From Gammaproteobacteria bacterium (GTDB lineage Bacteria; Pseudomonadota; Gammaproteobacteria; UBA4575): 64,000 bases of DNA. The position numbers and the translations under genes are program-made. The stretch is from positions 64,001 to 128,000 of the forward strand of contig CBDCUI010000008.1 in the NCBI GenBank assembly GCA_965222615.1, in the 5' to 3' direction. Positions 1-64,000 of the stretch are shown piece after piece (positions within the stretch are counted from its first letter, which is position 1; every line of letters starts with the position of its first letter). The notes under the pieces are model-generated. The model saw only the letters and a list, made by a program, of their open reading frames with translations. It was not told where the DNA came from and ran no database searches.

Positions 1-1
1 T

Positions 2-1261
2 GATGTCTTAAAAATAAATGCCGATGCAACTAATTTAGACTCGCTGTCAAAATTTTTACAAACCGATCTTTCTCCGTATCTGCCTGCCAAAGTTAATGCA
101 CAGATTGAGACATCGGCTAATGCAATCAATGTACAGCAAATCACGGCTAATTCTAAGGATAGCGATATTGCGGGTAATGTGGAAATTGACTGGTCAGGTG
201 ATGTTGTAAAAGCTAAAGGCAAGGTGCTTTCAAGATTACTTGACCTATCTCCTTTAATGGCTGAACCAAAAGAAGGCCAAAAAAAATCTTCTGAGGATAA
301 AAATAATCAAGAGAAAAAAGAAAAAGTATTTAGTGATGAGCCAATAGATTGGTCATGGTTAGAAGCATACGATGTAGATTTTGATTTAGGTATCGATAAG
401 TTAATCGCATCTGACAATGTATTCAATAAAGTTAAAACAAAAATAGAGCTTGGTAAAGGGGCGTTGAATATAAAACCGTTCCAAGCTTTTTTTGCTGATG
501 GCACGATTAATACTGTGTTGACACTTAATAAGGCGGGGGATGCAGCAAAATTTAATACTAAGCTAGATGCGATAAATTTAAGCCTGGCGGCTCTAGGGGC
601 AACAGGAGATAGTGTCTTGGAAGGGGGTACTACTGATGTGGTGGCTGACTTCAATGGTCAAGGTAAATCACTACACCATATTATGGCCTCATTGAATGGA
701 GAAATGGTGGCGGAAGTGCAAAAAGGCATTATTAAAAATGATGCCTTTGAGATAATTGGCTCCGATATAATTTTGGAACTGCTCACAATGCTGAATCCAT
801 TTATGAAAGAAGATGAAACTACTGAACTTGAATGTGCAGCGGTAAAATTCACTGCTGAAGACGGAGTGTTGACCAGCAAAAATCAAATGGCAGTTGAAAC
901 TACAAAAATGAAAATAGTCGGTGGTGGTGTCATCGATATGAATACGGAAGAGTTAGAAATTGGCTTTAGTCCTTCTGCGAAAAAAGGTGTCGGGGTTAAT
1001 GTAGGCAGTTTAGTCAAGTTTGTACGCTTGGGCGGTACATTGAGCAATCCCCATCCTGAAGCAGATCCGGTAGGGATACTAAAAAGTGGAGCGGCATTAG
1101 GTGCAGCAGTATCAACAGGGGGACTTTCCTTATTAGTAGAAGGATTGTTTAAACGTGCTGCTAATGCAGGATCGGCCTGTAATCAAGCTTTAAGTGACAC
1201 TCCTGAGATGGATACAGAGACAACTGCTACAACCCCAAGTACCACTGACTCTCCTGAATAA
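2..1261 (+). CDS. AsmA family protein, C-terminal part (5' end outside window)
   Basis: The frame of ORF 179..1261 is open back to base 2. It has AsmA-like C-terminal signatures (ASLNGE, TELECAAVKF, GGGVIDMNTEEL, VRLGGTLSNP). Confidence 0.8.
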   Translation, partial: DVLKINADATNLDSLSKFLQTDLSPYLPAKVNAQIETSANAINVQQITANSKDSDIAGNVEIDWSGDVVKAKGKVLSRLLDLSPLMAEPKEGQKKSSEDKNNQEKKEKVFSDEPIDWSWLEAYDVDFDLGIDKLIASDNVFNKVKTKIELGKGALNIKPFQAFFADGTINTVLTLNKAGDAAKFNTKLDAINLSLAALGATGDSVLEGGTTDVVADFNGQGKSLHHIMASLNGEMVAEVQKGIIKNDAFEIIGSDIILELLTMLNPFMKEDETTELECAAVKFTAEDGVLTSKNQMAVETTKMKIVGGGVIDMNTEELEIGFSPSAKKGVGVNVGSLVKFVRLGGTLSNPHPEADPVGILKSGAALGAAVSTGGLSLLVEGLFKRAANAGSACNQALSDTPEMDTETTATTPSTTDSPE

Positions 1262-1357
1262 GGATGTAGTCTATAGGGCTGTGACAAATCTTTTTTATAG
1301 AACAGACTAGAAATCTTTAAAACAGTAATAGATCGCGCAGATAAATTTAGCCTTGAA

Positions 1358-1603
1358 TTATTTAACGTAGTTAGTCATGAGTTCTTTAATTTTTGTTTGA
1401 TAGCGTGAACCTTCCAGTTTACATTTAGTTTTGAAAGCATTTAGCAAAGATGGTGCAACTTTTAAGCTTATAAGCTTTAATTTTTCAGTTTGAGTTCCAC
1501 CATGCGTTTGTCGAAAATCTTCAAGGAATTGAGCGATTTCTTCTGTAGACATTTGTTTGCACGTCTCTAAATAATCGTCACTAAATTTTTGTAGTGCTTT
1601 CAT
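1358..1603 (-). CDS. BrnA/CopG-like ribbon-helix-helix antitoxin-type protein
   Basis: The C-terminus KLISLKVAPSLLNAFK...SRYQTKIKELM resembles the BrnA antitoxin RHH. It overlaps the upstream gene by 4 bp (ATGA). Confidence 0.6.
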   Translation of the reverse strand: MKALQKFSDDYLETCKQMSTEEIAQFLEDFRQTHGGTQTEKLKLISLKVAPSLLNAFKTKCKLEGSRYQTKIKELMTNYVK

Positions 1604-2070
1604 TGGCTTTTATGTATTTTCTGCAAGGCTTCAACATCAAGATAATCTTGCTCCCGACCAGCTCTCTGTTTCATCTTTATTAAATCATTAAGAGATAATA
1701 TTTTAATTACACCGCCGGATATTTTTACAGATTTAGTTTTTTTGCCAGTAAGATCATAACTAATAATAATGTCTACTTGTTTATTTAGTTGCTGTGGATG
1801 ATAGAAATTCCATGCAGTAAGATTTTTGTTTCTTATGTATTCATCTCTGAATTGATAAATATCACCTGCCGTCAATGGTAATCGCGAAACCAGACCATAC
1901 GTGTTAAGAATTTGTTCTGTTTTCTGTAAATTTTTGAGTGTCCATTTAATTACAATGTCGATATCTAAAGTACCACGTACGGCACCATGCAGTGCGACAG
2001 CGTGACCACCAACGACTGCATAAGACACCTTATTTTCAGACAGTAATTTACATACATCGTAAAGAAACAT
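1600..2070 (-). CDS. Pol-beta-superfamily nucleotidyltransferase (AbiEii/DUF6036-like)
   Basis: Contains VVGGHAVALHGAVRGTLDID (GG...DxD) and C-terminal LIKMK..AGREQDYLD motifs. Confidence 0.75.
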   Translation of the reverse strand: MFLYDVCKLLSENKVSYAVVGGHAVALHGAVRGTLDIDIVIKWTLKNLQKTEQILNTYGLVSRLPLTAGDIYQFRDEYIRNKNLTAWNFYHPQQLNKQVDIIISYDLTGKKTKSVKISGGVIKILSLNDLIKMKQRAGREQDYLDVEALQKIHKSQ

Positions 2071-2071
2071 G

Positions 2072-2091
2072 GGTATATACTAGTATATACC
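2072..2091. promoter_or_regulatory. Perfect 20-bp palindrome GGTATATACTAGTATATACC; putative operator over a leaderless promoter
   Basis: Read directly. On the - strand: TTTACA-18-TAGTAT-6-ATG(2070), with no Shine-Dalgarno. Confidence 0.6.
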
Positions 2092-2160
2092 TCTGAATTA
2101 TGTAAAGTACCACCAACACTGATTAACTACTATTCATCCATTGACAATATAAATGTGATA

Positions 2161-2192
2161 GATAATATATAGCCATATGGCTATATATTATC
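2161..2192. promoter_or_regulatory. Perfect 32-bp palindrome centred at the ArsR start codon; putative ArsR operator
   Basis: GATAATATATAGCCAT|ATGGCTATATATTATC; TTGACA lies at 2141-2146. Confidence 0.7.
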
Positions 2193-2524
2193 ATAATTCA
2201 TTAGACCGAACCTTTCATGCCTTAGGTGATGAATCTCGTCGACAAATTCTAGAAACACTTTGCAAAAGACAACGCTGCTCAGCTGGAGAAATTGTTGAGC
2301 TTTTTGATGCGGCCCAACCCACTATTTCTAAACATTTGAAAGTGTTAGAAAAAGCTAACCTGATCGTTCGTCATATTGAAGGCCGAAGACATGAGTTCAC
2401 TTTGGTTGCGGATTCCCTGGAAGAAGCACAAAAATGGTTGGGTAATCGCCTCGTATTTTGGGAAAACAGTCTGGACCGATTGGATACGCTTCTATCTAAA
2501 AACCAAAAAAGAAAAGAAAAATGA
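2177..2524 (+). CDS. ArsR/SmtB family transcriptional regulator
   Basis: HTH pattern FHALGDESRRQIL...AQPTISKHLKVLEKANLI. Confidence 0.9.
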   Translation: MAIYYHNSLDRTFHALGDESRRQILETLCKRQRCSAGEIVELFDAAQPTISKHLKVLEKANLIVRHIEGRRHEFTLVADSLEEAQKWLGNRLVFWENSLDRLDTLLSKNQKRKEK

Positions 2525-2966
2525 AAACATCACAGAGCCACTCGTTATTCATCGAATTTTTAAATCCAAACGTATAGAAGTTTTCAAAGCATTCACAACT
2601 CCTGAGCTCTTAAAACAATGGTACTCCCCTTCTTCTGATATTACGCTTGAATTAATAAAATATGATTTACGGGTTGGTGGTCATTACCAAATTATTTATA
2701 GCCTTCCTGATAAAAATAAAGCCGTGTTGAAGGGTGAGTTCACAACGTTAACACCACCAGAGGAATTGTGCATGAGCTGGACGTGGGAACACGATGAACC
2801 TCACGGCATATCTTCCAACGTACGGATACAGTTTATAGAACAAGGCGATACAACAGAAGTAATTATTACTCACAAACAACTACCATCTATAGATGAAATA
2901 ACCCGTCATCATCAAGGTTGGATTAGTACACTTGAAAGGTTAGATGATTTAGTCACTAGTAACTAA
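2521..2966 (+). CDS. SRPBCC/AHSA1 (START-like) domain protein; true start unclear, possibly frameshifted
   Basis: Motifs VFKAFTTPELLKQWY, DLRVGGHY and HHQGW...LERL. The coupled ATG at 2521 is out of frame with the domain. Confidence 0.75.
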
Positions 2967-2979
2967 AAAGGAGTCACTA

Positions 2980-3396
2980 ATGTTTTCCATTCCGATTACA
3001 TCAATTATCGCCGCAATTTTTGCAATTACAACATTTGTCCTCTCCTGGATAGTATCCATGCGTCGAGCTGCATTAGGAAAAGCTGCAAATGATTTAACCG
3101 GTTTCAGTTTGGGGGATGCGGGTGATGAAATTCTACTAACAAGAAGAGAAACCCTGCGAAACTTTTGTGAATATGTCCCCATATGTTTACTGTTACTGTT
3201 ATTAATAGAAGTACAAGGTGCTACAGCTACTCTTGTATGGACCATAGGCGGGTTATTTGTACTAGGCAGGATCCTGCACGCTTTTACCATGTTGAAGATT
3301 CCAAACGTTTTACCTACCAGAATATTTGGAATGCTCACCACTTATACTGCACTATTAATTCCTGCAGGATGGTTGCTATTGAATGCAATCAGATAG
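2980..3396 (+). CDS. MAPEG family membrane protein
   Basis: NFCEYVP and GRILHA motifs; AGGAG SD upstream. Confidence 0.85.
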   Translation: MFSIPITSIIAAIFAITTFVLSWIVSMRRAALGKAANDLTGFSLGDAGDEILLTRRETLRNFCEYVPICLLLLLLIEVQGATATLVWTIGGLFVLGRILHAFTMLKIPNVLPTRIFGMLTTYTALLIPAGWLLLNAIR

Positions 3397-3772
3397 CATT
3401 GAATATACTCCATTGATTTCTTAACCTTAAATAAAGATTTGTCAGTTTTGTTAATTGGGGGTGAATTCATCCTATCCCGTCAATGCAATCGTGTCTGGTC
3501 CCTTTGATTTGCTCAGGACTTGCCTTTAATCTAGCTTTAAGTGATATCAGTGAAGTGGGTGGGTGCGGAGACGGTTAGTGTAGCACCAAGTTCTGCCGAT
3601 TCAGCTAAATCAAGAGATACAGTCAAATTAGTTATTTTTATTGTAGATTGTAAACCAATGTAAATTTCACTATTAGAAGTTAATAAATTACATAGATTGA
3701 CAATATTTTGTATTATTAGCATGTTATATAAAAACACCAATAATAATAAATATATAAAAAAGGAAAAAAACT

Positions 3773-4504
3773 ATGCAATTGTCAAAAAGTCTTATAGCTG
3801 AATTCATTGGCACATTTTGGCTAGTATTGGGTGGTTGTGGAAGTGCAGTGTTGGCAGCGACGTTTATGTCAAGTGGTGCCATGATTGGAGAAAGTATTCA
3901 TTTTCCTCTTGGTATTGGTTTAGTCGGTGTGTCTTTTGCATTTGGTCTAACCGTTGTAACTATGGCCTATGCGATTGGGCACATATCTGGTTGTCATTTA
4001 AATCCAGCGGTATCAATTGGCTTAACTGCAGGGGGACGTTTTCCGGCAAGCCATTTGATCCCTTATATTATTGCCCAAGTGTTAGGCGCAATTGTTGCTG
4101 CAGGTGTCCTGTATTTAATTGCAAGTGGAAAAGCTGGTTATGAAGGTGGTCTTGCGTCAAATGGTTTTGCAGATCGATCGCCAGGTGGTTATAGCATGAT
4201 GGCAGCTTTAATATGTGAGATTGTGATGACATTTATTTTCTTGATGGTAATTTTAGGGGCAACAGATAAACGTGCTCCTGCAGGTTTTGCGCCCATTGCA
4301 ATCGGCTTGTGTCTAACACTTATTCATTTAATTTCAATTCCGGTAACGAATACATCTGTTAATCCCGCTAGAAGTACAGGGCCTGCACTTTTTGAAGGGG
4401 CTGCAGCATTGGGTCAACTATGGCTGTTTTGGGTGGCCCCTATTATAGGAGCAGTTATTGCGGGTGTAGTTTATAAATTGGCATTTGAGGAGAACGATAA
4501 CTAA
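3773..4504 (+). CDS. aqpZ: Aquaporin Z
   Basis: [18 protein letters not shown] plus two NPA motifs (HLNPAVS, SVNPARS). Confidence 0.95.
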
Positions 4505-4543
4505 GGCAATTGAATTTGTAAAAACCACTTACTGCTCATGATC

Positions 4544-4577
4544 AAGGTGTATAGCCACGTAGCTATACACCTTTTTT
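4544..4577 (+). terminator. Rho-independent terminator after aqpZ
   Basis: AAGGTGTATAGC-cacgta-GCTATACACCTT followed by a T run. Confidence 0.8.
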
Positions 4578-4677
4578 ATTTTCTTTAAGCAAGTTTTGAG
4601 TAAAAATATTAATTATTTCAAATGCCACTTTTAAGCACCATATTTGACAAGATCAAAATAACGCCGAAGGGCTAATT

Positions 4678-5169
4678 ATGAAAAAGCGAATTTATGGTTT
4701 AATTTTGTCTATATTAATTACATTAACAGCGTGTTTAGATGAGCAGGGTATATCGTCTGAACAAAATGACTTAGCAAATGCAACAACTCCGGTATCAGAA
4801 GAAGAAATTAGAAAACGGCAACAACAAATGTTTCAAGAGGCCGCTGATGCACCAAGGCAGTTTCGTGAAGGTTTGAAAGAAAATTGTCCTTACTTTAATT
4901 CAGTTTTACTAACGACTGCAGAAACTATCCAGCTTGGTACAAGAGTTTTTAATGCAGGGGGAATCAGTCTTACCAACCGCATATACGAAGGAACAGTTTA
5001 TAAGATTTTGTTTACCATAAAAGATGAATGTATGGACCTAAGTGATGTATTACAGGCCGGTATAGCAACCGCTGAGACTAAAGAAAGTTACCATGATAAG
5101 GCATGGGCGCTGCGCGATACCCTTGATCTCATCATGGGGGGACCACCTACTAAGCCTCCTGGTGGTTAA
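4678..5169 (+). CDS. Hypothetical lipoprotein
   Basis: Signal peptide with lipobox LTAC. Confidence 0.6.
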   Translation: MKKRIYGLILSILITLTACLDEQGISSEQNDLANATTPVSEEEIRKRQQQMFQEAADAPRQFREGLKENCPYFNSVLLTTAETIQLGTRVFNAGGISLTNRIYEGTVYKILFTIKDECMDLSDVLQAGIATAETKESYHDKAWALRDTLDLIMGGPPTKPPGG

Positions 5170-5317
5170 ATCTATCTAAAGATGTGATATGAGTATTGCA
5201 TCACAGTCGCAATGACGTAGTCTATTGTTTTTATTATAATTATTTGGCAGCTAATTTTTTATGTATAAATTTTAGTTCAGATTGGTCTATATAATATGCC
5301 CTGAAAATTAAATTGGT

Positions 5318-5716
5318 ATGAATTTCAAGCTAATTATCACAGTAATTATATTTTGCTTATCATCGTTATTCACGGTGCAGGCGGAGAGTTTACATATTCA
5401 AGTACAGGGTCAAAGTTTCGCAGAGGAATACGGACATTTACGAAAATTACTTTCACAAGTTCAAAGTCGTGAATCCGCGCTTGCGTATAAATCGCAGATC
5501 ACTGCAGAACTTGATAGATTAAAATCTTCACAAGTTAATGGTGGGCAGGCCTTTGCTGCATTATCAGCCGATGAGCAACAAATGTTTATTCGTAAATTTC
5601 AAAATAATCAATTTCACTGTGGCGAAGTCACACAAGTTATGGAAGAAAGGAGAAGGATATTGTTAGATCCTGATCTTAGTGAGGTTCTTGGCACAGTAAT
5701 TAAGGATATTCCTTAA
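5318..5716 (+). CDS. Hypothetical exported protein
   Basis: N-terminal signal peptide ending VQA. Confidence 0.55.
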   Translation: MNFKLIITVIIFCLSSLFTVQAESLHIQVQGQSFAEEYGHLRKLLSQVQSRESALAYKSQITAELDRLKSSQVNGGQAFAALSADEQQMFIRKFQNNQFHCGEVTQVMEERRRILLDPDLSEVLGTVIKDIP

Positions 5717-5788
5717 AAAAATATAAACAAGAACGTTATAAATTTTCAATTTATCCAGCCTGATCGAAGTAGATTTCTAAGATAGCGT

Positions 5789-6376
5789 ATGTTTTTCTTG
5801 CCTCGTGCGCTTAAATTTATTACCGCTTGTCTTTGTATTTCAATGCTATCGGCTTGTGTATTGCTTTTATTAAATGGCCATTTGAGCCATGGCCACTACA
5901 TATCACCTAGCGAATCCTTTAAATGCAAACTACCTGGCGGTGCTTTAAGCAGGCAATTGGAGATTGTTGATGATAGCAATTCTTTAGGCGAAACAGTTAT
6001 ATTTAAACTTAAACTTGGACTACTATGGCGGGTAGACCATCTTAAATTGAACCGCCATAAGATAGCAGTGCTGGATAGATCTTTAAATAAGAGGGAGAAT
6101 CTAGATCGAGCAAAATTAAATTACTTTAAATATCACTTAATACCGAATTTGGATGAAGTGGCAATAGATTGGGAGTATTTTAAGAGAATTAATGAATCGG
6201 AAGTTTTAATTGTGCAGGCATATGTGAGATGGGATCAACAGGAAGAGAAGCGGGAATTGTTATTTTCAATAGACGACGAATATTTAAATGTTATTCATCA
6301 TTCCCAAAATATTTCCAGTGATTTGCAGAAGATTACTTTTGGAGCAATAGATATGTATAAAGGTTGCCAATTCTAA
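5789..6376 (+). CDS. Hypothetical protein, possible lipoprotein
   Basis: 195-aa ORF with a hydrophobic N-terminus and LSAC. Confidence 0.5.
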   Translation: MFFLPRALKFITACLCISMLSACVLLLLNGHLSHGHYISPSESFKCKLPGGALSRQLEIVDDSNSLGETVIFKLKLGLLWRVDHLKLNRHKIAVLDRSLNKRENLDRAKLNYFKYHLIPNLDEVAIDWEYFKRINESEVLIVQAYVRWDQQEEKRELLFSIDDEYLNVIHHSQNISSDLQKITFGAIDMYKGCQF

Positions 6377-6404
6377 AATTTAAGGCTCTTAAATACGGCT
6401 TCAG

Positions 6405-6995
6405 ATGAATTTAATTCAAGCCACAGTTTTATTGTTTCTTATCATGGATCCAATAGGGAATATACCAATTTTCAATTCAATACTAAGCAATAAATCAACA
6501 TCAGAACGTGTAAAGATAATTAGTAGAGAATTAATTTTTGCATATTTATTATTACTTGGATTTTTAATACTAGGAGATTACGTACAGTCTTATCTAAATC
6601 TTAGAGTATCTACTTTACATATAGCAGGCGGGATCATTCTTTTATTAGTTGCCTTAGGCATGGTTTTTCCAAGCATAGGCATGAAAGTCGTTGATAACAA
6701 TGAGGATCCATTTTTGGTTCCACTGGCGATGCCTTTGGTGGCTGGGCCTGCGGCAATCGCTATTGTATTAATCATAGGCAGTAGTCAGCTCGCCACTACG
6801 CTATCTTGGATACTAGCACTTTCAATTTCGTGGGGTTTAGTTGCAATAATTATGATTCCATCACCCTGGTTTTATAAATTGATTGGTGAAAAGGGTGCGC
6901 GGGTTTTGGAACGGCTTATGGGCATGATTCTTATTTTATTAGCTGTCCAGATGTTTTTAAATGGAGTCGAACTGTACGTCAATTCAAGTTTTTAA
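6405..6995 (+). CDS. MarC family inner membrane protein
   Basis: LFLIMDPIGNIP, VPLAMPLVAGP and ERLMGMIL motifs. Confidence 0.9.
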   Translation: MNLIQATVLLFLIMDPIGNIPIFNSILSNKSTSERVKIISRELIFAYLLLLGFLILGDYVQSYLNLRVSTLHIAGGIILLLVALGMVFPSIGMKVVDNNEDPFLVPLAMPLVAGPAAIAIVLIIGSSQLATTLSWILALSISWGLVAIIMIPSPWFYKLIGEKGARVLERLMGMILILLAVQMFLNGVELYVNSSF

Positions 6996-7005
6996 AATAT
7001 ATTGA

Positions 7006-8487
7006 TTAATTTGCGCTTACGGTTCTTTTGCTGGCCCAATTTCTTAACCTAGCCACTTTTTCTGCCATGATTACTGATAAAGGTTTGGTATTGAGTAACT
7101 CTTCTAACAATTGAATTTGTTTAAGTGGTGAATTTTCAGCATGGGCTGCATATAAAGCAGAAACTACTGCTTGTTCTATTTCTGCGCCAGAAAAACCTTC
7201 GCTAATTTGTGCAAGTCTAGCAAGATCAAATTTATCAACAGCTATATCGCGTTTATTTAAATGTATGCGGAAAATTTCCTCTCTAGTTTCTAGATTAGGT
7301 AAGTCAACAAAAAAGATTTCATCTAGGCGTCCTTTGCGTATTAACTCAGGCGGCAAGGCTTCTATATTATTGGCAGTAACCGCCAGAAATACAGCTTGTT
7401 TACGTTCTGCCATCCAGGTAAGTATAGTTCCCAAAACTCGGTCACTTGTTCCGGTTGTATCATCTCCAGTACTTATTCCTTTCTCAATTTCATCAATCCA
7501 CAATACACAAGGTGACATTACTTCTGCAGTTTTAATTGCTTCACGCAGGTTTTTTTCTGTTTCACCAATAAATTTGTTAAATAAGCTACCCATATCAAGG
7601 CGTAACAATGGTAAGTCCCAAACACCAGCGATAGCTTTTGCAGTTAAGCTTTTACCACTTCCTTGCACACCTATTAATAAAATGCCTTTAGGACGGTCTA
7701 GGCCTTTTGGAGGATTTTCTGAAATAAAAACTTGTTTGCGTTGATTCAGCCAATTTTTAAGCTTTTTCATCCCAGCAACATCAGAAAATTTTGCTGTGTC
7801 GTATTCAAATGACAGCCCGTTATCTTTGCTTAATAATCGATACTTTGCTGCCATAATTTCAGGCAAGTCAGAAGTTGTAAGAGCGCCATCTTCAGCAATA
7901 GCGATACGTGCAAGTCGTCGTACATCTTGTTCGGGTAAGCCTGATAAATTACGTGCAAGCAAATCGACTATTTCGTCGTCTTGAATTACATGCTTGGCAT
8001 TATTTTTGCCCTGCCAACGAATAGCTTCTTGCACAACAATGTTGCGAAGTTCTTTTGTTGTAGGAAGACGCAACTCAAAATAACCAGTAAATTTTTCTAA
8101 TTCGGTTGGAATTTTTAAATTGTGACTGACGAATACAAGGGTGTTGGGTTTTTCGTCATGTTGTAGAGCAACTTCTTTAATCGTACGTACATTGAGTGGA
8201 TCTTCCATATAAGGATGAAAGTCCATGAATAAGTATATTCCTGATTTTGACCCGCTTCTGATATGACGTAATGCTTCCAGGGGTTCTTTGTTGAATGCTT
8301 GGGGGCGCATATCTTCTACATCAATTCTTTGCAGACCCTCGGTAACCGTCCATTTATAAAGGTGTCGTGGAAACTCGATGACTAACTGGGTAAATAATTG
8401 CAATACACGAGTTTCTTCATGGGTCTCGATGACAACAAGAGGTGTCTTGGATTTGATTAAGACCTTTAGGTCATTTAACTCATACAT
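7006..8487 (-). CDS. AAA+ ATPase (Ycf46-like)
   Basis: Walker A GVQGSGKS, Walker B LWIDEIEK, SRH LPPELIRKGRLDE. Confidence 0.85.
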   Translation of the reverse strand: MYELNDLKVLIKSKTPLVVIETHEETRVLQLFTQLVIEFPRHLYKWTVTEGLQRIDVEDMRPQAFNKEPLEALRHIRSGSKSGIYLFMDFHPYMEDPLNVRTIKEVALQHDEKPNTLVFVSHNLKIPTELEKFTGYFELRLPTTKELRNIVVQEAIRWQGKNNAKHVIQDDEIVDLLARNLSGLPEQDVRRLARIAIAEDGALTTSDLPEIMAAKYRLLSKDNGLSFEYDTAKFSDVAGMKKLKNWLNQRKQVFISENPPKGLDRPKGILLIGVQGSGKSLTAKAIAGVWDLPLLRLDMGSLFNKFIGETEKNLREAIKTAEVMSPCVLWIDEIEKGISTGDDTTGTSDRVLGTILTWMAERKQAVFLAVTANNIEALPPELIRKGRLDEIFFVDLPNLETREEIFRIHLNKRDIAVDKFDLARLAQISEGFSGAEIEQAVVSALYAAHAENSPLKQIQLLEELLNTKPLSVIMAEKVARLRNWASKRTVSAN

Positions 8488-8894
8488 ATTGAATTATTAC
8501 TGCACTTGGAAGAGATAGAATGATGTTAATGAATCTGAAGCGCGTTTTAACATTGAATTCGACAAACATGCAAGAAATTACTTACTCAAATGTGTGATAC
8601 ACGGGATTATCTGGAAAGAAATATTGATGCGAAGCAAAGTTCTATTTTGTGGCTTAATAATTTTCACACTTTTTTGAGACTTTTTAGTAGCCTAAATTTC
8701 TTAATGTTTATCAATAGCAAAGTTTTAGTGAATTTAACAGCATTTAAAAAACGTATGACAGAATTAATAGAAACTTTTGGAGGATCAATTGATGTAGTTG
8801 TAATATCAAAAAGAGGGTGATAAGTCTGTCAGTACCATGTTTGCTGAACGTGTATAAAAGTAGATCAACCTAAAAATCCGAGAATATTAATTTT

Positions 8895-9263
8895 ATGTCT
8901 TCTGATTGTATTTTTTGTCGAAAGAAAGATCTGATATACGAAGGTGAGCTGACTTTTATTAGTCAGGATAAGCACCCTGTGTCTCCTGGGCATTTACTTG
9001 TCGTTCCAAGTAGACATGTGCCAAATTATTTCGACTGTACCCAGGAAGAAATATCAGAATTGTGGGATTCTGTGCACCTCGCTAAACAGCTTGTTGAAAA
9101 AAAACATAAGCCTGATTCCTATAATATTGGCATTAATGTAAGTAAAGCCGCGGGCCAATCAGTACCGCATACACATATACACCTAATCCCTAGGTATGTT
9201 GGGGATGTTCCTGATCCAAGAGGTGGTGTTAGGAGTGTTATTCCTAAAAATAGAACCTATTAA
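8895..9263 (+). CDS. HIT family nucleotide hydrolase
   Basis: CIFC, HPVSPGHLL and the histidine triad HTHIH. Confidence 0.9.
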   Translation: MSSDCIFCRKKDLIYEGELTFISQDKHPVSPGHLLVVPSRHVPNYFDCTQEEISELWDSVHLAKQLVEKKHKPDSYNIGINVSKAAGQSVPHTHIHLIPRYVGDVPDPRGGVRSVIPKNRTY

Positions 9264-9270
9264 ACTAGGT

Positions 9271-9330
9271 AAGCTCTGATTTATTCTGATATGTTTCCAA
9301 AATAATGAATAAGTAAAATGTCGCGAAGTG
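9271..9330. repeat. Partial copy of family-A palindromic repeat
   Basis: AAGCTCTGATTTATTCTGATATG matches the left end of the copy at 22812. Confidence 0.55.
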
Positions 9331-9410
9331 CCTTGCCAAAATTGGACTAAGGGTTACTAAATAAGACTAATAAGGCATTTGTCTACTCACTGAAAACAAA
9401 TCAAACCCAA

Positions 9411-10478
9411 ATGAATGTTAGAGAAATTCGCATAAATCCCATTGTTCCTACGGAATCGGTATTGGTTTCTACGGCTAGGGGTCTGCGCCCACGTAAAGAA
9501 GAAAAGCCACCGCCAAAAAGCACACAATCAAAAGTTGATTCCTGTCCATTTTGTAAAGGCAATGAAGAGCAAACGCCTCCTACTCTAAGTAGCTGGCCTG
9601 ATGACAATGAATGGACAATTCGAATCGTAGAGAATTTATTTCCAGTGCTAAGCGATCGACAAATATCAAAAAACCTAAGCTTTGGACTGCAACATGTAAT
9701 CGATGGTTATGGTCGCCATGAAGTTGTAATTGATCATGATAATCATTCCATACATGTAGATGAAATGTCGCAGCAACACTTGTACGCACTTTTCAAAATG
9801 TATCGTGATCGTATGCTAATACTGTATGAAAGTGATTCTCGTATTAAATATGTATTGGTATTTAAAAATTTCGGTCCTGCTGCAGGTGCCAGTATCGCAC
9901 ATACCCATAGCCAAATTGTAGCAATGCCAGTAGTACCAGAAAATGTGGCAAATGAATTGCATTATTCATATGCTCATTTTCAAAAATTTAATCAAAATAT
10001 ATTTTCGCATTTAGTAGATGAGGCATTGACTTTTGAAGCGACGATTTATGACCGTGAATCAGGCGAAATACGACGAAAAATTAGTGTTGGACAATATGTA
10101 ATAGAAAAAAATAATCGCTTTATCGCAATTAAACCTTTTGCTAGTCGTTTTGAATGGGAGGTACAAATTTTCCCATTATTTCCTCAAGCAGATTATTTGC
10201 ATTGTAATGATGAAGAACTAGAAGATTTTGCATTAATACTAAAACGCACTATGCAACGCTTGAATAAGGTTATCGGTGGTGCACAATACAATTATTTTTT
10301 ACATTCCATTCCTCACGGTGATGAATTTAAAAAGCATTATAATAGTTATCAATGGCATCTGGAAATTTGCCCTCGTACTAGTATACCAACGGGATTTGAG
10401 TTGGGCTCAGGTTTGTTTGTAAGCACGGTTAGTCCAGAAGAAGCTGCAAAACAATTAAGAGAAACAAAAATTGATTGA
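9411..10478 (+). CDS. galT: Galactose-1-phosphate uridylyltransferase-like (GalT family)
   Basis: CPFCKGNE, GRHEVVI, FKNFGPAAGASIAHTHSQ and TGFELGSG motifs. Confidence 0.8.
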   Translation: MNVREIRINPIVPTESVLVSTARGLRPRKEEKPPPKSTQSKVDSCPFCKGNEEQTPPTLSSWPDDNEWTIRIVENLFPVLSDRQISKNLSFGLQHVIDGYGRHEVVIDHDNHSIHVDEMSQQHLYALFKMYRDRMLILYESDSRIKYVLVFKNFGPAAGASIAHTHSQIVAMPVVPENVANELHYSYAHFQKFNQNIFSHLVDEALTFEATIYDRESGEIRRKISVGQYVIEKNNRFIAIKPFASRFEWEVQIFPLFPQADYLHCNDEELEDFALILKRTMQRLNKVIGGAQYNYFLHSIPHGDEFKKHYNSYQWHLEICPRTSIPTGFELGSGLFVSTVSPEEAAKQLRETKID

Positions 10479-10602
10479 CTTGTAATTAATCATGCCTAAA
10501 ACAGCCATGGATGGCTGTTTCCCCTGCCGTTGTTTCCGATGTTGCTCACCAAGTTGGATGAGATTTAGAGAGAGGTGCTATATTGTTATTTTGGTATTTA
10601 CT

Positions 10603-11124
10603 ATGAATCAAAATTCACAGCAACGAACTAAACGCATTGGCAAAGGTATGATATTTGCTGCGTGGATTTTGATATTTGGCTTACTTGTATGGTTTTTTGG
10701 GGTTCTAGAAACTAATAAACGTAATCCGAATCAGAACGTACAAACTCATGTGCTGACAACAGGAGAAAAAGAAGTAGTCTTGCAAAGTAGTTCACATGGT
10801 CATTATGTTGCGACAGGGAAAATCAATAATGAAAAGGTTACTTTTTTGGTTGATACAGGCGCTAGTTATGTCTCTGTTCCAGAACGTGTTGCAAATAGGA
10901 TAGGTTTAAAGAAAGGTGCGCCTTTATTAGTCTCTACTGCCAATGGTAATGTCACTGTGTATGCTACAAATCTAGATGCCGTCAGTATCGGTGATATCGT
11001 ACTGCGAGACATTAAGGCCGATATCAACCCGCATATGGATGGAAGTGAAATCTTATTAGGGATGTCCTTTTTAAGATATTTATCAGTCACTCACCAGGGT
11101 GATCAGCTAACGATACGCCAATAA
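10603..11124 (+). CDS. Clan AA aspartic protease (TIGR02281-type)
   Basis: FLVDTGAS and LLGMSFL motifs with an N-terminal TM. Start placed at MNQNS. Confidence 0.85.
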   Translation: MNQNSQQRTKRIGKGMIFAAWILIFGLLVWFFGVLETNKRNPNQNVQTHVLTTGEKEVVLQSSSHGHYVATGKINNEKVTFLVDTGASYVSVPERVANRIGLKKGAPLLVSTANGNVTVYATNLDAVSIGDIVLRDIKADINPHMDGSEILLGMSFLRYLSVTHQGDQLTIRQ

Positions 11125-11136
11125 ATGACCTGAGGA

Positions 11137-12399
11137 TTAAACTTTGAATTCTGTATTCAATATTTTAGGTACTTGAATATTCTTTAGTTGAATGTATCTC
11201 GGTAAACCTTCTTTGTAAGGAGGATAGGCTTCACCTTTTATTAAAGGTGCAAGGTATGTTCGACAGCGGGTTGTAATGCTTAAACCATCTTTGCTGATGT
11301 AGCTGCGTGGCATCATTTTTTCTACATTGGCGACTTTAGCTAAAGTCGTGCTGCCAATTTTCCATCGATAGGGTTTGTTTGAAGTTCTAACGATAGTTGG
11401 CATCACTGCAGTCTTCCCTTGCAATGCAAATTGCACCGCCGCTTTACCCATCGCATAGGCATGGTCCACGTCGGTTTTAGAGGCAATGTGCCTAGCAGCA
11501 CGTTGTAAATAGTCCGCTACGGCCCAGTGATATTTATACCCATGTTCTTGTTTCACCATATTGGCAATCACCGGTGCGACTCCGCCTAACTGTTTATGCC
11601 CAAATGCGTCAGTGCTTCCTGCATCAGCAAGAAAAGTTCCATCTGCATAACGCGCACCTTCAGATACACAAATTACGCAATATTGATATTTTTCTACACA
11701 TTCCTTAACGCGTTGTAAAAATTGTTTTTGTTCAAAAGGAATTTCCGGAAATAAAATAATATGTGGCGCATCACCTTCGTTTTCTTTTGCAAGTCCGCTG
11801 GCAGCAGCAATCCAACCGGCATGACGGCCCATGACCTCCATTACAAATACCTTGGTCGAAGTTTCGGCCATCGATCTCACATCAAAAGCGGCCTCTTTAA
11901 TGGATACCGCAACATATTTGGCAACGGAACCAAAACCTGGGCAGTTATCCGTTATAGGTAAATCATTATCAACCGTTTTAGGAATACCGATACATTGAAT
12001 CGGATAGCCCATTTTTTTGCTCAGCTGTGAGACTTTAAGTGAAGTATCTTGGGAGTCGCCACCCCCGTTGTAAAAAAAATAACCAATGTTATGAGCTTGG
12101 AAAACTTCAATGAGTCTCTCGTATTGTGCGCGGTTTTCTTCAATACTCTTTAGTTTGTAACGGCAAGAACCGAATGCACCGGAAGGGGTATGTTTCAATG
12201 CAGCAATTGCACTTGCTGATTCTTTCGAAGTGTCAATCAAGTCTTCTGTTAAGGCTCCTATAATGCCATTACGACCGGCATATACTTTGCCAATCCTGTT
12301 TTTGTGTTTACGGGCAGTTTCGATTACTCCACATGCAGTGGCATTGATGACGGCCGTTACTCCACCAGATTGAGCGTAAAATGCGTTGCGTTTTTCCAT
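11137..12399 (-). CDS. pfp: 6-phosphofructokinase, probably pyrophosphate-dependent
   Basis: QSGG, GGGDS and PKTVDND (Asp and Lys typical of PPi-PFK), plus EVMGR. Confidence 0.85.
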   Translation of the reverse strand: MEKRNAFYAQSGGVTAVINATACGVIETARKHKNRIGKVYAGRNGIIGALTEDLIDTSKESASAIAALKHTPSGAFGSCRYKLKSIEENRAQYERLIEVFQAHNIGYFFYNGGGDSQDTSLKVSQLSKKMGYPIQCIGIPKTVDNDLPITDNCPGFGSVAKYVAVSIKEAAFDVRSMAETSTKVFVMEVMGRHAGWIAAASGLAKENEGDAPHIILFPEIPFEQKQFLQRVKECVEKYQYCVICVSEGARYADGTFLADAGSTDAFGHKQLGGVAPVIANMVKQEHGYKYHWAVADYLQRAARHIASKTDVDHAYAMGKAAVQFALQGKTAVMPTIVRTSNKPYRWKIGSTTLAKVANVEKMMPRSYISKDGLSITTRCRTYLAPLIKGEAYPPYKEGLPRYIQLKNIQVPKILNTEFKV

Positions 12400-12763
12400 A
12401 ATTTTGAATTCTATAAGTTAATTATTATGTATTTATAAAGAAAATTATATTTATACTTATTTAGCCACTTTTGATAATTATAAAGGTATATTCATTTACG
12501 AGCCAAAACAATGTCGAGTATTCAGCGAATTCAAAGCTTTTAGAGTCCAGCGATACTTTTGCATTCACTAATTAAATTTCAATATTATCTTTTCCTCAGT
12601 GGTTATAATTGCCTCGGTACTTTATTCTTATGTTAGTGTAATAGGATATCTGGTTCAGGCATATTCATTTATATGCCTATTCGAATTTTTATTCAATGCT
12701 AGCTAATTAGAGTAGTAGGCAATGCGTTGATTCTGGTGTACATATTAGTTAAAGAAGCTTTGA

Positions 12764-13465
<702 letters not shown>

Positions 13466-13473
13466 TTTTTCAG

Positions 13474-13830
13474 TTGGAAATTTGGCTAGCATTATTCTCA
13501 ATCATTGTTGCAGTTTGGTATTGGCAAGATAGTCTTCGTGCTCGAGAGATTACCCTGAAACACTGCCGACGCTTTTGTGCCGAGCAGAATGTGCAGTTTT
13601 TAGATCAGTCTGTATATGTAGCAAGGTTTTGCCTAGGCAGAGCAGCAAATCGAAAGTTATGTATTCGTAGATTTTATGCATTTGAGTTCAGCGTAGGTGG
13701 TACGGATCGGTATAACGGGGTTGCCGTTGTTGCAGATGGAAAACTTGAGTATCTATCTTTGTTGCATCCAAATGGTGAAATTATTGAAGGAAGATTAACT
13801 GAACAAACTAAACAGAATAACTATCATTAA
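13474..13830 (+). CDS. DUF3301-like membrane protein
   Basis: N-terminal TM, RARE..C..QNVQFLDQSV and RRFYAFEFS. Confidence 0.7.
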   Translation: MEIWLALFSIIVAVWYWQDSLRAREITLKHCRRFCAEQNVQFLDQSVYVARFCLGRAANRKLCIRRFYAFEFSVGGTDRYNGVAVVADGKLEYLSLLHPNGEIIEGRLTEQTKQNNYH

Positions 13831-13912
13831 ATTTCGCGCTATCGACTTACCTAAGCAAGCTAGTCTAGGTTTTTAAATAAATCTAGAATAAGTAAAGATT
13901 TGTTTCAAATAG

Positions 13913-14698
13913 CTATCTCAGCCAACCGATTTCTTTAGCAGTTTTATTACCTACTACGCATTTTTTTAAACTTTTTGCCATTTTAAATTGTGTAGTAGAC
14001 AAGGCAACGGTACCAGCCATAATCTCAGCGCGTCTTTGCGGGTAGATTGGATCACGGTTTGGTTCCGCCAGTCCATCAGGAGGTATGGGATTGCCAGTTA
14101 TGTCATATTTATCAGTAGCTCCTACTGTATGTAGCAGCTCATGGGCAATAACGACGTTATTTTGTTTGCTTTGATCATCGCTAGCGAAGGCATGTACGAT
14201 TCCTAGCAGACCTTTTTGTAATCCAAGCGAATGTTCGAGTTTTTTATTATTTTTTGTTTCATGATAAAGCACAAAAATGCGCACGCGATGTTTATTCGAT
14301 TTGTTGTCCGGTGTATTTTGCATTGTCCACCAGCGTAATTTCAGGCTCCATAAAGCAATTTTAATAGGATTTGCATCTGGTGTTGGTGGTTTGGGTGGAA
14401 GGGTATGCACTGTTTCGCCTAGATTAGTAATTGTCGGAATAGAGGTGACCACATCATCAAATTTGTTGCTTTCGCGTTTCATAAATGTATCTATGGCAGC
14501 AAAATCTTTTTCTGACAACTCATCAATATAACGATCTATCTCAACAGTACCCTCTGCATTGATAGGATAAATAACTATATCTAATGGCTTATACCAACCT
14601 TGTGTAACCAAGCGTTGATCTTTGCTATAAAGTGCTACGGAACACAGAATAAATATTAGAATTAGGATGCGAAGGTTTTTAAATGTAAATATACGCAT
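13913..14698 (-). CDS. Membrane-anchored putative zinc metallopeptidase
   Basis: AHELLHTVGATDKY (HExxH) and AEIMAG. Confidence 0.6.
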   Translation of the reverse strand: MRIFTFKNLRILILIFILCSVALYSKDQRLVTQGWYKPLDIVIYPINAEGTVEIDRYIDELSEKDFAAIDTFMKRESNKFDDVVTSIPTITNLGETVHTLPPKPPTPDANPIKIALWSLKLRWWTMQNTPDNKSNKHRVRIFVLYHETKNNKKLEHSLGLQKGLLGIVHAFASDDQSKQNNVVIAHELLHTVGATDKYDITGNPIPPDGLAEPNRDPIYPQRRAEIMAGTVALSTTQFKMAKSLKKCVVGNKTAKEIGWLR

Positions 14699-14791
14699 TA
14701 TGCAAGCATAAGGTGTATTAAATTATTCTCAATCGATCGTTGATTAACGGTTACAACACTATGCTAACTGGCAAAATGGTTATACATACAT

Positions 14792-15847
14792 ATGGCATAT
14801 AAAGTACAACTACAATCTAAAGAGTTTTCCTTTTGTGTTGAGTCGCATGAATCAATTTTAGACGCAGCAATTCGTGCAGGCATACCAATAAGCTATGGTT
14901 GTAGCAATGGCTTGTGTGGTTTGTGCAAAGCAAAGGTTATTGATGGTGATGTGGAATTGTTACGCCAGCATGATTTTGTAATTCGTGAAGCGGAAAAGTT
15001 TCAAGGTTACGCCTTGATGTGTTCGACGACATGCCAAAGTGATGTCGTGATAGATGCTGATGTAGCGGTAAATGCATCTGACATTCCGGTACAGAATTTG
15101 CGTGTAAAAATCCGTAAGATCAATAGAATTAGTGAAGATCTTGCCATTGTTACGACTCAAGTGCCACGCAGTATGCGACTTAGATTTATCGCAGGACAAT
15201 ATATGCGTGTTGGTGATGCACAAAAGCAATCTCATGATTATGCAATTGCAAGTTGTCCATGTGACGAAAAAAGGCTTGAGTTTCATGTTCGAAAGTCGGC
15301 TGGAGACGCCTTTTCCAATTCTATTTTTGAAAATCTAAGTGTTGGTGATTGGTTAGATATTCAAGGCCCGTTTGGTGATTTTGTTGTAAATGAACAGCAA
15401 GATACCCCTTTAGTGATGATTGCCTTTGATACAGGTTTTGCGGCGATCAAAAGTTTGCTTGAACATATAACAGCGCAAGACAACGAAAGAAATATCTATT
15501 TGTTTTGGTTAGCTTGTGGGGCTGAGGGTTTATATTTAGATAATCTGTGTCGTTCTTGGGCAGATGCTTTAGATCAATTAGAGTATTTTCCGATACACTT
15601 ATCAAAAGCGGCGAATGAAATTTTAGATAGTCAATATGAAGGTATGAGTATTATCGAAGAACGTTTAACCAGCGCACTACAATCTATTGATCACCTCAAA
15701 GATGCTGACATATATAATGTGTCACCAGAGCCCGTAGCGAAATTAGTGCAGCAGTTATTAATACAAAAGGGATTTAAGGAGCATCAGTTTCACCATGAGA
15801 TTATCCGTGGCAATCCAAATTTAAAATGTATACACACTTCTGCTTGA
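14792..15847 (+). CDS. 2Fe-2S ferredoxin / FAD-NAD(P) oxidoreductase
   Basis: YGCSNGLCGLC..C plant-type ferredoxin followed by an FNR-like domain (AGQY, LEFHV, GPFG). Confidence 0.85.
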   Translation: MAYKVQLQSKEFSFCVESHESILDAAIRAGIPISYGCSNGLCGLCKAKVIDGDVELLRQHDFVIREAEKFQGYALMCSTTCQSDVVIDADVAVNASDIPVQNLRVKIRKINRISEDLAIVTTQVPRSMRLRFIAGQYMRVGDAQKQSHDYAIASCPCDEKRLEFHVRKSAGDAFSNSIFENLSVGDWLDIQGPFGDFVVNEQQDTPLVMIAFDTGFAAIKSLLEHITAQDNERNIYLFWLACGAEGLYLDNLCRSWADALDQLEYFPIHLSKAANEILDSQYEGMSIIEERLTSALQSIDHLKDADIYNVSPEPVAKLVQQLLIQKGFKEHQFHHEIIRGNPNLKCIHTSA

Positions 15848-15850
15848 ATC

Positions 15851-16267
15851 ATGATGGATTACAAATGTAGTTTTGCAGCGACTTTAATCAAAAATAATTT
15901 TGCATGTGAAAAAGCTAAAATGGTCACTCGACGTGCTGGTCCTGACATCGCCTGTTCTTCTGAAGATGCTAGTAAGCATTGCAATAACTTATTGTCTGCA
16001 TTTAAAAAAGTGGGACTGCCGGCATTTGATGCCGAAGATGATTTATTAAAAACCCCACAAAGTATTTTCACCAAAATCCAATTTGGTGGTTTATTAGGGT
16101 TAGAAAGAGAGCTTGGGAATAATACAGAGATTGATCATGTGAATAATATTTTCTGCTTAGTAAATCATTCGCTGGAACATTTTGGGTCAGTGGAATCTAT
16201 ACCACATGAAAATTATATTAAGCACATGCTGGATTTTAAAATTCCACGTAAAACAAAAACAAAATAA
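15851..16267 (+). CDS. Cys-containing hypothetical protein
   Basis: Starts 3 bp after the reductase; four N-terminal cysteines. Confidence 0.6.
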   Translation: MMDYKCSFAATLIKNNFACEKAKMVTRRAGPDIACSSEDASKHCNNLLSAFKKVGLPAFDAEDDLLKTPQSIFTKIQFGGLLGLERELGNNTEIDHVNNIFCLVNHSLEHFGSVESIPHENYIKHMLDFKIPRKTKTK

Positions 16268-16289
16268 ATATAAGCTGTTGGAGAAAAAA

Positions 16290-17141
16290 ATGAATTATCA
16301 AACAATAATTTCTGTAGATGACTTGAATAAAAATTTAAGCAATGAAAACTGGTTTATTTTTGATTGTAGGTTTTTGCTAAAAGATCCAAAAGGTGGGGTT
16401 GATAAATTTAATCAAGGCCATATTCCAGGCGCGCAATTTGCAGATATGGATCAAGATTTATCATCACCAATGACACAATCATCAGGGCGTCACCCATTGC
16501 CGGATCCAAATGAATTTATAAATAAGTTGCGTGCTTGGGGGGTAAGCAATAATTCTCAAATTATTTGTTATGACGGTATCTCAGGTGCCTTTGCTGCACG
16601 CATGTGGTGGTTATTACGTTGGCTAGGTCATCAAGATGTTGCCGTATTAGATGGGGGCGTTGAAAAATGGAGCGAAAAAGGACTGCCTTTAGAAACAGAA
16701 GTTCAAACAAGAACTACAGGAGCATTTGTTGGAGAAGCTAAGAATTCAATGTGGGTAGATATTGATTTCGTGCGGCAGCAACTTAAACAAGAAAAAATAA
16801 GTCTGCTCGATGCACGTTCAGCAGAAAGATTTACTGCTCAAGACCAGAAAACGGACCCTGTCCCTGGACATGTTCCAGGCGCAGTGAATTATCCGTTTGC
16901 GGGGAACCTAAATTCACAAGGCTTATTTCTACCACCAAATAAATTGAATGAACGCTTTGCATCAGTATTTGCTGACAATCAACAAGATCAAATTATTAAT
17001 ATGTGTGGCTCAGGGGTAACCGCGTGTCATAATTTATTGGCGATGAGTATTGCCGGTCTACCAATGACACGGTTATATGTGGGATCTTGGAGCGAATGGA
17101 TCAAAGATTCGAGTCGGGCGATAGCTACCGGAGAGGTATGA
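16290..17141 (+). CDS. Two-domain sulfurtransferase (3-mercaptopyruvate/rhodanese, SseA-like)
   Basis: GHIPGA, GRHPLP, CGSGVTAC and YVGSWSEW. Start follows a GGAG SD. Confidence 0.9.
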   Translation: MNYQTIISVDDLNKNLSNENWFIFDCRFLLKDPKGGVDKFNQGHIPGAQFADMDQDLSSPMTQSSGRHPLPDPNEFINKLRAWGVSNNSQIICYDGISGAFAARMWWLLRWLGHQDVAVLDGGVEKWSEKGLPLETEVQTRTTGAFVGEAKNSMWVDIDFVRQQLKQEKISLLDARSAERFTAQDQKTDPVPGHVPGAVNYPFAGNLNSQGLFLPPNKLNERFASVFADNQQDQIINMCGSGVTACHNLLAMSIAGLPMTRLYVGSWSEWIKDSSRAIATGEV

Positions 17142-17234
17142 TTTATCCAAATATCTCTTTGAAATTCATCAAATTTTGCAGTTTAATCTCCTCGTTTAGC
17201 CCTTCTATATGCTCGTTTATAGAGCCAGTTCACA

Positions 17235-19439
17235 ATGCTCATTAATATTAGCCAGGAACATTACGTTTCGTACGGTTCTCCGTATCGATATGAAGGTAAC
17301 GTACTCAAGGCTAATAGAATTAATCAGGTCAATCTAAAAAATGTATCTGCCTTACCGGCAGACAATACCAGCTACTCTGCGCCTATACATTTAGATGCAA
17401 TGTCGCTGCCTTTCCCTGTGGCGATCCTGCGTGCTAACGATGGGCATGTATTGTATGCCAACACCATGATGGCGGCGTTACTTCAATCAAAAGTAGATGA
17501 TCTTTTAGGCAAAGCTATTCCAGGACTGTTTGATACGGGTAAACATCGTAGTCTAGTTTTCAAGCAGCTGAAACGACGCACTATCATCCCTCCGAGTACA
17601 GTAACTTTAACAAGTGCAGAAAATAAACCCATCAAGGTTTCTGCATCGTTATCACTTACGCGATTTGATAATAACCTTTGTATTTTAGTCACGCTTCAAG
17701 ATATACCACGTAGTCCACCTAATCTAAAGCGGCTGAACATTGTTATGCAGCGTTATAACATGGCATTACAAGCGGCAAAAGTGGGTATATGGAGTTGGGA
17801 CTTAATGACCGACCGTATAGTGTGGGACGACACCATGCATGAATTGTTTGGTATTGAACCTGGAACTTATTCAGGTAAAAAAAGAGATTTTCTTGAATTT
17901 ATGGTTCCTGAAGATCGTAAAGAACAAATTGATATTGGTAATAAGCTTTATAAAGAAGGTGGAAAATTTGATACCAAATTTAGAATTGTGCGACCAGATG
18001 GAGAAACAAGAGTACTTATCAATCGTGGTGAAGCTTTTAAAAATTCACAAGGCTATGTGTTTAGCACCGTAGGAGCTTGTTGGGATGTAACGGAAAATTT
18101 TGCGTTGAATGCAAAGATCGAGCATCAAGCACAATATGATCCTTTAACCGGGTTGTTAAATCGGCATGAAATGCAACGTAAAATTGAGCAGCTATTAGAA
18201 AATATAAGAAAAGAACCTTCTGACAATACATTTTGTTATTTCGATATAGATCGGTTTAAAGTAGTTAATGATACCTGCGGACATCAAGCGGGTGACACCT
18301 TGTTGAGTAAAATTGCTGAACATCTGCGTTCATACGTTAAAAAATCTGATTATTTTGCACGTGTAGGTGGAGATGAGTTTGCCATTGTTATTACCAATTC
18401 TACAAATAAGGAAGCAAGAAAGGTTGCTGACACAATTCACAAGGCAGCCAAGGACTTTCATTTTGAATGGAATGGTAAAGTATTTGACACGAGTGTGAGT
18501 ATGGCACTTGTTCCTATCACAGCAGATAAGACGCTGGGCCAAATCCTCGGATCTGCTGATGTAGCCTTGTCTGCAGCAAAAGATTCTGGTCGAGATCGTA
18601 TTCACGAATATCGTCCACACGACTCAACCGTGATCCGACGTCATGATGAAATGCAATGGGTTATGGAGTTAGAAGATGCCTTGCGCAATGATCGATTTCA
18701 ACTCAATTTTCAGCCCATACAACCACTGCATAGTGATGAAAAGGAAGGACATCATTATGAAGTATTGTTGCGTGTTATCAATGTTAGTGGTGATGTTATA
18801 GCTCCAAGTGAACTGTTAAAGGCAGCTGAACAATTTGATATGGCGACTCGCGTAGATAAATGGGTTATTAATGCGATGTTCGATTGGCTTAAAAAAAATC
18901 CAGACCACTGTAAAGAATTAAGTCTATGCTCCATTAATCTTTCCGGAGCTTCCATTGGTGATCAGGAGTTTCTAACGTTCCTTGAAGAAAAATTAAACGA
19001 TGACGATATCCCGAGTAAGAAAATAAGTTTTGAAGTAACAGAAAATGCGGCAATTAAAAATATTAATAAGGCTGCAGATTTTATCAGAAAGATTAAAGAA
19101 TTCGGCTGCAGATTTGCCTTAGATGATTTTGGCAGTGGTCTTTCTTCGTTTGCTTACCTTAAAGATCTGCCAGTAGACATTCTAAAAATCGATGGCATGT
19201 TTGTTAAAGGTATCAATACCGAGCCAGTTAACTACGCCATGGTTAAAGCCATTCATGATGTTGGAAAAATAATGAAAATGAAGACCATAGCTGAGTACGT
19301 TGAAAATGAAAAAGTGCTAGATAAATTAAATGAAATAGGCGTTGACTATGGACAGGGCTATTACTTTGGAGAGTCTAAAAAATTAGATAAGATTATTGTT
19401 GTTGAATCTGAAATTGCCGAGCCAGACGATACGCTGTAA
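17235..19439 (+). CDS. PAS-PAS-GGDEF-EAL c-di-GMP enzyme
   Basis: PAS (GIWSWDL), ARVGGDEF, YEVLLR and DDFGSG. Confidence 0.9.
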   Translation: MLINISQEHYVSYGSPYRYEGNVLKANRINQVNLKNVSALPADNTSYSAPIHLDAMSLPFPVAILRANDGHVLYANTMMAALLQSKVDDLLGKAIPGLFDTGKHRSLVFKQLKRRTIIPPSTVTLTSAENKPIKVSASLSLTRFDNNLCILVTLQDIPRSPPNLKRLNIVMQRYNMALQAAKVGIWSWDLMTDRIVWDDTMHELFGIEPGTYSGKKRDFLEFMVPEDRKEQIDIGNKLYKEGGKFDTKFRIVRPDGETRVLINRGEAFKNSQGYVFSTVGACWDVTENFALNAKIEHQAQYDPLTGLLNRHEMQRKIEQLLENIRKEPSDNTFCYFDIDRFKVVNDTCGHQAGDTLLSKIAEHLRSYVKKSDYFARVGGDEFAIVITNSTNKEARKVADTIHKAAKDFHFEWNGKVFDTSVSMALVPITADKTLGQILGSADVALSAAKDSGRDRIHEYRPHDSTVIRRHDEMQWVMELEDALRNDRFQLNFQPIQPLHSDEKEGHHYEVLLRVINVSGDVIAPSELLKAAEQFDMATRVDKWVINAMFDWLKKNPDHCKELSLCSINLSGASIGDQEFLTFLEEKLNDDDIPSKKISFEVTENAAIKNINKAADFIRKIKEFGCRFALDDFGSGLSSFAYLKDLPVDILKIDGMFVKGINTEPVNYAMVKAIHDVGKIMKMKTIAEYVENEKVLDKLNEIGVDYGQGYYFGESKKLDKIIVVESEIAEPDDTL

Positions 19440-19575
19440 TTACATTTGTTAAAGTTTCACTTTTTTCTACGTACAATCAAAGTTCTGAACTTTTAGTTCA
19501 CTATAACTCTCTAAGTTTTACCACAAACATCGTATTCTGTTAAGCTGGTAAAAAATTTGCTGCGAGGTATTTTCT

Positions 19576-20142
19576 TTGAAATTTTGTAGCAGCTGTGGTT
19601 CTGCTGAAATACTGTTAACCATTCCCGATGGTGATAATCGCCCACGCTTTGTTTGTCAAAGCTGTGATGAGATTTTTTATCATAACCCAAAAATTGTTGC
19701 AGGCTGCATTGCCGAGTGGCAAGGCAAGATACTAATGTGTAAACGTGCAATTGAGCCTCGCTATGGGAAGTGGACACTCCCAGCAGGGTTTATGGAAAAC
19801 GAAGAAACCATGCATGATGCCGCAGCGCGCGAAACACACGAAGAAGCAACTGCTGAGGTTTCCAGTTTAACTTTGTACACTATGTATAACTTGCCCCATA
19901 TTAATCAGGTATATGCAATCTTTAAAGGCGAGTTGGTAAATGGCCGAGCAAGTCCTGGAGACGAAAGTTTGGAAGTTGCACTAATGGGAGAAAAAGACAT
20001 CCCTTGGCAAGAAATAGCTTTTCCAGTGATTAAAGAAAGCCTGGAATTATATTTTAAAGATAAACGTAACAATTGTTTTAGTTTGCACTATGGTGATATG
20101 TGTCGGCTACCTGATCGTACATTTAAAATTAAACGTTATTAA
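19576..20142 (+). CDS. NUDIX hydrolase with N-terminal zinc ribbon
   Basis: CSSC...CQSC and Nudix box GFMENEETMHDAAARETHEE. Confidence 0.9.
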   Translation: MKFCSSCGSAEILLTIPDGDNRPRFVCQSCDEIFYHNPKIVAGCIAEWQGKILMCKRAIEPRYGKWTLPAGFMENEETMHDAAARETHEEATAEVSSLTLYTMYNLPHINQVYAIFKGELVNGRASPGDESLEVALMGEKDIPWQEIAFPVIKESLELYFKDKRNNCFSLHYGDMCRLPDRTFKIKRY

Positions 20143-20243
20143 AAATCCATCACATAGTACACTAAGTTTGTGCATTGTCTGAGCCAACTATCTGCTATTC
20201 TGTAATAGGTTTTAATAATATTTTCAAGAGTTAATTGATATAA

Positions 20244-20630
20244 ATGGCCAATGAAAAATCTCTGCTTTCTATTATTGAGCTTGGGGGATATCCAGATTTT
20301 GGACAAGTGTATAAACGCTATGGATATGAGAGGAGTGTTGTCTATAGCATGCGCAAGGCATTAACACTGTTAAAGAAAATAAGTCCAAAGGTTATTGTTG
20401 CAGAATTTAATTATCAATCTGATTTTCGTGATCGTACCAGTAGTCTCGAATCGTTAATTGCTGTAGCGCAGCAAAATCCTGATGTAAAGTTAATAATCTT
20501 TTACGAAAAAGAATATTTACACCAATTAGAAAAATTAACTGCTCGCTACAACTTTTTTGCAACGTTTGCTTACCCAATTGAAGAACAAATGATAGTCGAT
20601 GCACTTACTCGCTTAGAAATGGCCTCGTAA
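20244..20630 (+). CDS. Hypothetical protein with receiver-like fold
   Basis: Alpha/beta pattern like a REC domain, with Glu (IVAEF) where the phospho-Asp would be. Confidence 0.5.
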   Translation: MANEKSLLSIIELGGYPDFGQVYKRYGYERSVVYSMRKALTLLKKISPKVIVAEFNYQSDFRDRTSSLESLIAVAQQNPDVKLIIFYEKEYLHQLEKLTARYNFFATFAYPIEEQMIVDALTRLEMAS

Positions 20631-20664
20631 ACCTAATTTTGTATCAGAATAAAATTAGAGCTTC

Positions 20665-20982
20665 TTAACTTGATTTTGAACCGCCAAGGCATGGCGGTGA
20701 TTTACGTATTCCACCTTCTTTATCCTGCCATTCCGAAGGTGTTAGCGTATGTAATGAAAGTGCATGGATAGGCCCTTCTAGCTCGTCTCTCAACAATGAA
20801 TTGAGTATACGATGTCGAGCAACAAGCATTTTTCCATCAAATGCCGAACTTACCACGGTAACTTTAAAATGTGACTCAGAACCTGGTGGCACATTATGCA
20901 TATGACTTTCATTTGCAACCTCAAGAAAATCAGGTTGCAAAGCATCGTTGATCTTTTTTTCTATACTGGCTTGAATTGTCAT
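20665..20982 (-). CDS. bolA: BolA family protein
   Basis: NESHMHNVPPGSESHFKV, IHALSLH and SPPCLGG. Confidence 0.92.
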   Translation of the reverse strand: MTIQASIEKKINDALQPDFLEVANESHMHNVPPGSESHFKVTVVSSAFDGKMLVARHRILNSLLRDELEGPIHALSLHTLTPSEWQDKEGGIRKSPPCLGGSKSS

Positions 20983-21035
20983 AACAGTTTTATAGCAATA
21001 ACGACCTGTATTCTAAATATCTACCTTGAAGTAAT

Positions 21036-21836
21036 TTACTCAATACAAAAAAATTCCTTTGCAGTTTGAGTGGTTTCTTCGGCGGTTTGTTCCATTGTGC
21101 TATTTCGACAACTTGCTACCGTTTTTAAAATATGAGGTAAGTATGCAGGCTCATTACGTCTTCCATGAGGCTTGGGGAAAGAAGGTTCTGCAGGTAGATT
21201 TCTGGGTAATAAATAAGGCGAATCGGTTTCAATCATTAAACGGTTTTTAGGAATATGCTGAATCAAAGTATGTAAGTGATGACCACGTCTTTCGTCACAG
21301 ATCCAGCCGGTGATGCCAATGTGGCAATCTAGTTCCAAGTAACAGTTCAATTCATTTTCAGCCCCGGTAAAACAATGTACGACTACTTTATTTAGTTTTT
21401 CACGATATTGTTGTAGTAAACTTACAAAGTCATGGTGCGCGTCACGTTCATGGCAAAAGATTGGCATGCCCAGTTCTACAGCAAGTTCCAACTGGGATTG
21501 AAATGCGTACCTTTGTTGTTGTGGTTCAGAATAATTTCGATTGTAGTCTAATCCTGCTTCTCCAATCGCTACCACATTTTCGTGTTTAGCTAATTTACGT
21601 AACTGTTCGGGAGTTTCTTCAGTAAATTCTTTAGCTAAATGAGGGTGTACGCCTACAGTCGAATGCATACCATTATATTGGGCTGAAAGTTTTAAGGCAT
21701 ATTCGCTGTCTTCGATATTTGAGCCAGTTAGGATAAAGCGAGTAACACCAGCATTATTTGCTCGCTCAATAACCTTAGTTTCGTCCTGGCGAAATGCGTT
21801 GCTGGTAAAATTAAAACCTATATCGACTAATTCCAT
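21036..21836 (-). CDS. tatD: TatD family nuclease
   Basis: GVHPH, IGEAGLDY, HERDAH, HCFTG and ETDSPYL. Confidence 0.9.
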   Translation of the reverse strand: MELVDIGFNFTSNAFRQDETKVIERANNAGVTRFILTGSNIEDSEYALKLSAQYNGMHSTVGVHPHLAKEFTEETPEQLRKLAKHENVVAIGEAGLDYNRNYSEPQQQRYAFQSQLELAVELGMPIFCHERDAHHDFVSLLQQYREKLNKVVVHCFTGAENELNCYLELDCHIGITGWICDERRGHHLHTLIQHIPKNRLMIETDSPYLLPRNLPAEPSFPKPHGRRNEPAYLPHILKTVASCRNSTMEQTAEETTQTAKEFFCIE

Positions 21837-21852
21837 TTTGAACCCAAAAAAC

Positions 21853-21987
21853 TAGGGGAGCTCTGATTTATTAATGAAATGACTGATATTAGGCAAAAAA
21901 TGTCTAGAAAGTGGAGTGTATATGTAAATACATGAGCATTTCGAGACATTTTTTAACAACATATCAGAATAAATCAGAGTTCCTCTA
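21853..21987. mobile_element. Family-A palindromic MITE-like element
   Basis: Terminal inverted repeats GGAGCTCTGATTTATT / AATAAATCAGAGTTCC, with TA at both ends. Confidence 0.75.
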
Positions 21988-22797
21988 AGCTAAAGTTTTG
22001 CAATGATTACAAGTACGATCTTCACTTTCTCGTAAACGTGTCTGACAACTCCTACATAGTTTTGCATAATTTGGTTTGAGTTCTTTATTAAGACTGATTC
22101 GATCATCAAAAACAAAACAATCACCGTGCCAATGTTGATCGTTATATTTATTTAGATAATTTAAGATTCCACCTTTCAACTGATACACTTGGTTAAAGCC
22201 TTGTTGCTGAATGAATGGAGCTGCCTTTTCACAACGGATTCCTCCAGTGCAGAAGGTGATGATGGGCTTATCTTTAGGAATTTGTTTAAGTTGGTTTTTA
22301 GCTTTTTGTAATTGTCTAAATTGTTTTAAACCTAAATGTTTTGCATTGTCAAAGCTGCCCAGTTCGTATTCAAAAGAGTTACGTGTATCTAGTAGAGTAA
22401 ATTTGTAGCCATCATCTAGCCATTGCTTTAGTTCGTCACTAGTAATATAAGATGGCTTGTTTATTGTATGAGCATTTATAGTAGGCGCATCGTCTTCACT
22501 AGTAGGAACTAATTCATCACGGATTTTGATAAGTAGGCGTTTAAAAGGAATTTCGTCTGAATAGGTTGTATTGATGAGCAAATTTGAGAATCTGCAGCTA
22601 GAGTGTAAAAAGTCCAATACAAATTCTATATCTCGTGGGCTTCCTGCCAAGCTTAAATTGATGCCCTCTTTGCTGATAAAAATAGAACCTTTTAAATGGG
22701 TTTGGCTGCATACACTTTGCAGTTGATTATGTATAAACTCCACATCAGCAATTTCAATAAACTGATAACCGGCAATATTAGTGACTTGCATTTGCAT
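21985..22797 (-). CDS. Rhodanese-domain protein, TrhO/YceA-like tRNA uridine(34) hydroxylase family
   Basis: EGIN, LDTRNSFE, FCTGGIRCEKA, LKGGILNY and CFVFDDR. Confidence 0.85.
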   Translation of the reverse strand: MQMQVTNIAGYQFIEIADVEFIHNQLQSVCSQTHLKGSIFISKEGINLSLAGSPRDIEFVLDFLHSSCRFSNLLINTTYSDEIPFKRLLIKIRDELVPTSEDDAPTINAHTINKPSYITSDELKQWLDDGYKFTLLDTRNSFEYELGSFDNAKHLGLKQFRQLQKAKNQLKQIPKDKPIITFCTGGIRCEKAAPFIQQQGFNQVYQLKGGILNYLNKYNDQHWHGDCFVFDDRISLNKELKPNYAKLCRSCQTRLRESEDRTCNHCKTLA

Positions 22798-22810
22798 ACG
22801 AATGAAAATT

Positions 22811-22944
22811 TAAGGAAGCTCTGATTTATTCTGATATGGCGTTAAAAAAGGTCTCGAAATGCTCATGTATTTATATATACACTCCGCTTTCTCGACATTT
22901 TTTGCCTAATCTCAGCCATTACATTAATAAATCAGAACTTCCTT
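22811..22944. mobile_element. Family-A palindromic MITE-like element (opposite orientation)
   Basis: Reverse-complement near-copy of 21853-21987. Confidence 0.75.
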
Positions 22945-22976
22945 GATAAAAATTATAATAGTATAGCGTAGCTATT

Positions 22977-25607
22977 ATGAAAGAAGGTCATCCTCAAGCA
23001 GTATATCTAAAAGACTATATTCCCCCACCTTTTCTGATCACTCAAGTAGAACTTGATTTTGTTCTAGGCGAGGAGGTCACTTTAGTGACATCTACGATTC
23101 AAGTCTGCAGAAATCCTGTCTCTAATGATCAAACCACTACTTTAGAATTAGATGGTGAAGAGTTGAAACTATGTTTGATCAAGTTAGATGGTATAGAAAT
23201 TACAGCAGCTCAATATGTGCAATCAGATGAGGCCTTGTTGATTCGTGATGTGCCGGACCGGTTTGCATTAACTATTCAAACCGAAATAACCCCGCAAACG
23301 AATACATCACTTGAAGGGCTGTATAAATCCAGTGGTAATTTTTGTACTCAGTGTGAGGCGCAAGGATTTCGCAAGATAACCTACTTTTTAGATCGCCCCG
23401 ATATAATGGCCAAATACAAGGTACGCATACAGGCAAACTCATTGCATTACCCTGTGTTGCTATCAAATGGCAATTTGAGAGAAGAAGGTAAATGTAGTGA
23501 TGGTGAGCATTACGCTATATGGGAAGATCCTTTCCCTAAACCCAGTTATTTATTTGCATTGGTGGCTGGAAATTTAGTCTGTCTTAAAGGGGTCCATCGC
23601 ACCAAATCTGGCAAGGATATCGAATTGCGTATTTATTCAGAATCTCATAATGCAGATAAATGTGAGCACGCTCTGCAATCCCTCAAAAAAGCAATGCAGT
23701 GGGATGAAGGGCGTTTTGGACTGGAATGCGATCTAGACATTTACATGATTGTGGCAGTGGATGATTTCAACATGGGGGCAATGGAAAATAAGGGTCTTAA
23801 TATTTTTAATTCGAGCTGTGTATTGGCACGACCTGATACCGCTACGGATGCAGACTATGAGAACATAGAAACGGTAGTTGCCCACGAGTATTTCCATAAT
23901 TGGACGGGAAATCGTGTGACTTGTAGAGATTGGTTTCAGCTCAGTCTAAAAGAAGGCTTAACCGTTTTTCGCGATCAAGAATTTACTGCAGAAGTAACTT
24001 CGCGTGCAGTAAAACGCATTCATGATGTAAGGTATTTGCGCAGTCATCAATTTGCTGAAGATGCCAGCCCTATGGCACATCCCGTGCGCCCGACATCCTA
24101 TGTGGAAATTAATAATTTCTACACACTCACGGTATATGAAAAAGGAGCTGAGATTGTACGTATGTACCAAACCATGTTTGGAAAAGATGGTTTTCGAGAA
24201 GGAATGGATTTGTACTTTAAGCGTCATGACGGTCAGGCAGTTACCACCGATGAGTTTACTGCAGCTATAGCCGATGCTAATCGAATAGATTTGTCACAAT
24301 TCAAACACTGGTATGAACAGGCAGGTACACCAACTGTTAAGGTAAAAGATCATTGGAATGCTGCTACGCACACTTATCAGCTCACCTTTACGCAATCCTG
24401 TCCGGCAACGCCTCAAGATGAAAGGGACCACAAACTACCATTTGTTATTCCTGTAAAAACTTCCTTGCTTGATGCTAATGGAGAAGTAATCGAATTACCT
24501 GAAGGGAAAAACAAAGTTTTGCTTATAAATAAAAAACAGCAAAGTTTTCACTTTGAAAATATTCAAGCAAAACCATTACCAGATTTATTGCAGGAATTTT
24601 CGGCACCGGTGAATTTGAAATACGATTATAGTGATGAAGATTTAGCATTCTTACTTAAATATTCACCAGACGCCTTTAATCGTTGGAATGCAGGCAACCG
24701 CTTAGCTGTAAATGTATTACTGGGCCAACTCAATAGTAAAAATAATTTATATATGGTTGATACGCTCAGGCAGGCTTTGATGTATGCTATCCAAGTCAAA
24801 GATTCTGATCAAAGCTTGTTAGCAGAATTGTTTACATTGCCAAGTGAAAAGGATTTAGAGGAATATTTAGAGTTAATAGAAGTGCAGCAATGTGTAGAAG
24901 TTTGTGAACAATTACAAAAAACCATAGCACAATCCCTTGAACAAGAGTTATTGCAAACCTATCGAGTTTGTTATCCTCAGTCTCATGATAAAACCGAATA
25001 TCGATACAAGACTGAAGAAGTAGCACGCAGAAGACTGCAAAACGTTTGCTTACAATTGCTTACTACTATTAATAAGGCTGAATACTTTAAACTTGCTTTA
25101 GACCAATTTAACCATGCTACAAATATGACTGAACAAGTTGGGGCAGTAAATGCTTTGCTGCATTCCGAAACCGACGCTAGAGAGCAGGTCCTACAGGCAT
25201 TTGAACAACAATGGCAACATGATAGTTTGGTAATGGATAAATGGTTTGCCTTTCATGCCCGCTCAAAAATTCCTAATGCATTAGAAAACGTTAAACAACT
25301 TATGCGATACTCAGTTTTTACACTAAAAAATCCCAATAAAGTTCGTGCACTAATAGGTGTGTTTGCTGGACAGAATGCTCTTGCATTTCATAATCCTAAT
25401 GGTAGTGGCTATGAGTTTGTGGCCGAACAAGTTCTTGAGTTAGATAGTATGAATCCACAAGTTGCTTCTCGCTTAGCACGAACATTGATGAACTGGAAAA
25501 AATATGCCGATCCCTATCAAAAATTAATGTATGAGCAGCTAGAACATATTGCTAAACATAAACACCTGTCTAAAGACGTGTATGAGATAGTGTCTAAAAG
25601 TTTATAA
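22977..25607 (+). CDS. pepN: Aminopeptidase N
   Basis: TQCEAQGFR, GAMENKGLN, HEYFHNWTGNRVT and NPNKVRAL. Confidence 0.96.
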   Translation: MKEGHPQAVYLKDYIPPPFLITQVELDFVLGEEVTLVTSTIQVCRNPVSNDQTTTLELDGEELKLCLIKLDGIEITAAQYVQSDEALLIRDVPDRFALTIQTEITPQTNTSLEGLYKSSGNFCTQCEAQGFRKITYFLDRPDIMAKYKVRIQANSLHYPVLLSNGNLREEGKCSDGEHYAIWEDPFPKPSYLFALVAGNLVCLKGVHRTKSGKDIELRIYSESHNADKCEHALQSLKKAMQWDEGRFGLECDLDIYMIVAVDDFNMGAMENKGLNIFNSSCVLARPDTATDADYENIETVVAHEYFHNWTGNRVTCRDWFQLSLKEGLTVFRDQEFTAEVTSRAVKRIHDVRYLRSHQFAEDASPMAHPVRPTSYVEINNFYTLTVYEKGAEIVRMYQTMFGKDGFREGMDLYFKRHDGQAVTTDEFTAAIADANRIDLSQFKHWYEQAGTPTVKVKDHWNAATHTYQLTFTQSCPATPQDERDHKLPFVIPVKTSLLDANGEVIELPEGKNKVLLINKKQQSFHFENIQAKPLPDLLQEFSAPVNLKYDYSDEDLAFLLKYSPDAFNRWNAGNRLAVNVLLGQLNSKNNLYMVDTLRQALMYAIQVKDSDQSLLAELFTLPSEKDLEEYLELIEVQQCVEVCEQLQKTIAQSLEQELLQTYRVCYPQSHDKTEYRYKTEEVARRRLQNVCLQLLTTINKAEYFKLALDQFNHATNMTEQVGAVNALLHSETDAREQVLQAFEQQWQHDSLVMDKWFAFHARSKIPNALENVKQLMRYSVFTLKNPNKVRALIGVFAGQNALAFHNPNGSGYEFVAEQVLELDSMNPQVASRLARTLMNWKKYADPYQKLMYEQLEHIAKHKHLSKDVYEIVSKSL

Positions 25608-25619
25608 CTTGTAGCTCGA

Positions 25620-27161
25620 TTGCAAGAAAAATTATACTTGAACGAAAAAACACATAAATCCCACTCATATCGCACACTTGATGCGCTAGAGCGTATAGGT
25701 AACCGACTACCCGATCCGACCGTATTATTTTTCATTGGACTATTAACTGTGATGGCGCTATCGCACATTGCGGTTATATTGGGTTGGTCAGTAGCAGACC
25801 CTAGTGATGTTGGTTCGCAAATTCGTGCAAAAAGCTTGTTAAACGCTGATGGAATATGGTGGCTATTAAGCCATTTGGTCGATAACTTTATCAACTTTCC
25901 GCCACTTGGAATTGTACTAGTCGGAATGTTGGGCATTGGAGTAGCGGATCGTAGTGGGTTTTTGCCTGCAGTTTTGTATATGGCAAGTATGCAGGTAAAA
26001 GGAATATGGCTCACACCAGCAATGATCTTTTTGGGCATTATGTCTTCAATAGCGTTAGATGCCGGTTATGTTGTACTACCACCGATTGCCGCGGTTTTGT
26101 TTGTGTTAGCTAAACGTTCGCCTATTGTAGGTATTGCGACGGCATTTGCTGGGGTTTCGGCAGGTTTTGGAGCAAATTTGTTGATAACAAGTCTAGATCC
26201 CTTACTCGCAGGCTTTACCCAAGCAGGAGCTCAAGTACTTGATGCAAATTATCAAGTCGTCATTACTTGTAATTGGTATTTCATGTTTGTATCAACAATT
26301 TTACTTACGGCAGTAGGATGGTTTGTAACCTCGCGTTATGTTGAGCCAAGATTTATTTCTAACCATGAGGTTTCAATACCTGAGCACATTACAAGTATTG
26401 ACATTGTCACAGCTAAAGAAAAAAAAGCGATTTTACATGCATTGTTGAGTTTCATATTCATAATCGGTTTGATATTAATTTTAGTTCTTATTCCGAACGC
26501 ACCTTTATTTGGTGATGTTGGGAAAATTCCTCGTTGGGCCGCGGCAGGTGTTCCTCTTTTGTTTATAATATTTTTAATGCCAGGAGTCGTTTACGGGATA
26601 AAAGCAGAAACGATTGAAAGCCATCGTGATATCGCACGCATGATGGGAGAGACAATTGCTTCTTTAGGCCCCTATATCGTACTGGCCTTCTTTGCTGCAC
26701 AATTTATCGAAGCATTTAAATTTTCAAACTTAGGTTTGATGTTAGCGATTGGTGGTGGTCAATGGTTAGCCGCTATAAATATCAGTGTTTATATATTAAT
26801 TGCTTTCTTTATCTTAATTGTGATGATGGGGAATATCTTTATTGGTTCCATGTCAGCTAAATATGCATTTTTTGCACCGGTATTTGTACCGATATTCATG
26901 CAACTTGGTATTAGTCCTGAACTCACGCAAGTGGCTTACCGTATTGGCGATTCTGTAACCAATGTAATTACACCCTTAAATCCCTATTTGGTCATTATTT
27001 TGGCCTTGCTAAAAGAGTATTTACCTAAATCAGGATTAGGTACATTAGTAAGCATTATGCTTCCGTATACCATTGCGTTTTCGATTACCTGGATATTATT
27101 CTTATTTATTTGGATGGGGGTTGGATTGCCACTAGGTCCGAATGGCCCGCTTTACTACTAG
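25620..27161 (+). CDS. AbgT family transporter
   Basis: ERIGNRLPDP, FPPLG and YRIGDS.TN.ITP. Confidence 0.9.
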   Translation: MQEKLYLNEKTHKSHSYRTLDALERIGNRLPDPTVLFFIGLLTVMALSHIAVILGWSVADPSDVGSQIRAKSLLNADGIWWLLSHLVDNFINFPPLGIVLVGMLGIGVADRSGFLPAVLYMASMQVKGIWLTPAMIFLGIMSSIALDAGYVVLPPIAAVLFVLAKRSPIVGIATAFAGVSAGFGANLLITSLDPLLAGFTQAGAQVLDANYQVVITCNWYFMFVSTILLTAVGWFVTSRYVEPRFISNHEVSIPEHITSIDIVTAKEKKAILHALLSFIFIIGLILILVLIPNAPLFGDVGKIPRWAAAGVPLLFIIFLMPGVVYGIKAETIESHRDIARMMGETIASLGPYIVLAFFAAQFIEAFKFSNLGLMLAIGGGQWLAAINISVYILIAFFILIVMMGNIFIGSMSAKYAFFAPVFVPIFMQLGISPELTQVAYRIGDSVTNVITPLNPYLVIILALLKEYLPKSGLGTLVSIMLPYTIAFSITWILFLFIWMGVGLPLGPNGPLYY

Positions 27162-27318
27162 AACCCACCTCAAAATGCATCTAGTCTGCTGATACAGCGT
27201 TGCAGAACGTTCTTAAATGCGGGGCGTTGATAAACGCAGACTCGTTTGTAAACTGCGCTTTTTCGAACGTTCTGCGCCTTGTCTGAGCAGATGATCTGCT
27301 ATTTTGAGATAGCTTCTA
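27159..27318. mobile_element. Family-B palindromic MITE-like element
   Basis: TIRs TAGAACCCACCTCAAAAT / ATTTTGAGATAGCTTCTA; similar to the copy at 45351-45512. Confidence 0.7.
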
Positions 27319-27464
27319 GGAAGTCCTGATTTATTCTGCCTTAATTAATTTTTTTGGTTGTTAAAAAATATCTCGAGATATGGGGCGATGAAATCGCAAA
27401 CTATGTGTAAACTCCGTTCTCTCGACATTTTTTGCCTAGCCTGGGAATAAATCAAAATTTCTTT
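27317..27464. mobile_element. Diverged family-A element abutting the family-B element
   Basis: GGAAGTCCTGATTTATT...GTAAACTCCGTTCTCTCGACATTTTTTGCCT...AATAAATCA. Confidence 0.65.
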
Positions 27465-27484
27465 AACTTTGTGCTGACGAGTAG

Positions 27485-27904
27485 ATGAAAAAAGAAAACA
27501 TTATTGCAGTTTTTGAAAGTGGTCCACTGCATATTACTGGAACACTTGAATTAAGAGACAATAATGGAAAATTGATTGAAAGTGGCGAAGAGCTATATTT
27601 ATGTCGCTGTGGGCACTCTAATAACAAACCTTATTGCGATGGGCAGCATAAAAAAATTAATTTTCAAGATAACGGCGAATTTAAAAAACCACCCGAATCA
27701 GAGAAAGGTATGCTAAACGAAGGCAAATTGGAAATTAAAGTTCAGAAAGATGGTCCATTACTTTTTCAAGGAGTAGCAAGTATACAGAATACGAAACAGC
27801 AGCATGTTTTGCGTAAAGTTGGAGCTTTGTGCCGATGTGGACAAAGTCACAATAGTCCATTTTGCGACGGCACCCATACTAAAATAGAATTTACAGCAGA
27901 GTAG
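27485..27904 (+). CDS. Tandem CDGSH iron-sulfur domain protein
   Basis: Two LCRCG.S...P[YF]CDG.H motifs. Confidence 0.9.
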   Translation: MKKENIIAVFESGPLHITGTLELRDNNGKLIESGEELYLCRCGHSNNKPYCDGQHKKINFQDNGEFKKPPESEKGMLNEGKLEIKVQKDGPLLFQGVASIQNTKQQHVLRKVGALCRCGQSHNSPFCDGTHTKIEFTAE

Positions 27905-27939
27905 TTTTATAAAGCAGATTCCGATGTAATAAATTTAAA

Positions 27940-28067
27940 GTGACTCTGATTTATTAGTGAATACGACTGAGACGAGGCAAAAAATGTCGAGAGAACGGAG
28001 TTTACATAATAGTAAATGAGTATCTTGAGACATTTTTTAACAAAGTATCAGAATAAATCAGAGTTAC
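27940..28067. mobile_element. Family-A palindromic MITE-like element
   Basis: TIRs GTGACTCTGATTTATT / AATAAATCAGAGTTAC; internal sequence matches the 21853 copy. Confidence 0.75.
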
Positions 28068-28073
28068 ATCGTT

Positions 28074-28589
28074 CTAAAAGTCGCTAGTGGATAAAAATAG
28101 TCCAACCCTTAGATCCTTAGTCTTATATATCTCCCTACCGTCTACGGACATAACCCCATCCGCAATACCCATGGTTGCGCCTCGTTTAACAACTCTTTTG
28201 ATGTCCAATTGATAGGTTACGATTTTAGCCGTGGGTAGCACTTGTCCAGTAAAACGTACTTCATTGACTCCTAAGGCTCTGCCTTTACCTAGGTTGCCTT
28301 GCCAGGCAATAAAAAAACCTAGCAACTGCCACATGGCATCTAAACCTAAGCAGCCCGGCATCACAGGATCACCCGGAAAGTGGCAGCCAAAAAACCATAA
28401 TTCCGGTTTTATATCTAACTCTGCCTTGACTTCGCCACGACCATAACTTCCTTTGTCATGTGTAATGCTAGTAATACGGTCTACCATTAACATATCAGGC
28501 ATGGGCAATTGTGCATTACCAGGCCCAAACATCTCGCCTCTACCACAGGCAAGCAATTCTTCATATGAAAAAGAGTTCTTTTGAGTCAC
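28074..28589 (-). CDS. fabA: 3-hydroxyacyl-ACP dehydratase/isomerase
   Basis: [21 protein letters not shown]. Confidence 0.96.
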
Positions 28590-28715
28590 GTTTGATTAAC
28601 TTCTTTCTTTGTTTTTAAACTGCGTCCGTGTAAAGATAATGTAATGTTGTGAGGATGATTAATGTTACTCAAGTGTAGCAAAAGTTACTTGCTAATGGGA
28701 TTTTGATCGAAGTAA

Positions 28716-29699
28716 TTATGTAGTGAGACGAGTATTTTGTTTAATTCGATCTAGCAAAAGGGGTAGTTCACTCGTTGTTTGAATATAGTTGGCTTTTATT
28801 TCTTGCAAAATGTCAAAATAAGCCGCAGCACCATTCCCAGTGATTGCGATTTCGATATTTTCATTCAACTCATTACGTAGGCGACGTAGTTGATTAGCGA
28901 GTAATGGATCATCAGTCGGCCGAGTAATTCCTATCGCCACGAGCTGAGCATTGGTTTGTTCTTGTGTGTGAACTATTTCTTCGACTGCATTATTGATACC
29001 TAGAAAAATTACTTGCCAACCATATGCTTTAGCTGCCACCGCAATACGTAATGTGGCAAGGTCATGTACTTGCCCTGTGGGAGATGCGCATACAATTTTA
29101 TAGTCAACATCTACATAAGGCTCGCTCATTAATAAGCTAGAAAGATAACTGCGCAAAGTATGTAGCGCTAATGAGTAGTGAGCATCACGTAATACACCAC
29201 GACGGCACTCTTCTTTGATGTGTGCAATTAGCGGTCTTAATAGATCTTCTAATAAAAATAAAATACCAAGTGATTTAGTTGCGTCACTCAACGAACGATG
29301 TAAATCTCCATTGTGAAAACGCGCAATAGCATCAACACATTCATCAAAATATTCCATCACAGAACCGGTATTGGGTCGCTGTTGAGTATTTGCAACGGGG
29401 AGTTGTGTAACCGCTGCGGTTTCATCAGTATCTACCATCTTGCGTAGTTGTCTAATGGATAAACTTGCTATCTCACCAATTCTTCTGCCGACGGTAGTGG
29501 CACGCCGTAACAGGATTAATTTTTCGACATCATTGTCTGTATATAACCTGCGTCTATTTGCAGCGCGTAGCGGTGAGATGGCCTGGTAGCGACGTTCCCA
29601 TGCACGAATAACATCGGCACTAAGTCCCGTACGTCTAACCACTACTTGAATTGGATGTTGGGTACCGACTGCGCCTGTCTGTGTGTCTGCCACGTTCAT
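28716..29699 (-). CDS. MerR-HTH plus B12-binding-like regulator (CarH/LitR-like, divergent)
   Basis: RAWERRY...R..R.Y MerR HTH, a helical bundle, and a Rossmann domain with PTGQVHDLA and GWQVIFLG. Confidence 0.8.
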   Translation of the reverse strand: MNVADTQTGAVGTQHPIQVVVRRTGLSADVIRAWERRYQAISPLRAANRRRLYTDNDVEKLILLRRATTVGRRIGEIASLSIRQLRKMVDTDETAAVTQLPVANTQQRPNTGSVMEYFDECVDAIARFHNGDLHRSLSDATKSLGILFLLEDLLRPLIAHIKEECRRGVLRDAHYSLALHTLRSYLSSLLMSEPYVDVDYKIVCASPTGQVHDLATLRIAVAAKAYGWQVIFLGINNAVEEIVHTQEQTNAQLVAIGITRPTDDPLLANQLRRLRNELNENIEIAITGNGAAAYFDILQEIKANYIQTTSELPLLLDRIKQNTRLTT

Positions 29700-29888
29700 C
29701 TGTCCTAGATTTGTCTAAGTTTTTGTAGAAAAATTATCGATAAATTCTAGCATATCTGGGGTATTGTTACATTTATGTATAGGACATTAATAGGTCAAAA
29801 CTCATGTCCCATCTTCCTATATACGACCGAGAATGGTATATTTTTAAACATAATTATTTAGGTTGAATCGAAGTACTAGGAGATCAAG

Positions 29889-31031
29889 ATGAAGAAATTC
29901 ATAATCAACATCCGCTATTTTTTAGCGCCGTTATTAATCTTATGCGCGATGTTTGGGGTATTAGCGGGCGGGCCGTGGGTATGGACCGGCGTGGTATTGC
30001 TCGGGGTCGGGATCATCGTCGATACGTTAACGACCGCACAGACGCCGGGCGCGGGGGTCGATGACGAAGGCGACACCTACGGCGTAGTGCCGTTATTAAA
30101 CGGGACCATGTACGGGATGCTAGGCGTATTCATCTGCTTACAAGTGGCGTTGGCGTGGCGGATCTGGCAATACGTAAATGGCGTGCCGATCGGCACCACG
30201 GAGATTTTAGGGTTAACGGTGCAAGACGGGATCACCGGCACACAACTGGCCGGCGCGGTGTACTCGACCGGGATCTTTGCCGGTATCGGCATCATCTATG
30301 GGCACGAGCTGGCGCACACCAAAGGCTTTAGCTTCGTGATTTCACGCTGGATGATGGCCTTAAGTGGCAAGGCACACTTTTGCTATGCACATGTGTACAA
30401 CCACCATCTAGAGTTGGGGCATCAAGACGACCCGGCGACGGCCCCGCGCGGGCGCAGCATGTATGCGCACTACCCGATCTGTGGGTTAGGGCAAAGCAAA
30501 TTTCTATTCATGATGGAAAAGCAACGCCTGGAGCGCTTAGGCGCACCATTTTTAAGCTGGCAAAACCGCTGGATACGGGGGTACTTCATGGCGCTACCGA
30601 CGCTATTTTTGTTTTGGTTTGTTGGGGGATGGATCGGCATGCTGTGTTTAGCGGGGGTGTGGATCATCTCCAACTTCGAGCTGGAAGTGCTGAACTATTT
30701 AGAGCACTATGGGTTGATCCGCGAGAAAGGGCAACCGATCGACTATCGGCATAGCTGGGACAACAGCACAGCGTTTACCAGCTGGTTTTTCATCGAGATC
30801 GGCCGGCAAGCCGACCATCATGATCGCGGCGAGACGCATTTTTGGGAGCTGGATGAAGTGGGGGCGCCGAATTGTGGGCGCGGGTACTTCACCTTATTTG
30901 CCTTAGGCCTATTACCACCGGTATTTCACAGCTACATGAAGCAACAGCTGGCAAAGTGGGATGACGAGATGGCGAGTGAAGGCGAGTTAAAGATCGCAGC
31001 GAAGATGAATCAACAAGCAGGCTACGCATAG
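29889..31031 (+). CDS. Membrane diiron monooxygenase of the AlkB/XylM family
   Basis: His boxes HELAH, HVYNHH, NYLEHYG and variant RQADHH; DPATAPRG; XylM-like N- and C-termini. Confidence 0.85.
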   Translation: MKKFIINIRYFLAPLLILCAMFGVLAGGPWVWTGVVLLGVGIIVDTLTTAQTPGAGVDDEGDTYGVVPLLNGTMYGMLGVFICLQVALAWRIWQYVNGVPIGTTEILGLTVQDGITGTQLAGAVYSTGIFAGIGIIYGHELAHTKGFSFVISRWMMALSGKAHFCYAHVYNHHLELGHQDDPATAPRGRSMYAHYPICGLGQSKFLFMMEKQRLERLGAPFLSWQNRWIRGYFMALPTLFLFWFVGGWIGMLCLAGVWIISNFELEVLNYLEHYGLIREKGQPIDYRHSWDNSTAFTSWFFIEIGRQADHHDRGETHFWELDEVGAPNCGRGYFTLFALGLLPPVFHSYMKQQLAKWDDEMASEGELKIAAKMNQQAGYA

Positions 31032-31057
31032 CCCCCTAGCGAAGCCAACCCCCTACC

Positions 31058-31098
31058 GCCCTTATTCTCTGCAGATGCCGAGAATAGGGGCTTTTTTT
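31058..31098 (+). terminator. Rho-independent terminator
   Basis: GCCCTTATTCTC...GAGAATAGGGGC followed by T7. Confidence 0.8.
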
Positions 31099-31176
31099 GC
31101 CTAAAGTTTTTTATAACTTTAAATTACAAATGTTTAACTGAATGTAGATAAACAAATTTTTCAAAAAAGATTTCAC

Positions 31177-31887
31177 ATGACCGAAAAGTTTGATCCCACA
31201 AAACAACCCTTACAAGATGTAGTCAGTTCATTGCAATCTACAGATGAACGTGCATGGTTTGAAAATGAATTACAAAAACTTCGTCGGCAACGTAATGATT
31301 TACCAAATAATACAAGTAACTTTGAACGTGCCCAAATCGAGCTGGAAATAGCGCAAGCACTGATTGGCTTAAATCGACTTGAAGAGGCATGGGAGAGTGC
31401 GCGGCCCCTTGTTGAGCTTTTTATTGCTGAAAAAAAATTTGAACATGCAGTTCGTGCTTGTAAAGTTTTATATCAGGCCGATCAAGAAGCATCTATTGCT
31501 GCACTTGGACAGGGCTGTTGGTTAGCAGTTACCTATCCAATCGACCCTGAGTTGTCAGTAGAGATGTTGCATGACATTGTGGATGAAACACCAGATAACT
31601 CAGATGGTGCAGCAGTCGCTGCTATGACGGCACACTATATTGCAGATAAGCGTGCAGTAGACCAACATAAAAATTTAACTTTCCTTACTTCACAAATTAT
31701 CGCCAAAGTAGCCAAGCGTCATCGCAATATCGAAGATGAAGAATCGATCAAAATTTGGATTGAAATTCTAGAGCTCAATGACACCGACAAATTATTTGTG
31801 CGATTAGCCAAGATTTTAGACGTAATGACGGCCGATCAGTGGTGGTTTGATCGGGACCAATTGCGTGCTCAAATACCTGATAATTAA
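31177..31887 (+). CDS. Hypothetical alpha-helical (TPR-like) protein
   Basis: 236-aa ORF; AQALIGLNRLEEAWE resembles TPR helices. Confidence 0.6.
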   Translation: MTEKFDPTKQPLQDVVSSLQSTDERAWFENELQKLRRQRNDLPNNTSNFERAQIELEIAQALIGLNRLEEAWESARPLVELFIAEKKFEHAVRACKVLYQADQEASIAALGQGCWLAVTYPIDPELSVEMLHDIVDETPDNSDGAAVAAMTAHYIADKRAVDQHKNLTFLTSQIIAKVAKRHRNIEDEESIKIWIEILELNDTDKLFVRLAKILDVMTADQWWFDRDQLRAQIPDN

Positions 31888-31903
31888 GAGGAATTTTGGT
31901 TTT

Positions 31904-31919
31904 TGTGACGTTCTTCACA
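31904..31919. promoter_or_regulatory. CRP/Vfr-type binding site upstream of the minor pilin operon
   Basis: Exact TGTGA-N6-TCACA (TGTGAcgttctTCACA). Confidence 0.6.
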
Positions 31920-32054
31920 TGAGCTCTACCCACTAGTCACCTAATCCCTTCCATTAGTGCAGATACAGTGCGCTTTTGAAGCAAAGTTGTAGCTATATCT
32001 CAGTAATAGACGAGCTGTTTTTATACAGTATTTCCTTAAGAGAGTTGGACTTTT

Positions 32055-32642
32055 ATGGAGAGCGTGGTGACATTTTCAGCACAGCATGCTGGTTTCACCC
32101 TGATCGAATTAATGATTGTCGTTGTAGTATTGGCAATCTTTGTCGTAGTAGGTGTACCCAGTTTTCAAAACTTGATTGACGATAATCGTTTGGTAACACA
32201 AGCGAATCGCTTAGTCATGTCTTTACAATTCGCACGTTCTGAAGCTCTTAAATTACGTACCACAGTATCAGTATGTAGGTCAGCAGATGGCGCAAGTTGT
32301 GTAAATGATGGCGCACAAACCTGGGAAACTGGTTGGATTGTTTTTGTTGACGATAATCAGAACAGCTTAGCGGATGCAACGGATGGAAATGGCAATTTAG
32401 ATGGTGGAGAAGCAACCATTATTCAAGCAGTCGGTGCTTTGAGTGTTGGTAATACGTTAAGAGCTGCTGCACCGATGAATAGGCACGTTACTTATTTACC
32501 TTCGGGTTTACAAGATGCAGCGCAAGGTGATTTCCGACTCTGTAGTGGAATTAATCCCGATATAAATCGAGGAAGACAAATTTCCGTTTCGCCAACAGGT
32601 CGTGTGCAAACAGCTAAAGGCGGACTAGCAGCATGTCCATAA
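32055..32642 (+). CDS. Type IV minor pilin FimT/FimU (GspH-like)
   Basis: Prepilin motif G|FTLIELM, plus ARSEA and GWIVF. Confidence 0.9.
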   Translation: MESVVTFSAQHAGFTLIELMIVVVVLAIFVVVGVPSFQNLIDDNRLVTQANRLVMSLQFARSEALKLRTTVSVCRSADGASCVNDGAQTWETGWIVFVDDNQNSLADATDGNGNLDGGEATIIQAVGALSVGNTLRAAAPMNRHVTYLPSGLQDAAQGDFRLCSGINPDINRGRQISVSPTGRVQTAKGGLAACP

Positions 32643-32662
32643 CTGGAATTTATTAACAGATT

Positions 32663-33283
32663 ATGAATCACGTTAAATTCAACGACAGTACGAGCACATG
32701 TTTTGCTAACAAAAACATGTTGGGTTTGTCGTTGATTGAAATTTTAGTGACAGTACTAGTGCTATCGATTGGCTTGCTAGGTATAGCGGGAATGCAGGCC
32801 TTTGGCATGCGTTATAACCATGACTCTTATGCACGTAGTCAAGCCACTACGATTGCCAATGAATTAATTGAAAGAATGCACGCCAATCCGGATGCGGTGA
32901 GTAATGGTGATTATGAAGATGCAGATACGGCGTTAAATGGTGGTGCCAATTGCACCAATCTAGGCGATCCGTCTAATCCCGCTAATCCAGCACCTGCTTG
33001 TACTAGGACAAATGTTTGCACTGTCACTGAGCTTGCACAAGTTGACGTGTTTCGAATGGTATGTGGGCAATTTCTCGCAGGTCCCAATACATTGATCGGT
33101 GGAGTAACAAATTTACTCCCAAATGGAAGGCTTGCAATTACCTGTACCGATGCCGATGCGGGTGACGGCATTGCCTGTACCGGTGATAACACACGAATTA
33201 TTACGATTAGTTGGCAAGATCCAGATGACAAGGGAAATGTTAATTCCACTTTGCAAGTACAAATTAATGCAAGATTTTTATAA
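32663..33283 (+). CDS. pilV: Type IV minor pilin PilV
   Basis: G|LSLIEILV, GLLGIAGMQ, RSQA and ERMHAN. Confidence 0.88.
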   Translation: MNHVKFNDSTSTCFANKNMLGLSLIEILVTVLVLSIGLLGIAGMQAFGMRYNHDSYARSQATTIANELIERMHANPDAVSNGDYEDADTALNGGANCTNLGDPSNPANPAPACTRTNVCTVTELAQVDVFRMVCGQFLAGPNTLIGGVTNLLPNGRLAITCTDADAGDGIACTGDNTRIITISWQDPDDKGNVNSTLQVQINARFL

Positions 33284-33289
33284 AAGATT

Positions 33290-34003
33290 ATGAATGTATA
33301 TACGAAACAACATGGTCTGTCTTTAGTAGAACTAATGGTTGCTTTGGCATTGTCATTAGTTGTACTACTGATTACGACAGGAATGTATGTTAGTAATAAA
33401 CAAACTTATCGATTTCTAGATCAATATAGTTTGATACAAGAAAATGGTCGTTTTGCCATTTTCTTTTTACGCGAAAATATTTTACAAGCGGGGTACCCGC
33501 GTCAAGCAAATGTAAATGCGTTTCCTACTTTGCCTGTAAATAATGCTATCACAGCAGGTAGTGACAGCATCATTGTACAGTTTCGATCGACGGCGGATTG
33601 TGTTAATGCACCGACGCCATTGGTCCCTCCGATTACTGGAGATCCAACAGCAACTAATAGTTTTCAGATTGTCAATGGCCGTTTGCAATGTAATGGCCAA
33701 GACTTAGTAGACGGAATTCAAAATATGCAAGTGCAGTATGGGGTAGATACTGACAATGATGGTATAGCCAACTCCTACGCAGATTCTGATCAGGTGCAGG
33801 CGGGCATTGCAGGTGTATCATGGAATGAAGTAGTTTCGGTGCGAATAGCCATATTGGTACAAGGGCAAGCCAATACTCTCGATCAGGCACAAGCAATTAC
33901 TTATAACTTGCTTGACCAATCGACTCAGATTACTGACACCACACCGCGACGTGTATTCACTACCACTATTCCTTTACGTAACCGAAACAAGTCAATTATT
34001 TAG
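33290..34003 (+). CDS. pilW: Type IV minor pilin PilW
   Basis: G|LSLVELMVAL, QENGRFA, QAGY and MQVQYGVD. Confidence 0.88.
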   Translation: MNVYTKQHGLSLVELMVALALSLVVLLITTGMYVSNKQTYRFLDQYSLIQENGRFAIFFLRENILQAGYPRQANVNAFPTLPVNNAITAGSDSIIVQFRSTADCVNAPTPLVPPITGDPTATNSFQIVNGRLQCNGQDLVDGIQNMQVQYGVDTDNDGIANSYADSDQVQAGIAGVSWNEVVSVRIAILVQGQANTLDQAQAITYNLLDQSTQITDTTPRRVFTTTIPLRNRNKSII

Positions 34004-34016
34004 TGAGGCTGAAGAT

Positions 34017-34538
34017 ATGAACACACATCAACAACAGCGTGGATTTGTATTAGTCGTTGGTTTATTGATGCTATTGGTAATTACCATTGTAGGAGTTACT
34101 GCAATGAGTGGCACGACTTCCAATGAGCGTATGACTGCGAACAATCAGTTTCAAACCTTAAGTTTTCAAGCTGCAGAATCTGCGATTCACGATGTGTTTA
34201 ATCCGACTGCAGTCACGCCATCCATTAATGCATATACGGCTACAACGCCTCCTGGATCATTAGCCGCATCTACTAATTATGACGTGAATGTGAGTGGTGG
34301 CAATAATGTAGCAGTAACGGCTGATTCAGATATTCAGTTTTGTGGTGAAGAACAGTCAGTGGGGTTTCAATATTGCAATGGCTTAGATCCATGTAATTTA
34401 GACCGTGTATATGATGTTGAGGGAACCGGTACGGTTGCCACATTAGGTACACAAGAGCGGCATTTACGTCGAGGTGCACAGTTTATTACAGGCATAGGTA
34501 TAAAATTTGATACAACTGTTTGTCAACAAGTGCAGTAG
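34017..34538 (+). CDS. pilX: Type IV minor pilin PilX
   Basis: QRG|FVLVVGL (no Glu5), ERMTAN and FQAAES. Start at MNTHQ after GAGG. Confidence 0.88.
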   Translation: MNTHQQQRGFVLVVGLLMLLVITIVGVTAMSGTTSNERMTANNQFQTLSFQAAESAIHDVFNPTAVTPSINAYTATTPPGSLAASTNYDVNVSGGNNVAVTADSDIQFCGEEQSVGFQYCNGLDPCNLDRVYDVEGTGTVATLGTQERHLRRGAQFITGIGIKFDTTVCQQVQ

Positions 34539-34585
34539 ACCGAAAAGGAATTTAGTTTAATTTAAATAGTAAAGAGTTGGAAATT

Positions 34586-37500
34586 ATGAAAACACTATTA
34601 AGGAAGTTTAGTTTAAGTCTTTCAATATCATCACTGATATTTATCTCTAGTTTTACGCAAGGACTAGCAGACGATATTGAAATTTATAATCGTACACAAA
34701 CAATACCCAATGTATTATTTGTAATTGATGCATCAGGCAGCATGAATGACCCTGCGGGTAGCGGTGGGTCATCTCGTTTAGATGTTGTTAAAAGTGCTTT
34801 TGGCAGCATATTAAGCCAACCATACTCATTATTGAATGTAGGATTTATGGATTTTAGAAGCTGGACGGGTAGCGGTGTCGATTTGCCGGTTGCCGATGTA
34901 AATCAACTTGCTAATAATGTTGAGCCTGGAGTGACTAGTTCGACTGAGACTTACGCAGAGCTACTAACACGTAGCACAAATGCGCTAAGTGCAAGTGGTG
35001 ATACTCCTACAGTAGAAGCTCTATATGAAGCAGCTTTATATTTTCGTGGTGCCGAACCACATGAAGGGGATCGTGATGACCCACACACAAGTTGGAACAA
35101 TTCAACTGCCAAATATCAGGGAGGTCATTGGACTTCTGCGGGTCTACGCACCTATGAAAACGGAACCATCGTTACTCAAAACGGATGGTGGTGTTTAAAT
35201 GAGCCGTGGTTTTCTGGTTCAGATTATGGCGAGTGTGGCAGCCAGTCTATAGATACTTCAACCTGTGAAAATTATACAGATCAGCGTTGTACTGGCTCAT
35301 ATGTCTGTAATGGTGGAACCACCTCAGAAGGGAATTGTCCAGGGGGTTGGACGTGTTCTGGAAGTTTAATCAGTGAAACACATGAGCGTTGTAGGCTTAT
35401 TGAGCAACGTTTGGTAGGTTCAAACTATGTAACGCCCATTCAGTCAGCTTGTACGGAAAATTACATTGTGTTGTTGTCCGATGGCATTCCAACTGAAGAT
35501 GATTATTGGACTGATCAAGGTATTAAAACGCTGACTGGAAAATCTACCTGTGATGATTTGGGTGCACTGGGAATTACAGATACAACGATTATAGATAAAG
35601 GTGCATGTGGCGTTGATTTATTAAAGTATTTAAACACAGTAGATCAAAGCTCAAGTACTGCTGGTACCAATCAACCAGGTAATCAGTTTATCACTACTCA
35701 CACCATTGGTTTTCAGCTTGGTGCAACTTCAGAAGGTAAAAAATATTTAGATGAGTTAGCCAAAGCTGGTGGGGGTAATTTTTATAATGCAGGTGATCCA
35801 TCTTCTTTGGTAACCGCTTTACAAAACATCGTTGGGAGTATCGCACAAAAACCTCGTACGATTGCACGCGTGGCTAACACACTGGATTTAAGTAACCTTT
35901 CACAAAGTCGCAATGAGCTTTACATGCCATTGTTTACTCCAGAGCCTAATCAACCGCGTTGGCCAGGAAATTTAAAGGGTTATATGTTGGACCCTATAAG
36001 TTTTTCAGTTGGTTTAGATGGTAACGCAACATTTTTAGCAAACGGAGATTTTAATTCTGCAACACGCAGCTTTTGGTCTATTACTGCAGATGGTGGTAAT
36101 GTTGGTGCTGGTGGAGCAGCAGGCCAACTCAATCCAGGTACAAGAACTGTAAAAACAGATGATGGGCCTGGAACATCACGTAGCTTTCAAGACTTATCTT
36201 CATCAAATACTACTTTGACAAGTGATCCAGCATTATTTGGATTACCGGGCACAACCTCTACAGCTGCTATGCAAGCTCATATCGAGTGGGCACGAGGTGT
36301 AGATGTCGACGATGAAGATGGTGATGGCAGCAACACCGATGCACGCAATTTTATCGGTGATGCCTTACACACGAATCCAATTGTTGCTAACTATGATGGT
36401 TCATATACTGATCCGGCATTAGGCGGCCCCATCGATCGAGTTGTGTATTTCATGACAAACGAAGGCTTTGTGCATGCGATTAATGTAACCGGTAATACAT
36501 CGACAAGTGGGGGTACAGAATTGTTTGCCTACATGCCTAGTGAGTTGTTAGACAACATAGATCCATTACGAAGAAATGTTGGTGGAGATCCAAAAGTGTA
36601 TGGTTTAGACGGGCCACTCACATTACATCAAGTGGGTGGACTCATTAATGTTAGTGGGCCTAAATATTTATACTTTGGTATGCGTCGTGGCGGCATGAAT
36701 TATTACGCCTTAAATGTAACAGACCCGACGAGCCCCTCCCTCATGTGGGTAATCGAGGGTGGTAGTGGCGATTTCCAAGAAATGGGTCAATCTTGGTCTA
36801 AGCCAATTACTGCTAAGGTGAGACACGATGGCATGGATAAATTAGCGTTGGTAATCGGTGGTGGTTATGACACCACGCAAGATTCAGCCGCCACATACAC
36901 TGCAGACACAAAAGGGCGCGCAGTGTATATCGTAGATGCGGAGACTGGCCAGAAACTTTGGTCTGTAGGTACGAATTCGATCTCAAATCCGAGTCCGGAT
37001 TTACATGATTTAAAACTAGCAATGGAGAATGGTATCGCGGGAGATGTATCCGTAATCGATCTCAATAACGATAAGGTAGCCGACCGACTTTACTTTGGTG
37101 ATACAGGTGGACATGTTTGGCGAGTAGATTTTCATGGTGATTTGAAAACAGGTTCAGCTGGTCCATCTAACGACTATTCAGGTTATTTATTTGCAGATCT
37201 GAATGGTAGTGCAGTGAATGACAATCGACGTTTCTTCACACGACCAGTTGTTGCTTTGACTACCAATGGTAAGTTGGCAGTTACATTTGGTTCTGGCCAT
37301 CGATCGCATCCATTAGATCCAGCAGTTGAGGATCGTTTTTATACTATCTATGATCCAAACATCAATGCTGCACCAAGTAGCCCACCCAGTGCAGTTACTG
37401 AAAGTAATTTGCAAAATATTACTAATTTCACAACGGGCTATACAGATACTTCGAAGACGGGTTGGTTAATACAACTGGGGACAGGTGAAAAAGTATTTAA

Positions 37501-37813
37501 TGAAGCTACGATTGCTAATAGCCAAGTCTTTTTTACAACGTACTTCCCACCTGCAACGATTTGTAACAACGATCCAAATGGCGCCCACTTTTTCGTAGTA
37601 GATCTTGAAGGTAGGGCCACCCAAGATCTTGACGGCAACCCTGGAAACGGTCATGAAGCGTATGTCACGATTAATACTCACGGTATACTTCCAGGTATTG
37701 AATTGATCCATACTAACAAAGAGACAGTAGGTGTATTTCCTCCAGAAAAGAAAAAAATATTGCCGAAAGGTGGGCTTAGAGATCGCTTCTGGACTAATAC
37801 TCCTCCTCCATAA
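34586..37813 (+). CDS. pilY1: PilY1/PilC adhesin with vWA domain
   Basis: Signal peptide, MIDAS DASGS, WPGNLKGY, GDALHTNP, YGLDGP, GMRRGG and GGGYD; located after pilX. Confidence 0.9.
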   Translation: MKTLLRKFSLSLSISSLIFISSFTQGLADDIEIYNRTQTIPNVLFVIDASGSMNDPAGSGGSSRLDVVKSAFGSILSQPYSLLNVGFMDFRSWTGSGVDLPVADVNQLANNVEPGVTSSTETYAELLTRSTNALSASGDTPTVEALYEAALYFRGAEPHEGDRDDPHTSWNNSTAKYQGGHWTSAGLRTYENGTIVTQNGWWCLNEPWFSGSDYGECGSQSIDTSTCENYTDQRCTGSYVCNGGTTSEGNCPGGWTCSGSLISETHERCRLIEQRLVGSNYVTPIQSACTENYIVLLSDGIPTEDDYWTDQGIKTLTGKSTCDDLGALGITDTTIIDKGACGVDLLKYLNTVDQSSSTAGTNQPGNQFITTHTIGFQLGATSEGKKYLDELAKAGGGNFYNAGDPSSLVTALQNIVGSIAQKPRTIARVANTLDLSNLSQSRNELYMPLFTPEPNQPRWPGNLKGYMLDPISFSVGLDGNATFLANGDFNSATRSFWSITADGGNVGAGGAAGQLNPGTRTVKTDDGPGTSRSFQDLSSSNTTLTSDPALFGLPGTTSTAAMQAHIEWARGVDVDDEDGDGSNTDARNFIGDALHTNPIVANYDGSYTDPALGGPIDRVVYFMTNEGFVHAINVTGNTSTSGGTELFAYMPSELLDNIDPLRRNVGGDPKVYGLDGPLTLHQVGGLINVSGPKYLYFGMRRGGMNYYALNVTDPTSPSLMWVIEGGSGDFQEMGQSWSKPITAKVRHDGMDKLALVIGGGYDTTQDSAATYTADTKGRAVYIVDAETGQKLWSVGTNSISNPSPDLHDLKLAMENGIAGDVSVIDLNNDKVADRLYFGDTGGHVWRVDFHGDLKTGSAGPSNDYSGYLFADLNGSAVNDNRRFFTRPVVALTTNGKLAVTFGSGHRSHPLDPAVEDRFYTIYDPNINAAPSSPPSAVTESNLQNITNFTTGYTDTSKTGWLIQLGTGEKVFNEATIANSQVFFTTYFPPATICNNDPNGAHFFVVDLEGRATQDLDGNPGNGHEAYVTINTHGILPGIELIHTNKETVGVFPPEKKKILPKGGLRDRFWTNTPPP

Positions 37814-37833
37814 GTATAGATTTATACCTAAAC

Positions 37834-37865
37834 AAAAAACGCCGCAGTTATTGCGGCGTTTTTTT
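37834..37865. terminator. Bidirectional terminator
   Basis: A6-CGCCGCA-gttat-TGCGGCG-T7 between convergent genes. Confidence 0.85.
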
Positions 37866-37885
37866 ATGCGAGCTTGAAAACCAGA

Positions 37886-38542
37886 TTAATTATATTTTTT
37901 GGCATATTCTTCATAAGAGCCATGAAAACCCTGATGCTCTTCTTTATTAAATGGGGTTTCTTCAGAGTTAGATAGAGGTGTTTGTTTACCGTCGCCAAAT
38001 TTTGCAAGATAACCATCAATCGAACCATGATAGGCATCACTATCACTTTTGTCTGAACTTGAAGATTTCCTTTCAGCTTTTGTTGTGTACTCCTCCATCG
38101 TCATGGAAGAAGCCGAAGCATGACCTGATGATGCTTGTTTAGTTGATGCTGTTTGCGTGCTTTGTCCAAGGTAGTCTTCAATTGAGCCTGAGAATCCTTG
38201 ATGATCTTTGACAGCAGCTTCTAGTTGCTTATTACGCTTTGTCGTTAATTGTGCAAGATAATCGTCGATTGAACCTGAGAAGCCCTTATGGTTAGTACTA
38301 TTATCTTTAGCTGTAGTTTTGTTACTAGATTTTTTTTCAGTAGATTGAGTCGATTGTTTGGCTTGGTAATTGGACGACTTGTTAGTCGTTGGAGATGTAT
38401 CGTTACTAGCTTGTTTGTTTGCAGTAGTTTTAGTGGGTTCTTGACTTTGTCTACTGCAGCCATTGATAAAAAATGCGGCTAGTACCGCAAGGATTACGAT
38501 CCCGACTAAAGGCCAAAAATATTTTTCATGTAGTGCGGCCAT
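37886..38542 (-). CDS. Membrane-anchored low-complexity protein with HxGFxGSxxxY repeats
   Basis: N-terminal TM, S/T/K/Q-rich linkers and repeated motifs; GAGG SD. Confidence 0.7.
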   Translation of the reverse strand: MAALHEKYFWPLVGIVILAVLAAFFINGCSRQSQEPTKTTANKQASNDTSPTTNKSSNYQAKQSTQSTEKKSSNKTTAKDNSTNHKGFSGSIDDYLAQLTTKRNKQLEAAVKDHQGFSGSIEDYLGQSTQTASTKQASSGHASASSMTMEEYTTKAERKSSSSDKSDSDAYHGSIDGYLAKFGDGKQTPLSNSEETPFNKEEHQGFHGSYEEYAKKYN

Positions 38543-38682
38543 TGTAGTTACCTCGTTATGGTTTTAGGTAATAATTATTATGAGCTATTTTACGTAATTG
38601 TAGATCTTTATGCATGTGATCGATAGCTTATGCCTTAAAATTATTCTAGTTATTTATACATGCAATCATTAAAAAAAATGAA

Positions 38683-39753
38683 ATGACACGTCAGATCATA
38701 CATATTGACATGGATGCATTCTATGCTGCGGTGGAACAAAGAGATTTTCCACAATATCGCAATAAACCCTTGATCGTGGGTGGAGATCCCGCCGCTCGTG
38801 GTGTGGTGGCAACCTGCAGTTACGAGGCGCGAAAATTCGGTATTCATTCGGCCATGCCTTGTGCCCATGCCTTACGTTTGTGCCCACAAGCCATATTTGT
38901 GCGACCGCGATTTGAAATCTATCGCCAAATTTCACAACAAATACGCCAAATTATGTACCGTTATACAAATGTAATAGAGCCACTATCACTAGATGAAGCC
39001 TATCTTGATGTGACTCAATGTAAACGCCGTGTAGGTTCCCCCACATTAATCGCTAAAACTATAAAAACAGAAATATTTGAACGTACACGATTAAGCGCAT
39101 CGGCAGGAATTTCCTACAATAAATTTTTGGCTAAAATCGCCTCGGATTTGGATAAGCCTGATGGGCTTACCTTGATCACGGAAAAACAAGGGCCAGATTT
39201 TGTAAAACAATTACCCATTGATAAGTTTTATGGAATCGGTCCCGCGATCGCAGCCAAAATGCAAAATTTAGGGATCTACACAGGTGAGGATTTATTGGCT
39301 TGGTCCATAGAAGAACTGAAACCCTTTTTTGGGAAAGCCAGTCACTACTATTATTACGCGGCACGCGGCATCGATGAGCGTGAGGTACAAAGCCATCGCG
39401 AGCGTAAATCCATTGGTTCTGAAAAAACTTTTCACGAGGACATAGTGGACCCCAACGTTATGTTGACTAAATTGCAGCATCTAGCTGGTGAGGTGTGGGA
39501 AGAGATGCAGGTAAAAGAAGTTACGGCTAAAACCGTTACTGTCAAAGTAAAGTTTGATAACTTTGTGCAGGTGACCCGCGCCAAGTCAGTGAGTCATAAC
39601 ATTACTTCATTGGAAAATATTACTGCGCATTTACAGGAATTGCTGACTAAAGCAGAGGTGCACAACCGACGCGTACGCTTATTAGGGGTGACAGTGTCTA
39701 ATTTGGAAGCCCTAAAAAGTTTAAAAAAGGAGCAACAATTAAGTCTGCTTTAG
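38683..39753 (+). CDS. dinB: DNA polymerase IV
   Basis: HIDMDAFYA, SYEARKFG, SLDEAYLD and KIASD..KP.G. Confidence 0.96.
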   Translation: MTRQIIHIDMDAFYAAVEQRDFPQYRNKPLIVGGDPAARGVVATCSYEARKFGIHSAMPCAHALRLCPQAIFVRPRFEIYRQISQQIRQIMYRYTNVIEPLSLDEAYLDVTQCKRRVGSPTLIAKTIKTEIFERTRLSASAGISYNKFLAKIASDLDKPDGLTLITEKQGPDFVKQLPIDKFYGIGPAIAAKMQNLGIYTGEDLLAWSIEELKPFFGKASHYYYYAARGIDEREVQSHRERKSIGSEKTFHEDIVDPNVMLTKLQHLAGEVWEEMQVKEVTAKTVTVKVKFDNFVQVTRAKSVSHNITSLENITAHLQELLTKAEVHNRRVRLLGVTVSNLEALKSLKKEQQLSLL

Positions 39754-39993
39754 GATCCAATTTAAACCATATACCATATAAAAATCCCCATTATTTTGTT
39801 CGAACTAAAGCACTTTATATGATTGAATTTACACAAACTAAATCCCTTATATTTTATAGTCTTATTTCTCAATTTTTGGTATGGCAGTTGAGTTGTAGAG
39901 TGCGAAACCTTGTAGTAATGTCTACTTAAAAGGAAGTGACTATTTAGCAAGTCATATCACACGCTCTATATCATAGAGTTGCGGAGGAAACCT

Positions 39994-42288
39994 ATGCAGA
40001 CCGACAAGATTAAAGCGCCCAAAGGGCATTCCGTTCACCACGTTACATGTCCCCATGATTGTCCAGACTCATGTTCGATGTTAGTTACGCGAGATGATGA
40101 GACAGGTAAGGCGGTACGTGTACAAGGGGATCCTACCCATCCTATCACTCGTGGATACTTATGTAATAAGGTGAATCACTATCTTGATCTGGTTTATAAC
40201 GAAAATCGTGTGCTGTACCCACACAAACGTGTTGGACCCAAAGGCCCTGGCGCAAAGTTCGAACGTATCACTTGGGATGAGGCCTTAGATACGATTACCG
40301 ACAATTTCAAAAGTGTAATCGCAGAATACGGCAGCGAGGCCGTACAACCATATTCATACTCCGGCACCATGGGCATGGTGGGCTATTGGACCATGGATTA
40401 TCGCTTTTGGAACAAGATGCAAGCGGCAGGATTGATTCAATCGATCTGCATTTATGCGGCAATGTGGGCCGATTTACATACATACGGGCTTGCACATCCC
40501 AATATGTCTGTACATGAAGCCGCCGAAGAAGCGGATCTTATGATTTTGTGGGGTGCCAACCTTGTCAGTACGGGCGTACACGCCATTCCATTTATTCGTG
40601 AAGCTAAAGAGCGTGGTATGAAATTGATCGTCATCGATCCACGAGTAACTCGCACTACCATGATGGCGGATTGGCATATTCAACCTAAGCCTGGAACCGA
40701 TGCCGCACTGGCATTGGGTATGATGAAAGTGATTGTGGATAATAATCTACACGATCTTGATTTTCTAAAAGAACAAACTAATGGTTGGGAAGCGCTATTG
40801 GAGACCAAACTTCCTGATTATCCACTCGATAAAGTTTCTAAGATTACCGGGGTACCGGCTGCAGAAATTGAAAAGCTCGCATTGGAATATGCCTCTACCA
40901 AGAAATCATGTATTCGCGCAAACTACGGATTAAATCGTCACCAGAACGCCGGCCAAATGTGCAGAGCGGTTTTAATTCTTCCATGTATAACCGGAGCTTT
41001 GCGTGAACCATGTGGTGGTGCAAGTTTTGGCACCTTGAATGAGATGTGGTTTCGTTGTATGAGCGATGCATTGCATCGTCCTGATCTAGGAGAACGCAAG
41101 CGCGCCATCAATATGGTACAAATTGGTCGAGCCCTTGCGGATGACATCGATGCCGATGGCAATAAAATGGATCCACCAATTAAGAGTATTTTCATTTACA
41201 ACTCGGATCCCGCCAATTGTGCGCCGAACACAAACAATGTGCGTAAAGGTTTAATGCGCGATGATCTATTTGTAGCAGTGCATGAGACCATGTGGACCGA
41301 CACTTGCCAGTACGCCGATATTGTAATCCCTGCCGACACCCAGTTGGAACGTATGGATATGGTCGCAACTTATGGCAATTGGTATTTCACTATGAATGAG
41401 CCTGTCATCGAGCCGCTTGGGGAAAGCGTTCGAAACTCAGAGTTATTTCGAATGTTAGCGCAGAAGATGGGTTATGTTGAAGAAGGTGATAATGCCTTTA
41501 CACAAACCGATGAAGAAATTATTCGTGACATTTTATGTGATGAAGGTAAGTCTAATTTATTGATGGAAGGTATTAAGTACGAGGATTTCGAAAATAAGGG
41601 TTTTGTTCGTGCTAATACGGGTACGGATAGCAGAGATTTCATGAAGAATGGTTGGCCAACCCCTTCAGGAAAAATTGATATTTGGTGCGAAGCCTTAAAA
41701 GAGGAGGGTGTTGATCCTTTACCTACTTATGTACCGGAAATTGAAGGTCAAGAAGATCCTAAACGTGAGAAATACCCACTACAGATTTTAAGTAGTGCAT
41801 CGCATTACTTTATTGGAGATTCGTTTCAAACCGTGCCACGTTTACAGGCGATGATGTCCAGACCGACAGTAGAATTAAATCCAAATGAAGCCAAGGCTCG
41901 CGGGATTGAAGATGGTGACCTATGTCGTTTATACAATGATCGTGGGGAAACTTACGCCTATGCAGTGATAATTGATGGTCTTTTAGATGGTATTTGTTCT
42001 ACGCAAAAACAATTTAAGGGAAGTAATACACCTAGTGGCGTTAATGTAAATGCATTAAATACGGAAATGTTAACGGATTTTGGAACCAGCCCAACTTTTT
42101 ACTCAGTACTTTGTGAAATTGAAAAAGCCAGTGACGAAATGCGTAAACAAACATTGTTAAAAGAATGGGGTGGCAAAGAGGGCTACATCAAAAAGTGGCG
42201 GGAAGATCCACTTAACCAGGAAGTTAAAGCAAGTGATGATGAAATATTGGCATTTGCTGAGGAAAAACATCCTGGAATATTCAGTTAA
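39994..42288 (+). CDS. Cytoplasmic Mo/W-bisPGD oxidoreductase (DMSO reductase superfamily)
   Basis: CPHDCPDSC...LCNK 4Fe-4S motif, WGAN, IDPR, PGTDAALALG and TDTCQYADIV; no Tat signal; GGAGG SD before ATG 39994. Confidence 0.9.
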   Translation: MQTDKIKAPKGHSVHHVTCPHDCPDSCSMLVTRDDETGKAVRVQGDPTHPITRGYLCNKVNHYLDLVYNENRVLYPHKRVGPKGPGAKFERITWDEALDTITDNFKSVIAEYGSEAVQPYSYSGTMGMVGYWTMDYRFWNKMQAAGLIQSICIYAAMWADLHTYGLAHPNMSVHEAAEEADLMILWGANLVSTGVHAIPFIREAKERGMKLIVIDPRVTRTTMMADWHIQPKPGTDAALALGMMKVIVDNNLHDLDFLKEQTNGWEALLETKLPDYPLDKVSKITGVPAAEIEKLALEYASTKKSCIRANYGLNRHQNAGQMCRAVLILPCITGALREPCGGASFGTLNEMWFRCMSDALHRPDLGERKRAINMVQIGRALADDIDADGNKMDPPIKSIFIYNSDPANCAPNTNNVRKGLMRDDLFVAVHETMWTDTCQYADIVIPADTQLERMDMVATYGNWYFTMNEPVIEPLGESVRNSELFRMLAQKMGYVEEGDNAFTQTDEEIIRDILCDEGKSNLLMEGIKYEDFENKGFVRANTGTDSRDFMKNGWPTPSGKIDIWCEALKEEGVDPLPTYVPEIEGQEDPKREKYPLQILSSASHYFIGDSFQTVPRLQAMMSRPTVELNPNEAKARGIEDGDLCRLYNDRGETYAYAVIIDGLLDGICSTQKQFKGSNTPSGVNVNALNTEMLTDFGTSPTFYSVLCEIEKASDEMRKQTLLKEWGGKEGYIKKWREDPLNQEVKASDDEILAFAEEKHPGIFS

Positions 42289-42329
42289 GGGTCACACTTA
42301 AAGGCTAAGAAGAGAGGAGAAAAAAACAA

Positions 42330-43457
42330 ATGGCCACAGCACAAAAAAACTTTCATGATCCGTTTGATTACTACATAAGAAAGCTACCAGAACCAGAACG
42401 AGATATTCAAAGAAAGCGTGTCACAGTCAACAATGGCATTATAAAAAGTATCGATAAGCTAACTTATGACACCTTTAAAGTAGTAATTCAATGTGGTGAA
42501 GATGCACCACAAATAGTTTTTAAAGCAGGTCAATACGCGACAATCACAGTACCAGGCTGTAGAAGGCCGCGTTCGTATTCAATTGCCAAGGCACCTGAAA
42601 ATGAAAATCCTAATGAACATACGTTTTTTATTCGTTTAGTGCATGGTGGTAAGCTCTCTAGTTGGATTGCAGGTGATGATCGTGAAGGAGAACATGTAAA
42701 AATATCTGGCCCGCTTGGTAATTTTTCATTGGATCCTTCTGATAAAACCATGGTGTGTATCGCAGGTGGAAGTGGAATGAGTGCGATCAACGCAATTGTT
42801 GAGCATGCCTGTAATTTACAACTTGAACGTGATTGTTATTTCTTTTATGGCGCTAGAACTCAAGCGGATCTCTACCTGCAAGAGGAAATGCAAGATATAC
42901 AAAGACAGTGGAATAAAAATTCCACGTTTACATTCATACCCGTGCTATCAGAAGAAGCAGAAGATAGTGATTGGGATGGTCCTCGTGGGTTTGTTACAGA
43001 TCATTTTAAAGAGGAATATCTAAACAAAGGCGTAGTTTCTGTTAAGAACATTAAAGCGTATTTTTGTGGACCGCCACCAATGATCGATCTTGGGGTTGAG
43101 GCATTAAAAGAAGCGGGGCTTGACGATAGTGATATTTATTATGATAAATTCGAAGATGCCAGATCACCTGCACCTGTAGTTGACAATACGAAGTGTGTTT
43201 TGTGTGATGAGTGCTTGCTGGTTAAACCTGTTCCAAATTGTTTGGTGGAAGCTACAAATTTTAAAACTAATGGTGGTGGAGAAATCACGAGCTTCGATCG
43301 TGTAACACCTGCACAGACTTCAGGTCTCTACTACAACTCGTTGTTTATTGATGAGAATGAATGTATTCGATGTTATGCATGTGTCGATGCTTGCCCTCAT
43401 GATGCGATTTCTGCTGACTATGCTAAAACGCCTAGAACGCTAAGAAAATATAGTTAG
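42330..43457 (+). CDS. FAD/NAD(P) oxidoreductase fused to a C-terminal 4Fe-4S ferredoxin
   Basis: AGQY, RSYSIA, GKLS, AGGSG, YGAR and CGPPPM, followed by CVLCDEC and CIRCYACVDACP. Confidence 0.85.
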   Translation: MATAQKNFHDPFDYYIRKLPEPERDIQRKRVTVNNGIIKSIDKLTYDTFKVVIQCGEDAPQIVFKAGQYATITVPGCRRPRSYSIAKAPENENPNEHTFFIRLVHGGKLSSWIAGDDREGEHVKISGPLGNFSLDPSDKTMVCIAGGSGMSAINAIVEHACNLQLERDCYFFYGARTQADLYLQEEMQDIQRQWNKNSTFTFIPVLSEEAEDSDWDGPRGFVTDHFKEEYLNKGVVSVKNIKAYFCGPPPMIDLGVEALKEAGLDDSDIYYDKFEDARSPAPVVDNTKCVLCDECLLVKPVPNCLVEATNFKTNGGGEITSFDRVTPAQTSGLYYNSLFIDENECIRCYACVDACPHDAISADYAKTPRTLRKYS

Positions 43458-43524
43458 TGAACATATCGCAAGAGGCGCATAGCAAATACCTTCAATAAAA
43501 ATATTTATAATTTGGATAAAAAAT

Positions 43525-43559
43525 AAAGCTGCTGTTGGAATTTCAAGAGCAGCTTTTTT
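43525..43559 (+). terminator. Rho-independent terminator
   Basis: AAAGCTGCT...AGCAGCTTTTTT. Confidence 0.7.
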
Positions 43560-43648
43560 GTTATAAGGGTTTAATAAAGAATGGATAGCTTGGTGCAGAC
43601 AAGTGTCTAATAATATATACACTTTTATAATTGGCTGGAGTTTTGAGT

Positions 43649-44692
43649 ATGAATTTGAAAATCACATGGTCGGCATTCATTTCTATAGTGCTTATGTCTT
43701 TTTTGATGTATTCAAGTGAAATAAAAATTAGCCAAGCGGCTTCATCTACCCAAAAAGTTCATACGCCAGTTGTTGAAGAAATTGGAGAACTTACAGATGA
43801 AGAACTTCTTAAGTTACAAGATGAATTAAATAAGCCTAAAAAGGAGTCAGGCAAATTCACCGAAGGCGTATTGTGGAAAATAGAAAAAAATAAGGAGTTT
43901 ATAGGTTACTTGTTTGGCACGATTCACATGAATGATAAGAGAGTAAATGAGATTCGCAAGAGCATAATGGGGATATTTGATGAGATGAATAGCTTCGCCA
44001 TGGAGTCTTTTCCTAGTGATCATTACTGGAATCCCTATCATGGTGGTCAAATGATTAAGGGTGATATGACTTTACCAAAAGGGCAAACTTTAGAGCAGTT
44101 GATTGGTAAGGATCTATATAAAAGGGTTGAAGAAGTATTGCTGAATTTGGGTTTAGATCAAGACACAATTTTACATATGAAACCCTGGGCTGCGATGCGG
44201 AGCTTTGCCGTTAAAGCGGAAAATACCGAAGATTTAATTTTGGATTATGAGCTGTTAGATCGTGCGGCTTCACAAAGGAAAGAACTTTACCAAGTTGAAA
44301 GCATAGAAGAATTTTTAGTTACTTTTTATGCAATGCCTCAGGACGTACAAATAAAACTACTTGAATTTACGGTTAATAGCTATGACAAAATGAGAAATAC
44401 GATTAATATGATGCTTGAGGCCTATTTGGAAGAAGATTTGTCTAAGATGTATGAAATCAGTACTAATTTTATTCCTGATAAACCAGAAAACGAACGTTAT
44501 CGACAAACGTATCTAAAACATGTTGTCAAAGATAGAAACATTGTTATGGAGCACTATATGCGTAAACCGATGCGGGAAAAAAAGACGTTTATTGCTGTAG
44601 GCGCACTGCATCTTTATGGCGATCAAGGTATTTTGGCGTTAATGGAACAAGATGGTTACCAAGTTACACGAGTGCCATTGGATAAAATCTAA
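43649..44692 (+). CDS. TraB/GumN family protein
   Basis: LWKIE...YLFGTIH, RN..M and FIAVGALHL. Confidence 0.85.
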   Translation: MNLKITWSAFISIVLMSFLMYSSEIKISQAASSTQKVHTPVVEEIGELTDEELLKLQDELNKPKKESGKFTEGVLWKIEKNKEFIGYLFGTIHMNDKRVNEIRKSIMGIFDEMNSFAMESFPSDHYWNPYHGGQMIKGDMTLPKGQTLEQLIGKDLYKRVEEVLLNLGLDQDTILHMKPWAAMRSFAVKAENTEDLILDYELLDRAASQRKELYQVESIEEFLVTFYAMPQDVQIKLLEFTVNSYDKMRNTINMMLEAYLEEDLSKMYEISTNFIPDKPENERYRQTYLKHVVKDRNIVMEHYMRKPMREKKTFIAVGALHLYGDQGILALMEQDGYQVTRVPLDKI

Positions 44693-44717
44693 ACTCAACT
44701 GCTAACTATAGAATGAG

Positions 44718-45353
44718 ATGAGCTGCATAAAAAATGCAATTTTTCTTTTATTACTATATGTAATTATTTGTACTAGTGTGTATGCAGAAGATGATGTAGA
44801 GGATGTTCGATATGTAACAGATGAGCTGGAAATCACTTTACATCGCAATATGAGCTTGAGTAGTGAGATTATCACTCAACTTAAGAGTGGTACTCCTGTA
44901 CGAGTGTTAAAAACTAAACGTGATGAAGGCTATGTATTAGTTGCTACTAAGAATGAAAAAGTTGGTTGGACGTTAGAAAGTTATTTGATTAATGAACCTG
45001 CAGGTCGTGAACAGTATCAAACTTTAAAAAAAGAATATGATAAAATAAAAACTGAATTTGACACTCAGCTTGCACAACGCACAGAAAAACTTACAAAAGA
45101 GGTTGAGAGACTAAAGCGAATTTCAAAATTGCCATTAGAATTGCAAGAAGAAAATCAACGACTAAAAGAAACACTACAACAAGAACGTGCTGAGGTTGAA
45201 AGTATTAAACAAGAAAACCGTGAGTTTAAATCTATACACATGGATCGGCAGTGGCTTATTACGGGTGCAGTAATAGCACTTGGAAGTTTAATACTTGGGT
45301 TAATTATTACTAAGATTCCTTGGAGAAAACGCAAGAGTTGGGGAGAAATTTAA
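44718..45353 (+). CDS. SH3-domain protein (TIGR04211/YgiM-like)
   Basis: Signal peptide, YVTDEL...GW SH3b, coiled coil and a C-terminal TM ending RKRKSW. Confidence 0.85.
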   Translation: MSCIKNAIFLLLLYVIICTSVYAEDDVEDVRYVTDELEITLHRNMSLSSEIITQLKSGTPVRVLKTKRDEGYVLVATKNEKVGWTLESYLINEPAGREQYQTLKKEYDKIKTEFDTQLAQRTEKLTKEVERLKRISKLPLELQEENQRLKETLQQERAEVESIKQENREFKSIHMDRQWLITGAVIALGSLILGLIITKIPWRKRKSWGEI

Positions 45354-45512
45354 AAAGGCAACTCAAAATGTATCTAGTGCGTTGATACTACGCTGCAAAA
45401 CTTTCTCAAATGCTCATGTACTATCGTGTACACCCCGCTTCTCGAAAGTTTCGCGCCTTGTCCCTAGTCTAACTAATAAGGGTACTATCTACTATTTTGA
45501 GATATCTTTTTA
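45351..45512. mobile_element. Family-B palindromic MITE-like element
   Basis: TIRs TAAAAAGGCAACTCAAAAT / ATTTTGAGATATCTTTTTA; core AAATGCTCATGTA..TACACCCCGCTT. Confidence 0.7.
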
Positions 45513-45532
45513 ATAATATATCCTAGAGTTTT

Positions 45533-46204
45533 TTATATATCCTCCATAATGGCATTCAGTGTTTTAGCCTGATCAATCATTGGTCCTAATGAAGAGATGT
45601 CGGGTACTGACTGTACTCGGTTTTGTATTTGATTTGCTTCGGCCAAGGTATGGTACAAACGTTCAGAATCTTGCTGTGCTAAATCCTGTACCGAATCTAT
45701 TCCTGCATATACCATCAACTCAGAAATCTGCCCTTCTATTCCAGAGATACGCATGAGGTCACACATACTGGCCCATTTGCGTACTACAAAATCTTCTATA
45801 CCTACTTTTTCTGCCACTTGAATGCGTCCCTCTAGATTGCAGCATTTTTCCAATAATTCTTGGGTAGTGGTTATGCCCATTTCACGTATCGATTTGCCAT
45901 AAGACGCACCGATACCTTCTACCTCTTCGATGGGATAAGCTATTGATTCTGTTGGGGTTATTACTTCAGCTAGTGGTTCTGCAATGGTCGCTGTTGTAAT
46001 GGGTGTTTCGGCTGTTGTGCTAGAGAGCTTGCGTTGTAGATCGTCACGTTCACTTTCAATTTTAGCTAACTTGGCCTGCCAACCTTTATCTAATTCAGCA
46101 AGCTCATCTCGGTAGAATAATTTTTTTAACAACCAACCTACAATTGCGCCAATGAGTGCTGCGAGCAATAAACAAAACCACATTTGTTGAATTAAATAAC
46201 TCAT
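45533..46204 (-). CDS. DUF4332-like helix-hairpin-helix protein with N-terminal TM
   Basis: IEEVEGIG, W...CDLMRISGI and AGIDSV.DLA. Confidence 0.75.
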   Translation of the reverse strand: MSYLIQQMWFCLLLAALIGAIVGWLLKKLFYRDELAELDKGWQAKLAKIESERDDLQRKLSSTTAETPITTATIAEPLAEVITPTESIAYPIEEVEGIGASYGKSIREMGITTTQELLEKCCNLEGRIQVAEKVGIEDFVVRKWASMCDLMRISGIEGQISELMVYAGIDSVQDLAQQDSERLYHTLAEANQIQNRVQSVPDISSLGPMIDQAKTLNAIMEDI

Positions 46205-47049
46205 GGTTGAAGCCCCTTTACTTTAAATTCAATTCTTCTATTTTTTGCTAAGCCTTCTTCAGTTTCATTGTCAGCAATCGGTTGCGATTCACCATAACCT
46301 ACTGCAGTTAATTGAGAGGAATCGATGCCTTTGCTTACTAGATAAGATAATACTGCGGATGCACGTTCTTGGCTTAGGCGTAGATTGTATTCGTCCTTAC
46401 CCCGTGAGTCTGTATGCCCACCAATCTCGATTTCAGCATCTGGGCATTGTTTAGTAACTTCTACTAAGTCATTGAGCAAATTGTAACTAGATGTCTCAAT
46501 CTCAGCGCTATTGGTCGCAAAGTGAATTTTATTTGTGCTAAGTAATAAGTCGAAGTCTTGTTGGCAAGTGTATTCTGGTAACGGCTCTAATTTAGGTGTC
46601 GCCAGTACCGTTTCTGGTTGTTCAATTGGCAACTCTTCAACTGTTGAGGGCTCTTCTATTATTGGTAGTTCTTCAACAGTAGGAGGTTCTTCTATTATGG
46701 GTGGTTCCTCACTAGTCGTCATAGGTTCTGGTTGTTCGATTACTTCTTCGTCAGGATCTGACTTCGGTATTACTACAACGAGTCGGTTATTAACAGTACG
46801 TACACCATATACATTCTTAACTAATTTCCCCGCCCGTTTTCTTATCTTGTTACTTGCGACTTTACCGGTGAGTGCTACATCGCGGCCATCGATAGATACA
46901 TTTATATCTTTAAGACCTTCTATCGCCAGCGATGCAACCGTGCGTGTTTGAACGTCGTTTTGAATTTCGGTGCGATGTTGATAGATGCAAAAATAACCAA
47001 GAATTGCTAGTAGAGTTAAACCTAGCAATATGATTAAACCTTTACTCAT
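46201..47049 (-). CDS. BON plus OmpA-like domain membrane protein
   Basis: BON (GRDVALTG..GVRTVNNRL); OmpA C-domain (GHTDSRG, NLRLSQERA, NRRIEF). Confidence 0.9.
   Translation of the reverse strand: MSKGLIILLGLTLLAILGYFCIYQHRTEIQNDVQTRTVASLAIEGLKDINVSIDGRDVALTGKVASNKIRKRAGKLVKNVYGVRTVNNRLVVVIPKSDPDEEVIEQPEPMTTSEEPPIIEEPPTVEELPIIEEPSTVEELPIEQPETVLATPKLEPLPEYTCQQDFDLLLSTNKIHFATNSAEIETSSYNLLNDLVEVTKQCPDAEIEIGGHTDSRGKDEYNLRLSQERASAVLSYLVSKGIDSSQLTAVGYGESQPIADNETEEGLAKNRRIEFKVKGLQP
46621..46710 (-). repeat. Five imperfect 18-bp coding tandem repeats (EEPPII EEPPTV EELPII EEPSTV EELPIE)
   Basis: Read from the translation and the DNA. Confidence 0.8.
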
Positions 47050-47273
47050 CCAACTCCTCCATTACTATTTTTGAAGTATTGTTTTGTAATGTGCACACTG
47101 TAATATTAATCGTTGCAGTGCTAACTTAATATGATGAGCATTTAAATTGTGCTAAGGCTAACCTAATCACATGCTGCTTGCAATAGTGAAATATTGTTAC
47201 AATTTTGTATTAAAAGAGTTTTCTATATTAAATTGTAATAGTAATGACTGTATATAAAAGTTGTTATCGTTTG

Positions 47274-47489
47274 TTAAGTTAGTCTTTCGTAATTAGGAAA
47301 TGTACAAAATAGAATATCTTCTCCAAAATATACTCGTGGAAATATGCTTTGGGGAAGCCACTCTTTTTTCATCTTAACTTTTTCCATTCTACGTTTCGAC
47401 TTATTATTTTTTCGATGTACACAACCTTTAAATAGCAAAGGGTGATTGTATAATGGATTACGTCTGCACAATTTTGCTTTTTTACTCAT
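47274..47489 (-). CDS. Small basic protein, candidate ArfA-like ribosome rescue factor
   Basis: AGGAGG SD; K/R-rich RNPLYNHPLLFKGCVHRKNNKSKRRMEK..KKEW; hairpin within the 3' CDS. Confidence 0.55.
   Translation of the reverse strand: MSKKAKLCRRNPLYNHPLLFKGCVHRKNNKSKRRMEKVKMKKEWLPQSIFPRVYFGEDILFCTFPNYERLT
47318..47357 (-). other. mRNA hairpin inside the 3' coding region of the 47274-47489 gene
   Basis: CUUCCCCAAAGCAUAUU-uccacg-AGUAUAUUUUGGAGAAG; 15 of 17 positions pair, counting two G-U pairs. Confidence 0.65.
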
Positions 47490-47505
47490 ATTGACCTCCT
47501 ATCTG

Positions 47506-47742
47506 TTAACTAATTTGAGTTACTTTGCTAAAAGTACCTTCTTGAATAGCTTTATTGATGTATTCCATAAAAAAGATGGTTTTATCCTCTGCTTTCAATA
47601 CATTATCTTCGATATCATTCAATGGCACAGGAAAACTGTATAGCATTTCACTATAAGGTACAGGCACAGCATAGTACGCTACACCTTGCTGGTAACGTAA
47701 AAATTTTGCTTTAGCATTACTGATTATATTGTTAGCTTTCAT
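47506..47742 (-). CDS. Small hypothetical protein (FPVP...EDK...YI family), paralog 2
   Basis: AGGTG SD; shares motifs with 47781-47999. Confidence 0.7.
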   Translation of the reverse strand: MKANNIISNAKAKFLRYQQGVAYYAVPVPYSEMLYSFPVPLNDIEDNVLKAEDKTIFFMEYINKAIQEGTFSKVTQIS

Positions 47743-47780
47743 AGTTCACCTATATAAAACTTCGTATTTAAACAATAAAA

Positions 47781-47999
47781 TTATGCTGCCTTAGCTTTAT
47801 CCAGTTTTTCGGCGTGAGCTTTGATGTATGGATAAAAGCGTTTAGCGCGGTCTTCATTTAAGAAAACCGACTGCCCTGATCCCTTAATTGGTACAGGAAA
47901 TTTAAAACCGCTATCCGTGCGGTACCACAATTTTCCAGACAAGAAAAACATGAAGCGCACGCTTTCATTGTCATTTATGATTTTTTCTAAATTTTTCAT
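47781..47999 (-). CDS. Small hypothetical protein (FPVP...EDR...YI family), paralog 1
   Basis: AGGTG SD; shares motifs with 47506-47742. Confidence 0.7.
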   Translation of the reverse strand: MKNLEKIINDNESVRFMFFLSGKLWYRTDSGFKFPVPIKGSGQSVFLNEDRAKRFYPYIKAHAEKLDKAKAA

Positions 48000-48081
48000 G
48001 TTGTCACCTATTTAAAAATTGTCCTCTAGTTGGGTCTGTTATATGTGATAAATCGCTAATCTAATAAAATCATTGGGCATG

Positions 48082-48115
48082 AAAAAACCCCGGTGCTCAC
48101 GCTACCGGGGTTTTT
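48082..48115 (-). terminator. Intrinsic terminator upstream of the first operon gene (attenuator)
   Basis: On the - strand: AAAAACCCCGGT-agcgtgagc-ACCGGGG-TTTTTT. Confidence 0.8.
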
Positions 48116-48165
48116 GATTTAGTCCGGAAGGTGAGCTACGACCTTCCGGTATATGGAAAGTCTCG

Positions 48166-48315
48166 CTACAGGATGCTTTTTACCTGCCCAAATATATGCC
48201 TTAGTAAATAGATCGGGCTACAGAGCATCTTGCTACTTGTGCGCATAAACACCACGGTGTTAGCCCATGATAGGGCCCCTGTGCGCAATCTTGTTTTTTG
48301 CATAAAAATATTCAT
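48166..48315 (-). CDS. Putative leader peptide, 49 aa (MNIFMQKTRLRTGALSWANTVVFMRTSSKMLCSPIYLLRHIFGQVKSIL)
   Basis: Translated by hand (below the ORF-track cutoff). ATG is 9 nt after a TATAGT -10 box; stop is 16 nt before the hairpin at 48124-48149. Confidence 0.5.
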   Translation of the reverse strand: MNIFMQKTRLRTGALSWANTVVFMRTSSKMLCSPIYLLRHIFGQVKSIL

Positions 48316-48324
48316 CGGCGGCGA

Positions 48325-48352
48325 ACTATACTCTTATAAAAATGAATTGCAA
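48325..48352 (-). promoter_or_regulatory. Putative sigma70 promoter
   Basis: TTGCAA-16 nt-TATAGT on the - strand. Confidence 0.5.
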
Positions 48353-48486
48353 TATTGAATGTAAAAGCTTATTCAAAAAAAATGGCCGTTTATCAGCATT
48401 TTTAACAAGATTTTTTCACGAATCCAACGAATTCGTCTATTGCATAATAGGGTTGGAACAGGCAAACGAGAATTAGTTCCAGTATG

Positions 48487-48978
48487 CTACTGAATAAATT
48501 CCCAGCGCTTATAGCGGATATACTGATGCATTAACTTATAACCCTCTCGAGTTTCATCTGCAGCTTGTTGACTAACGGTTTGCCAAGCAACTTCATTAGC
48601 ATGAGGGAGATTTTTTTTAAGGGCAGTAAGAAACCCAAGATCCTCATTAATTTGGTTGGTGTCTAGATGAGTTTTGTTTTCTGATGTGTAAGTAAGGGTG
48701 CTATTAGAAAAACTACTTTCATTTAGCTTAAAAACCAGTGAAAATGGATTATTGTGAATAGTAGTGAAGTTAAATTCATAGGCCTTACTAAAAGGGGCCC
48801 TCCCAAAAAAGACCGAGGCGTGATTTAACTTTGATTTAGCGATGTTGTTGCCAATTTTTTTATGACTGGCGCTCGAAGCGGTTTGTTCTAGGTGAGAACA
48901 GTTACTAAAGAGCAAGATTGCCGCTAAAACAAAAATAAGCCTTTGAAGAACATATACCTTCATGTAAAACACCTCCAA
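48487..48978 (-). CDS. Hypothetical protein, possible lipoprotein
   Basis: Hydrophobic N-terminus ending FSNC. Confidence 0.45.
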   Translation of the reverse strand: MEVFYMKVYVLQRLIFVLAAILLFSNCSHLEQTASSASHKKIGNNIAKSKLNHASVFFGRAPFSKAYEFNFTTIHNNPFSLVFKLNESSFSNSTLTYTSENKTHLDTNQINEDLGFLTALKKNLPHANEVAWQTVSQQAADETREGYKLMHQYIRYKRWEFIQ

Positions 48979-49108
48979 CCGATACTCCAGTGTAAGCCAC
49001 TGTAAAATAAGTGAGCTGATAGGGACGTTAGAAAGCGGTAATTTACAGACAGATGGTGAGGAACCCTACGGTAAGTATGTAAATCTATGATTAATATATA
49101 TGAATTTA

Positions 49109-49969
49109 TTAAGGGATACTCGTGACAGCATAATCTTTTACATATTTTGGTAATGGTTTTTTCTCTCCACTATGCAGTTTTTCTAGCTCTGTAAATATAC
49201 GAATACGGTCTTCTGTAGATGGATGTGTGTTTAAAAAATTTGGTATTTTGGAAGAACCTATAGCTTCATTTTGAATGGATTGAAAAAATTCTGCGGCACC
49301 TGAGGCATGCCCGTAGTATTTTAGCAGTAAATCCGTCGCGGTCTCGTCGGCCGAAGCTTCTTGGTTACGACTGAACGCTAAATTTGCGATGGATGCAGTT
49401 GGACCAAGAAATTGTTGCACAAAATCACTACCATCTGCCCCAACTAAAGCAAGTAAAAATAAGCCGACCACAATGCTTCTACCGGTACTGCGTAAAGGAT
49501 GCCTTTCATAATGATGTGCCATTTCATGTGCTAGCACCATACTGAGTCCATTCTCAGATTCTACTGATTGTAGTAATCCTCTAGTTACTACAATGTGTCC
49601 GCCTGGGACTGCAAAAGCATTTGCATCGTCAAGCGCCGTTACCGCTACAGTAAATTGGTGTTTTGAAAAATTATCTTCAGTGACACTATGCAGTTGATTC
49701 ACTAGTGTTTGCAAATAATGCTGAACTTTTTCTCCCTCAGCACTACTATCAGAAGGAAAAGGCATTATATATACTTTTTCTTTTCCAAATAGAGATTGCT
49801 CATATTCAATTGGAATGTACCCAACCAAATGATCTGCAGCAAACCCAAGAATTATTACTGCTATTAAAACTAACCCAATTGTCCCTGCTGTTAAAATGAA
49901 AAAAGGTTTTAATGGATGTTCAGGGGTTACATTAATTCCTTCTGGAGGTTGAACAGGGGTATATTTCAC
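49109..49969 (-). CDS. M48 family metallopeptidase
   Basis: NAFAVPGG, AHEMAHH, FSRNQE..AD and THPS..RI. Confidence 0.9.
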   Translation of the reverse strand: MKYTPVQPPEGINVTPEHPLKPFFILTAGTIGLVLIAVIILGFAADHLVGYIPIEYEQSLFGKEKVYIMPFPSDSSAEGEKVQHYLQTLVNQLHSVTEDNFSKHQFTVAVTALDDANAFAVPGGHIVVTRGLLQSVESENGLSMVLAHEMAHHYERHPLRSTGRSIVVGLFLLALVGADGSDFVQQFLGPTASIANLAFSRNQEASADETATDLLLKYYGHASGAAEFFQSIQNEAIGSSKIPNFLNTHPSTEDRIRIFTELEKLHSGEKKPLPKYVKDYAVTSIP

Positions 49970-50433
49970 TACAAATTATTTTCAATAGAAACAGCTGTAC
50001 CATAAGCAAGAACTTCTACTGCACCTACACTATTTCTACGTCGGCTGTTTTTACTTATAGATGAAGTTTCTACGCGAGCATTCATAACAACAAATGCACT
50101 AGAAAGTTGTGCTTGTTCTTTCATGCGCAGTAATGCTTCTCTGCGTGCGCGATCTAGTAGTGATTCATAAGGCGTGATTTTGCCACCGAATAACATTTTT
50201 AGAGAAGCCACGAATTTTTTAAAGAAGTCAATCGATATCACTACATTCCCGCTCACCAGCTCGGTATGTAAACGATTGTGCTTTATCAAAGGTGGAGTTT
50301 TTAATGTAACAATAGGAATATCTAAAGTAGCTTTTTCTCTTTCAATAATAGATTTGAAATGCCTTTTTTCAGCTCGTTGACCAAAGATATAGCCAAGAGC
50401 AAGTAAGGTTAGCAGTACGCCTAATTCAGTCAT
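49969..50433 (-). CDS. YbjQ/UPF0145 family protein with N-terminal TM
   Basis: FGG....YE.LL.RARREA..RM and EVLAYGTAV. Confidence 0.85.
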   Translation of the reverse strand: MTELGVLLTLLALGYIFGQRAEKRHFKSIIEREKATLDIPIVTLKTPPLIKHNRLHTELVSGNVVISIDFFKKFVASLKMLFGGKITPYESLLDRARREALLRMKEQAQLSSAFVVMNARVETSSISKNSRRRNSVGAVEVLAYGTAVSIENNL

Positions 50434-50747
50434 GACTCAAGTTTTACTGCTGTTCCGTAGGCATATAATTCTGCAGCGCCTTGTGCTACTGAGGACGTGC
50501 TATATCTAACATTGACAATCGCATTTGCACCCATTGCCTTTGCTTGTGCAACCATTCGATCAGTAGCTTCTTTTCTGGATTCGGCCAACAATTCCGTATA
50601 GGCACCGAGCTCGCCTCCAAAAATATTTTTCAACCCAGCAAGAAAATCCTTGCCAACATGTTTCGCACGAATGGTGTTGCCTTGTACTAAGCCAAAATGC
50701 TGGATAATTTTTCTACCTGGCACTTGTTCTAAGTTTGAAATCAGCAT
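50430..50747 (-). CDS. YbjQ/UPF0145 family protein
   Basis: KNIFGGELGAYTELL, GANAIVNVRY and AYGTAV. Confidence 0.9.
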   Translation of the reverse strand: MLISNLEQVPGRKIIQHFGLVQGNTIRAKHVGKDFLAGLKNIFGGELGAYTELLAESRKEATDRMVAQAKAMGANAIVNVRYSTSSVAQGAAELYAYGTAVKLES

Positions 50748-51015
50748 GAAACCTCCTAAATAAATAAATAGGTGATTAAGTGTATTTTCAGGTCAAGCAT
50801 CCGAAATTTTGATAAACATCACAATTCACAATTAGTTACCGGAATAATGTCAAGGTTATAATAGTAGTATTATGTGACACAGTTATCTATATAAGCTAGC
50901 ATATGTATAAGTTATACCTTCGATCTTGCTTTGTAGGCCAATTAGTCTGTGTCGATATGTTTATAGAACGATGGTCTGATATTCTGGTCTACAATAGTAG
51001 CAGGGAGCAAATACT

Positions 51016-51279
51016 ATGAAAAAGCGCTTATCTTTATTCCTTATTTGTATGGGATTAATTGTTGTAAATCCAATAGGATATTTGGGTGCTGCTGGTCTTA
51101 CAGCAGAGCAACTTGAACAACAAATACAACTAAGTCATATGCTTGGTCAAATTACTTTGGAAGAACAAAACTATCGCATACAGAAGGTCAGGACTTTAGG
51201 TGTGGATGGGTATTACAAATGGCTCCGTAGCGAAGGTGCTTCTGCTAAAACTTCTGCATCAAATAATCGTTCCAGATAA
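51016..51279 (+). CDS. Hypothetical exported protein
   Basis: GGGAG SD and a signal peptide. Confidence 0.5.
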   Translation: MKKRLSLFLICMGLIVVNPIGYLGAAGLTAEQLEQQIQLSHMLGQITLEEQNYRIQKVRTLGVDGYYKWLRSEGASAKTSASNNRSR

Positions 51280-51541
51280 TAGTCAGATGTTTGGTATCGG
51301 TAAGGTACAGTGAAATTGCACACTAAGACCGCTTAGTTTCCATTCCCCTCATCAAAGCCTGATACATGCCAGGCTTCATGTAATTTCTATGGTTAACCTC
51401 AGAAGCTACTCCAGCTTGATCGTAATTAACTAAATAAAAAAGCATATTGGTTTTTTTCCATGAAATAAGGCTAAATATGTAACATTGTTTATCAATATGT
51501 CCTGTGAGGCATTAAATTAGCTAAAAATATAAATTTGAGCT

Positions 51542-51976
51542 ATGCCACAAACCCGAATATCCGAGCAATTACGGCGCCACGCAGTAGCTATTATTAGTTT
51601 AGTTGTGGCTTTAACTAGTTTGGCCTACAACACATATCGAAATGAATTAACCGAGGCAAATCGAACTGTGCGTCAAGCAGGTTTCGAAATGATTTCTGAG
51701 TTATCAGAGCTTCAACAAGTTATGTTGTTTGCCCGTTATAACCAAGAAGATAAACGAGGCGATACTACTGTAGGTTGGTCTCATGTACTATCTCTACGAG
51801 ATCTTAGTTTGGCAATGCCAAATAACATACAAAAAAAAGCTAATAATTTTTATAAAGTATGGCAAGAAAATAATGCAGAAATTGCTGCAACAAATTCAAC
51901 TGCATATAACACAATAGATAAAGAGATTGATGATTTGAAAGCTGAAATTTTAAAGGTCGTATCAGCCTTGCGTTGA
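51542..51976 (+). CDS. Hypothetical membrane-anchored helical protein
   Basis: TM segment AIISLVVALTSLAYN followed by helices. Confidence 0.6.
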   Translation: MPQTRISEQLRRHAVAIISLVVALTSLAYNTYRNELTEANRTVRQAGFEMISELSELQQVMLFARYNQEDKRGDTTVGWSHVLSLRDLSLAMPNNIQKKANNFYKVWQENNAEIAATNSTAYNTIDKEIDDLKAEILKVVSALR

Positions 51977-51981
51977 TTTAA

Positions 51982-52110
51982 TTAGTGGTTCAGCAAAAAA
52001 GCTAAAGCAACTAAGCTAACTACTGTAATTATAAAGATGGTTAATAAAATACGTAAAATAATTGGAATTAAAAAATGGAAGCGATCGGCAAAAGGATTAA
52101 ATGAGATCAT
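51982..52110 (-). CDS. Possible 42-aa single-TM small protein
   Basis: Hand-translated MISFNPFADRFHFLIPIILRILLTIFIITVVSLVALAFLLNH; AAGGA upstream. Confidence 0.3.
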   Translation of the reverse strand: MISFNPFADRFHFLIPIILRILLTIFIITVVSLVALAFLLNH

Positions 52111-52365
52111 GAAGTTTGCAAATTCCTTATTAATGGATTTGATTGAAGTATCATACAGCTAAAGTATCACATTCACATAAATGACTTTGAAAAAAAGAGC
52201 AAATGGTCTAGAAATGTTGATCAACAGGATGAGCGCAAGTGATTTTCAGTATTCAATGTGGTTAAACAGTAACTTACAAAGTAAAAACTGAAAGATATAT
52301 TGTATGGGGGCTAGTTGAATATTTGACAAATATATTTAAATTCGTAACTAATTTAAGACTTAGTT

Positions 52366-52401
52366 AAAAAACGCAACGAGTTATCAATATAACTCGTTGC
52401 G
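52366..52401 (-). terminator. Terminator after the YegP-like gene
   Basis: CGCAACGAGTTAT / ATAACTCGTTGCG stem with an A6 run on the + strand. Confidence 0.8.
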
Positions 52402-52424
52402 CTTGTCTTAGTATTAGATCAAGG

Positions 52425-52757
52425 CTAGCAAAGATCATCAATTTTTGCTGAGCCAGCATGCCTGCCTACACTTGTAATGCCATTTTCCATGCTTTTTACG
52501 GAATTATACATTTCACTTTTGCCAATAGCTTGGTGATTTTTAGCTTTGAGAACGAAGTAAGATTTACCATTCCTGGAAGATTTTCTTTCAAATTGTTTAC
52601 TTGCCCTCCCATTTTTCTTTACGCTCGCAATGCCATTTTTACAACTGCGTTTTTCTTTATAGCCCTCACTCGCCAAAATGATTTCACCGTTTGACGCCTT
52701 TAATCGAAAACGAAATTCACCTCTTTTGTCTTTAAATATCTCGAATTTTCCTGCCAT
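52425..52757 (-). CDS. YegP/DUF1508 family protein
   Basis: Two repeats: FRLKASNGEIILASEGY and FVLKAKNHQAIGKSEMY. Confidence 0.9.
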   Translation of the reverse strand: MAGKFEIFKDKRGEFRFRLKASNGEIILASEGYKEKRSCKNGIASVKKNGRASKQFERKSSRNGKSYFVLKAKNHQAIGKSEMYNSVKSMENGITSVGRHAGSAKIDDLC

Positions 52758-52951
52758 TTCCGCCTCCGTATCAGAGAAAAGAATTTATAGATTATTAAGC
52801 ACGTACAAGTATAACCACATGTATCGTCTTCGTGCAAAAAAATGCAAGCTCAGATGATTGATGAATTTTCAATGTCAGTTTTAACCGATATGGATGCTTT
52901 GTTGTTGTATGATTAATTGCGTCAGTACTGCTAGTTAAATCATATAGTTTC

Positions 52952-53935
52952 ATGATTAAACAAATGTCAATTATTTTGATTTGGACGGTGTGTGTAGTGG
53001 TTCTGCATCACCTCATAGACCCTTCTACTAAGTTAAGTTTGTTTATTCTAGTGGCAGGTCTTATGCTATGGATGAGATTTAGAGAGATTGATGTTGTTAA
53101 TCTCTTGCCTCCTATTTTATTGATCGGTTTACTGGCATGGTTGACCATTATACAGCCAAAAAATGATCGAAATTGGTGGCCGGAAACCTCTATATTGCCG
53201 AGTATTAAGATAGAGGAACACCAAGTAACGATAGAAAAATTTCGCAATTTCCATTGGCAAGGCCTTAAAGAATCCAATCCCAACTGGGAAACTCGTAGCT
53301 ATAATTTAGCTAATCTTGATAGTCTTGACCTCGTTGTTGAGCCTTTTAGAGATTCGAGGTTTATGGCACATACCATGTTAGTGTTTGGATTTGGGTCCCA
53401 AGGTTACGTGGTGGTATCCGTAGAGGCAAGAAAAGAACAACAGGAAGAATACGGTATACTGGCCGGGGCATTACGTCAGTTTGAACTTATTTATATATTT
53501 GGGGATGAAAGAGATCTGTTTGTTCAAAGGGCAGTACATCGGAATTCTGAGCTATATTTATATCCAATTAAAGCAAACAGAAGTTTTATAGTTAATCTGT
53601 TTGAAGATTTGGCAAAATCTGCAAATGGTTTGCACCAACAAGCAAAGTTTTACCGCACAATTCGGGATAATTGCACCACCACACTTGTCAAGCACATCGA
53701 TCGACACTACGATGATAAGATTGGTTTTCGTTATGAAGTTTTATTCCCTGCACAGGCGGGAAAATTATTATATGACCTTGGTAAAATGGATACGACTCTA
53801 GCATTTGAAAAAGTAAAATCCATGGCAAGGATTGATGAATTAGTCAGAAAGTATATAGATGAACCTAATTTTTCCACGATAATTCGAGCCCAGTCAACAG
53901 ATCCATACAAAACTGCCAGCAGTGCTGCTTCTTGA
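52952..53935 (+). CDS. DUF4105 family membrane protein
   Basis: FRNFHW, AHTMLVFGF, SVEARKE and FY....NCTT. Confidence 0.8.
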   Translation: MIKQMSIILIWTVCVVVLHHLIDPSTKLSLFILVAGLMLWMRFREIDVVNLLPPILLIGLLAWLTIIQPKNDRNWWPETSILPSIKIEEHQVTIEKFRNFHWQGLKESNPNWETRSYNLANLDSLDLVVEPFRDSRFMAHTMLVFGFGSQGYVVVSVEARKEQQEEYGILAGALRQFELIYIFGDERDLFVQRAVHRNSELYLYPIKANRSFIVNLFEDLAKSANGLHQQAKFYRTIRDNCTTTLVKHIDRHYDDKIGFRYEVLFPAQAGKLLYDLGKMDTTLAFEKVKSMARIDELVRKYIDEPNFSTIIRAQSTDPYKTASSAAS

Positions 53936-54010
53936 TAATATAGCTACTCTGTCTGCTTAATATATAATCTATAATAAATGTATAACTAAAAAATCCGTAA
54001 AAAATAAACT

Positions 54011-55168
54011 ATGAAAAAAGTTGTTATTGCTCCAGATTCTTTCAAGGGCAATCTTACTTCTCTTGAAGTAGCGATCTGCATTGAAAAAGGTATTAAACGC
54101 GTATTGCCAAAAATTAAATGCATAAAAGTACCCATGGCAGATGGTGGAGAGGGTACCGTACAATCTATGGTAGATGCGGCAAAAGGCAAGATCGTTAAGA
54201 AACGAGTCAAAGGGCCTGCTGGAAAATTAGTGACTGCTCAATATGGTTGGATCGCTAGCAATAAAACTGCAGTGATCGAAATGGCAGAAGCCTCTGGTTT
54301 ACCCTTGGTAAATGGGCGCGAAAAGAATCCACTTAAGACAACTACTTATGGCACGGGCCAATTGATACTTGATGCCATAAATCGAGGAACAAACAAGATC
54401 ATTATTGGTATTGGTGGTTCAGCAACCAATGATGGCGGGGTAGGTATGGCACAAGCCCTGGGTGTGAAGTTCTTAAACGCAAATGGACGAGTCATTCAAG
54501 AATTGGGATCAGGAGGGATGCTATCTAAAATACAAAGTATAGATATCTCAAATTTGGATGGCAGAGTACGGAATACAAATATCGTGGTTGCTTGTGATGT
54601 AGAGAATCCACTTTTTGGTAAAAAAGGTGCTGCCTATGTGTTTGGACCACAAAAAGGCGCAACACCGAAAATGGTTGAAACACTGGATGCCAATTTAAAG
54701 CGCCTTAGTAAATTGTTGAAGCGTGATCTTAAAAAAGATGTAGGGCGAATGCCTGGTGCAGGTGCAGCAGGGGGTTTGGGTGCAGGATTGGTAGCATTTG
54801 CTGGTGCAAAGCTAGAAAGTGGCATTGATATTGTATTAGAGGCCACGCAGCTAAGTAAGTATATAAAAGGTGCTGATCTGGTAATTACAGGAGAAGGTAA
54901 AATTGACTTTCAAACTGCGTTTGGAAAAACCCCTGCTGGGGTAGCTAAAGCAGCAAAACAACACAAGGTACCCGTAATTGCAATTGGTGGGGCATTGGCA
55001 GATGATGCGCAGAAAGTATTTGCACATGGAATTGATGGTCTTGAAAGTGCATCTGCAAAAGATATGTCACTAGAAGAAGCTATAGGAAATTCACGAGCTT
55101 ATATAGAAAATGCCGCTGAGCGAGCAGTTCGAATTATACTGATTGGAAAAAAGATATATAAAAAGTAA
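54011..55168 (+). CDS. Glycerate kinase (GlxK/GarK class)
   Basis: APDSFKG, ADGGEGT, GGSATNDGG, GAGAAGG and TGEG. Confidence 0.93.
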   Translation: MKKVVIAPDSFKGNLTSLEVAICIEKGIKRVLPKIKCIKVPMADGGEGTVQSMVDAAKGKIVKKRVKGPAGKLVTAQYGWIASNKTAVIEMAEASGLPLVNGREKNPLKTTTYGTGQLILDAINRGTNKIIIGIGGSATNDGGVGMAQALGVKFLNANGRVIQELGSGGMLSKIQSIDISNLDGRVRNTNIVVACDVENPLFGKKGAAYVFGPQKGATPKMVETLDANLKRLSKLLKRDLKKDVGRMPGAGAAGGLGAGLVAFAGAKLESGIDIVLEATQLSKYIKGADLVITGEGKIDFQTAFGKTPAGVAKAAKQHKVPVIAIGGALADDAQKVFAHGIDGLESASAKDMSLEEAIGNSRAYIENAAERAVRIILIGKKIYKK

Positions 55169-55231
55169 TTTTTTCGGCTACTTGATCTAACTAGGGGGTA
55201 CAGCAATTTATTTTATTGCCAAGTGAACAAG

Positions 55232-55612
55232 TTAATCGGCAAAGCTAAATTGTTGATGTTCAAAGGTGTCTTTAGGCAAGCCGCGTAATTTAATAAATTC
55301 TTGTCTAAAGGCTTGTTTAGCCTTAATGAGATGATTGTCACACTCGACAGAACTTATCTCATATTCAAAATTTTCACAATTAATGGGCGGGGTATATTGC
55401 TTTATAAAAGCCTTCTCAAATTCTTCAGATAAGCGTTGTTGTATAACTTTTTCTTGCTCTAGATGTTTTGTATTTGCATGTAAGAGCAGATTTTCAGGAC
55501 TTGTGTTGGTTTCTTTTGAAAATAGAGAATACGTTGCAATGAGTATTCCAAAAGCTAGTGATACTGATAGGGCTTTCTTTATCAGGGGGTTAAACATGTG
55601 GTTAGCATGCAA
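55232..55612 (-). CDS. Hypothetical membrane-anchored protein
   Basis: TM segment followed by YTPPINC...VECDN. Confidence 0.5.
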   Translation of the reverse strand: MHANHMFNPLIKKALSVSLAFGILIATYSLFSKETNTSPENLLLHANTKHLEQEKVIQQRLSEEFEKAFIKQYTPPINCENFEYEISSVECDNHLIKAKQAFRQEFIKLRGLPKDTFEHQQFSFAD

Positions 55613-55741
55613 TACATCCCTGCATGCTAATCACAGTACCCGATGAATGGGCAGTGTTGGCTTAGTAATGGATAACCACATAACAAAGTATTTACTATGG
55701 AAAGAATCTAACCTCATATAAAAACTAGAACATACTTATTA

Positions 55742-56560
55742 TTAAGGTGTTATTTCAATCGGAGTGCCATTTTTCACTAGATCCCAAATCTCGTCCATGT
55801 CTTCATTATTGACTGCAATGCACCCGTCGGTCCAATCGAATAGCTTGAGAATCCTCCAAGCCCAGCCTATGCCATTAGGTTGTCCATGAATCATAATTTC
55901 ACCTCCAGGGTCAAAACCTGCCTCAAGCGCTTTTTTCTTATCTTCATTATTGGGGTAGGAAATATGAATAGACTTGTAAAACTTACTGTTCTCATTTCTA
56001 TTGTCTAGGAGGTATAGTCCCTCAGGTGTGCGTTCATCGCCTTGCTTTTGTTTGTGTCCCAGCGGATTGGCGCCGAGGCTTACATCATAAGTGCGATAGG
56101 TTTTTCCATTTTTTATTAGGCGTAGCTTGCGTTCGCTTTTTTTAAGTAATACCGAATCGGCAGTGAGTAAATTGACTAATTTAGATACTTCTTTCCCTTT
56201 GTCGTAGCTTCTTTCGCCCCATTGTTCTCCACGTGCATTAAAGTACTTCCATAACCCGTGTTTTTCCCCATTGAGATATTTGCCGGATATATGCATATAT
56301 CCACCATCCCAAGCTTGCCAAATCCCATGTTTAGTTTCATTTTTTTCACAAAATATAGCGATTCCAAGCTTACTCCAGACTTCACGCTTTTCAAATGAGC
56401 CTTCTTCGCATTGTAAAGAGTGATTCGCTAATGCATTTTTGGTTTTGTTGTATTCGTGCTCCATCATCCAACCTATCCATAATGGACTGGTAAGTAGTAA
56501 TAGTAGAGCAACCGTGATTAGTAGTGCTGTAGATACACCAAGAAACTTCTTTAATTGCAT
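55742..56560 (-). CDS. L,D-transpeptidase (YkuD) domain protein with MORN-variant repeats
   Basis: GDERTPEG, IMIHG and WTDGCIA; upstream KHGIW/KHGLWKYF repeats; N-terminal TM. Confidence 0.85.
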   Translation of the reverse strand: MQLKKFLGVSTALLITVALLLLLTSPLWIGWMMEHEYNKTKNALANHSLQCEEGSFEKREVWSKLGIAIFCEKNETKHGIWQAWDGGYMHISGKYLNGEKHGLWKYFNARGEQWGERSYDKGKEVSKLVNLLTADSVLLKKSERKLRLIKNGKTYRTYDVSLGANPLGHKQKQGDERTPEGLYLLDNRNENSKFYKSIHISYPNNEDKKKALEAGFDPGGEIMIHGQPNGIGWAWRILKLFDWTDGCIAVNNEDMDEIWDLVKNGTPIEITP

Positions 56561-56767
56561 GTGGTTTAAACTATTTCCTAGCTCATCCGATTAACGAGTT
56601 TAATTAATCATGTATTGCTATAGTACAGTAAGGATAAATTGGATAGAAATAACGTTTTCGATTAAAACATGTAAAAAATAAGTGATTTATCCTTTAACAG
56701 TAATCATTACGGTTAGTTTATACTATAGAAAAAAAATGTAAGTCTTCAATCACAAATTTTTAGAAAA

Positions 56768-56968
56768 ATGAATAAAACACTTATTATTATTGGCGCGGCA
56801 ATTATTATTATTGGATTACTTTGGCCTGTCATCACCAAAATGCCATTTGGTAGATTGCCAGGAGATATAGCAATCAAGAAAGAAGGGTTTCAGCTGTACT
56901 TTCCAGTTACAACGATGATTATTATAAGTGTTGTCGTGTCGCTGCTTTTATGGTTTTTTAAAAAGTAA
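56768..56968 (+). CDS. DUF2905 family small membrane protein
   Basis: GRLPGDI...YFPVTT. Confidence 0.85.
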   Translation: MNKTLIIIGAAIIIIGLLWPVITKMPFGRLPGDIAIKKEGFQLYFPVTTMIIISVVVSLLLWFFKK

Positions 56969-57005
56969 TTTAATAAGTAACTAATATGTACGTATACACT
57001 TTTTG

Positions 57006-58133
57006 TTAATATCTTGCTCGTTCCAGAACATAAATATTAAATCGTTTAGTATCCTTTTTATGATAATAAAGCAATCTGCCATCACCAGTGATGGCGGGAG
57101 CTTCTGAAAACCCGTTAATTGCTTCGAGTAAAACCGGTTTTCTAAAAGGTGAATTTTTATCTGGCCTACTGGTGTAGTAAGTAGCAAAATTTGCCCCGTT
57201 CTCTAAATTTAAGCGCGTGAAAAATAGCTCGAGTTCATCTGTTGATATCGAGGCAGCATATTCCAGGCTTTTTGTATTTATATGTTTGAAAATTTCTTTG
57301 GAATTTTGATCGATTACAAATTTTCCATTTTGCAGATATGCTGTAAAGAAATGTGATTCCTTTGGCCAAGCTTGGCCACTGAATAAAGTTTGTGTTGCAT
57401 ATATACTAGATCCGTCTGCGCTAATCTCGATATCCATATTCAGCCAGCCCGGTTTATGCAGAGATAATTCAGGTATTGGGGTAATGTTAACTACTTCGCC
57501 ATTGATAAATTTTCCTCTATATACAGTGGTGTAGCCATTATCTTTGCCATAGTAGGCGGTAGATACATAATAGAAATTTCCATGAACATCCATAGTGGGC
57601 ACACCGTCAACGCTATTTGTGTTAATACCTTTAACTTCTCCCATAAACTGAAATGTAGTGTCATCAATACGTATCGCATAGTAAATATCTTTATCAGTTT
57701 TTGGTGTATCCGTTTTTTCGCTATTGAAGAAAAGGATGTTTCCATCTCGTGAAATAAAAGGTTCCATTGCGTTATACGGGTTGTTAATAATGTGCACACG
57801 CCTTGGATTGACAAATGCTCCATTTCCAGGAGAAGGTGAATTTAGTTTTTCAAAGTCTGATAGAATTTCGTTTAGTAAAGCATTTGCTAGTTTTATTTTG
57901 CCATTATCCGCTAATACCTTGACTTGTTTCATTTTTGGTACAACATTTGATACGTCTTTATTGTTAGCAACAGCAATTTTTAATTGCTGTTCTGCTGCAG
58001 TCGCTTTCATTTTGAGAGTTGTGACTTCTTCAGGAGTAGAACCTCCTATGCAAGAGTTACCCACAAGCATATAAATAAACAAAGTAGTAAATAGAGCTTT
58101 GCCGCTGATTAAAAACTGTCTAAATAAATTCAT
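57006..58133 (-). CDS. Exported PD40/TolB-like beta-propeller protein
   Basis: Repeated P.IS.DG.L.F motifs (EPFISRDGNILFF, EISADGS, PAITGDGRLLYY). Confidence 0.7.
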   Translation of the reverse strand: MNLFRQFLISGKALFTTLFIYMLVGNSCIGGSTPEEVTTLKMKATAAEQQLKIAVANNKDVSNVVPKMKQVKVLADNGKIKLANALLNEILSDFEKLNSPSPGNGAFVNPRRVHIINNPYNAMEPFISRDGNILFFNSEKTDTPKTDKDIYYAIRIDDTTFQFMGEVKGINTNSVDGVPTMDVHGNFYYVSTAYYGKDNGYTTVYRGKFINGEVVNITPIPELSLHKPGWLNMDIEISADGSSIYATQTLFSGQAWPKESHFFTAYLQNGKFVIDQNSKEIFKHINTKSLEYAASISTDELELFFTRLNLENGANFATYYTSRPDKNSPFRKPVLLEAINGFSEAPAITGDGRLLYYHKKDTKRFNIYVLERARY

Positions 58134-58515
58134 TGTTTATCCCCTAGATTTCATCAATTAAAAAATGCATCCCAGATTGTATGTGCATTTTTAATAGAGA
58201 GGTGTGTTTGTGCTTTAATCATGAAGAAACACCATTGACAATATTGCTACCCATAGTAAACCTTTAATTTTAGATGGTATATGCGTAGTAATTGTCCCCA
58301 TCCGTTTTGCGTTAGTGTAGCCTAACCTCGAATGGTTAACTTAGATTTCAGTTAGTTAACAAATGTGTTGCCGATAAAACTACTGATTACAGCGATGAAT
58401 AGTCATACTATGAAAATGTTTGCAATTTTTCCGTATAAAATTTAATTAATATAATTTTATTAAATCGTGAAGTATTATTTTCAAAAATTATTTAAGGGTA
58501 GGGTATTGCTAGTAC

Positions 58516-60969
58516 TTAGCTAGCAAATTTCAATATGTCGCTTTGCGAAGGGTCACGGTTTAAAACTTCGTTCAGAGTCATTGGGCTACTTATTGCATAG
58601 CCTTGGACATAATCTATACCAATATCTTCTAAGGTATGTAAGATCTCTTCAGATTCCACATATTCTGCAATAGTTTGGATACGCATTAGCTTGGCTATTT
58701 TGTGTAATGAGTAAACCATTTCGTAATCAATAGGATTAGTATCAATCTCACGTATAAAGATGCCATCAATTTTGACGAAATCTACTGGCAAGTGCTTAAG
58801 AATTTCAAATGAAGAGAAACCGGTTCCGAAATCGTCAAGAGCGAATTTGCACCCAAGTTTACGCAGGCGCGTTATAAAGTTATTGGCTTCAGGTAAATTG
58901 GAGACGGCAACTGTTTCTGTAACTTCAAAGCAAATTTTTTCAGCCGGTACAGCACAATTTTCAAATTCTGAAATAACAAATTTTAAAAATTGAGGTTCAC
59001 ATAATGTAGCAGCAGATATATTTATAGATAACATTTTTATTTTTTCATACAGCTCACTGTGTTCGCTTAATTTTTTAATACATGCTTTAAATACCCAACG
59101 GTCAATCTTGTTTATTAGATTATAACGTTCAGCTGTCGGTAAAAATCTATTTGGTGTAATAAGAGAATTGTTTTCATTAAACATGCGAATAAGGATTTCA
59201 TAATGATCCCATTCTTTTGTGTTTTTTGGTGTAGTGATTGGCTGAAACAACAATGTGAACTCATCATTTTCTAAGGCATGATTAATATGAACATACGATC
59301 GCGAATCTGAGCGCTGATGATTCATTTCGGTATCATCCAGACTATAGATGCGTATTTGGCTGGTATTAGAACGTTTTACTGCGCGGCAAGCATTATCTGC
59401 AGTTTGCAAGATTTTATCTACATTGCTAGTTTTTGCATCAATTGCAACAAGCCCTAAGCTTGCTCCTACTTTAAAGACGCTATCATTCCAACGAAATGAA
59501 AATTTCTCAATATTCGTTTGTATTTTGTCTGCAACTTGTTTAGCTTCGTCAATCGAAATATTTTCTAATAAAATTGCAAATTCATCTCCGCCTAGACGTG
59601 CAACATAATCGTCCTTACGTACGGCTTGTCTCATAACATTACCTATTTGGCGTAATAAATTATCGCCAGCATTGTGTCCACAGGTATCGTTTATTACTTT
59701 GAAGCGATCGAGATCGATATAACACAACACATGCGCTCCACGCGTTTCTTCGCACGATTTAACAATTTTATCAAGATGTATTTCAAATGCCCTACGGTTT
59801 TTCAAGTTTGTTAATGAGTCATGGCTAGCGTGATAAGTTAACCTGTCTTCTGTCCAAGTACGTTTGATTGCCGCGCCAATTATTGCCGCAACTGTTTTTA
59901 GAACGTCAACTTCTTCAGATTTCCAGTCTCGATTTCTTCGACATTCGTCAAAGCATATAAATCCCCACCATTCTGAGCCAACAAATATAGGTACAGCTAT
60001 TAATGACTGTATATTTATTGATGCTAATATTTTTTGCTCATCTTTTGGGAAGGCATCAATGCTGCCAAATACCACATTACCTGCAGCTAGGCTACTTTCC
60101 CATCTTTGTAGATTCAGTTGACGATATGAAATAGAGAGGGTGTCATATTCATATTCAGGCGCACTAGAGGAAGACCATCTAAATCTAGAATGTGTAGTAT
60201 TGTATTTGAGGTTCTCATCCTGTGAATTCTCGAAAATTTGTATACGACTGACGTCAATGGCGTTACCTAAATTATCTAAAAGTTCAGGTATAGCTAGTTC
60301 CCAAGAGTCTTCAAGTAATCTTTCTGAAGTATCAGCAATAACACGAAGTATATTTTTTTGCTTATTTATTTCTTTATTTTTATCCTGTTCAGTAATAACG
60401 CTTATAAAATTTTTGCTAATAATACGGTTAAGCTTAAATACACTGCCCAGCATATATAAAAGGAACAGTGACAGCCCAAGCGCTATATCCCTATGCGCTT
60501 CACTGTAAAATGAAAAGTATAAAATAATCGGTAGCATTGCAGATGCAGAGAAACTAAAGTATGCAATTTTTAAAACAGAATATAATCCTATAGCACCTGC
60601 AACAATAGCGCATACCCATAGTGTGTTTACTCCCATGTAAACTAAGTTATCCAGCGGAACTAAATAAAGAACGGAAAATCCCCACAGAAGCCCAGAAGTG
60701 GCAAGACCTATATACAACAAAGCGAGCCAGGTGAAGGAGTTAAGCGCAATGTCGGGGTATTTTTTGTAATAAAGGATGTGCAAGAAGCGTATACCGCTTA
60801 CCAGGACTACAGCTGTAAACCAGGTGATAAGTCTATGAGCTGGTGAGATTCCCCATAAAAGTAAAAGCAAAGGCAAGGTAGCTAAAGTAGTGGCTGCAAT
60901 ACCTGAGGTTGTCTGTTGTATTAACAGTTTTAGCTTTGCTGCACGTAGTGACTGCTGAATATCTTCCAT
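58516..60969 (-). CDS. Membrane-GAF-GGDEF-EAL c-di-GMP enzyme
   Basis: Multiple TMs, GAF (SLIAVPI..WWGFI), RLGGDEF, YEILIR and DDFGTG. Confidence 0.9.
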   Translation of the reverse strand: MEDIQQSLRAAKLKLLIQQTTSGIAATTLATLPLLLLLWGISPAHRLITWFTAVVLVSGIRFLHILYYKKYPDIALNSFTWLALLYIGLATSGLLWGFSVLYLVPLDNLVYMGVNTLWVCAIVAGAIGLYSVLKIAYFSFSASAMLPIILYFSFYSEAHRDIALGLSLFLLYMLGSVFKLNRIISKNFISVITEQDKNKEINKQKNILRVIADTSERLLEDSWELAIPELLDNLGNAIDVSRIQIFENSQDENLKYNTTHSRFRWSSSSAPEYEYDTLSISYRQLNLQRWESSLAAGNVVFGSIDAFPKDEQKILASINIQSLIAVPIFVGSEWWGFICFDECRRNRDWKSEEVDVLKTVAAIIGAAIKRTWTEDRLTYHASHDSLTNLKNRRAFEIHLDKIVKSCEETRGAHVLCYIDLDRFKVINDTCGHNAGDNLLRQIGNVMRQAVRKDDYVARLGGDEFAILLENISIDEAKQVADKIQTNIEKFSFRWNDSVFKVGASLGLVAIDAKTSNVDKILQTADNACRAVKRSNTSQIRIYSLDDTEMNHQRSDSRSYVHINHALENDEFTLLFQPITTPKNTKEWDHYEILIRMFNENNSLITPNRFLPTAERYNLINKIDRWVFKACIKKLSEHSELYEKIKMLSINISAATLCEPQFLKFVISEFENCAVPAEKICFEVTETVAVSNLPEANNFITRLRKLGCKFALDDFGTGFSSFEILKHLPVDFVKIDGIFIREIDTNPIDYEMVYSLHKIAKLMRIQTIAEYVESEEILHTLEDIGIDYVQGYAISSPMTLNEVLNRDPSQSDILKFAS

Positions 60970-61228
60970 GACGAATAAATGTGATGCAGAGATTTCTTAT
61001 TAGAGTCAATTGCAAGTGTAAATTTCTATAACTGCATGACTTTACACGGTTTTTTAGTCTCGCAGTGTTTATATAGATAAATGCTCGGAGATATCGGATG
61101 AAGCGCAAAAAATAACGAGTTTAGGAGGATTGACCCTTGTCATTAACAACTATTTATTTTATTTGTTTGGTCCTATAAAGAACCTAGTCTATTAATAAGC
61201 TAAATAGGTATTCGAGAATGAAGTAAGG

Positions 61229-62458
61229 TTATCGATTCATTTTAATTCTACTTAATATATTAGTTGCAACCATGCCTATGATGGCAAAGAAAGTGAGCAG
61301 CAAGAAAAAATTCTGATGGCCTTGTACGCCTGGCGTTGCATCGAGCAAGCGGCCTGCGATGGGGTAGAAAAAAATATCTGGTGTGAAGCCAATTATAGAA
61401 ATTAGACCTACAGCTGTGCCTGTTATGGGGGCAGCAATACTAGTTTCTTCTAATAATGCAAAGTAGATACCACGGATTGCAAATACTGCAACAAATGTAA
61501 TAATCAGGTTGAGATAAATGATGTAGAGTAATGAGGTAGATGGAGATAATAAGGCAAGCACGCCATAGCTTATGATTAATAGTAGAAAAGAAATTTTGAT
61601 AACTTTGCTAGCTAAGAACTCATCTGCAAGAAAACCTGCAGCAATTGCTGCTATAGGACGAAGATAAGCAGCAATGGAAGTAAATTGTGCGGATTCTACT
61701 TCATTCATGCCTAGTATCTCGACTGCATAGAGCGCATAGTTATCAAGACCTTTATAGCCACTGTAAGCACAAATGACGATAATGGCCTGTAACCAAACAA
61801 CACGTTGGCGCCATACCTTACCTATGCCGAATAATGGTGATGTAGTGGATTTTAATGGTTGATCATGATGGTTTGGTATTAACCACCAGACTAATATAGC
61901 TGCTAAAAAAGTCATTACACTATAAGTATAAATAACCGCAGCTAATGCTTGACTACGTTGTAACTCTGAAGCGCTTTCTATTTCGCTGGGTAACAACATA
62001 CCGAATATAAGCACAGTAATTGAAGCAGCACTTGCTGCGACCAATCCTCGGCCGCCATCAAGAAAACCAAAGGCACGCCCTTGCAGTAATCTACCACCCC
62101 ATTCTCGCGTAGCACGAATTAAAGCCGCCCAAAATAATAAAATTGAAGTAATCCCCCAATAGGCAAACAACATCGACAAACCTAATTGATTTGGAAACTG
62201 TGCCATATATAGGCCACCTATTGTGGTGGCTAACAATGACAGCGCAAGTAAGGTTCGTGCTGAAAAATGATCAGCAATTACGCCACCGGGAAAATACGAT
62301 AGCATTGCAGTAATTCCATATATTGCAAAGATATCTCCAAGTGTGGCGTTAGAAAGATTAAATACATCGAGTACAGTTGGGCGATAAAAACGCGCTACAT
62401 GAAATGGTAGACTGAATATCATCTCGCCAGCAAGAACTAGGCAAAAGATTATCATCAA
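61229..62458 (-). CDS. MFS transporter (start may extend to 62479)
   Basis: About 12 TMs; GGVIADHFSAR motif A and AGFLAD. Confidence 0.85.
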   Translation of the reverse strand: MMIIFCLVLAGEMIFSLPFHVARFYRPTVLDVFNLSNATLGDIFAIYGITAMLSYFPGGVIADHFSARTLLALSLLATTIGGLYMAQFPNQLGLSMLFAYWGITSILLFWAALIRATREWGGRLLQGRAFGFLDGGRGLVAASAASITVLIFGMLLPSEIESASELQRSQALAAVIYTYSVMTFLAAILVWWLIPNHHDQPLKSTTSPLFGIGKVWRQRVVWLQAIIVICAYSGYKGLDNYALYAVEILGMNEVESAQFTSIAAYLRPIAAIAAGFLADEFLASKVIKISFLLLIISYGVLALLSPSTSLLYIIYLNLIITFVAVFAIRGIYFALLEETSIAAPITGTAVGLISIIGFTPDIFFYPIAGRLLDATPGVQGHQNFFLLLTFFAIIGMVATNILSRIKMNR

Positions 62459-62818
62459 CCGATGTTTGTTTTGATTAATGTTTAACTCCCAGTTAGAAGT
62501 TTTTGCTTTTCAAAGTTCAAGCTATAGTTTAGTGATGATCCTAGCTAATCAATAGCGAATATCTATATTTTATTGGGCATATTGTCATTACGAAGATAGC
62601 TTGATTTGCTTGTCAAGCTTAGCGTTTAGACGGTTTTTAGTACTAATGCATCTTAAGTTATTCTCTTATCGATAGTTTTTAAACTTAACCACTAATCTCA
62701 TATATCTATCCGTTTAGTATTGAAGCTAAAGCGTTTCATATTTTTTACACATTTTTTGCGACTTAGATTCTATTAGTTTTGTCAAACTAACAAGTACCAA
62801 AACATGGAGAACGGTATT

Positions 62819-63139
62819 ATGAATAAGATTAAACTTATTGGGCCTATAGTGGTTGGGTTGGCTACATTAATACTTTCTGCCCAATCACATGCAGATAGCA
62901 GAGTGTTTGGCAACCTGGGCATTGAGGATGCACCTTGGAGCATTCTTATTGGTTACAATGATTATGGCAGACATTACTACGAGCCACGTCGTGTAGAGCA
63001 TCACCATTATTACCATAAACCACGTCATAAGTATCGTAAACATAAACGACATCATAAAAGACATCATCGTGGCCATGCTTATGGTCACTATAAACACCGA
63101 CCATATAACTATTCTCGTAGAACTTATTGCCCTTATTAA
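62819..63139 (+). CDS. Exported His/Lys/Arg/Tyr-rich small protein
   Basis: GGAG SD, signal peptide ending SHA, and a His-rich tail. Confidence 0.65.
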   Translation: MNKIKLIGPIVVGLATLILSAQSHADSRVFGNLGIEDAPWSILIGYNDYGRHYYEPRRVEHHHYYHKPRHKYRKHKRHHKRHHRGHAYGHYKHRPYNYSRRTYCPY

Positions 63140-63159
63140 TTCAGAGTAGAAACGAAGTC

Positions 63160-63189
63160 AGCGCCATCTTTTTGGATGGCGCTATTTTT
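63160..63189 (+). terminator. Terminator
   Basis: AGCGCCATC / GATGGCGCT stem followed by a T run. Confidence 0.75.
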
Positions 63190-63274
63190 ATAAGCAGGGA
63201 AGCTTAGTTCATGTGCACGATAAAAATTCCTATCGTGTTTGCACTGAGTTTAGAGAGAGGCTAGTAAAAATACT

Positions 63275-63871
63275 TCAAGCTGCCTTATTAATATTATAAT
63301 CACGTAATGAATTTAATACTGCAGATTTGATTTCTGGCACTGCATAAATTTGCCTAGCAGTTATTCTTATTAATGGAAAGCTTGCGCTTTCACATGCTTC
63401 ATTTAAAAATTTATCGCGCTTAGCTCTAGTGGCGCGATCATGACTACTATCATCTAGTTCTATTGCAGCGATAATCTCAAATTGATTGGGGCTACAAAGC
63501 ACAAAATCAAAATGTTTTGCAGAGATCTTATTAAATGCACTTTGCCACGCGCTTTTACTTAACCCTTTTGCTGGCCGCAAAATATCAGCAACACGTACTT
63601 TTGTAAGGATAAAGAATTGATCACCAAGGCCTTGCAGTAACACCCTGTAGAAAGTTTGTTCGGTTTTGGAAAGAATAAAGCGATTACTGCGATAAGAGAT
63701 TACTGGGAGATCTGACAATGGTAGATTTGCACTGGGTTCAAGTCTTGTAGCGTTAGAGATTGTTCTTTTGCCTAGCTTAATTTCAGCTTTTTTAGCACGT
63801 TGCTTAGCAATTAGTTTAATCAATATTGCGCCAAGTAGCGCCAATGCACCGATTACATATCCTTCCATCAC
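63275..63871 (-). CDS. DUF2726 domain protein
   Basis: LSKTEQ.FY..L, KVRVAD, KHFDFVLC, IELDDSSH and RDKF. Confidence 0.85.
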   Translation of the reverse strand: MMEGYVIGALALLGAILIKLIAKQRAKKAEIKLGKRTISNATRLEPSANLPLSDLPVISYRSNRFILSKTEQTFYRVLLQGLGDQFFILTKVRVADILRPAKGLSKSAWQSAFNKISAKHFDFVLCSPNQFEIIAAIELDDSSHDRATRAKRDKFLNEACESASFPLIRITARQIYAVPEIKSAVLNSLRDYNINKAA

Positions 63872-64000
63872 AAACCTCGACTCTTCTCGAAGCGAATATA
63901 TTGCTTCAGATCAGAAAAGCACAGAGAGATTTTCTGATAACTGTTTGCGTAATGGGGCTGAATGGCGAAAGTCAGTAAATTAAGCTACCGGGGCAGGAAG

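Follow-up and report, generated by a model that had tools for sequence, protein, structure and literature searches.

Transcription attenuators of the trp, his and thr type consist of a short translated ORF close to the promoter, followed by hairpins that overlap and exclude one another, the last being an intrinsic terminator. In these systems, as in the stalling attenuators of antibiotic-resistance genes, the position of the ribosome decides which fold is formed. Alternative ribosome rescue factors are the second group of described systems with which the present locus is compared. Many bacteria possess tmRNA without any recognized back-up rescue factor. The arfA and brfA genes are described as being expressed from truncated mRNA under the control of trans-translation; brfA has a terminator ahead of its stop codon and the BrfA structure is found in PDB as 6SZS (PMC8012679). 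F. tularensis is reported to lack both ArfA and ArfB, and the discussion in PMC6299226 argues against an ArfA-like regulation of ArfT, a 40-aa protein. A wider ArfT family is listed in the supplementary data of PMC6514570. Further small rescue factors beyond the reach of homology searches are expected in the Conclusion of PMC8012679.

We analyzed an operon on the minus strand of the window (the whole stretch of 64,000 nt of DNA) from an uncultured marine-type gammaproteobacterium. From sequence comparison, we propose with a probability of roughly 45% that the locus is one attenuator-controlled transcription unit in which the third gene, g3, most likely encodes a back-up rescue factor. An initial annotation of this DNA had described a sigma70-like promoter, a near-leaderless 49-codon ORF, a GC-rich hairpin and a strong terminator, and then three small genes with Shine-Dalgarno sequences (SD). 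All of these elements were located and their coordinates are listed in Table 1. Like the trp, his and thr type of attenuator, the locus appears to combine a short ORF after the promoter with mutually exclusive terminator and antiterminator folds. It differs from the classical attenuators in having five segments instead of four, in the lack of a run of regulatory codons and in a leader that is nearly leaderless. A literature search found no paper that combines an alternative ribosome rescue factor, a leader peptide and attenuation.

Table 1. Coordinates of the features in the attenuator-g1-g2-g3 region (positions of the window)
Feature	Coordinates	Strand	Description
Sigma-70-type promoter	48325..48352	-	-35 TTGCAA (48352-48347), 16-nt spacer, -10 TATAGT (48330-48325)
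Leader-peptide ORF	48166..48315	-	49 codons + TAG; ATG 9 nt after -10; no SD
Segment A, GACTTTCC	48155..48162	-	3 nt after leader stop; partner B
Segment B, CCGGAAGGTC	48140..48149	-	Partner A or C
Segment C, AGCTCACCTTCCGG	48124..48137	-	Partner B, or D (antiterminator)
Hairpin CCGGAAGGT/ACCTTCCGG	48149-48124	-	B:C
Intrinsic terminator	48082..48110	-	D CCCCGGTAGCGTGAGC, E ACCGGGG, T6; CCCCGGT..ACCGGGG
Near-invariant box, GACCCAACTAGAGGA	48022..48036	-	Between terminator and g1 SD
g1	47781..47999	-	72 aa, SD present
g2	47506..47742	-	78 aa, SD present
g3	47274..47489	-	71 aa, basic, SD present
g3 hairpin	47310..47365	-	~24 bp, codons 42-60, inside the ORF; covariation

The promoter hexamers match the consensus at 9 of 12 positions in a pattern scan. 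The number of promoter-like sites in the region is not above chance (5 sites, shuffle mean 6.6). Alignment of 12 related loci indicated that both the -35 and the -10 hexamers are near-invariant. A G+C-rich discriminator, TCGCCGCCG, is located after the -10 hexamer, and RNA polymerase is predicted to start 1 to 3 nt ahead of the leader ATG.

The leader frame is open in all 22 distinct related loci, with 36 to 56 codons and 13 different lengths, and in every one of them its stop codon is found 14 to 20 nt before the segment B hairpin. The alternative frames contain 1 to 8 and 0 to 8 stops, respectively. The chance of an open leader frame in shuffled sequences, computed for each sequence, ranges from 0.004 to 0.46. 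The 5' end of the leader is near-invariant across genera and the middle diverges; the FMRA and Q-V-K motifs show synonymous codon changes (inspection of the alignment by eye). A classical attenuator sensing amino acid supply (e.g., Met or Cys) appears highly improbable here, since the downstream genes are not biosynthetic and no tandem run of any single codon was seen by eye in the 22 leader peptides. The features that would suit such a sensor are a weak resemblance to the Rfam His_leader family (RF00514; 25.5 bits, under the gathering score of 49) and Met residues that seem frequent in the leader peptides, by eye and not by computation. Judged by its distribution, the partner of the leader is g1 and not g3, because one locus (L011) consists of the leader and g1 alone, and the leader is absent from the distant g3 homologs.

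Segments A to E hardly change from genus to genus, and neither does the T-run. The GGAAGGT sequence of segment B is invariant in 12 loci, and three of the 22 loci in alignment A5 differ from it by one base; the variation in segment A is limited to C/U exchanges facing G of segment B (by eye). The upper stem of the terminator, GC/GC, closes a GUGA loop; the terminator was missed by a consensus scan because of its 9-nt loop. When the 3' arm of the terminator (E) was omitted from the folded RNA, A:B plus C:D was the minimum free energy structure in 22 of 22 loci. The minimum free energy structure of the full-length RNA contains the terminator, as does the RNAalifold consensus. Across the alignment, the B:C helix is 89.9% paired and the terminator helix 94.9%; jointly the two are 92.4% paired, compared with 30 to 52% when slid. 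The competing C:D helix is 93.9% paired (32 to 51% when slid). Two-sided changes were found in two pairs of the terminator (upper-stem CG to UA in three sequences) and in one pair of C:D (in L037; the same pair is broken in L030 and L032). The attenuator offers little covariation, as its columns hardly vary. The attenuator motif is single-copy in the genome; of 56 genomes from the order, 14 were found to carry it, every time at this locus.

Based on these alignments and folds, it is concluded that the genes are very likely controlled by a leader-peptide transcription attenuator as described. The attenuated leader proposed in the initial annotation is supported by this comparison, with the open leader frame and the antiterminator fold kept in 22 of 22 distinct loci. 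In the predicted OFF state, a closely following ribosome would reach the leader stop and cover segment A (3 to 11 nt past the stop), B:C and D:E would pair, and transcription would end at the T-run. In the predicted ON state, the ribosome would be lagging, stalled upstream or never loaded; A:B would pair, segment C would be freed for D as an antiterminator, and the polymerase would enter g1-g2-g3. Since the ON fold would form without a close ribosome, the operon is expected to be turned on when translation falls behind transcription. In contrast to the trp operon, the predicted default in the absence of a ribosome is readthrough, and no conserved partner that hides segment A without a ribosome was found. 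If true, the switch in this lineage would couple g3 expression to the state of translation. Two other pairings in the leader were considered. A conserved element Z (CAGGTGAAA) pairing with C or A was dropped, since by eye the pairing is lost in L006, L007 and L009. RNAalifold of the whole leader also proposed four pairs between segment A and the near-invariant box, which show no covariation and were not adopted.

The stretch 48325-48082 could also be read as a stand-alone small RNA, with g1 to g3 expressed from a separate promoter near the box at 48036-48022. The strong and invariant terminator, the invariance of this 15-nt box between terminator and g1, and the fold z-score of -3.15 over the 251 nt from promoter to terminator would be compatible with it. 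We consider this reading unlikely, since the leader frame is open in all 22 loci, with the hairpin at a set spacing behind its stop, and since the C:D antiterminator accounts for the invariant loop sequences. The promoter scan called no site at the box; the sole match between terminator and g1 (48007-47980, 9/12) overlaps the g1 start. No Rfam family reached its gathering score in the whole window, and relaxed E-values added nothing but look-alikes of leaders and sRNAs, which stayed below threshold and owed their scores to the terminator. ARAGORN found no tRNA and no tmRNA in the whole window. Sigma-32 and CsrA readings of the box were considered and neither was adopted. Downstream of the genes, no terminator-like site was found by pattern scan from g3 to position 46900, a span that extends past 47049, where the next gene starts.

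With the attenuator as the preferred reading of the leader, the control of g3 itself may involve a second RNA element. The initial annotation had pointed to a highly basic third protein with an internal 3' hairpin in its mRNA, and the comparative data agree with it: the hairpin has 24 pairs, 83% of the cells are paired (40 to 54% when slid), and 10 pairs show two-sided changes versus 3.9 ± 1.5 in shuffles, with 0 of 500 shuffles as high. The g3 stop codon (47276-47274) is located 33 nt beyond the hairpin. In most loci from the lineage of the window (12 of 14), the stop follows the hairpin, at nt 67 to 130, and an mRNA that ended at the hairpin would for that reason carry no stop codon. The stem here is A+U-rich and no clean T-run is found behind it. 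The g3 transcripts would end or be cut at the hairpin, by termination or by RNase III. By analogy with arfA and brfA, whose control logic g3 would share, we infer that the g3 mRNA becomes non-stop and comes under tmRNA control. In this lineage the stopless message would give a tmRNA-tagged product, and g3 would accumulate only when trans-translation is saturated.

Homologs of g3 were found in 39 metagenome loci. The hairpin, stop-codon and tRNA-array counts given here for distant homologs refer to 26 of them: eight close relatives of the lineage of the window (L077-L083 and L115) were left out, as were L096, L097, L098, L110 and L112, in which the g3 protein is the same or nearly the same as that of a kept locus. 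Of the 26 homologs, 24 keep a hairpin of 21 to 33 bp, which in each case is placed at the same Trp codon. The stem sequences are unrelated and the z-scores range from -2.5 to -7.9. The stop codon is found inside the hairpin in 15 of the 26 (5' arm in 3, loop in 3 and 3' arm in 9), and simple termination after the hairpin would therefore retain the stop in those cases. Several distant homologs (L090, L106, L107, L086, L100 and L104) have a U-run behind the stem, and several of the distant hairpins may be just terminators. These two features would fit a different explanation of the locus, in which the attenuator is real and the g3 hairpin is merely a terminator or mRNA-stabilizing end overlapping a short ORF. 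In that case g3 would be a small basic protein binding the ribosome or nucleic acid (e.g., a ribosome-associated or tRNA-linked protein), not made from non-stop mRNA and not a rescue factor. We regard this explanation as rather doubtful. The hairpin always starts at the same codon, the 21 to 33 bp stems far exceed those of usual terminators, the tails after the Trp are not conserved, and in the lineage of the window the stop is mostly beyond the hairpin, as stated above.

The genomic context of the distant homologs may point to translation. They are held in tRNA gene arrays in 8 of the 26 loci, and in 6 of the 39 loci the g3 homolog is followed, 110 to 250 nt further downstream and in the same orientation, by typA/bipA. 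These contexts would suit any translation-linked role, including that of a ribosome- or tRNA-associated protein. Overall, g3 probably has a function in translation or at the ribosome.

The g3 protein has a conserved core of approximately residues 1 to 47 (RNPLxNHPLLxKGxVHxK..K..RR..K...KKEW) and a tail after the Trp that is not conserved. Among 56 genomes from the bacterial family, 22 contain g3, and in 9 of these 22 the g3 profile match continues past a stop codon. Pfam scans of g3 and nine orthologs gave nothing at E ≤ 10 save one FBPase_C match (E = 0.12), and a literature search for the g3 motif strings found no paper containing them. ESM Atlas returned unnamed clusters only, plus DUF7230 at 0.81; the DUF7230 lead was given up when it found no confirmation in Pfam scans with relatives of g3. 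A predicted complex of g3 residues 1 to 50 with the RF2 of the same organism had scores of 0.33, 0.12 and 0.13, which count neither for nor against binding.

The initial annotation called the third gene ArfA-like. The gene layout is indeed similar: ArfA and g3 are both small basic proteins encoded by ORFs of ~72 codons, with a conserved N-terminal/central core, an in-ORF hairpin of ~20 bp and a poorly conserved tail. The E. coli arfA hairpin is located at nt 153 to 195 of a 219-nt ORF and the g3 hairpin at approximately nt 126 to 180 of a 216-nt ORF. The sequence relationship was not supported. Neither g3 nor any of nine orthologs matched the Pfam ArfA model (PF03889) at E ≤ 10, and a profile-profile comparison by hhalign, with 28 sequences for g3 and 4 for ArfA, gave a probability of 0.27%. 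A short local look-alike, HPLL against DPLF, was aligned by hhalign over 3 columns only. The KGKGS(Y) motif, invariant as KGKGSY in the ArfA alignment, is absent in g3, which carries K(S/T)NKSKRR at a comparable place. Two more differences from ArfA are the apparent position of g3 in an operon behind a leader-peptide attenuator and the stop codon that is often inside the hairpin in distant members. The g3 profiles matched no PDB chain at E ≤ 10, and hence no BrfA. For ArfT, the comparison was made through Pfam models: g3 had no Pfam match besides FBPase_C, and the KGG repeat model is presumably one of the Pfam models scanned. The g3 protein does contain one KGG tripeptide. With no detectable homology to ArfA, BrfA or ArfT, g3 would therefore be an analog of these factors and not a member of their families.

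The lack of similarity to known factors speaks for a g3 protein without rescue function, and the rescue content of the lineage speaks against it. The genome encodes tmRNA, SmpB and RNase III; ArfA (six-frame search, E ≤ 1) and ArfB were not found. ArfA was found in 0 of 56 genomes of the bacterial family and ArfB is nearly absent, a short RF-1 ORF being present in 2 of 56. In being small and basic, and in its occurrence in a host family without ArfA and nearly without ArfB, g3 resembles BrfA and ArfT. We tentatively suggest that g3 is a rescue factor produced from a non-stop mRNA, an assignment that falls short of an even chance. Its target would be the ribosome, and its most likely role that of a back-up factor. 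The locus offers a concrete candidate rescue family with a searchable RNA signature and a sequence motif. It is a more speculative and somewhat improbable proposal that g3 founds a widespread unnamed family of RF-dependent rescue factors beside ArfA, BrfA and ArfT, gated by hairpins and associated with tRNA arrays and typA/bipA, which in this lineage would be joined to ribosome-acting g1 and g2 under an attenuator gauging the pace of the ribosome. Linkage to rtcB/prfH-type genes, which the initial annotation had suggested looking for, was not found among the neighbours scanned.

The paralogy of g1 and g2 proposed in the initial annotation was confirmed by BLASTP (26% identity, E = 3e-5), and both proteins match phrog_20427 (function unassigned) over nearly the full length (E = 9.7e-15 for g1 and 5.1e-9 for g2). 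No family was assigned to g1, g2 or g3 in Pfam, NCBIfam or PADLOC. The g1/g2 family is large and unnamed, with 812 representatives, mostly phage and metagenome sequences. The g1 family had 22 matches in phage records, all of them jumbo phages of 308 to 462 kb, and an even sample of 300 genomes from the class contained it in just 2, each belonging to the bacterial family of the window. This distribution would be expected if the three genes were a domesticated phage or mobile cassette, such as a toxin-antitoxin or counter-defence unit, that plays no part in host translation. We consider such an origin and role very unlikely, since the same chromosomal neighbours flank the locus across genera and g1 is 78 to 96% identical in 11 other loci, compared with 32 to 53% identity of the flanking proteins between genera. 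In addition, PADLOC had no match for the three proteins, no phage record matched g3 at E ≤ 1 and no plasmid matched the g1 family. g2 is absent from three loci (L010, L011 and L012).

g1 and g2 are small beta-rich proteins. The g1 AF2 model built from 69 sequences has a pLDDT of 92.3 and replaced an earlier model from 19 sequences (pLDDT 66.5). Foldseek against PDB gave no match at E ≤ 0.001 (best E = 0.35). The best fold match is the NusA S1 domain (Z 4.1, rmsd 3.4 over 59 residues), followed by many S1/OB-fold entries at Z 2.8 to 4.1, all below the caution level of 8 set by the tool. g1 and g2 may bind RNA or the ribosome, at less than even odds. They may also serve as translation-stress effectors, as the initial annotation had suggested. 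The tRNA arrays and the attenuator would provide the first functional context for this large unnamed family of jumbo phages and metagenomes. A structure search of BFVD returned uncharacterized phage proteins only. The phage members of phrog_20427 are single genes of jumbo phages, whereas the genes described here are chromosomal, duplicated and located behind a predicted attenuator.

The initial annotation listed a promoter, a near-leaderless ORF of 49 codons, a hairpin, a terminator and three small genes (g1, g2 and g3), and all of these elements were confirmed. The window has a G+C content of 38.7%, and its organism belongs to no known pathogen group. The features are listed in the table. In the leader RNA, segment A is predicted to pair with B, B with A or C, C with B or D, and D with E (terminator).

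Features of the leader and the three small genes (window coordinates)
Feature	Position	Strand	Remark
-35 TTGCAA	48352-48347	-	16-nt spacer before -10
-10 TATAGT	48330-48325	-	G+C-rich TCGCCGCCG next downstream
Leader ORF	48315-48166	-	49 codons, no Shine-Dalgarno (SD)
Segment A, GACTTTCC	48162-48155	-	
Segment B, CCGGAAGGTC	48149-48140	-	
Segment C, AGCTCACCTTCCGG	48137-48124	-	
Segment D, CCCCGGTAGCGTGAGC	48110-48095	-	
Segment E, ACCGGGG	48094-48088	-	
T6 run	48087-48082	-	
Box GACCCAACTAGAGGA	48036-48022	-	between leader terminator and g1 SD
g1	47999-47781	-	72 aa
g2	47742-47506	-	78 aa
g3	47489-47274	-	71 aa, basic
g3 hairpin	47365-47310	-	~24 bp, begins at Lys-Lys-Glu-Trp codons

A DNA search found the locus in 12 of 41 related genomes: the window's own genome, 11 of the 24 others from its family and none of the 16 from different families. 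By tblastn over these 12 loci (L001 to L012), the 11 other copies of g1 share 78 to 96% identity with that of the window; L010, L011 and L012 lack g2, and L011 lacks g3. Across related loci the upstream 163-aa ORF and the downstream OmpA/BON protein show only 32 to 43% and 42 to 53% identity, respectively. The constraint on g1 is therefore much stronger than on its neighbors. The leader always accompanies g1. The neighborhood comparison proposed in the initial annotation, looking for a conserved leader plus terminator, found both among related loci. In the alignments, near-invariant parts are the -35 and -10 hexamers, the initial ~25 transcribed nt, the CAGGTGAAA element, segments A to E with their two loops, and the T-run; the central part of the leader is divergent with indels. 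The box GACCCAACTAGAGGA (15 nt) is also near-invariant and contains an SD-like or GGA-containing AGAGGA. Its distance to the g1 SD varies, and no explanation for its conservation was found. The neighbors at 45533-47049 and 48487-50433 are envelope-type (OmpA/BON protein, DUF4332/HhH protein, M48 peptidase, YbjQ and the 163-aa ORF, which has a hydrophobic N-terminus), and of those compared with Pfam none was translation-related. Downstream of g3, before the OmpA/BON gene, there is a conserved TTGCAAG..N..GTTAGCCT (~47170-47210, minus strand; same place in L003, L004 and L006 to L009), which looks like the promoter region of the OmpA/BON gene itself. In L003 (genome G009, 1817-2137) the g1 match is split between different frames (residues 1-55 and 52-72) and the g2 match covers only residues 35-76, possibly due to frameshift and decay or to an assembly error in this 240-contig genome.

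Starting at the conserved ATG, an uninterrupted frame of 36 to 56 codons (13 different lengths) is present in all 22 distinct loci carrying the leader, and its stop codon is always 14 to 20 nt before GGAAGGT. The other two frames contain 1 to 8 and 0 to 8 stops. When each sequence was dinucleotide-shuffled, the frame was open with a probability of 0.004 to 0.46, depending on the sequence. Inspection of the alignment by eye showed synonymous differences in the FMRA motif (Arg CGC/CGG/CGT, Ala GCA/GCC/GCG) and in the Q-V-K motif (CAG/CAA, GTA/GTG/GTT). The open frame, the fixed stop distance and the synonymous differences were taken as good evidence from sequence comparison that the leader ORF is translated.

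When RNAs lacking the 3' arm of the terminator were folded, A:B plus C:D was the MFE structure in 22 of 22. In the C:D antiterminator, GCUCAC is paired to GUGAGC in the terminator loop and CCGG to CCGG, which would explain why the loop sequences are invariant. Full-length folds contained the terminator; their MFE included B:C in five of the 12 loci folded first and about as often in the remaining ten. B:C plus terminator was 92.4% paired (30 to 52% when slid), with two pairs changed on both sides; the upper stem of the terminator changed from CG to UA in three sequences. C:D was 93.9% paired (32 to 51% when slid), with one compensatory change in L037; the same pair is broken in L030 and L032. 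The predicted structure is thus backed mainly by conservation and thermodynamics in every ortholog, and covariation adds only little. With the frame open and the A:B plus C:D fold found in 22 of 22 loci, the leader-peptide attenuator of the initial annotation was supported by comparison, with leader translation probable. The motif is single-copy in the genome. A search for its exact pattern in 56 genomes of the order gave a single match in each of 14 genomes, always at this locus. In the window no Rfam family reached threshold (His_leader, 25.5 bits vs. a threshold of 49). The attenuator was concluded to add a new case to a known type of switch, unusual in having five segments and a near-leaderless ORF.

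A ribosome whose A site holds a stop codon shields about 9 to 12 nt past that codon. At the leader stop it would mask segment A (+4 to +11 after the stop), B:C and then D:E would form, and transcription would terminate. With a ribosome that lags, stalls upstream or is missing, A:B would form first and then C:D, allowing polymerase readthrough. A delay of translation relative to transcription would thus switch the operon on. Alternatively, the conserved C-terminal Q-V-K-x3-stop may make the switch sense termination speed. The ATG, invariably 9 nt past the -10 in L001 to L009, and the G+C-rich discriminator, a trait of stringently controlled promoters, both fit a translation-linked promoter.

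The initial annotation described g3 as an ArfA-like factor. The arfA/brfA-like layout, i.e., a hairpin within the ORF, was borne out; membership in the ArfA family was not detectable. The Pfam ArfA model gave no match to g3 at E ≤ 10, PDB profile searches gave none at E ≤ 10 either, profile-profile comparison with ArfA gave a probability of 0.27%, and hhalign against E. coli ArfA aligned only PLL with PLF. The invariant KGKGSY of ArfA is absent from g3. In layout g3 resembles arfA and brfA; it is not a detectable member of those families, and a role in ribosome rescue is possible. On folding, the 219-nt ORF of E. coli arfA (K-12 record) shows a comparable hairpin at nt 153-195. The window's genome encodes tmRNA, SmpB and RNase III; ArfA was not found in it, and its only two RF-1-domain genes are both of RF1/RF2 size. 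Among 56 genomes of the bacterial family, ArfA is present in none, a short ArfB-like ORF in two and g3 in 22. A functional niche for back-up rescue is open in this genome and family. The g3 distribution is not complementary: genera lacking g3 also lack ArfA and ArfB.

The conserved core of g3 is RN(P/L)LH(N/D)HPL(L/M)xKGGxHxK..K..R(R)..K...KKEW, and sequence and length past the Trp are variable. Over 14 loci, 83% of the hairpin cells are paired (40 to 54% when slid) and 10 pairs are changed on both sides; none of 500 shuffles reached the observed values. The g3 frame ends past the hairpin in 12 of these loci; in L004 and L010 its stop codon is part of the loop. In a family-wide six-frame search the g3 profile match continued beyond the stop in 9 of 22 genomes, so conservation there is at the RNA level.

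The g3 family comprises 191 clusters at E ≤ 0.01 in the protein database, and those with a source name are annotated as hypothetical. A metagenome scan gave 39 loci, and 26 distinct distant ones were scored for hairpin and context. Six of the 39 carry a g1-family gene beside g3 (L077, L078, L079, L081, L082 and L115), all closely related to the window's lineage, and four of them (L077, L079, L082 and L115) have the attenuator motif. Among the 26 distant loci, 24 have a hairpin of 21 to 33 pairs starting no more than about 15 nt from the conserved Trp codon (z -2.5 to -7.9), with no stem sequence common between lineages; in the exceptions, L113 has a 10-bp hairpin and L111 lacks both Trp and hairpin. 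In 25 loci (L111 left out) the stop codon was placed relative to the hairpin: three have it in the 5' arm, three in the loop, nine in the 3' arm and ten downstream. Some stems are followed by a U-run. Eight of the 26 lie inside a same-strand array of 2 to 22 tRNA genes (L085, L087, L088, L089, L092, L095, L101 and L103), five of them with tRNA-Asp(GTC) directly downstream; such homologs are often located between tRNA-Ala and tRNA-Asp(GTC). In six of the 39 (L100, L104, L107, L109, L110 and L114) typA/bipA starts 110 to 250 nt downstream on the same strand; these represent one or two related clades because their BipA proteins are 83 to 100% identical. Judged from these comparisons, g3 represents an unnamed, fairly widespread family, consistently marked by a long hairpin at a fixed codon and set in translation-linked contexts. 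Several g3 tails end in Ala-Ala (SLIAA, VLRAA, SRAAA, GRAAA, SRLAA, SRSAA and LSAAA), which may resemble the C-terminus of the ssrA degradation tag. The typA/bipA-linked ORFs end in RAAA, RLAA or SAA within the hairpin. In L086 a tail-specific protease (Prc/Tsp) gene (2687-4750, minus strand) is convergent to the g3 homolog, a single case that may be due to chance.

For the paralogs g1 and g2, 1.84 billion representatives were searched by profile, which yielded 812 relatives (E ≤ 0.001), 152 of them at E ≤ 1e-10; most have 70 to 100 aa, and some are tandem fusions. There was no match in Pfam, NCBIfam, PADLOC or PDB sequences. An AF2 model of g1 from 69 sequences is confident (pLDDT 92.3, pTM 0.79), in the order helix, three strands, loop, short strand, long helix. 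Fold searches gave no secure match (Foldseek best E 0.35; VIA-align wide search best Z 4.1). The weak rows are mostly S1/OB-type RNA-binding domains, a resemblance of the model that is only a lead. Of 300 genomes drawn evenly from the class, only 2 carried the g1 family, both belonging to this bacterial family, and plasmids gave no match. The g1 family is present in 22 phage records, all jumbo phages of 308 to 462 kb. The copy in phage XacN1 (L067) is near ORFs annotated as NAD+ synthetase and glutamyl-tRNA amidotransferase, and that in phage GAP32 (L068, 313634-313855) is inside a tRNA cluster, directly after a tRNA-Arg gene.
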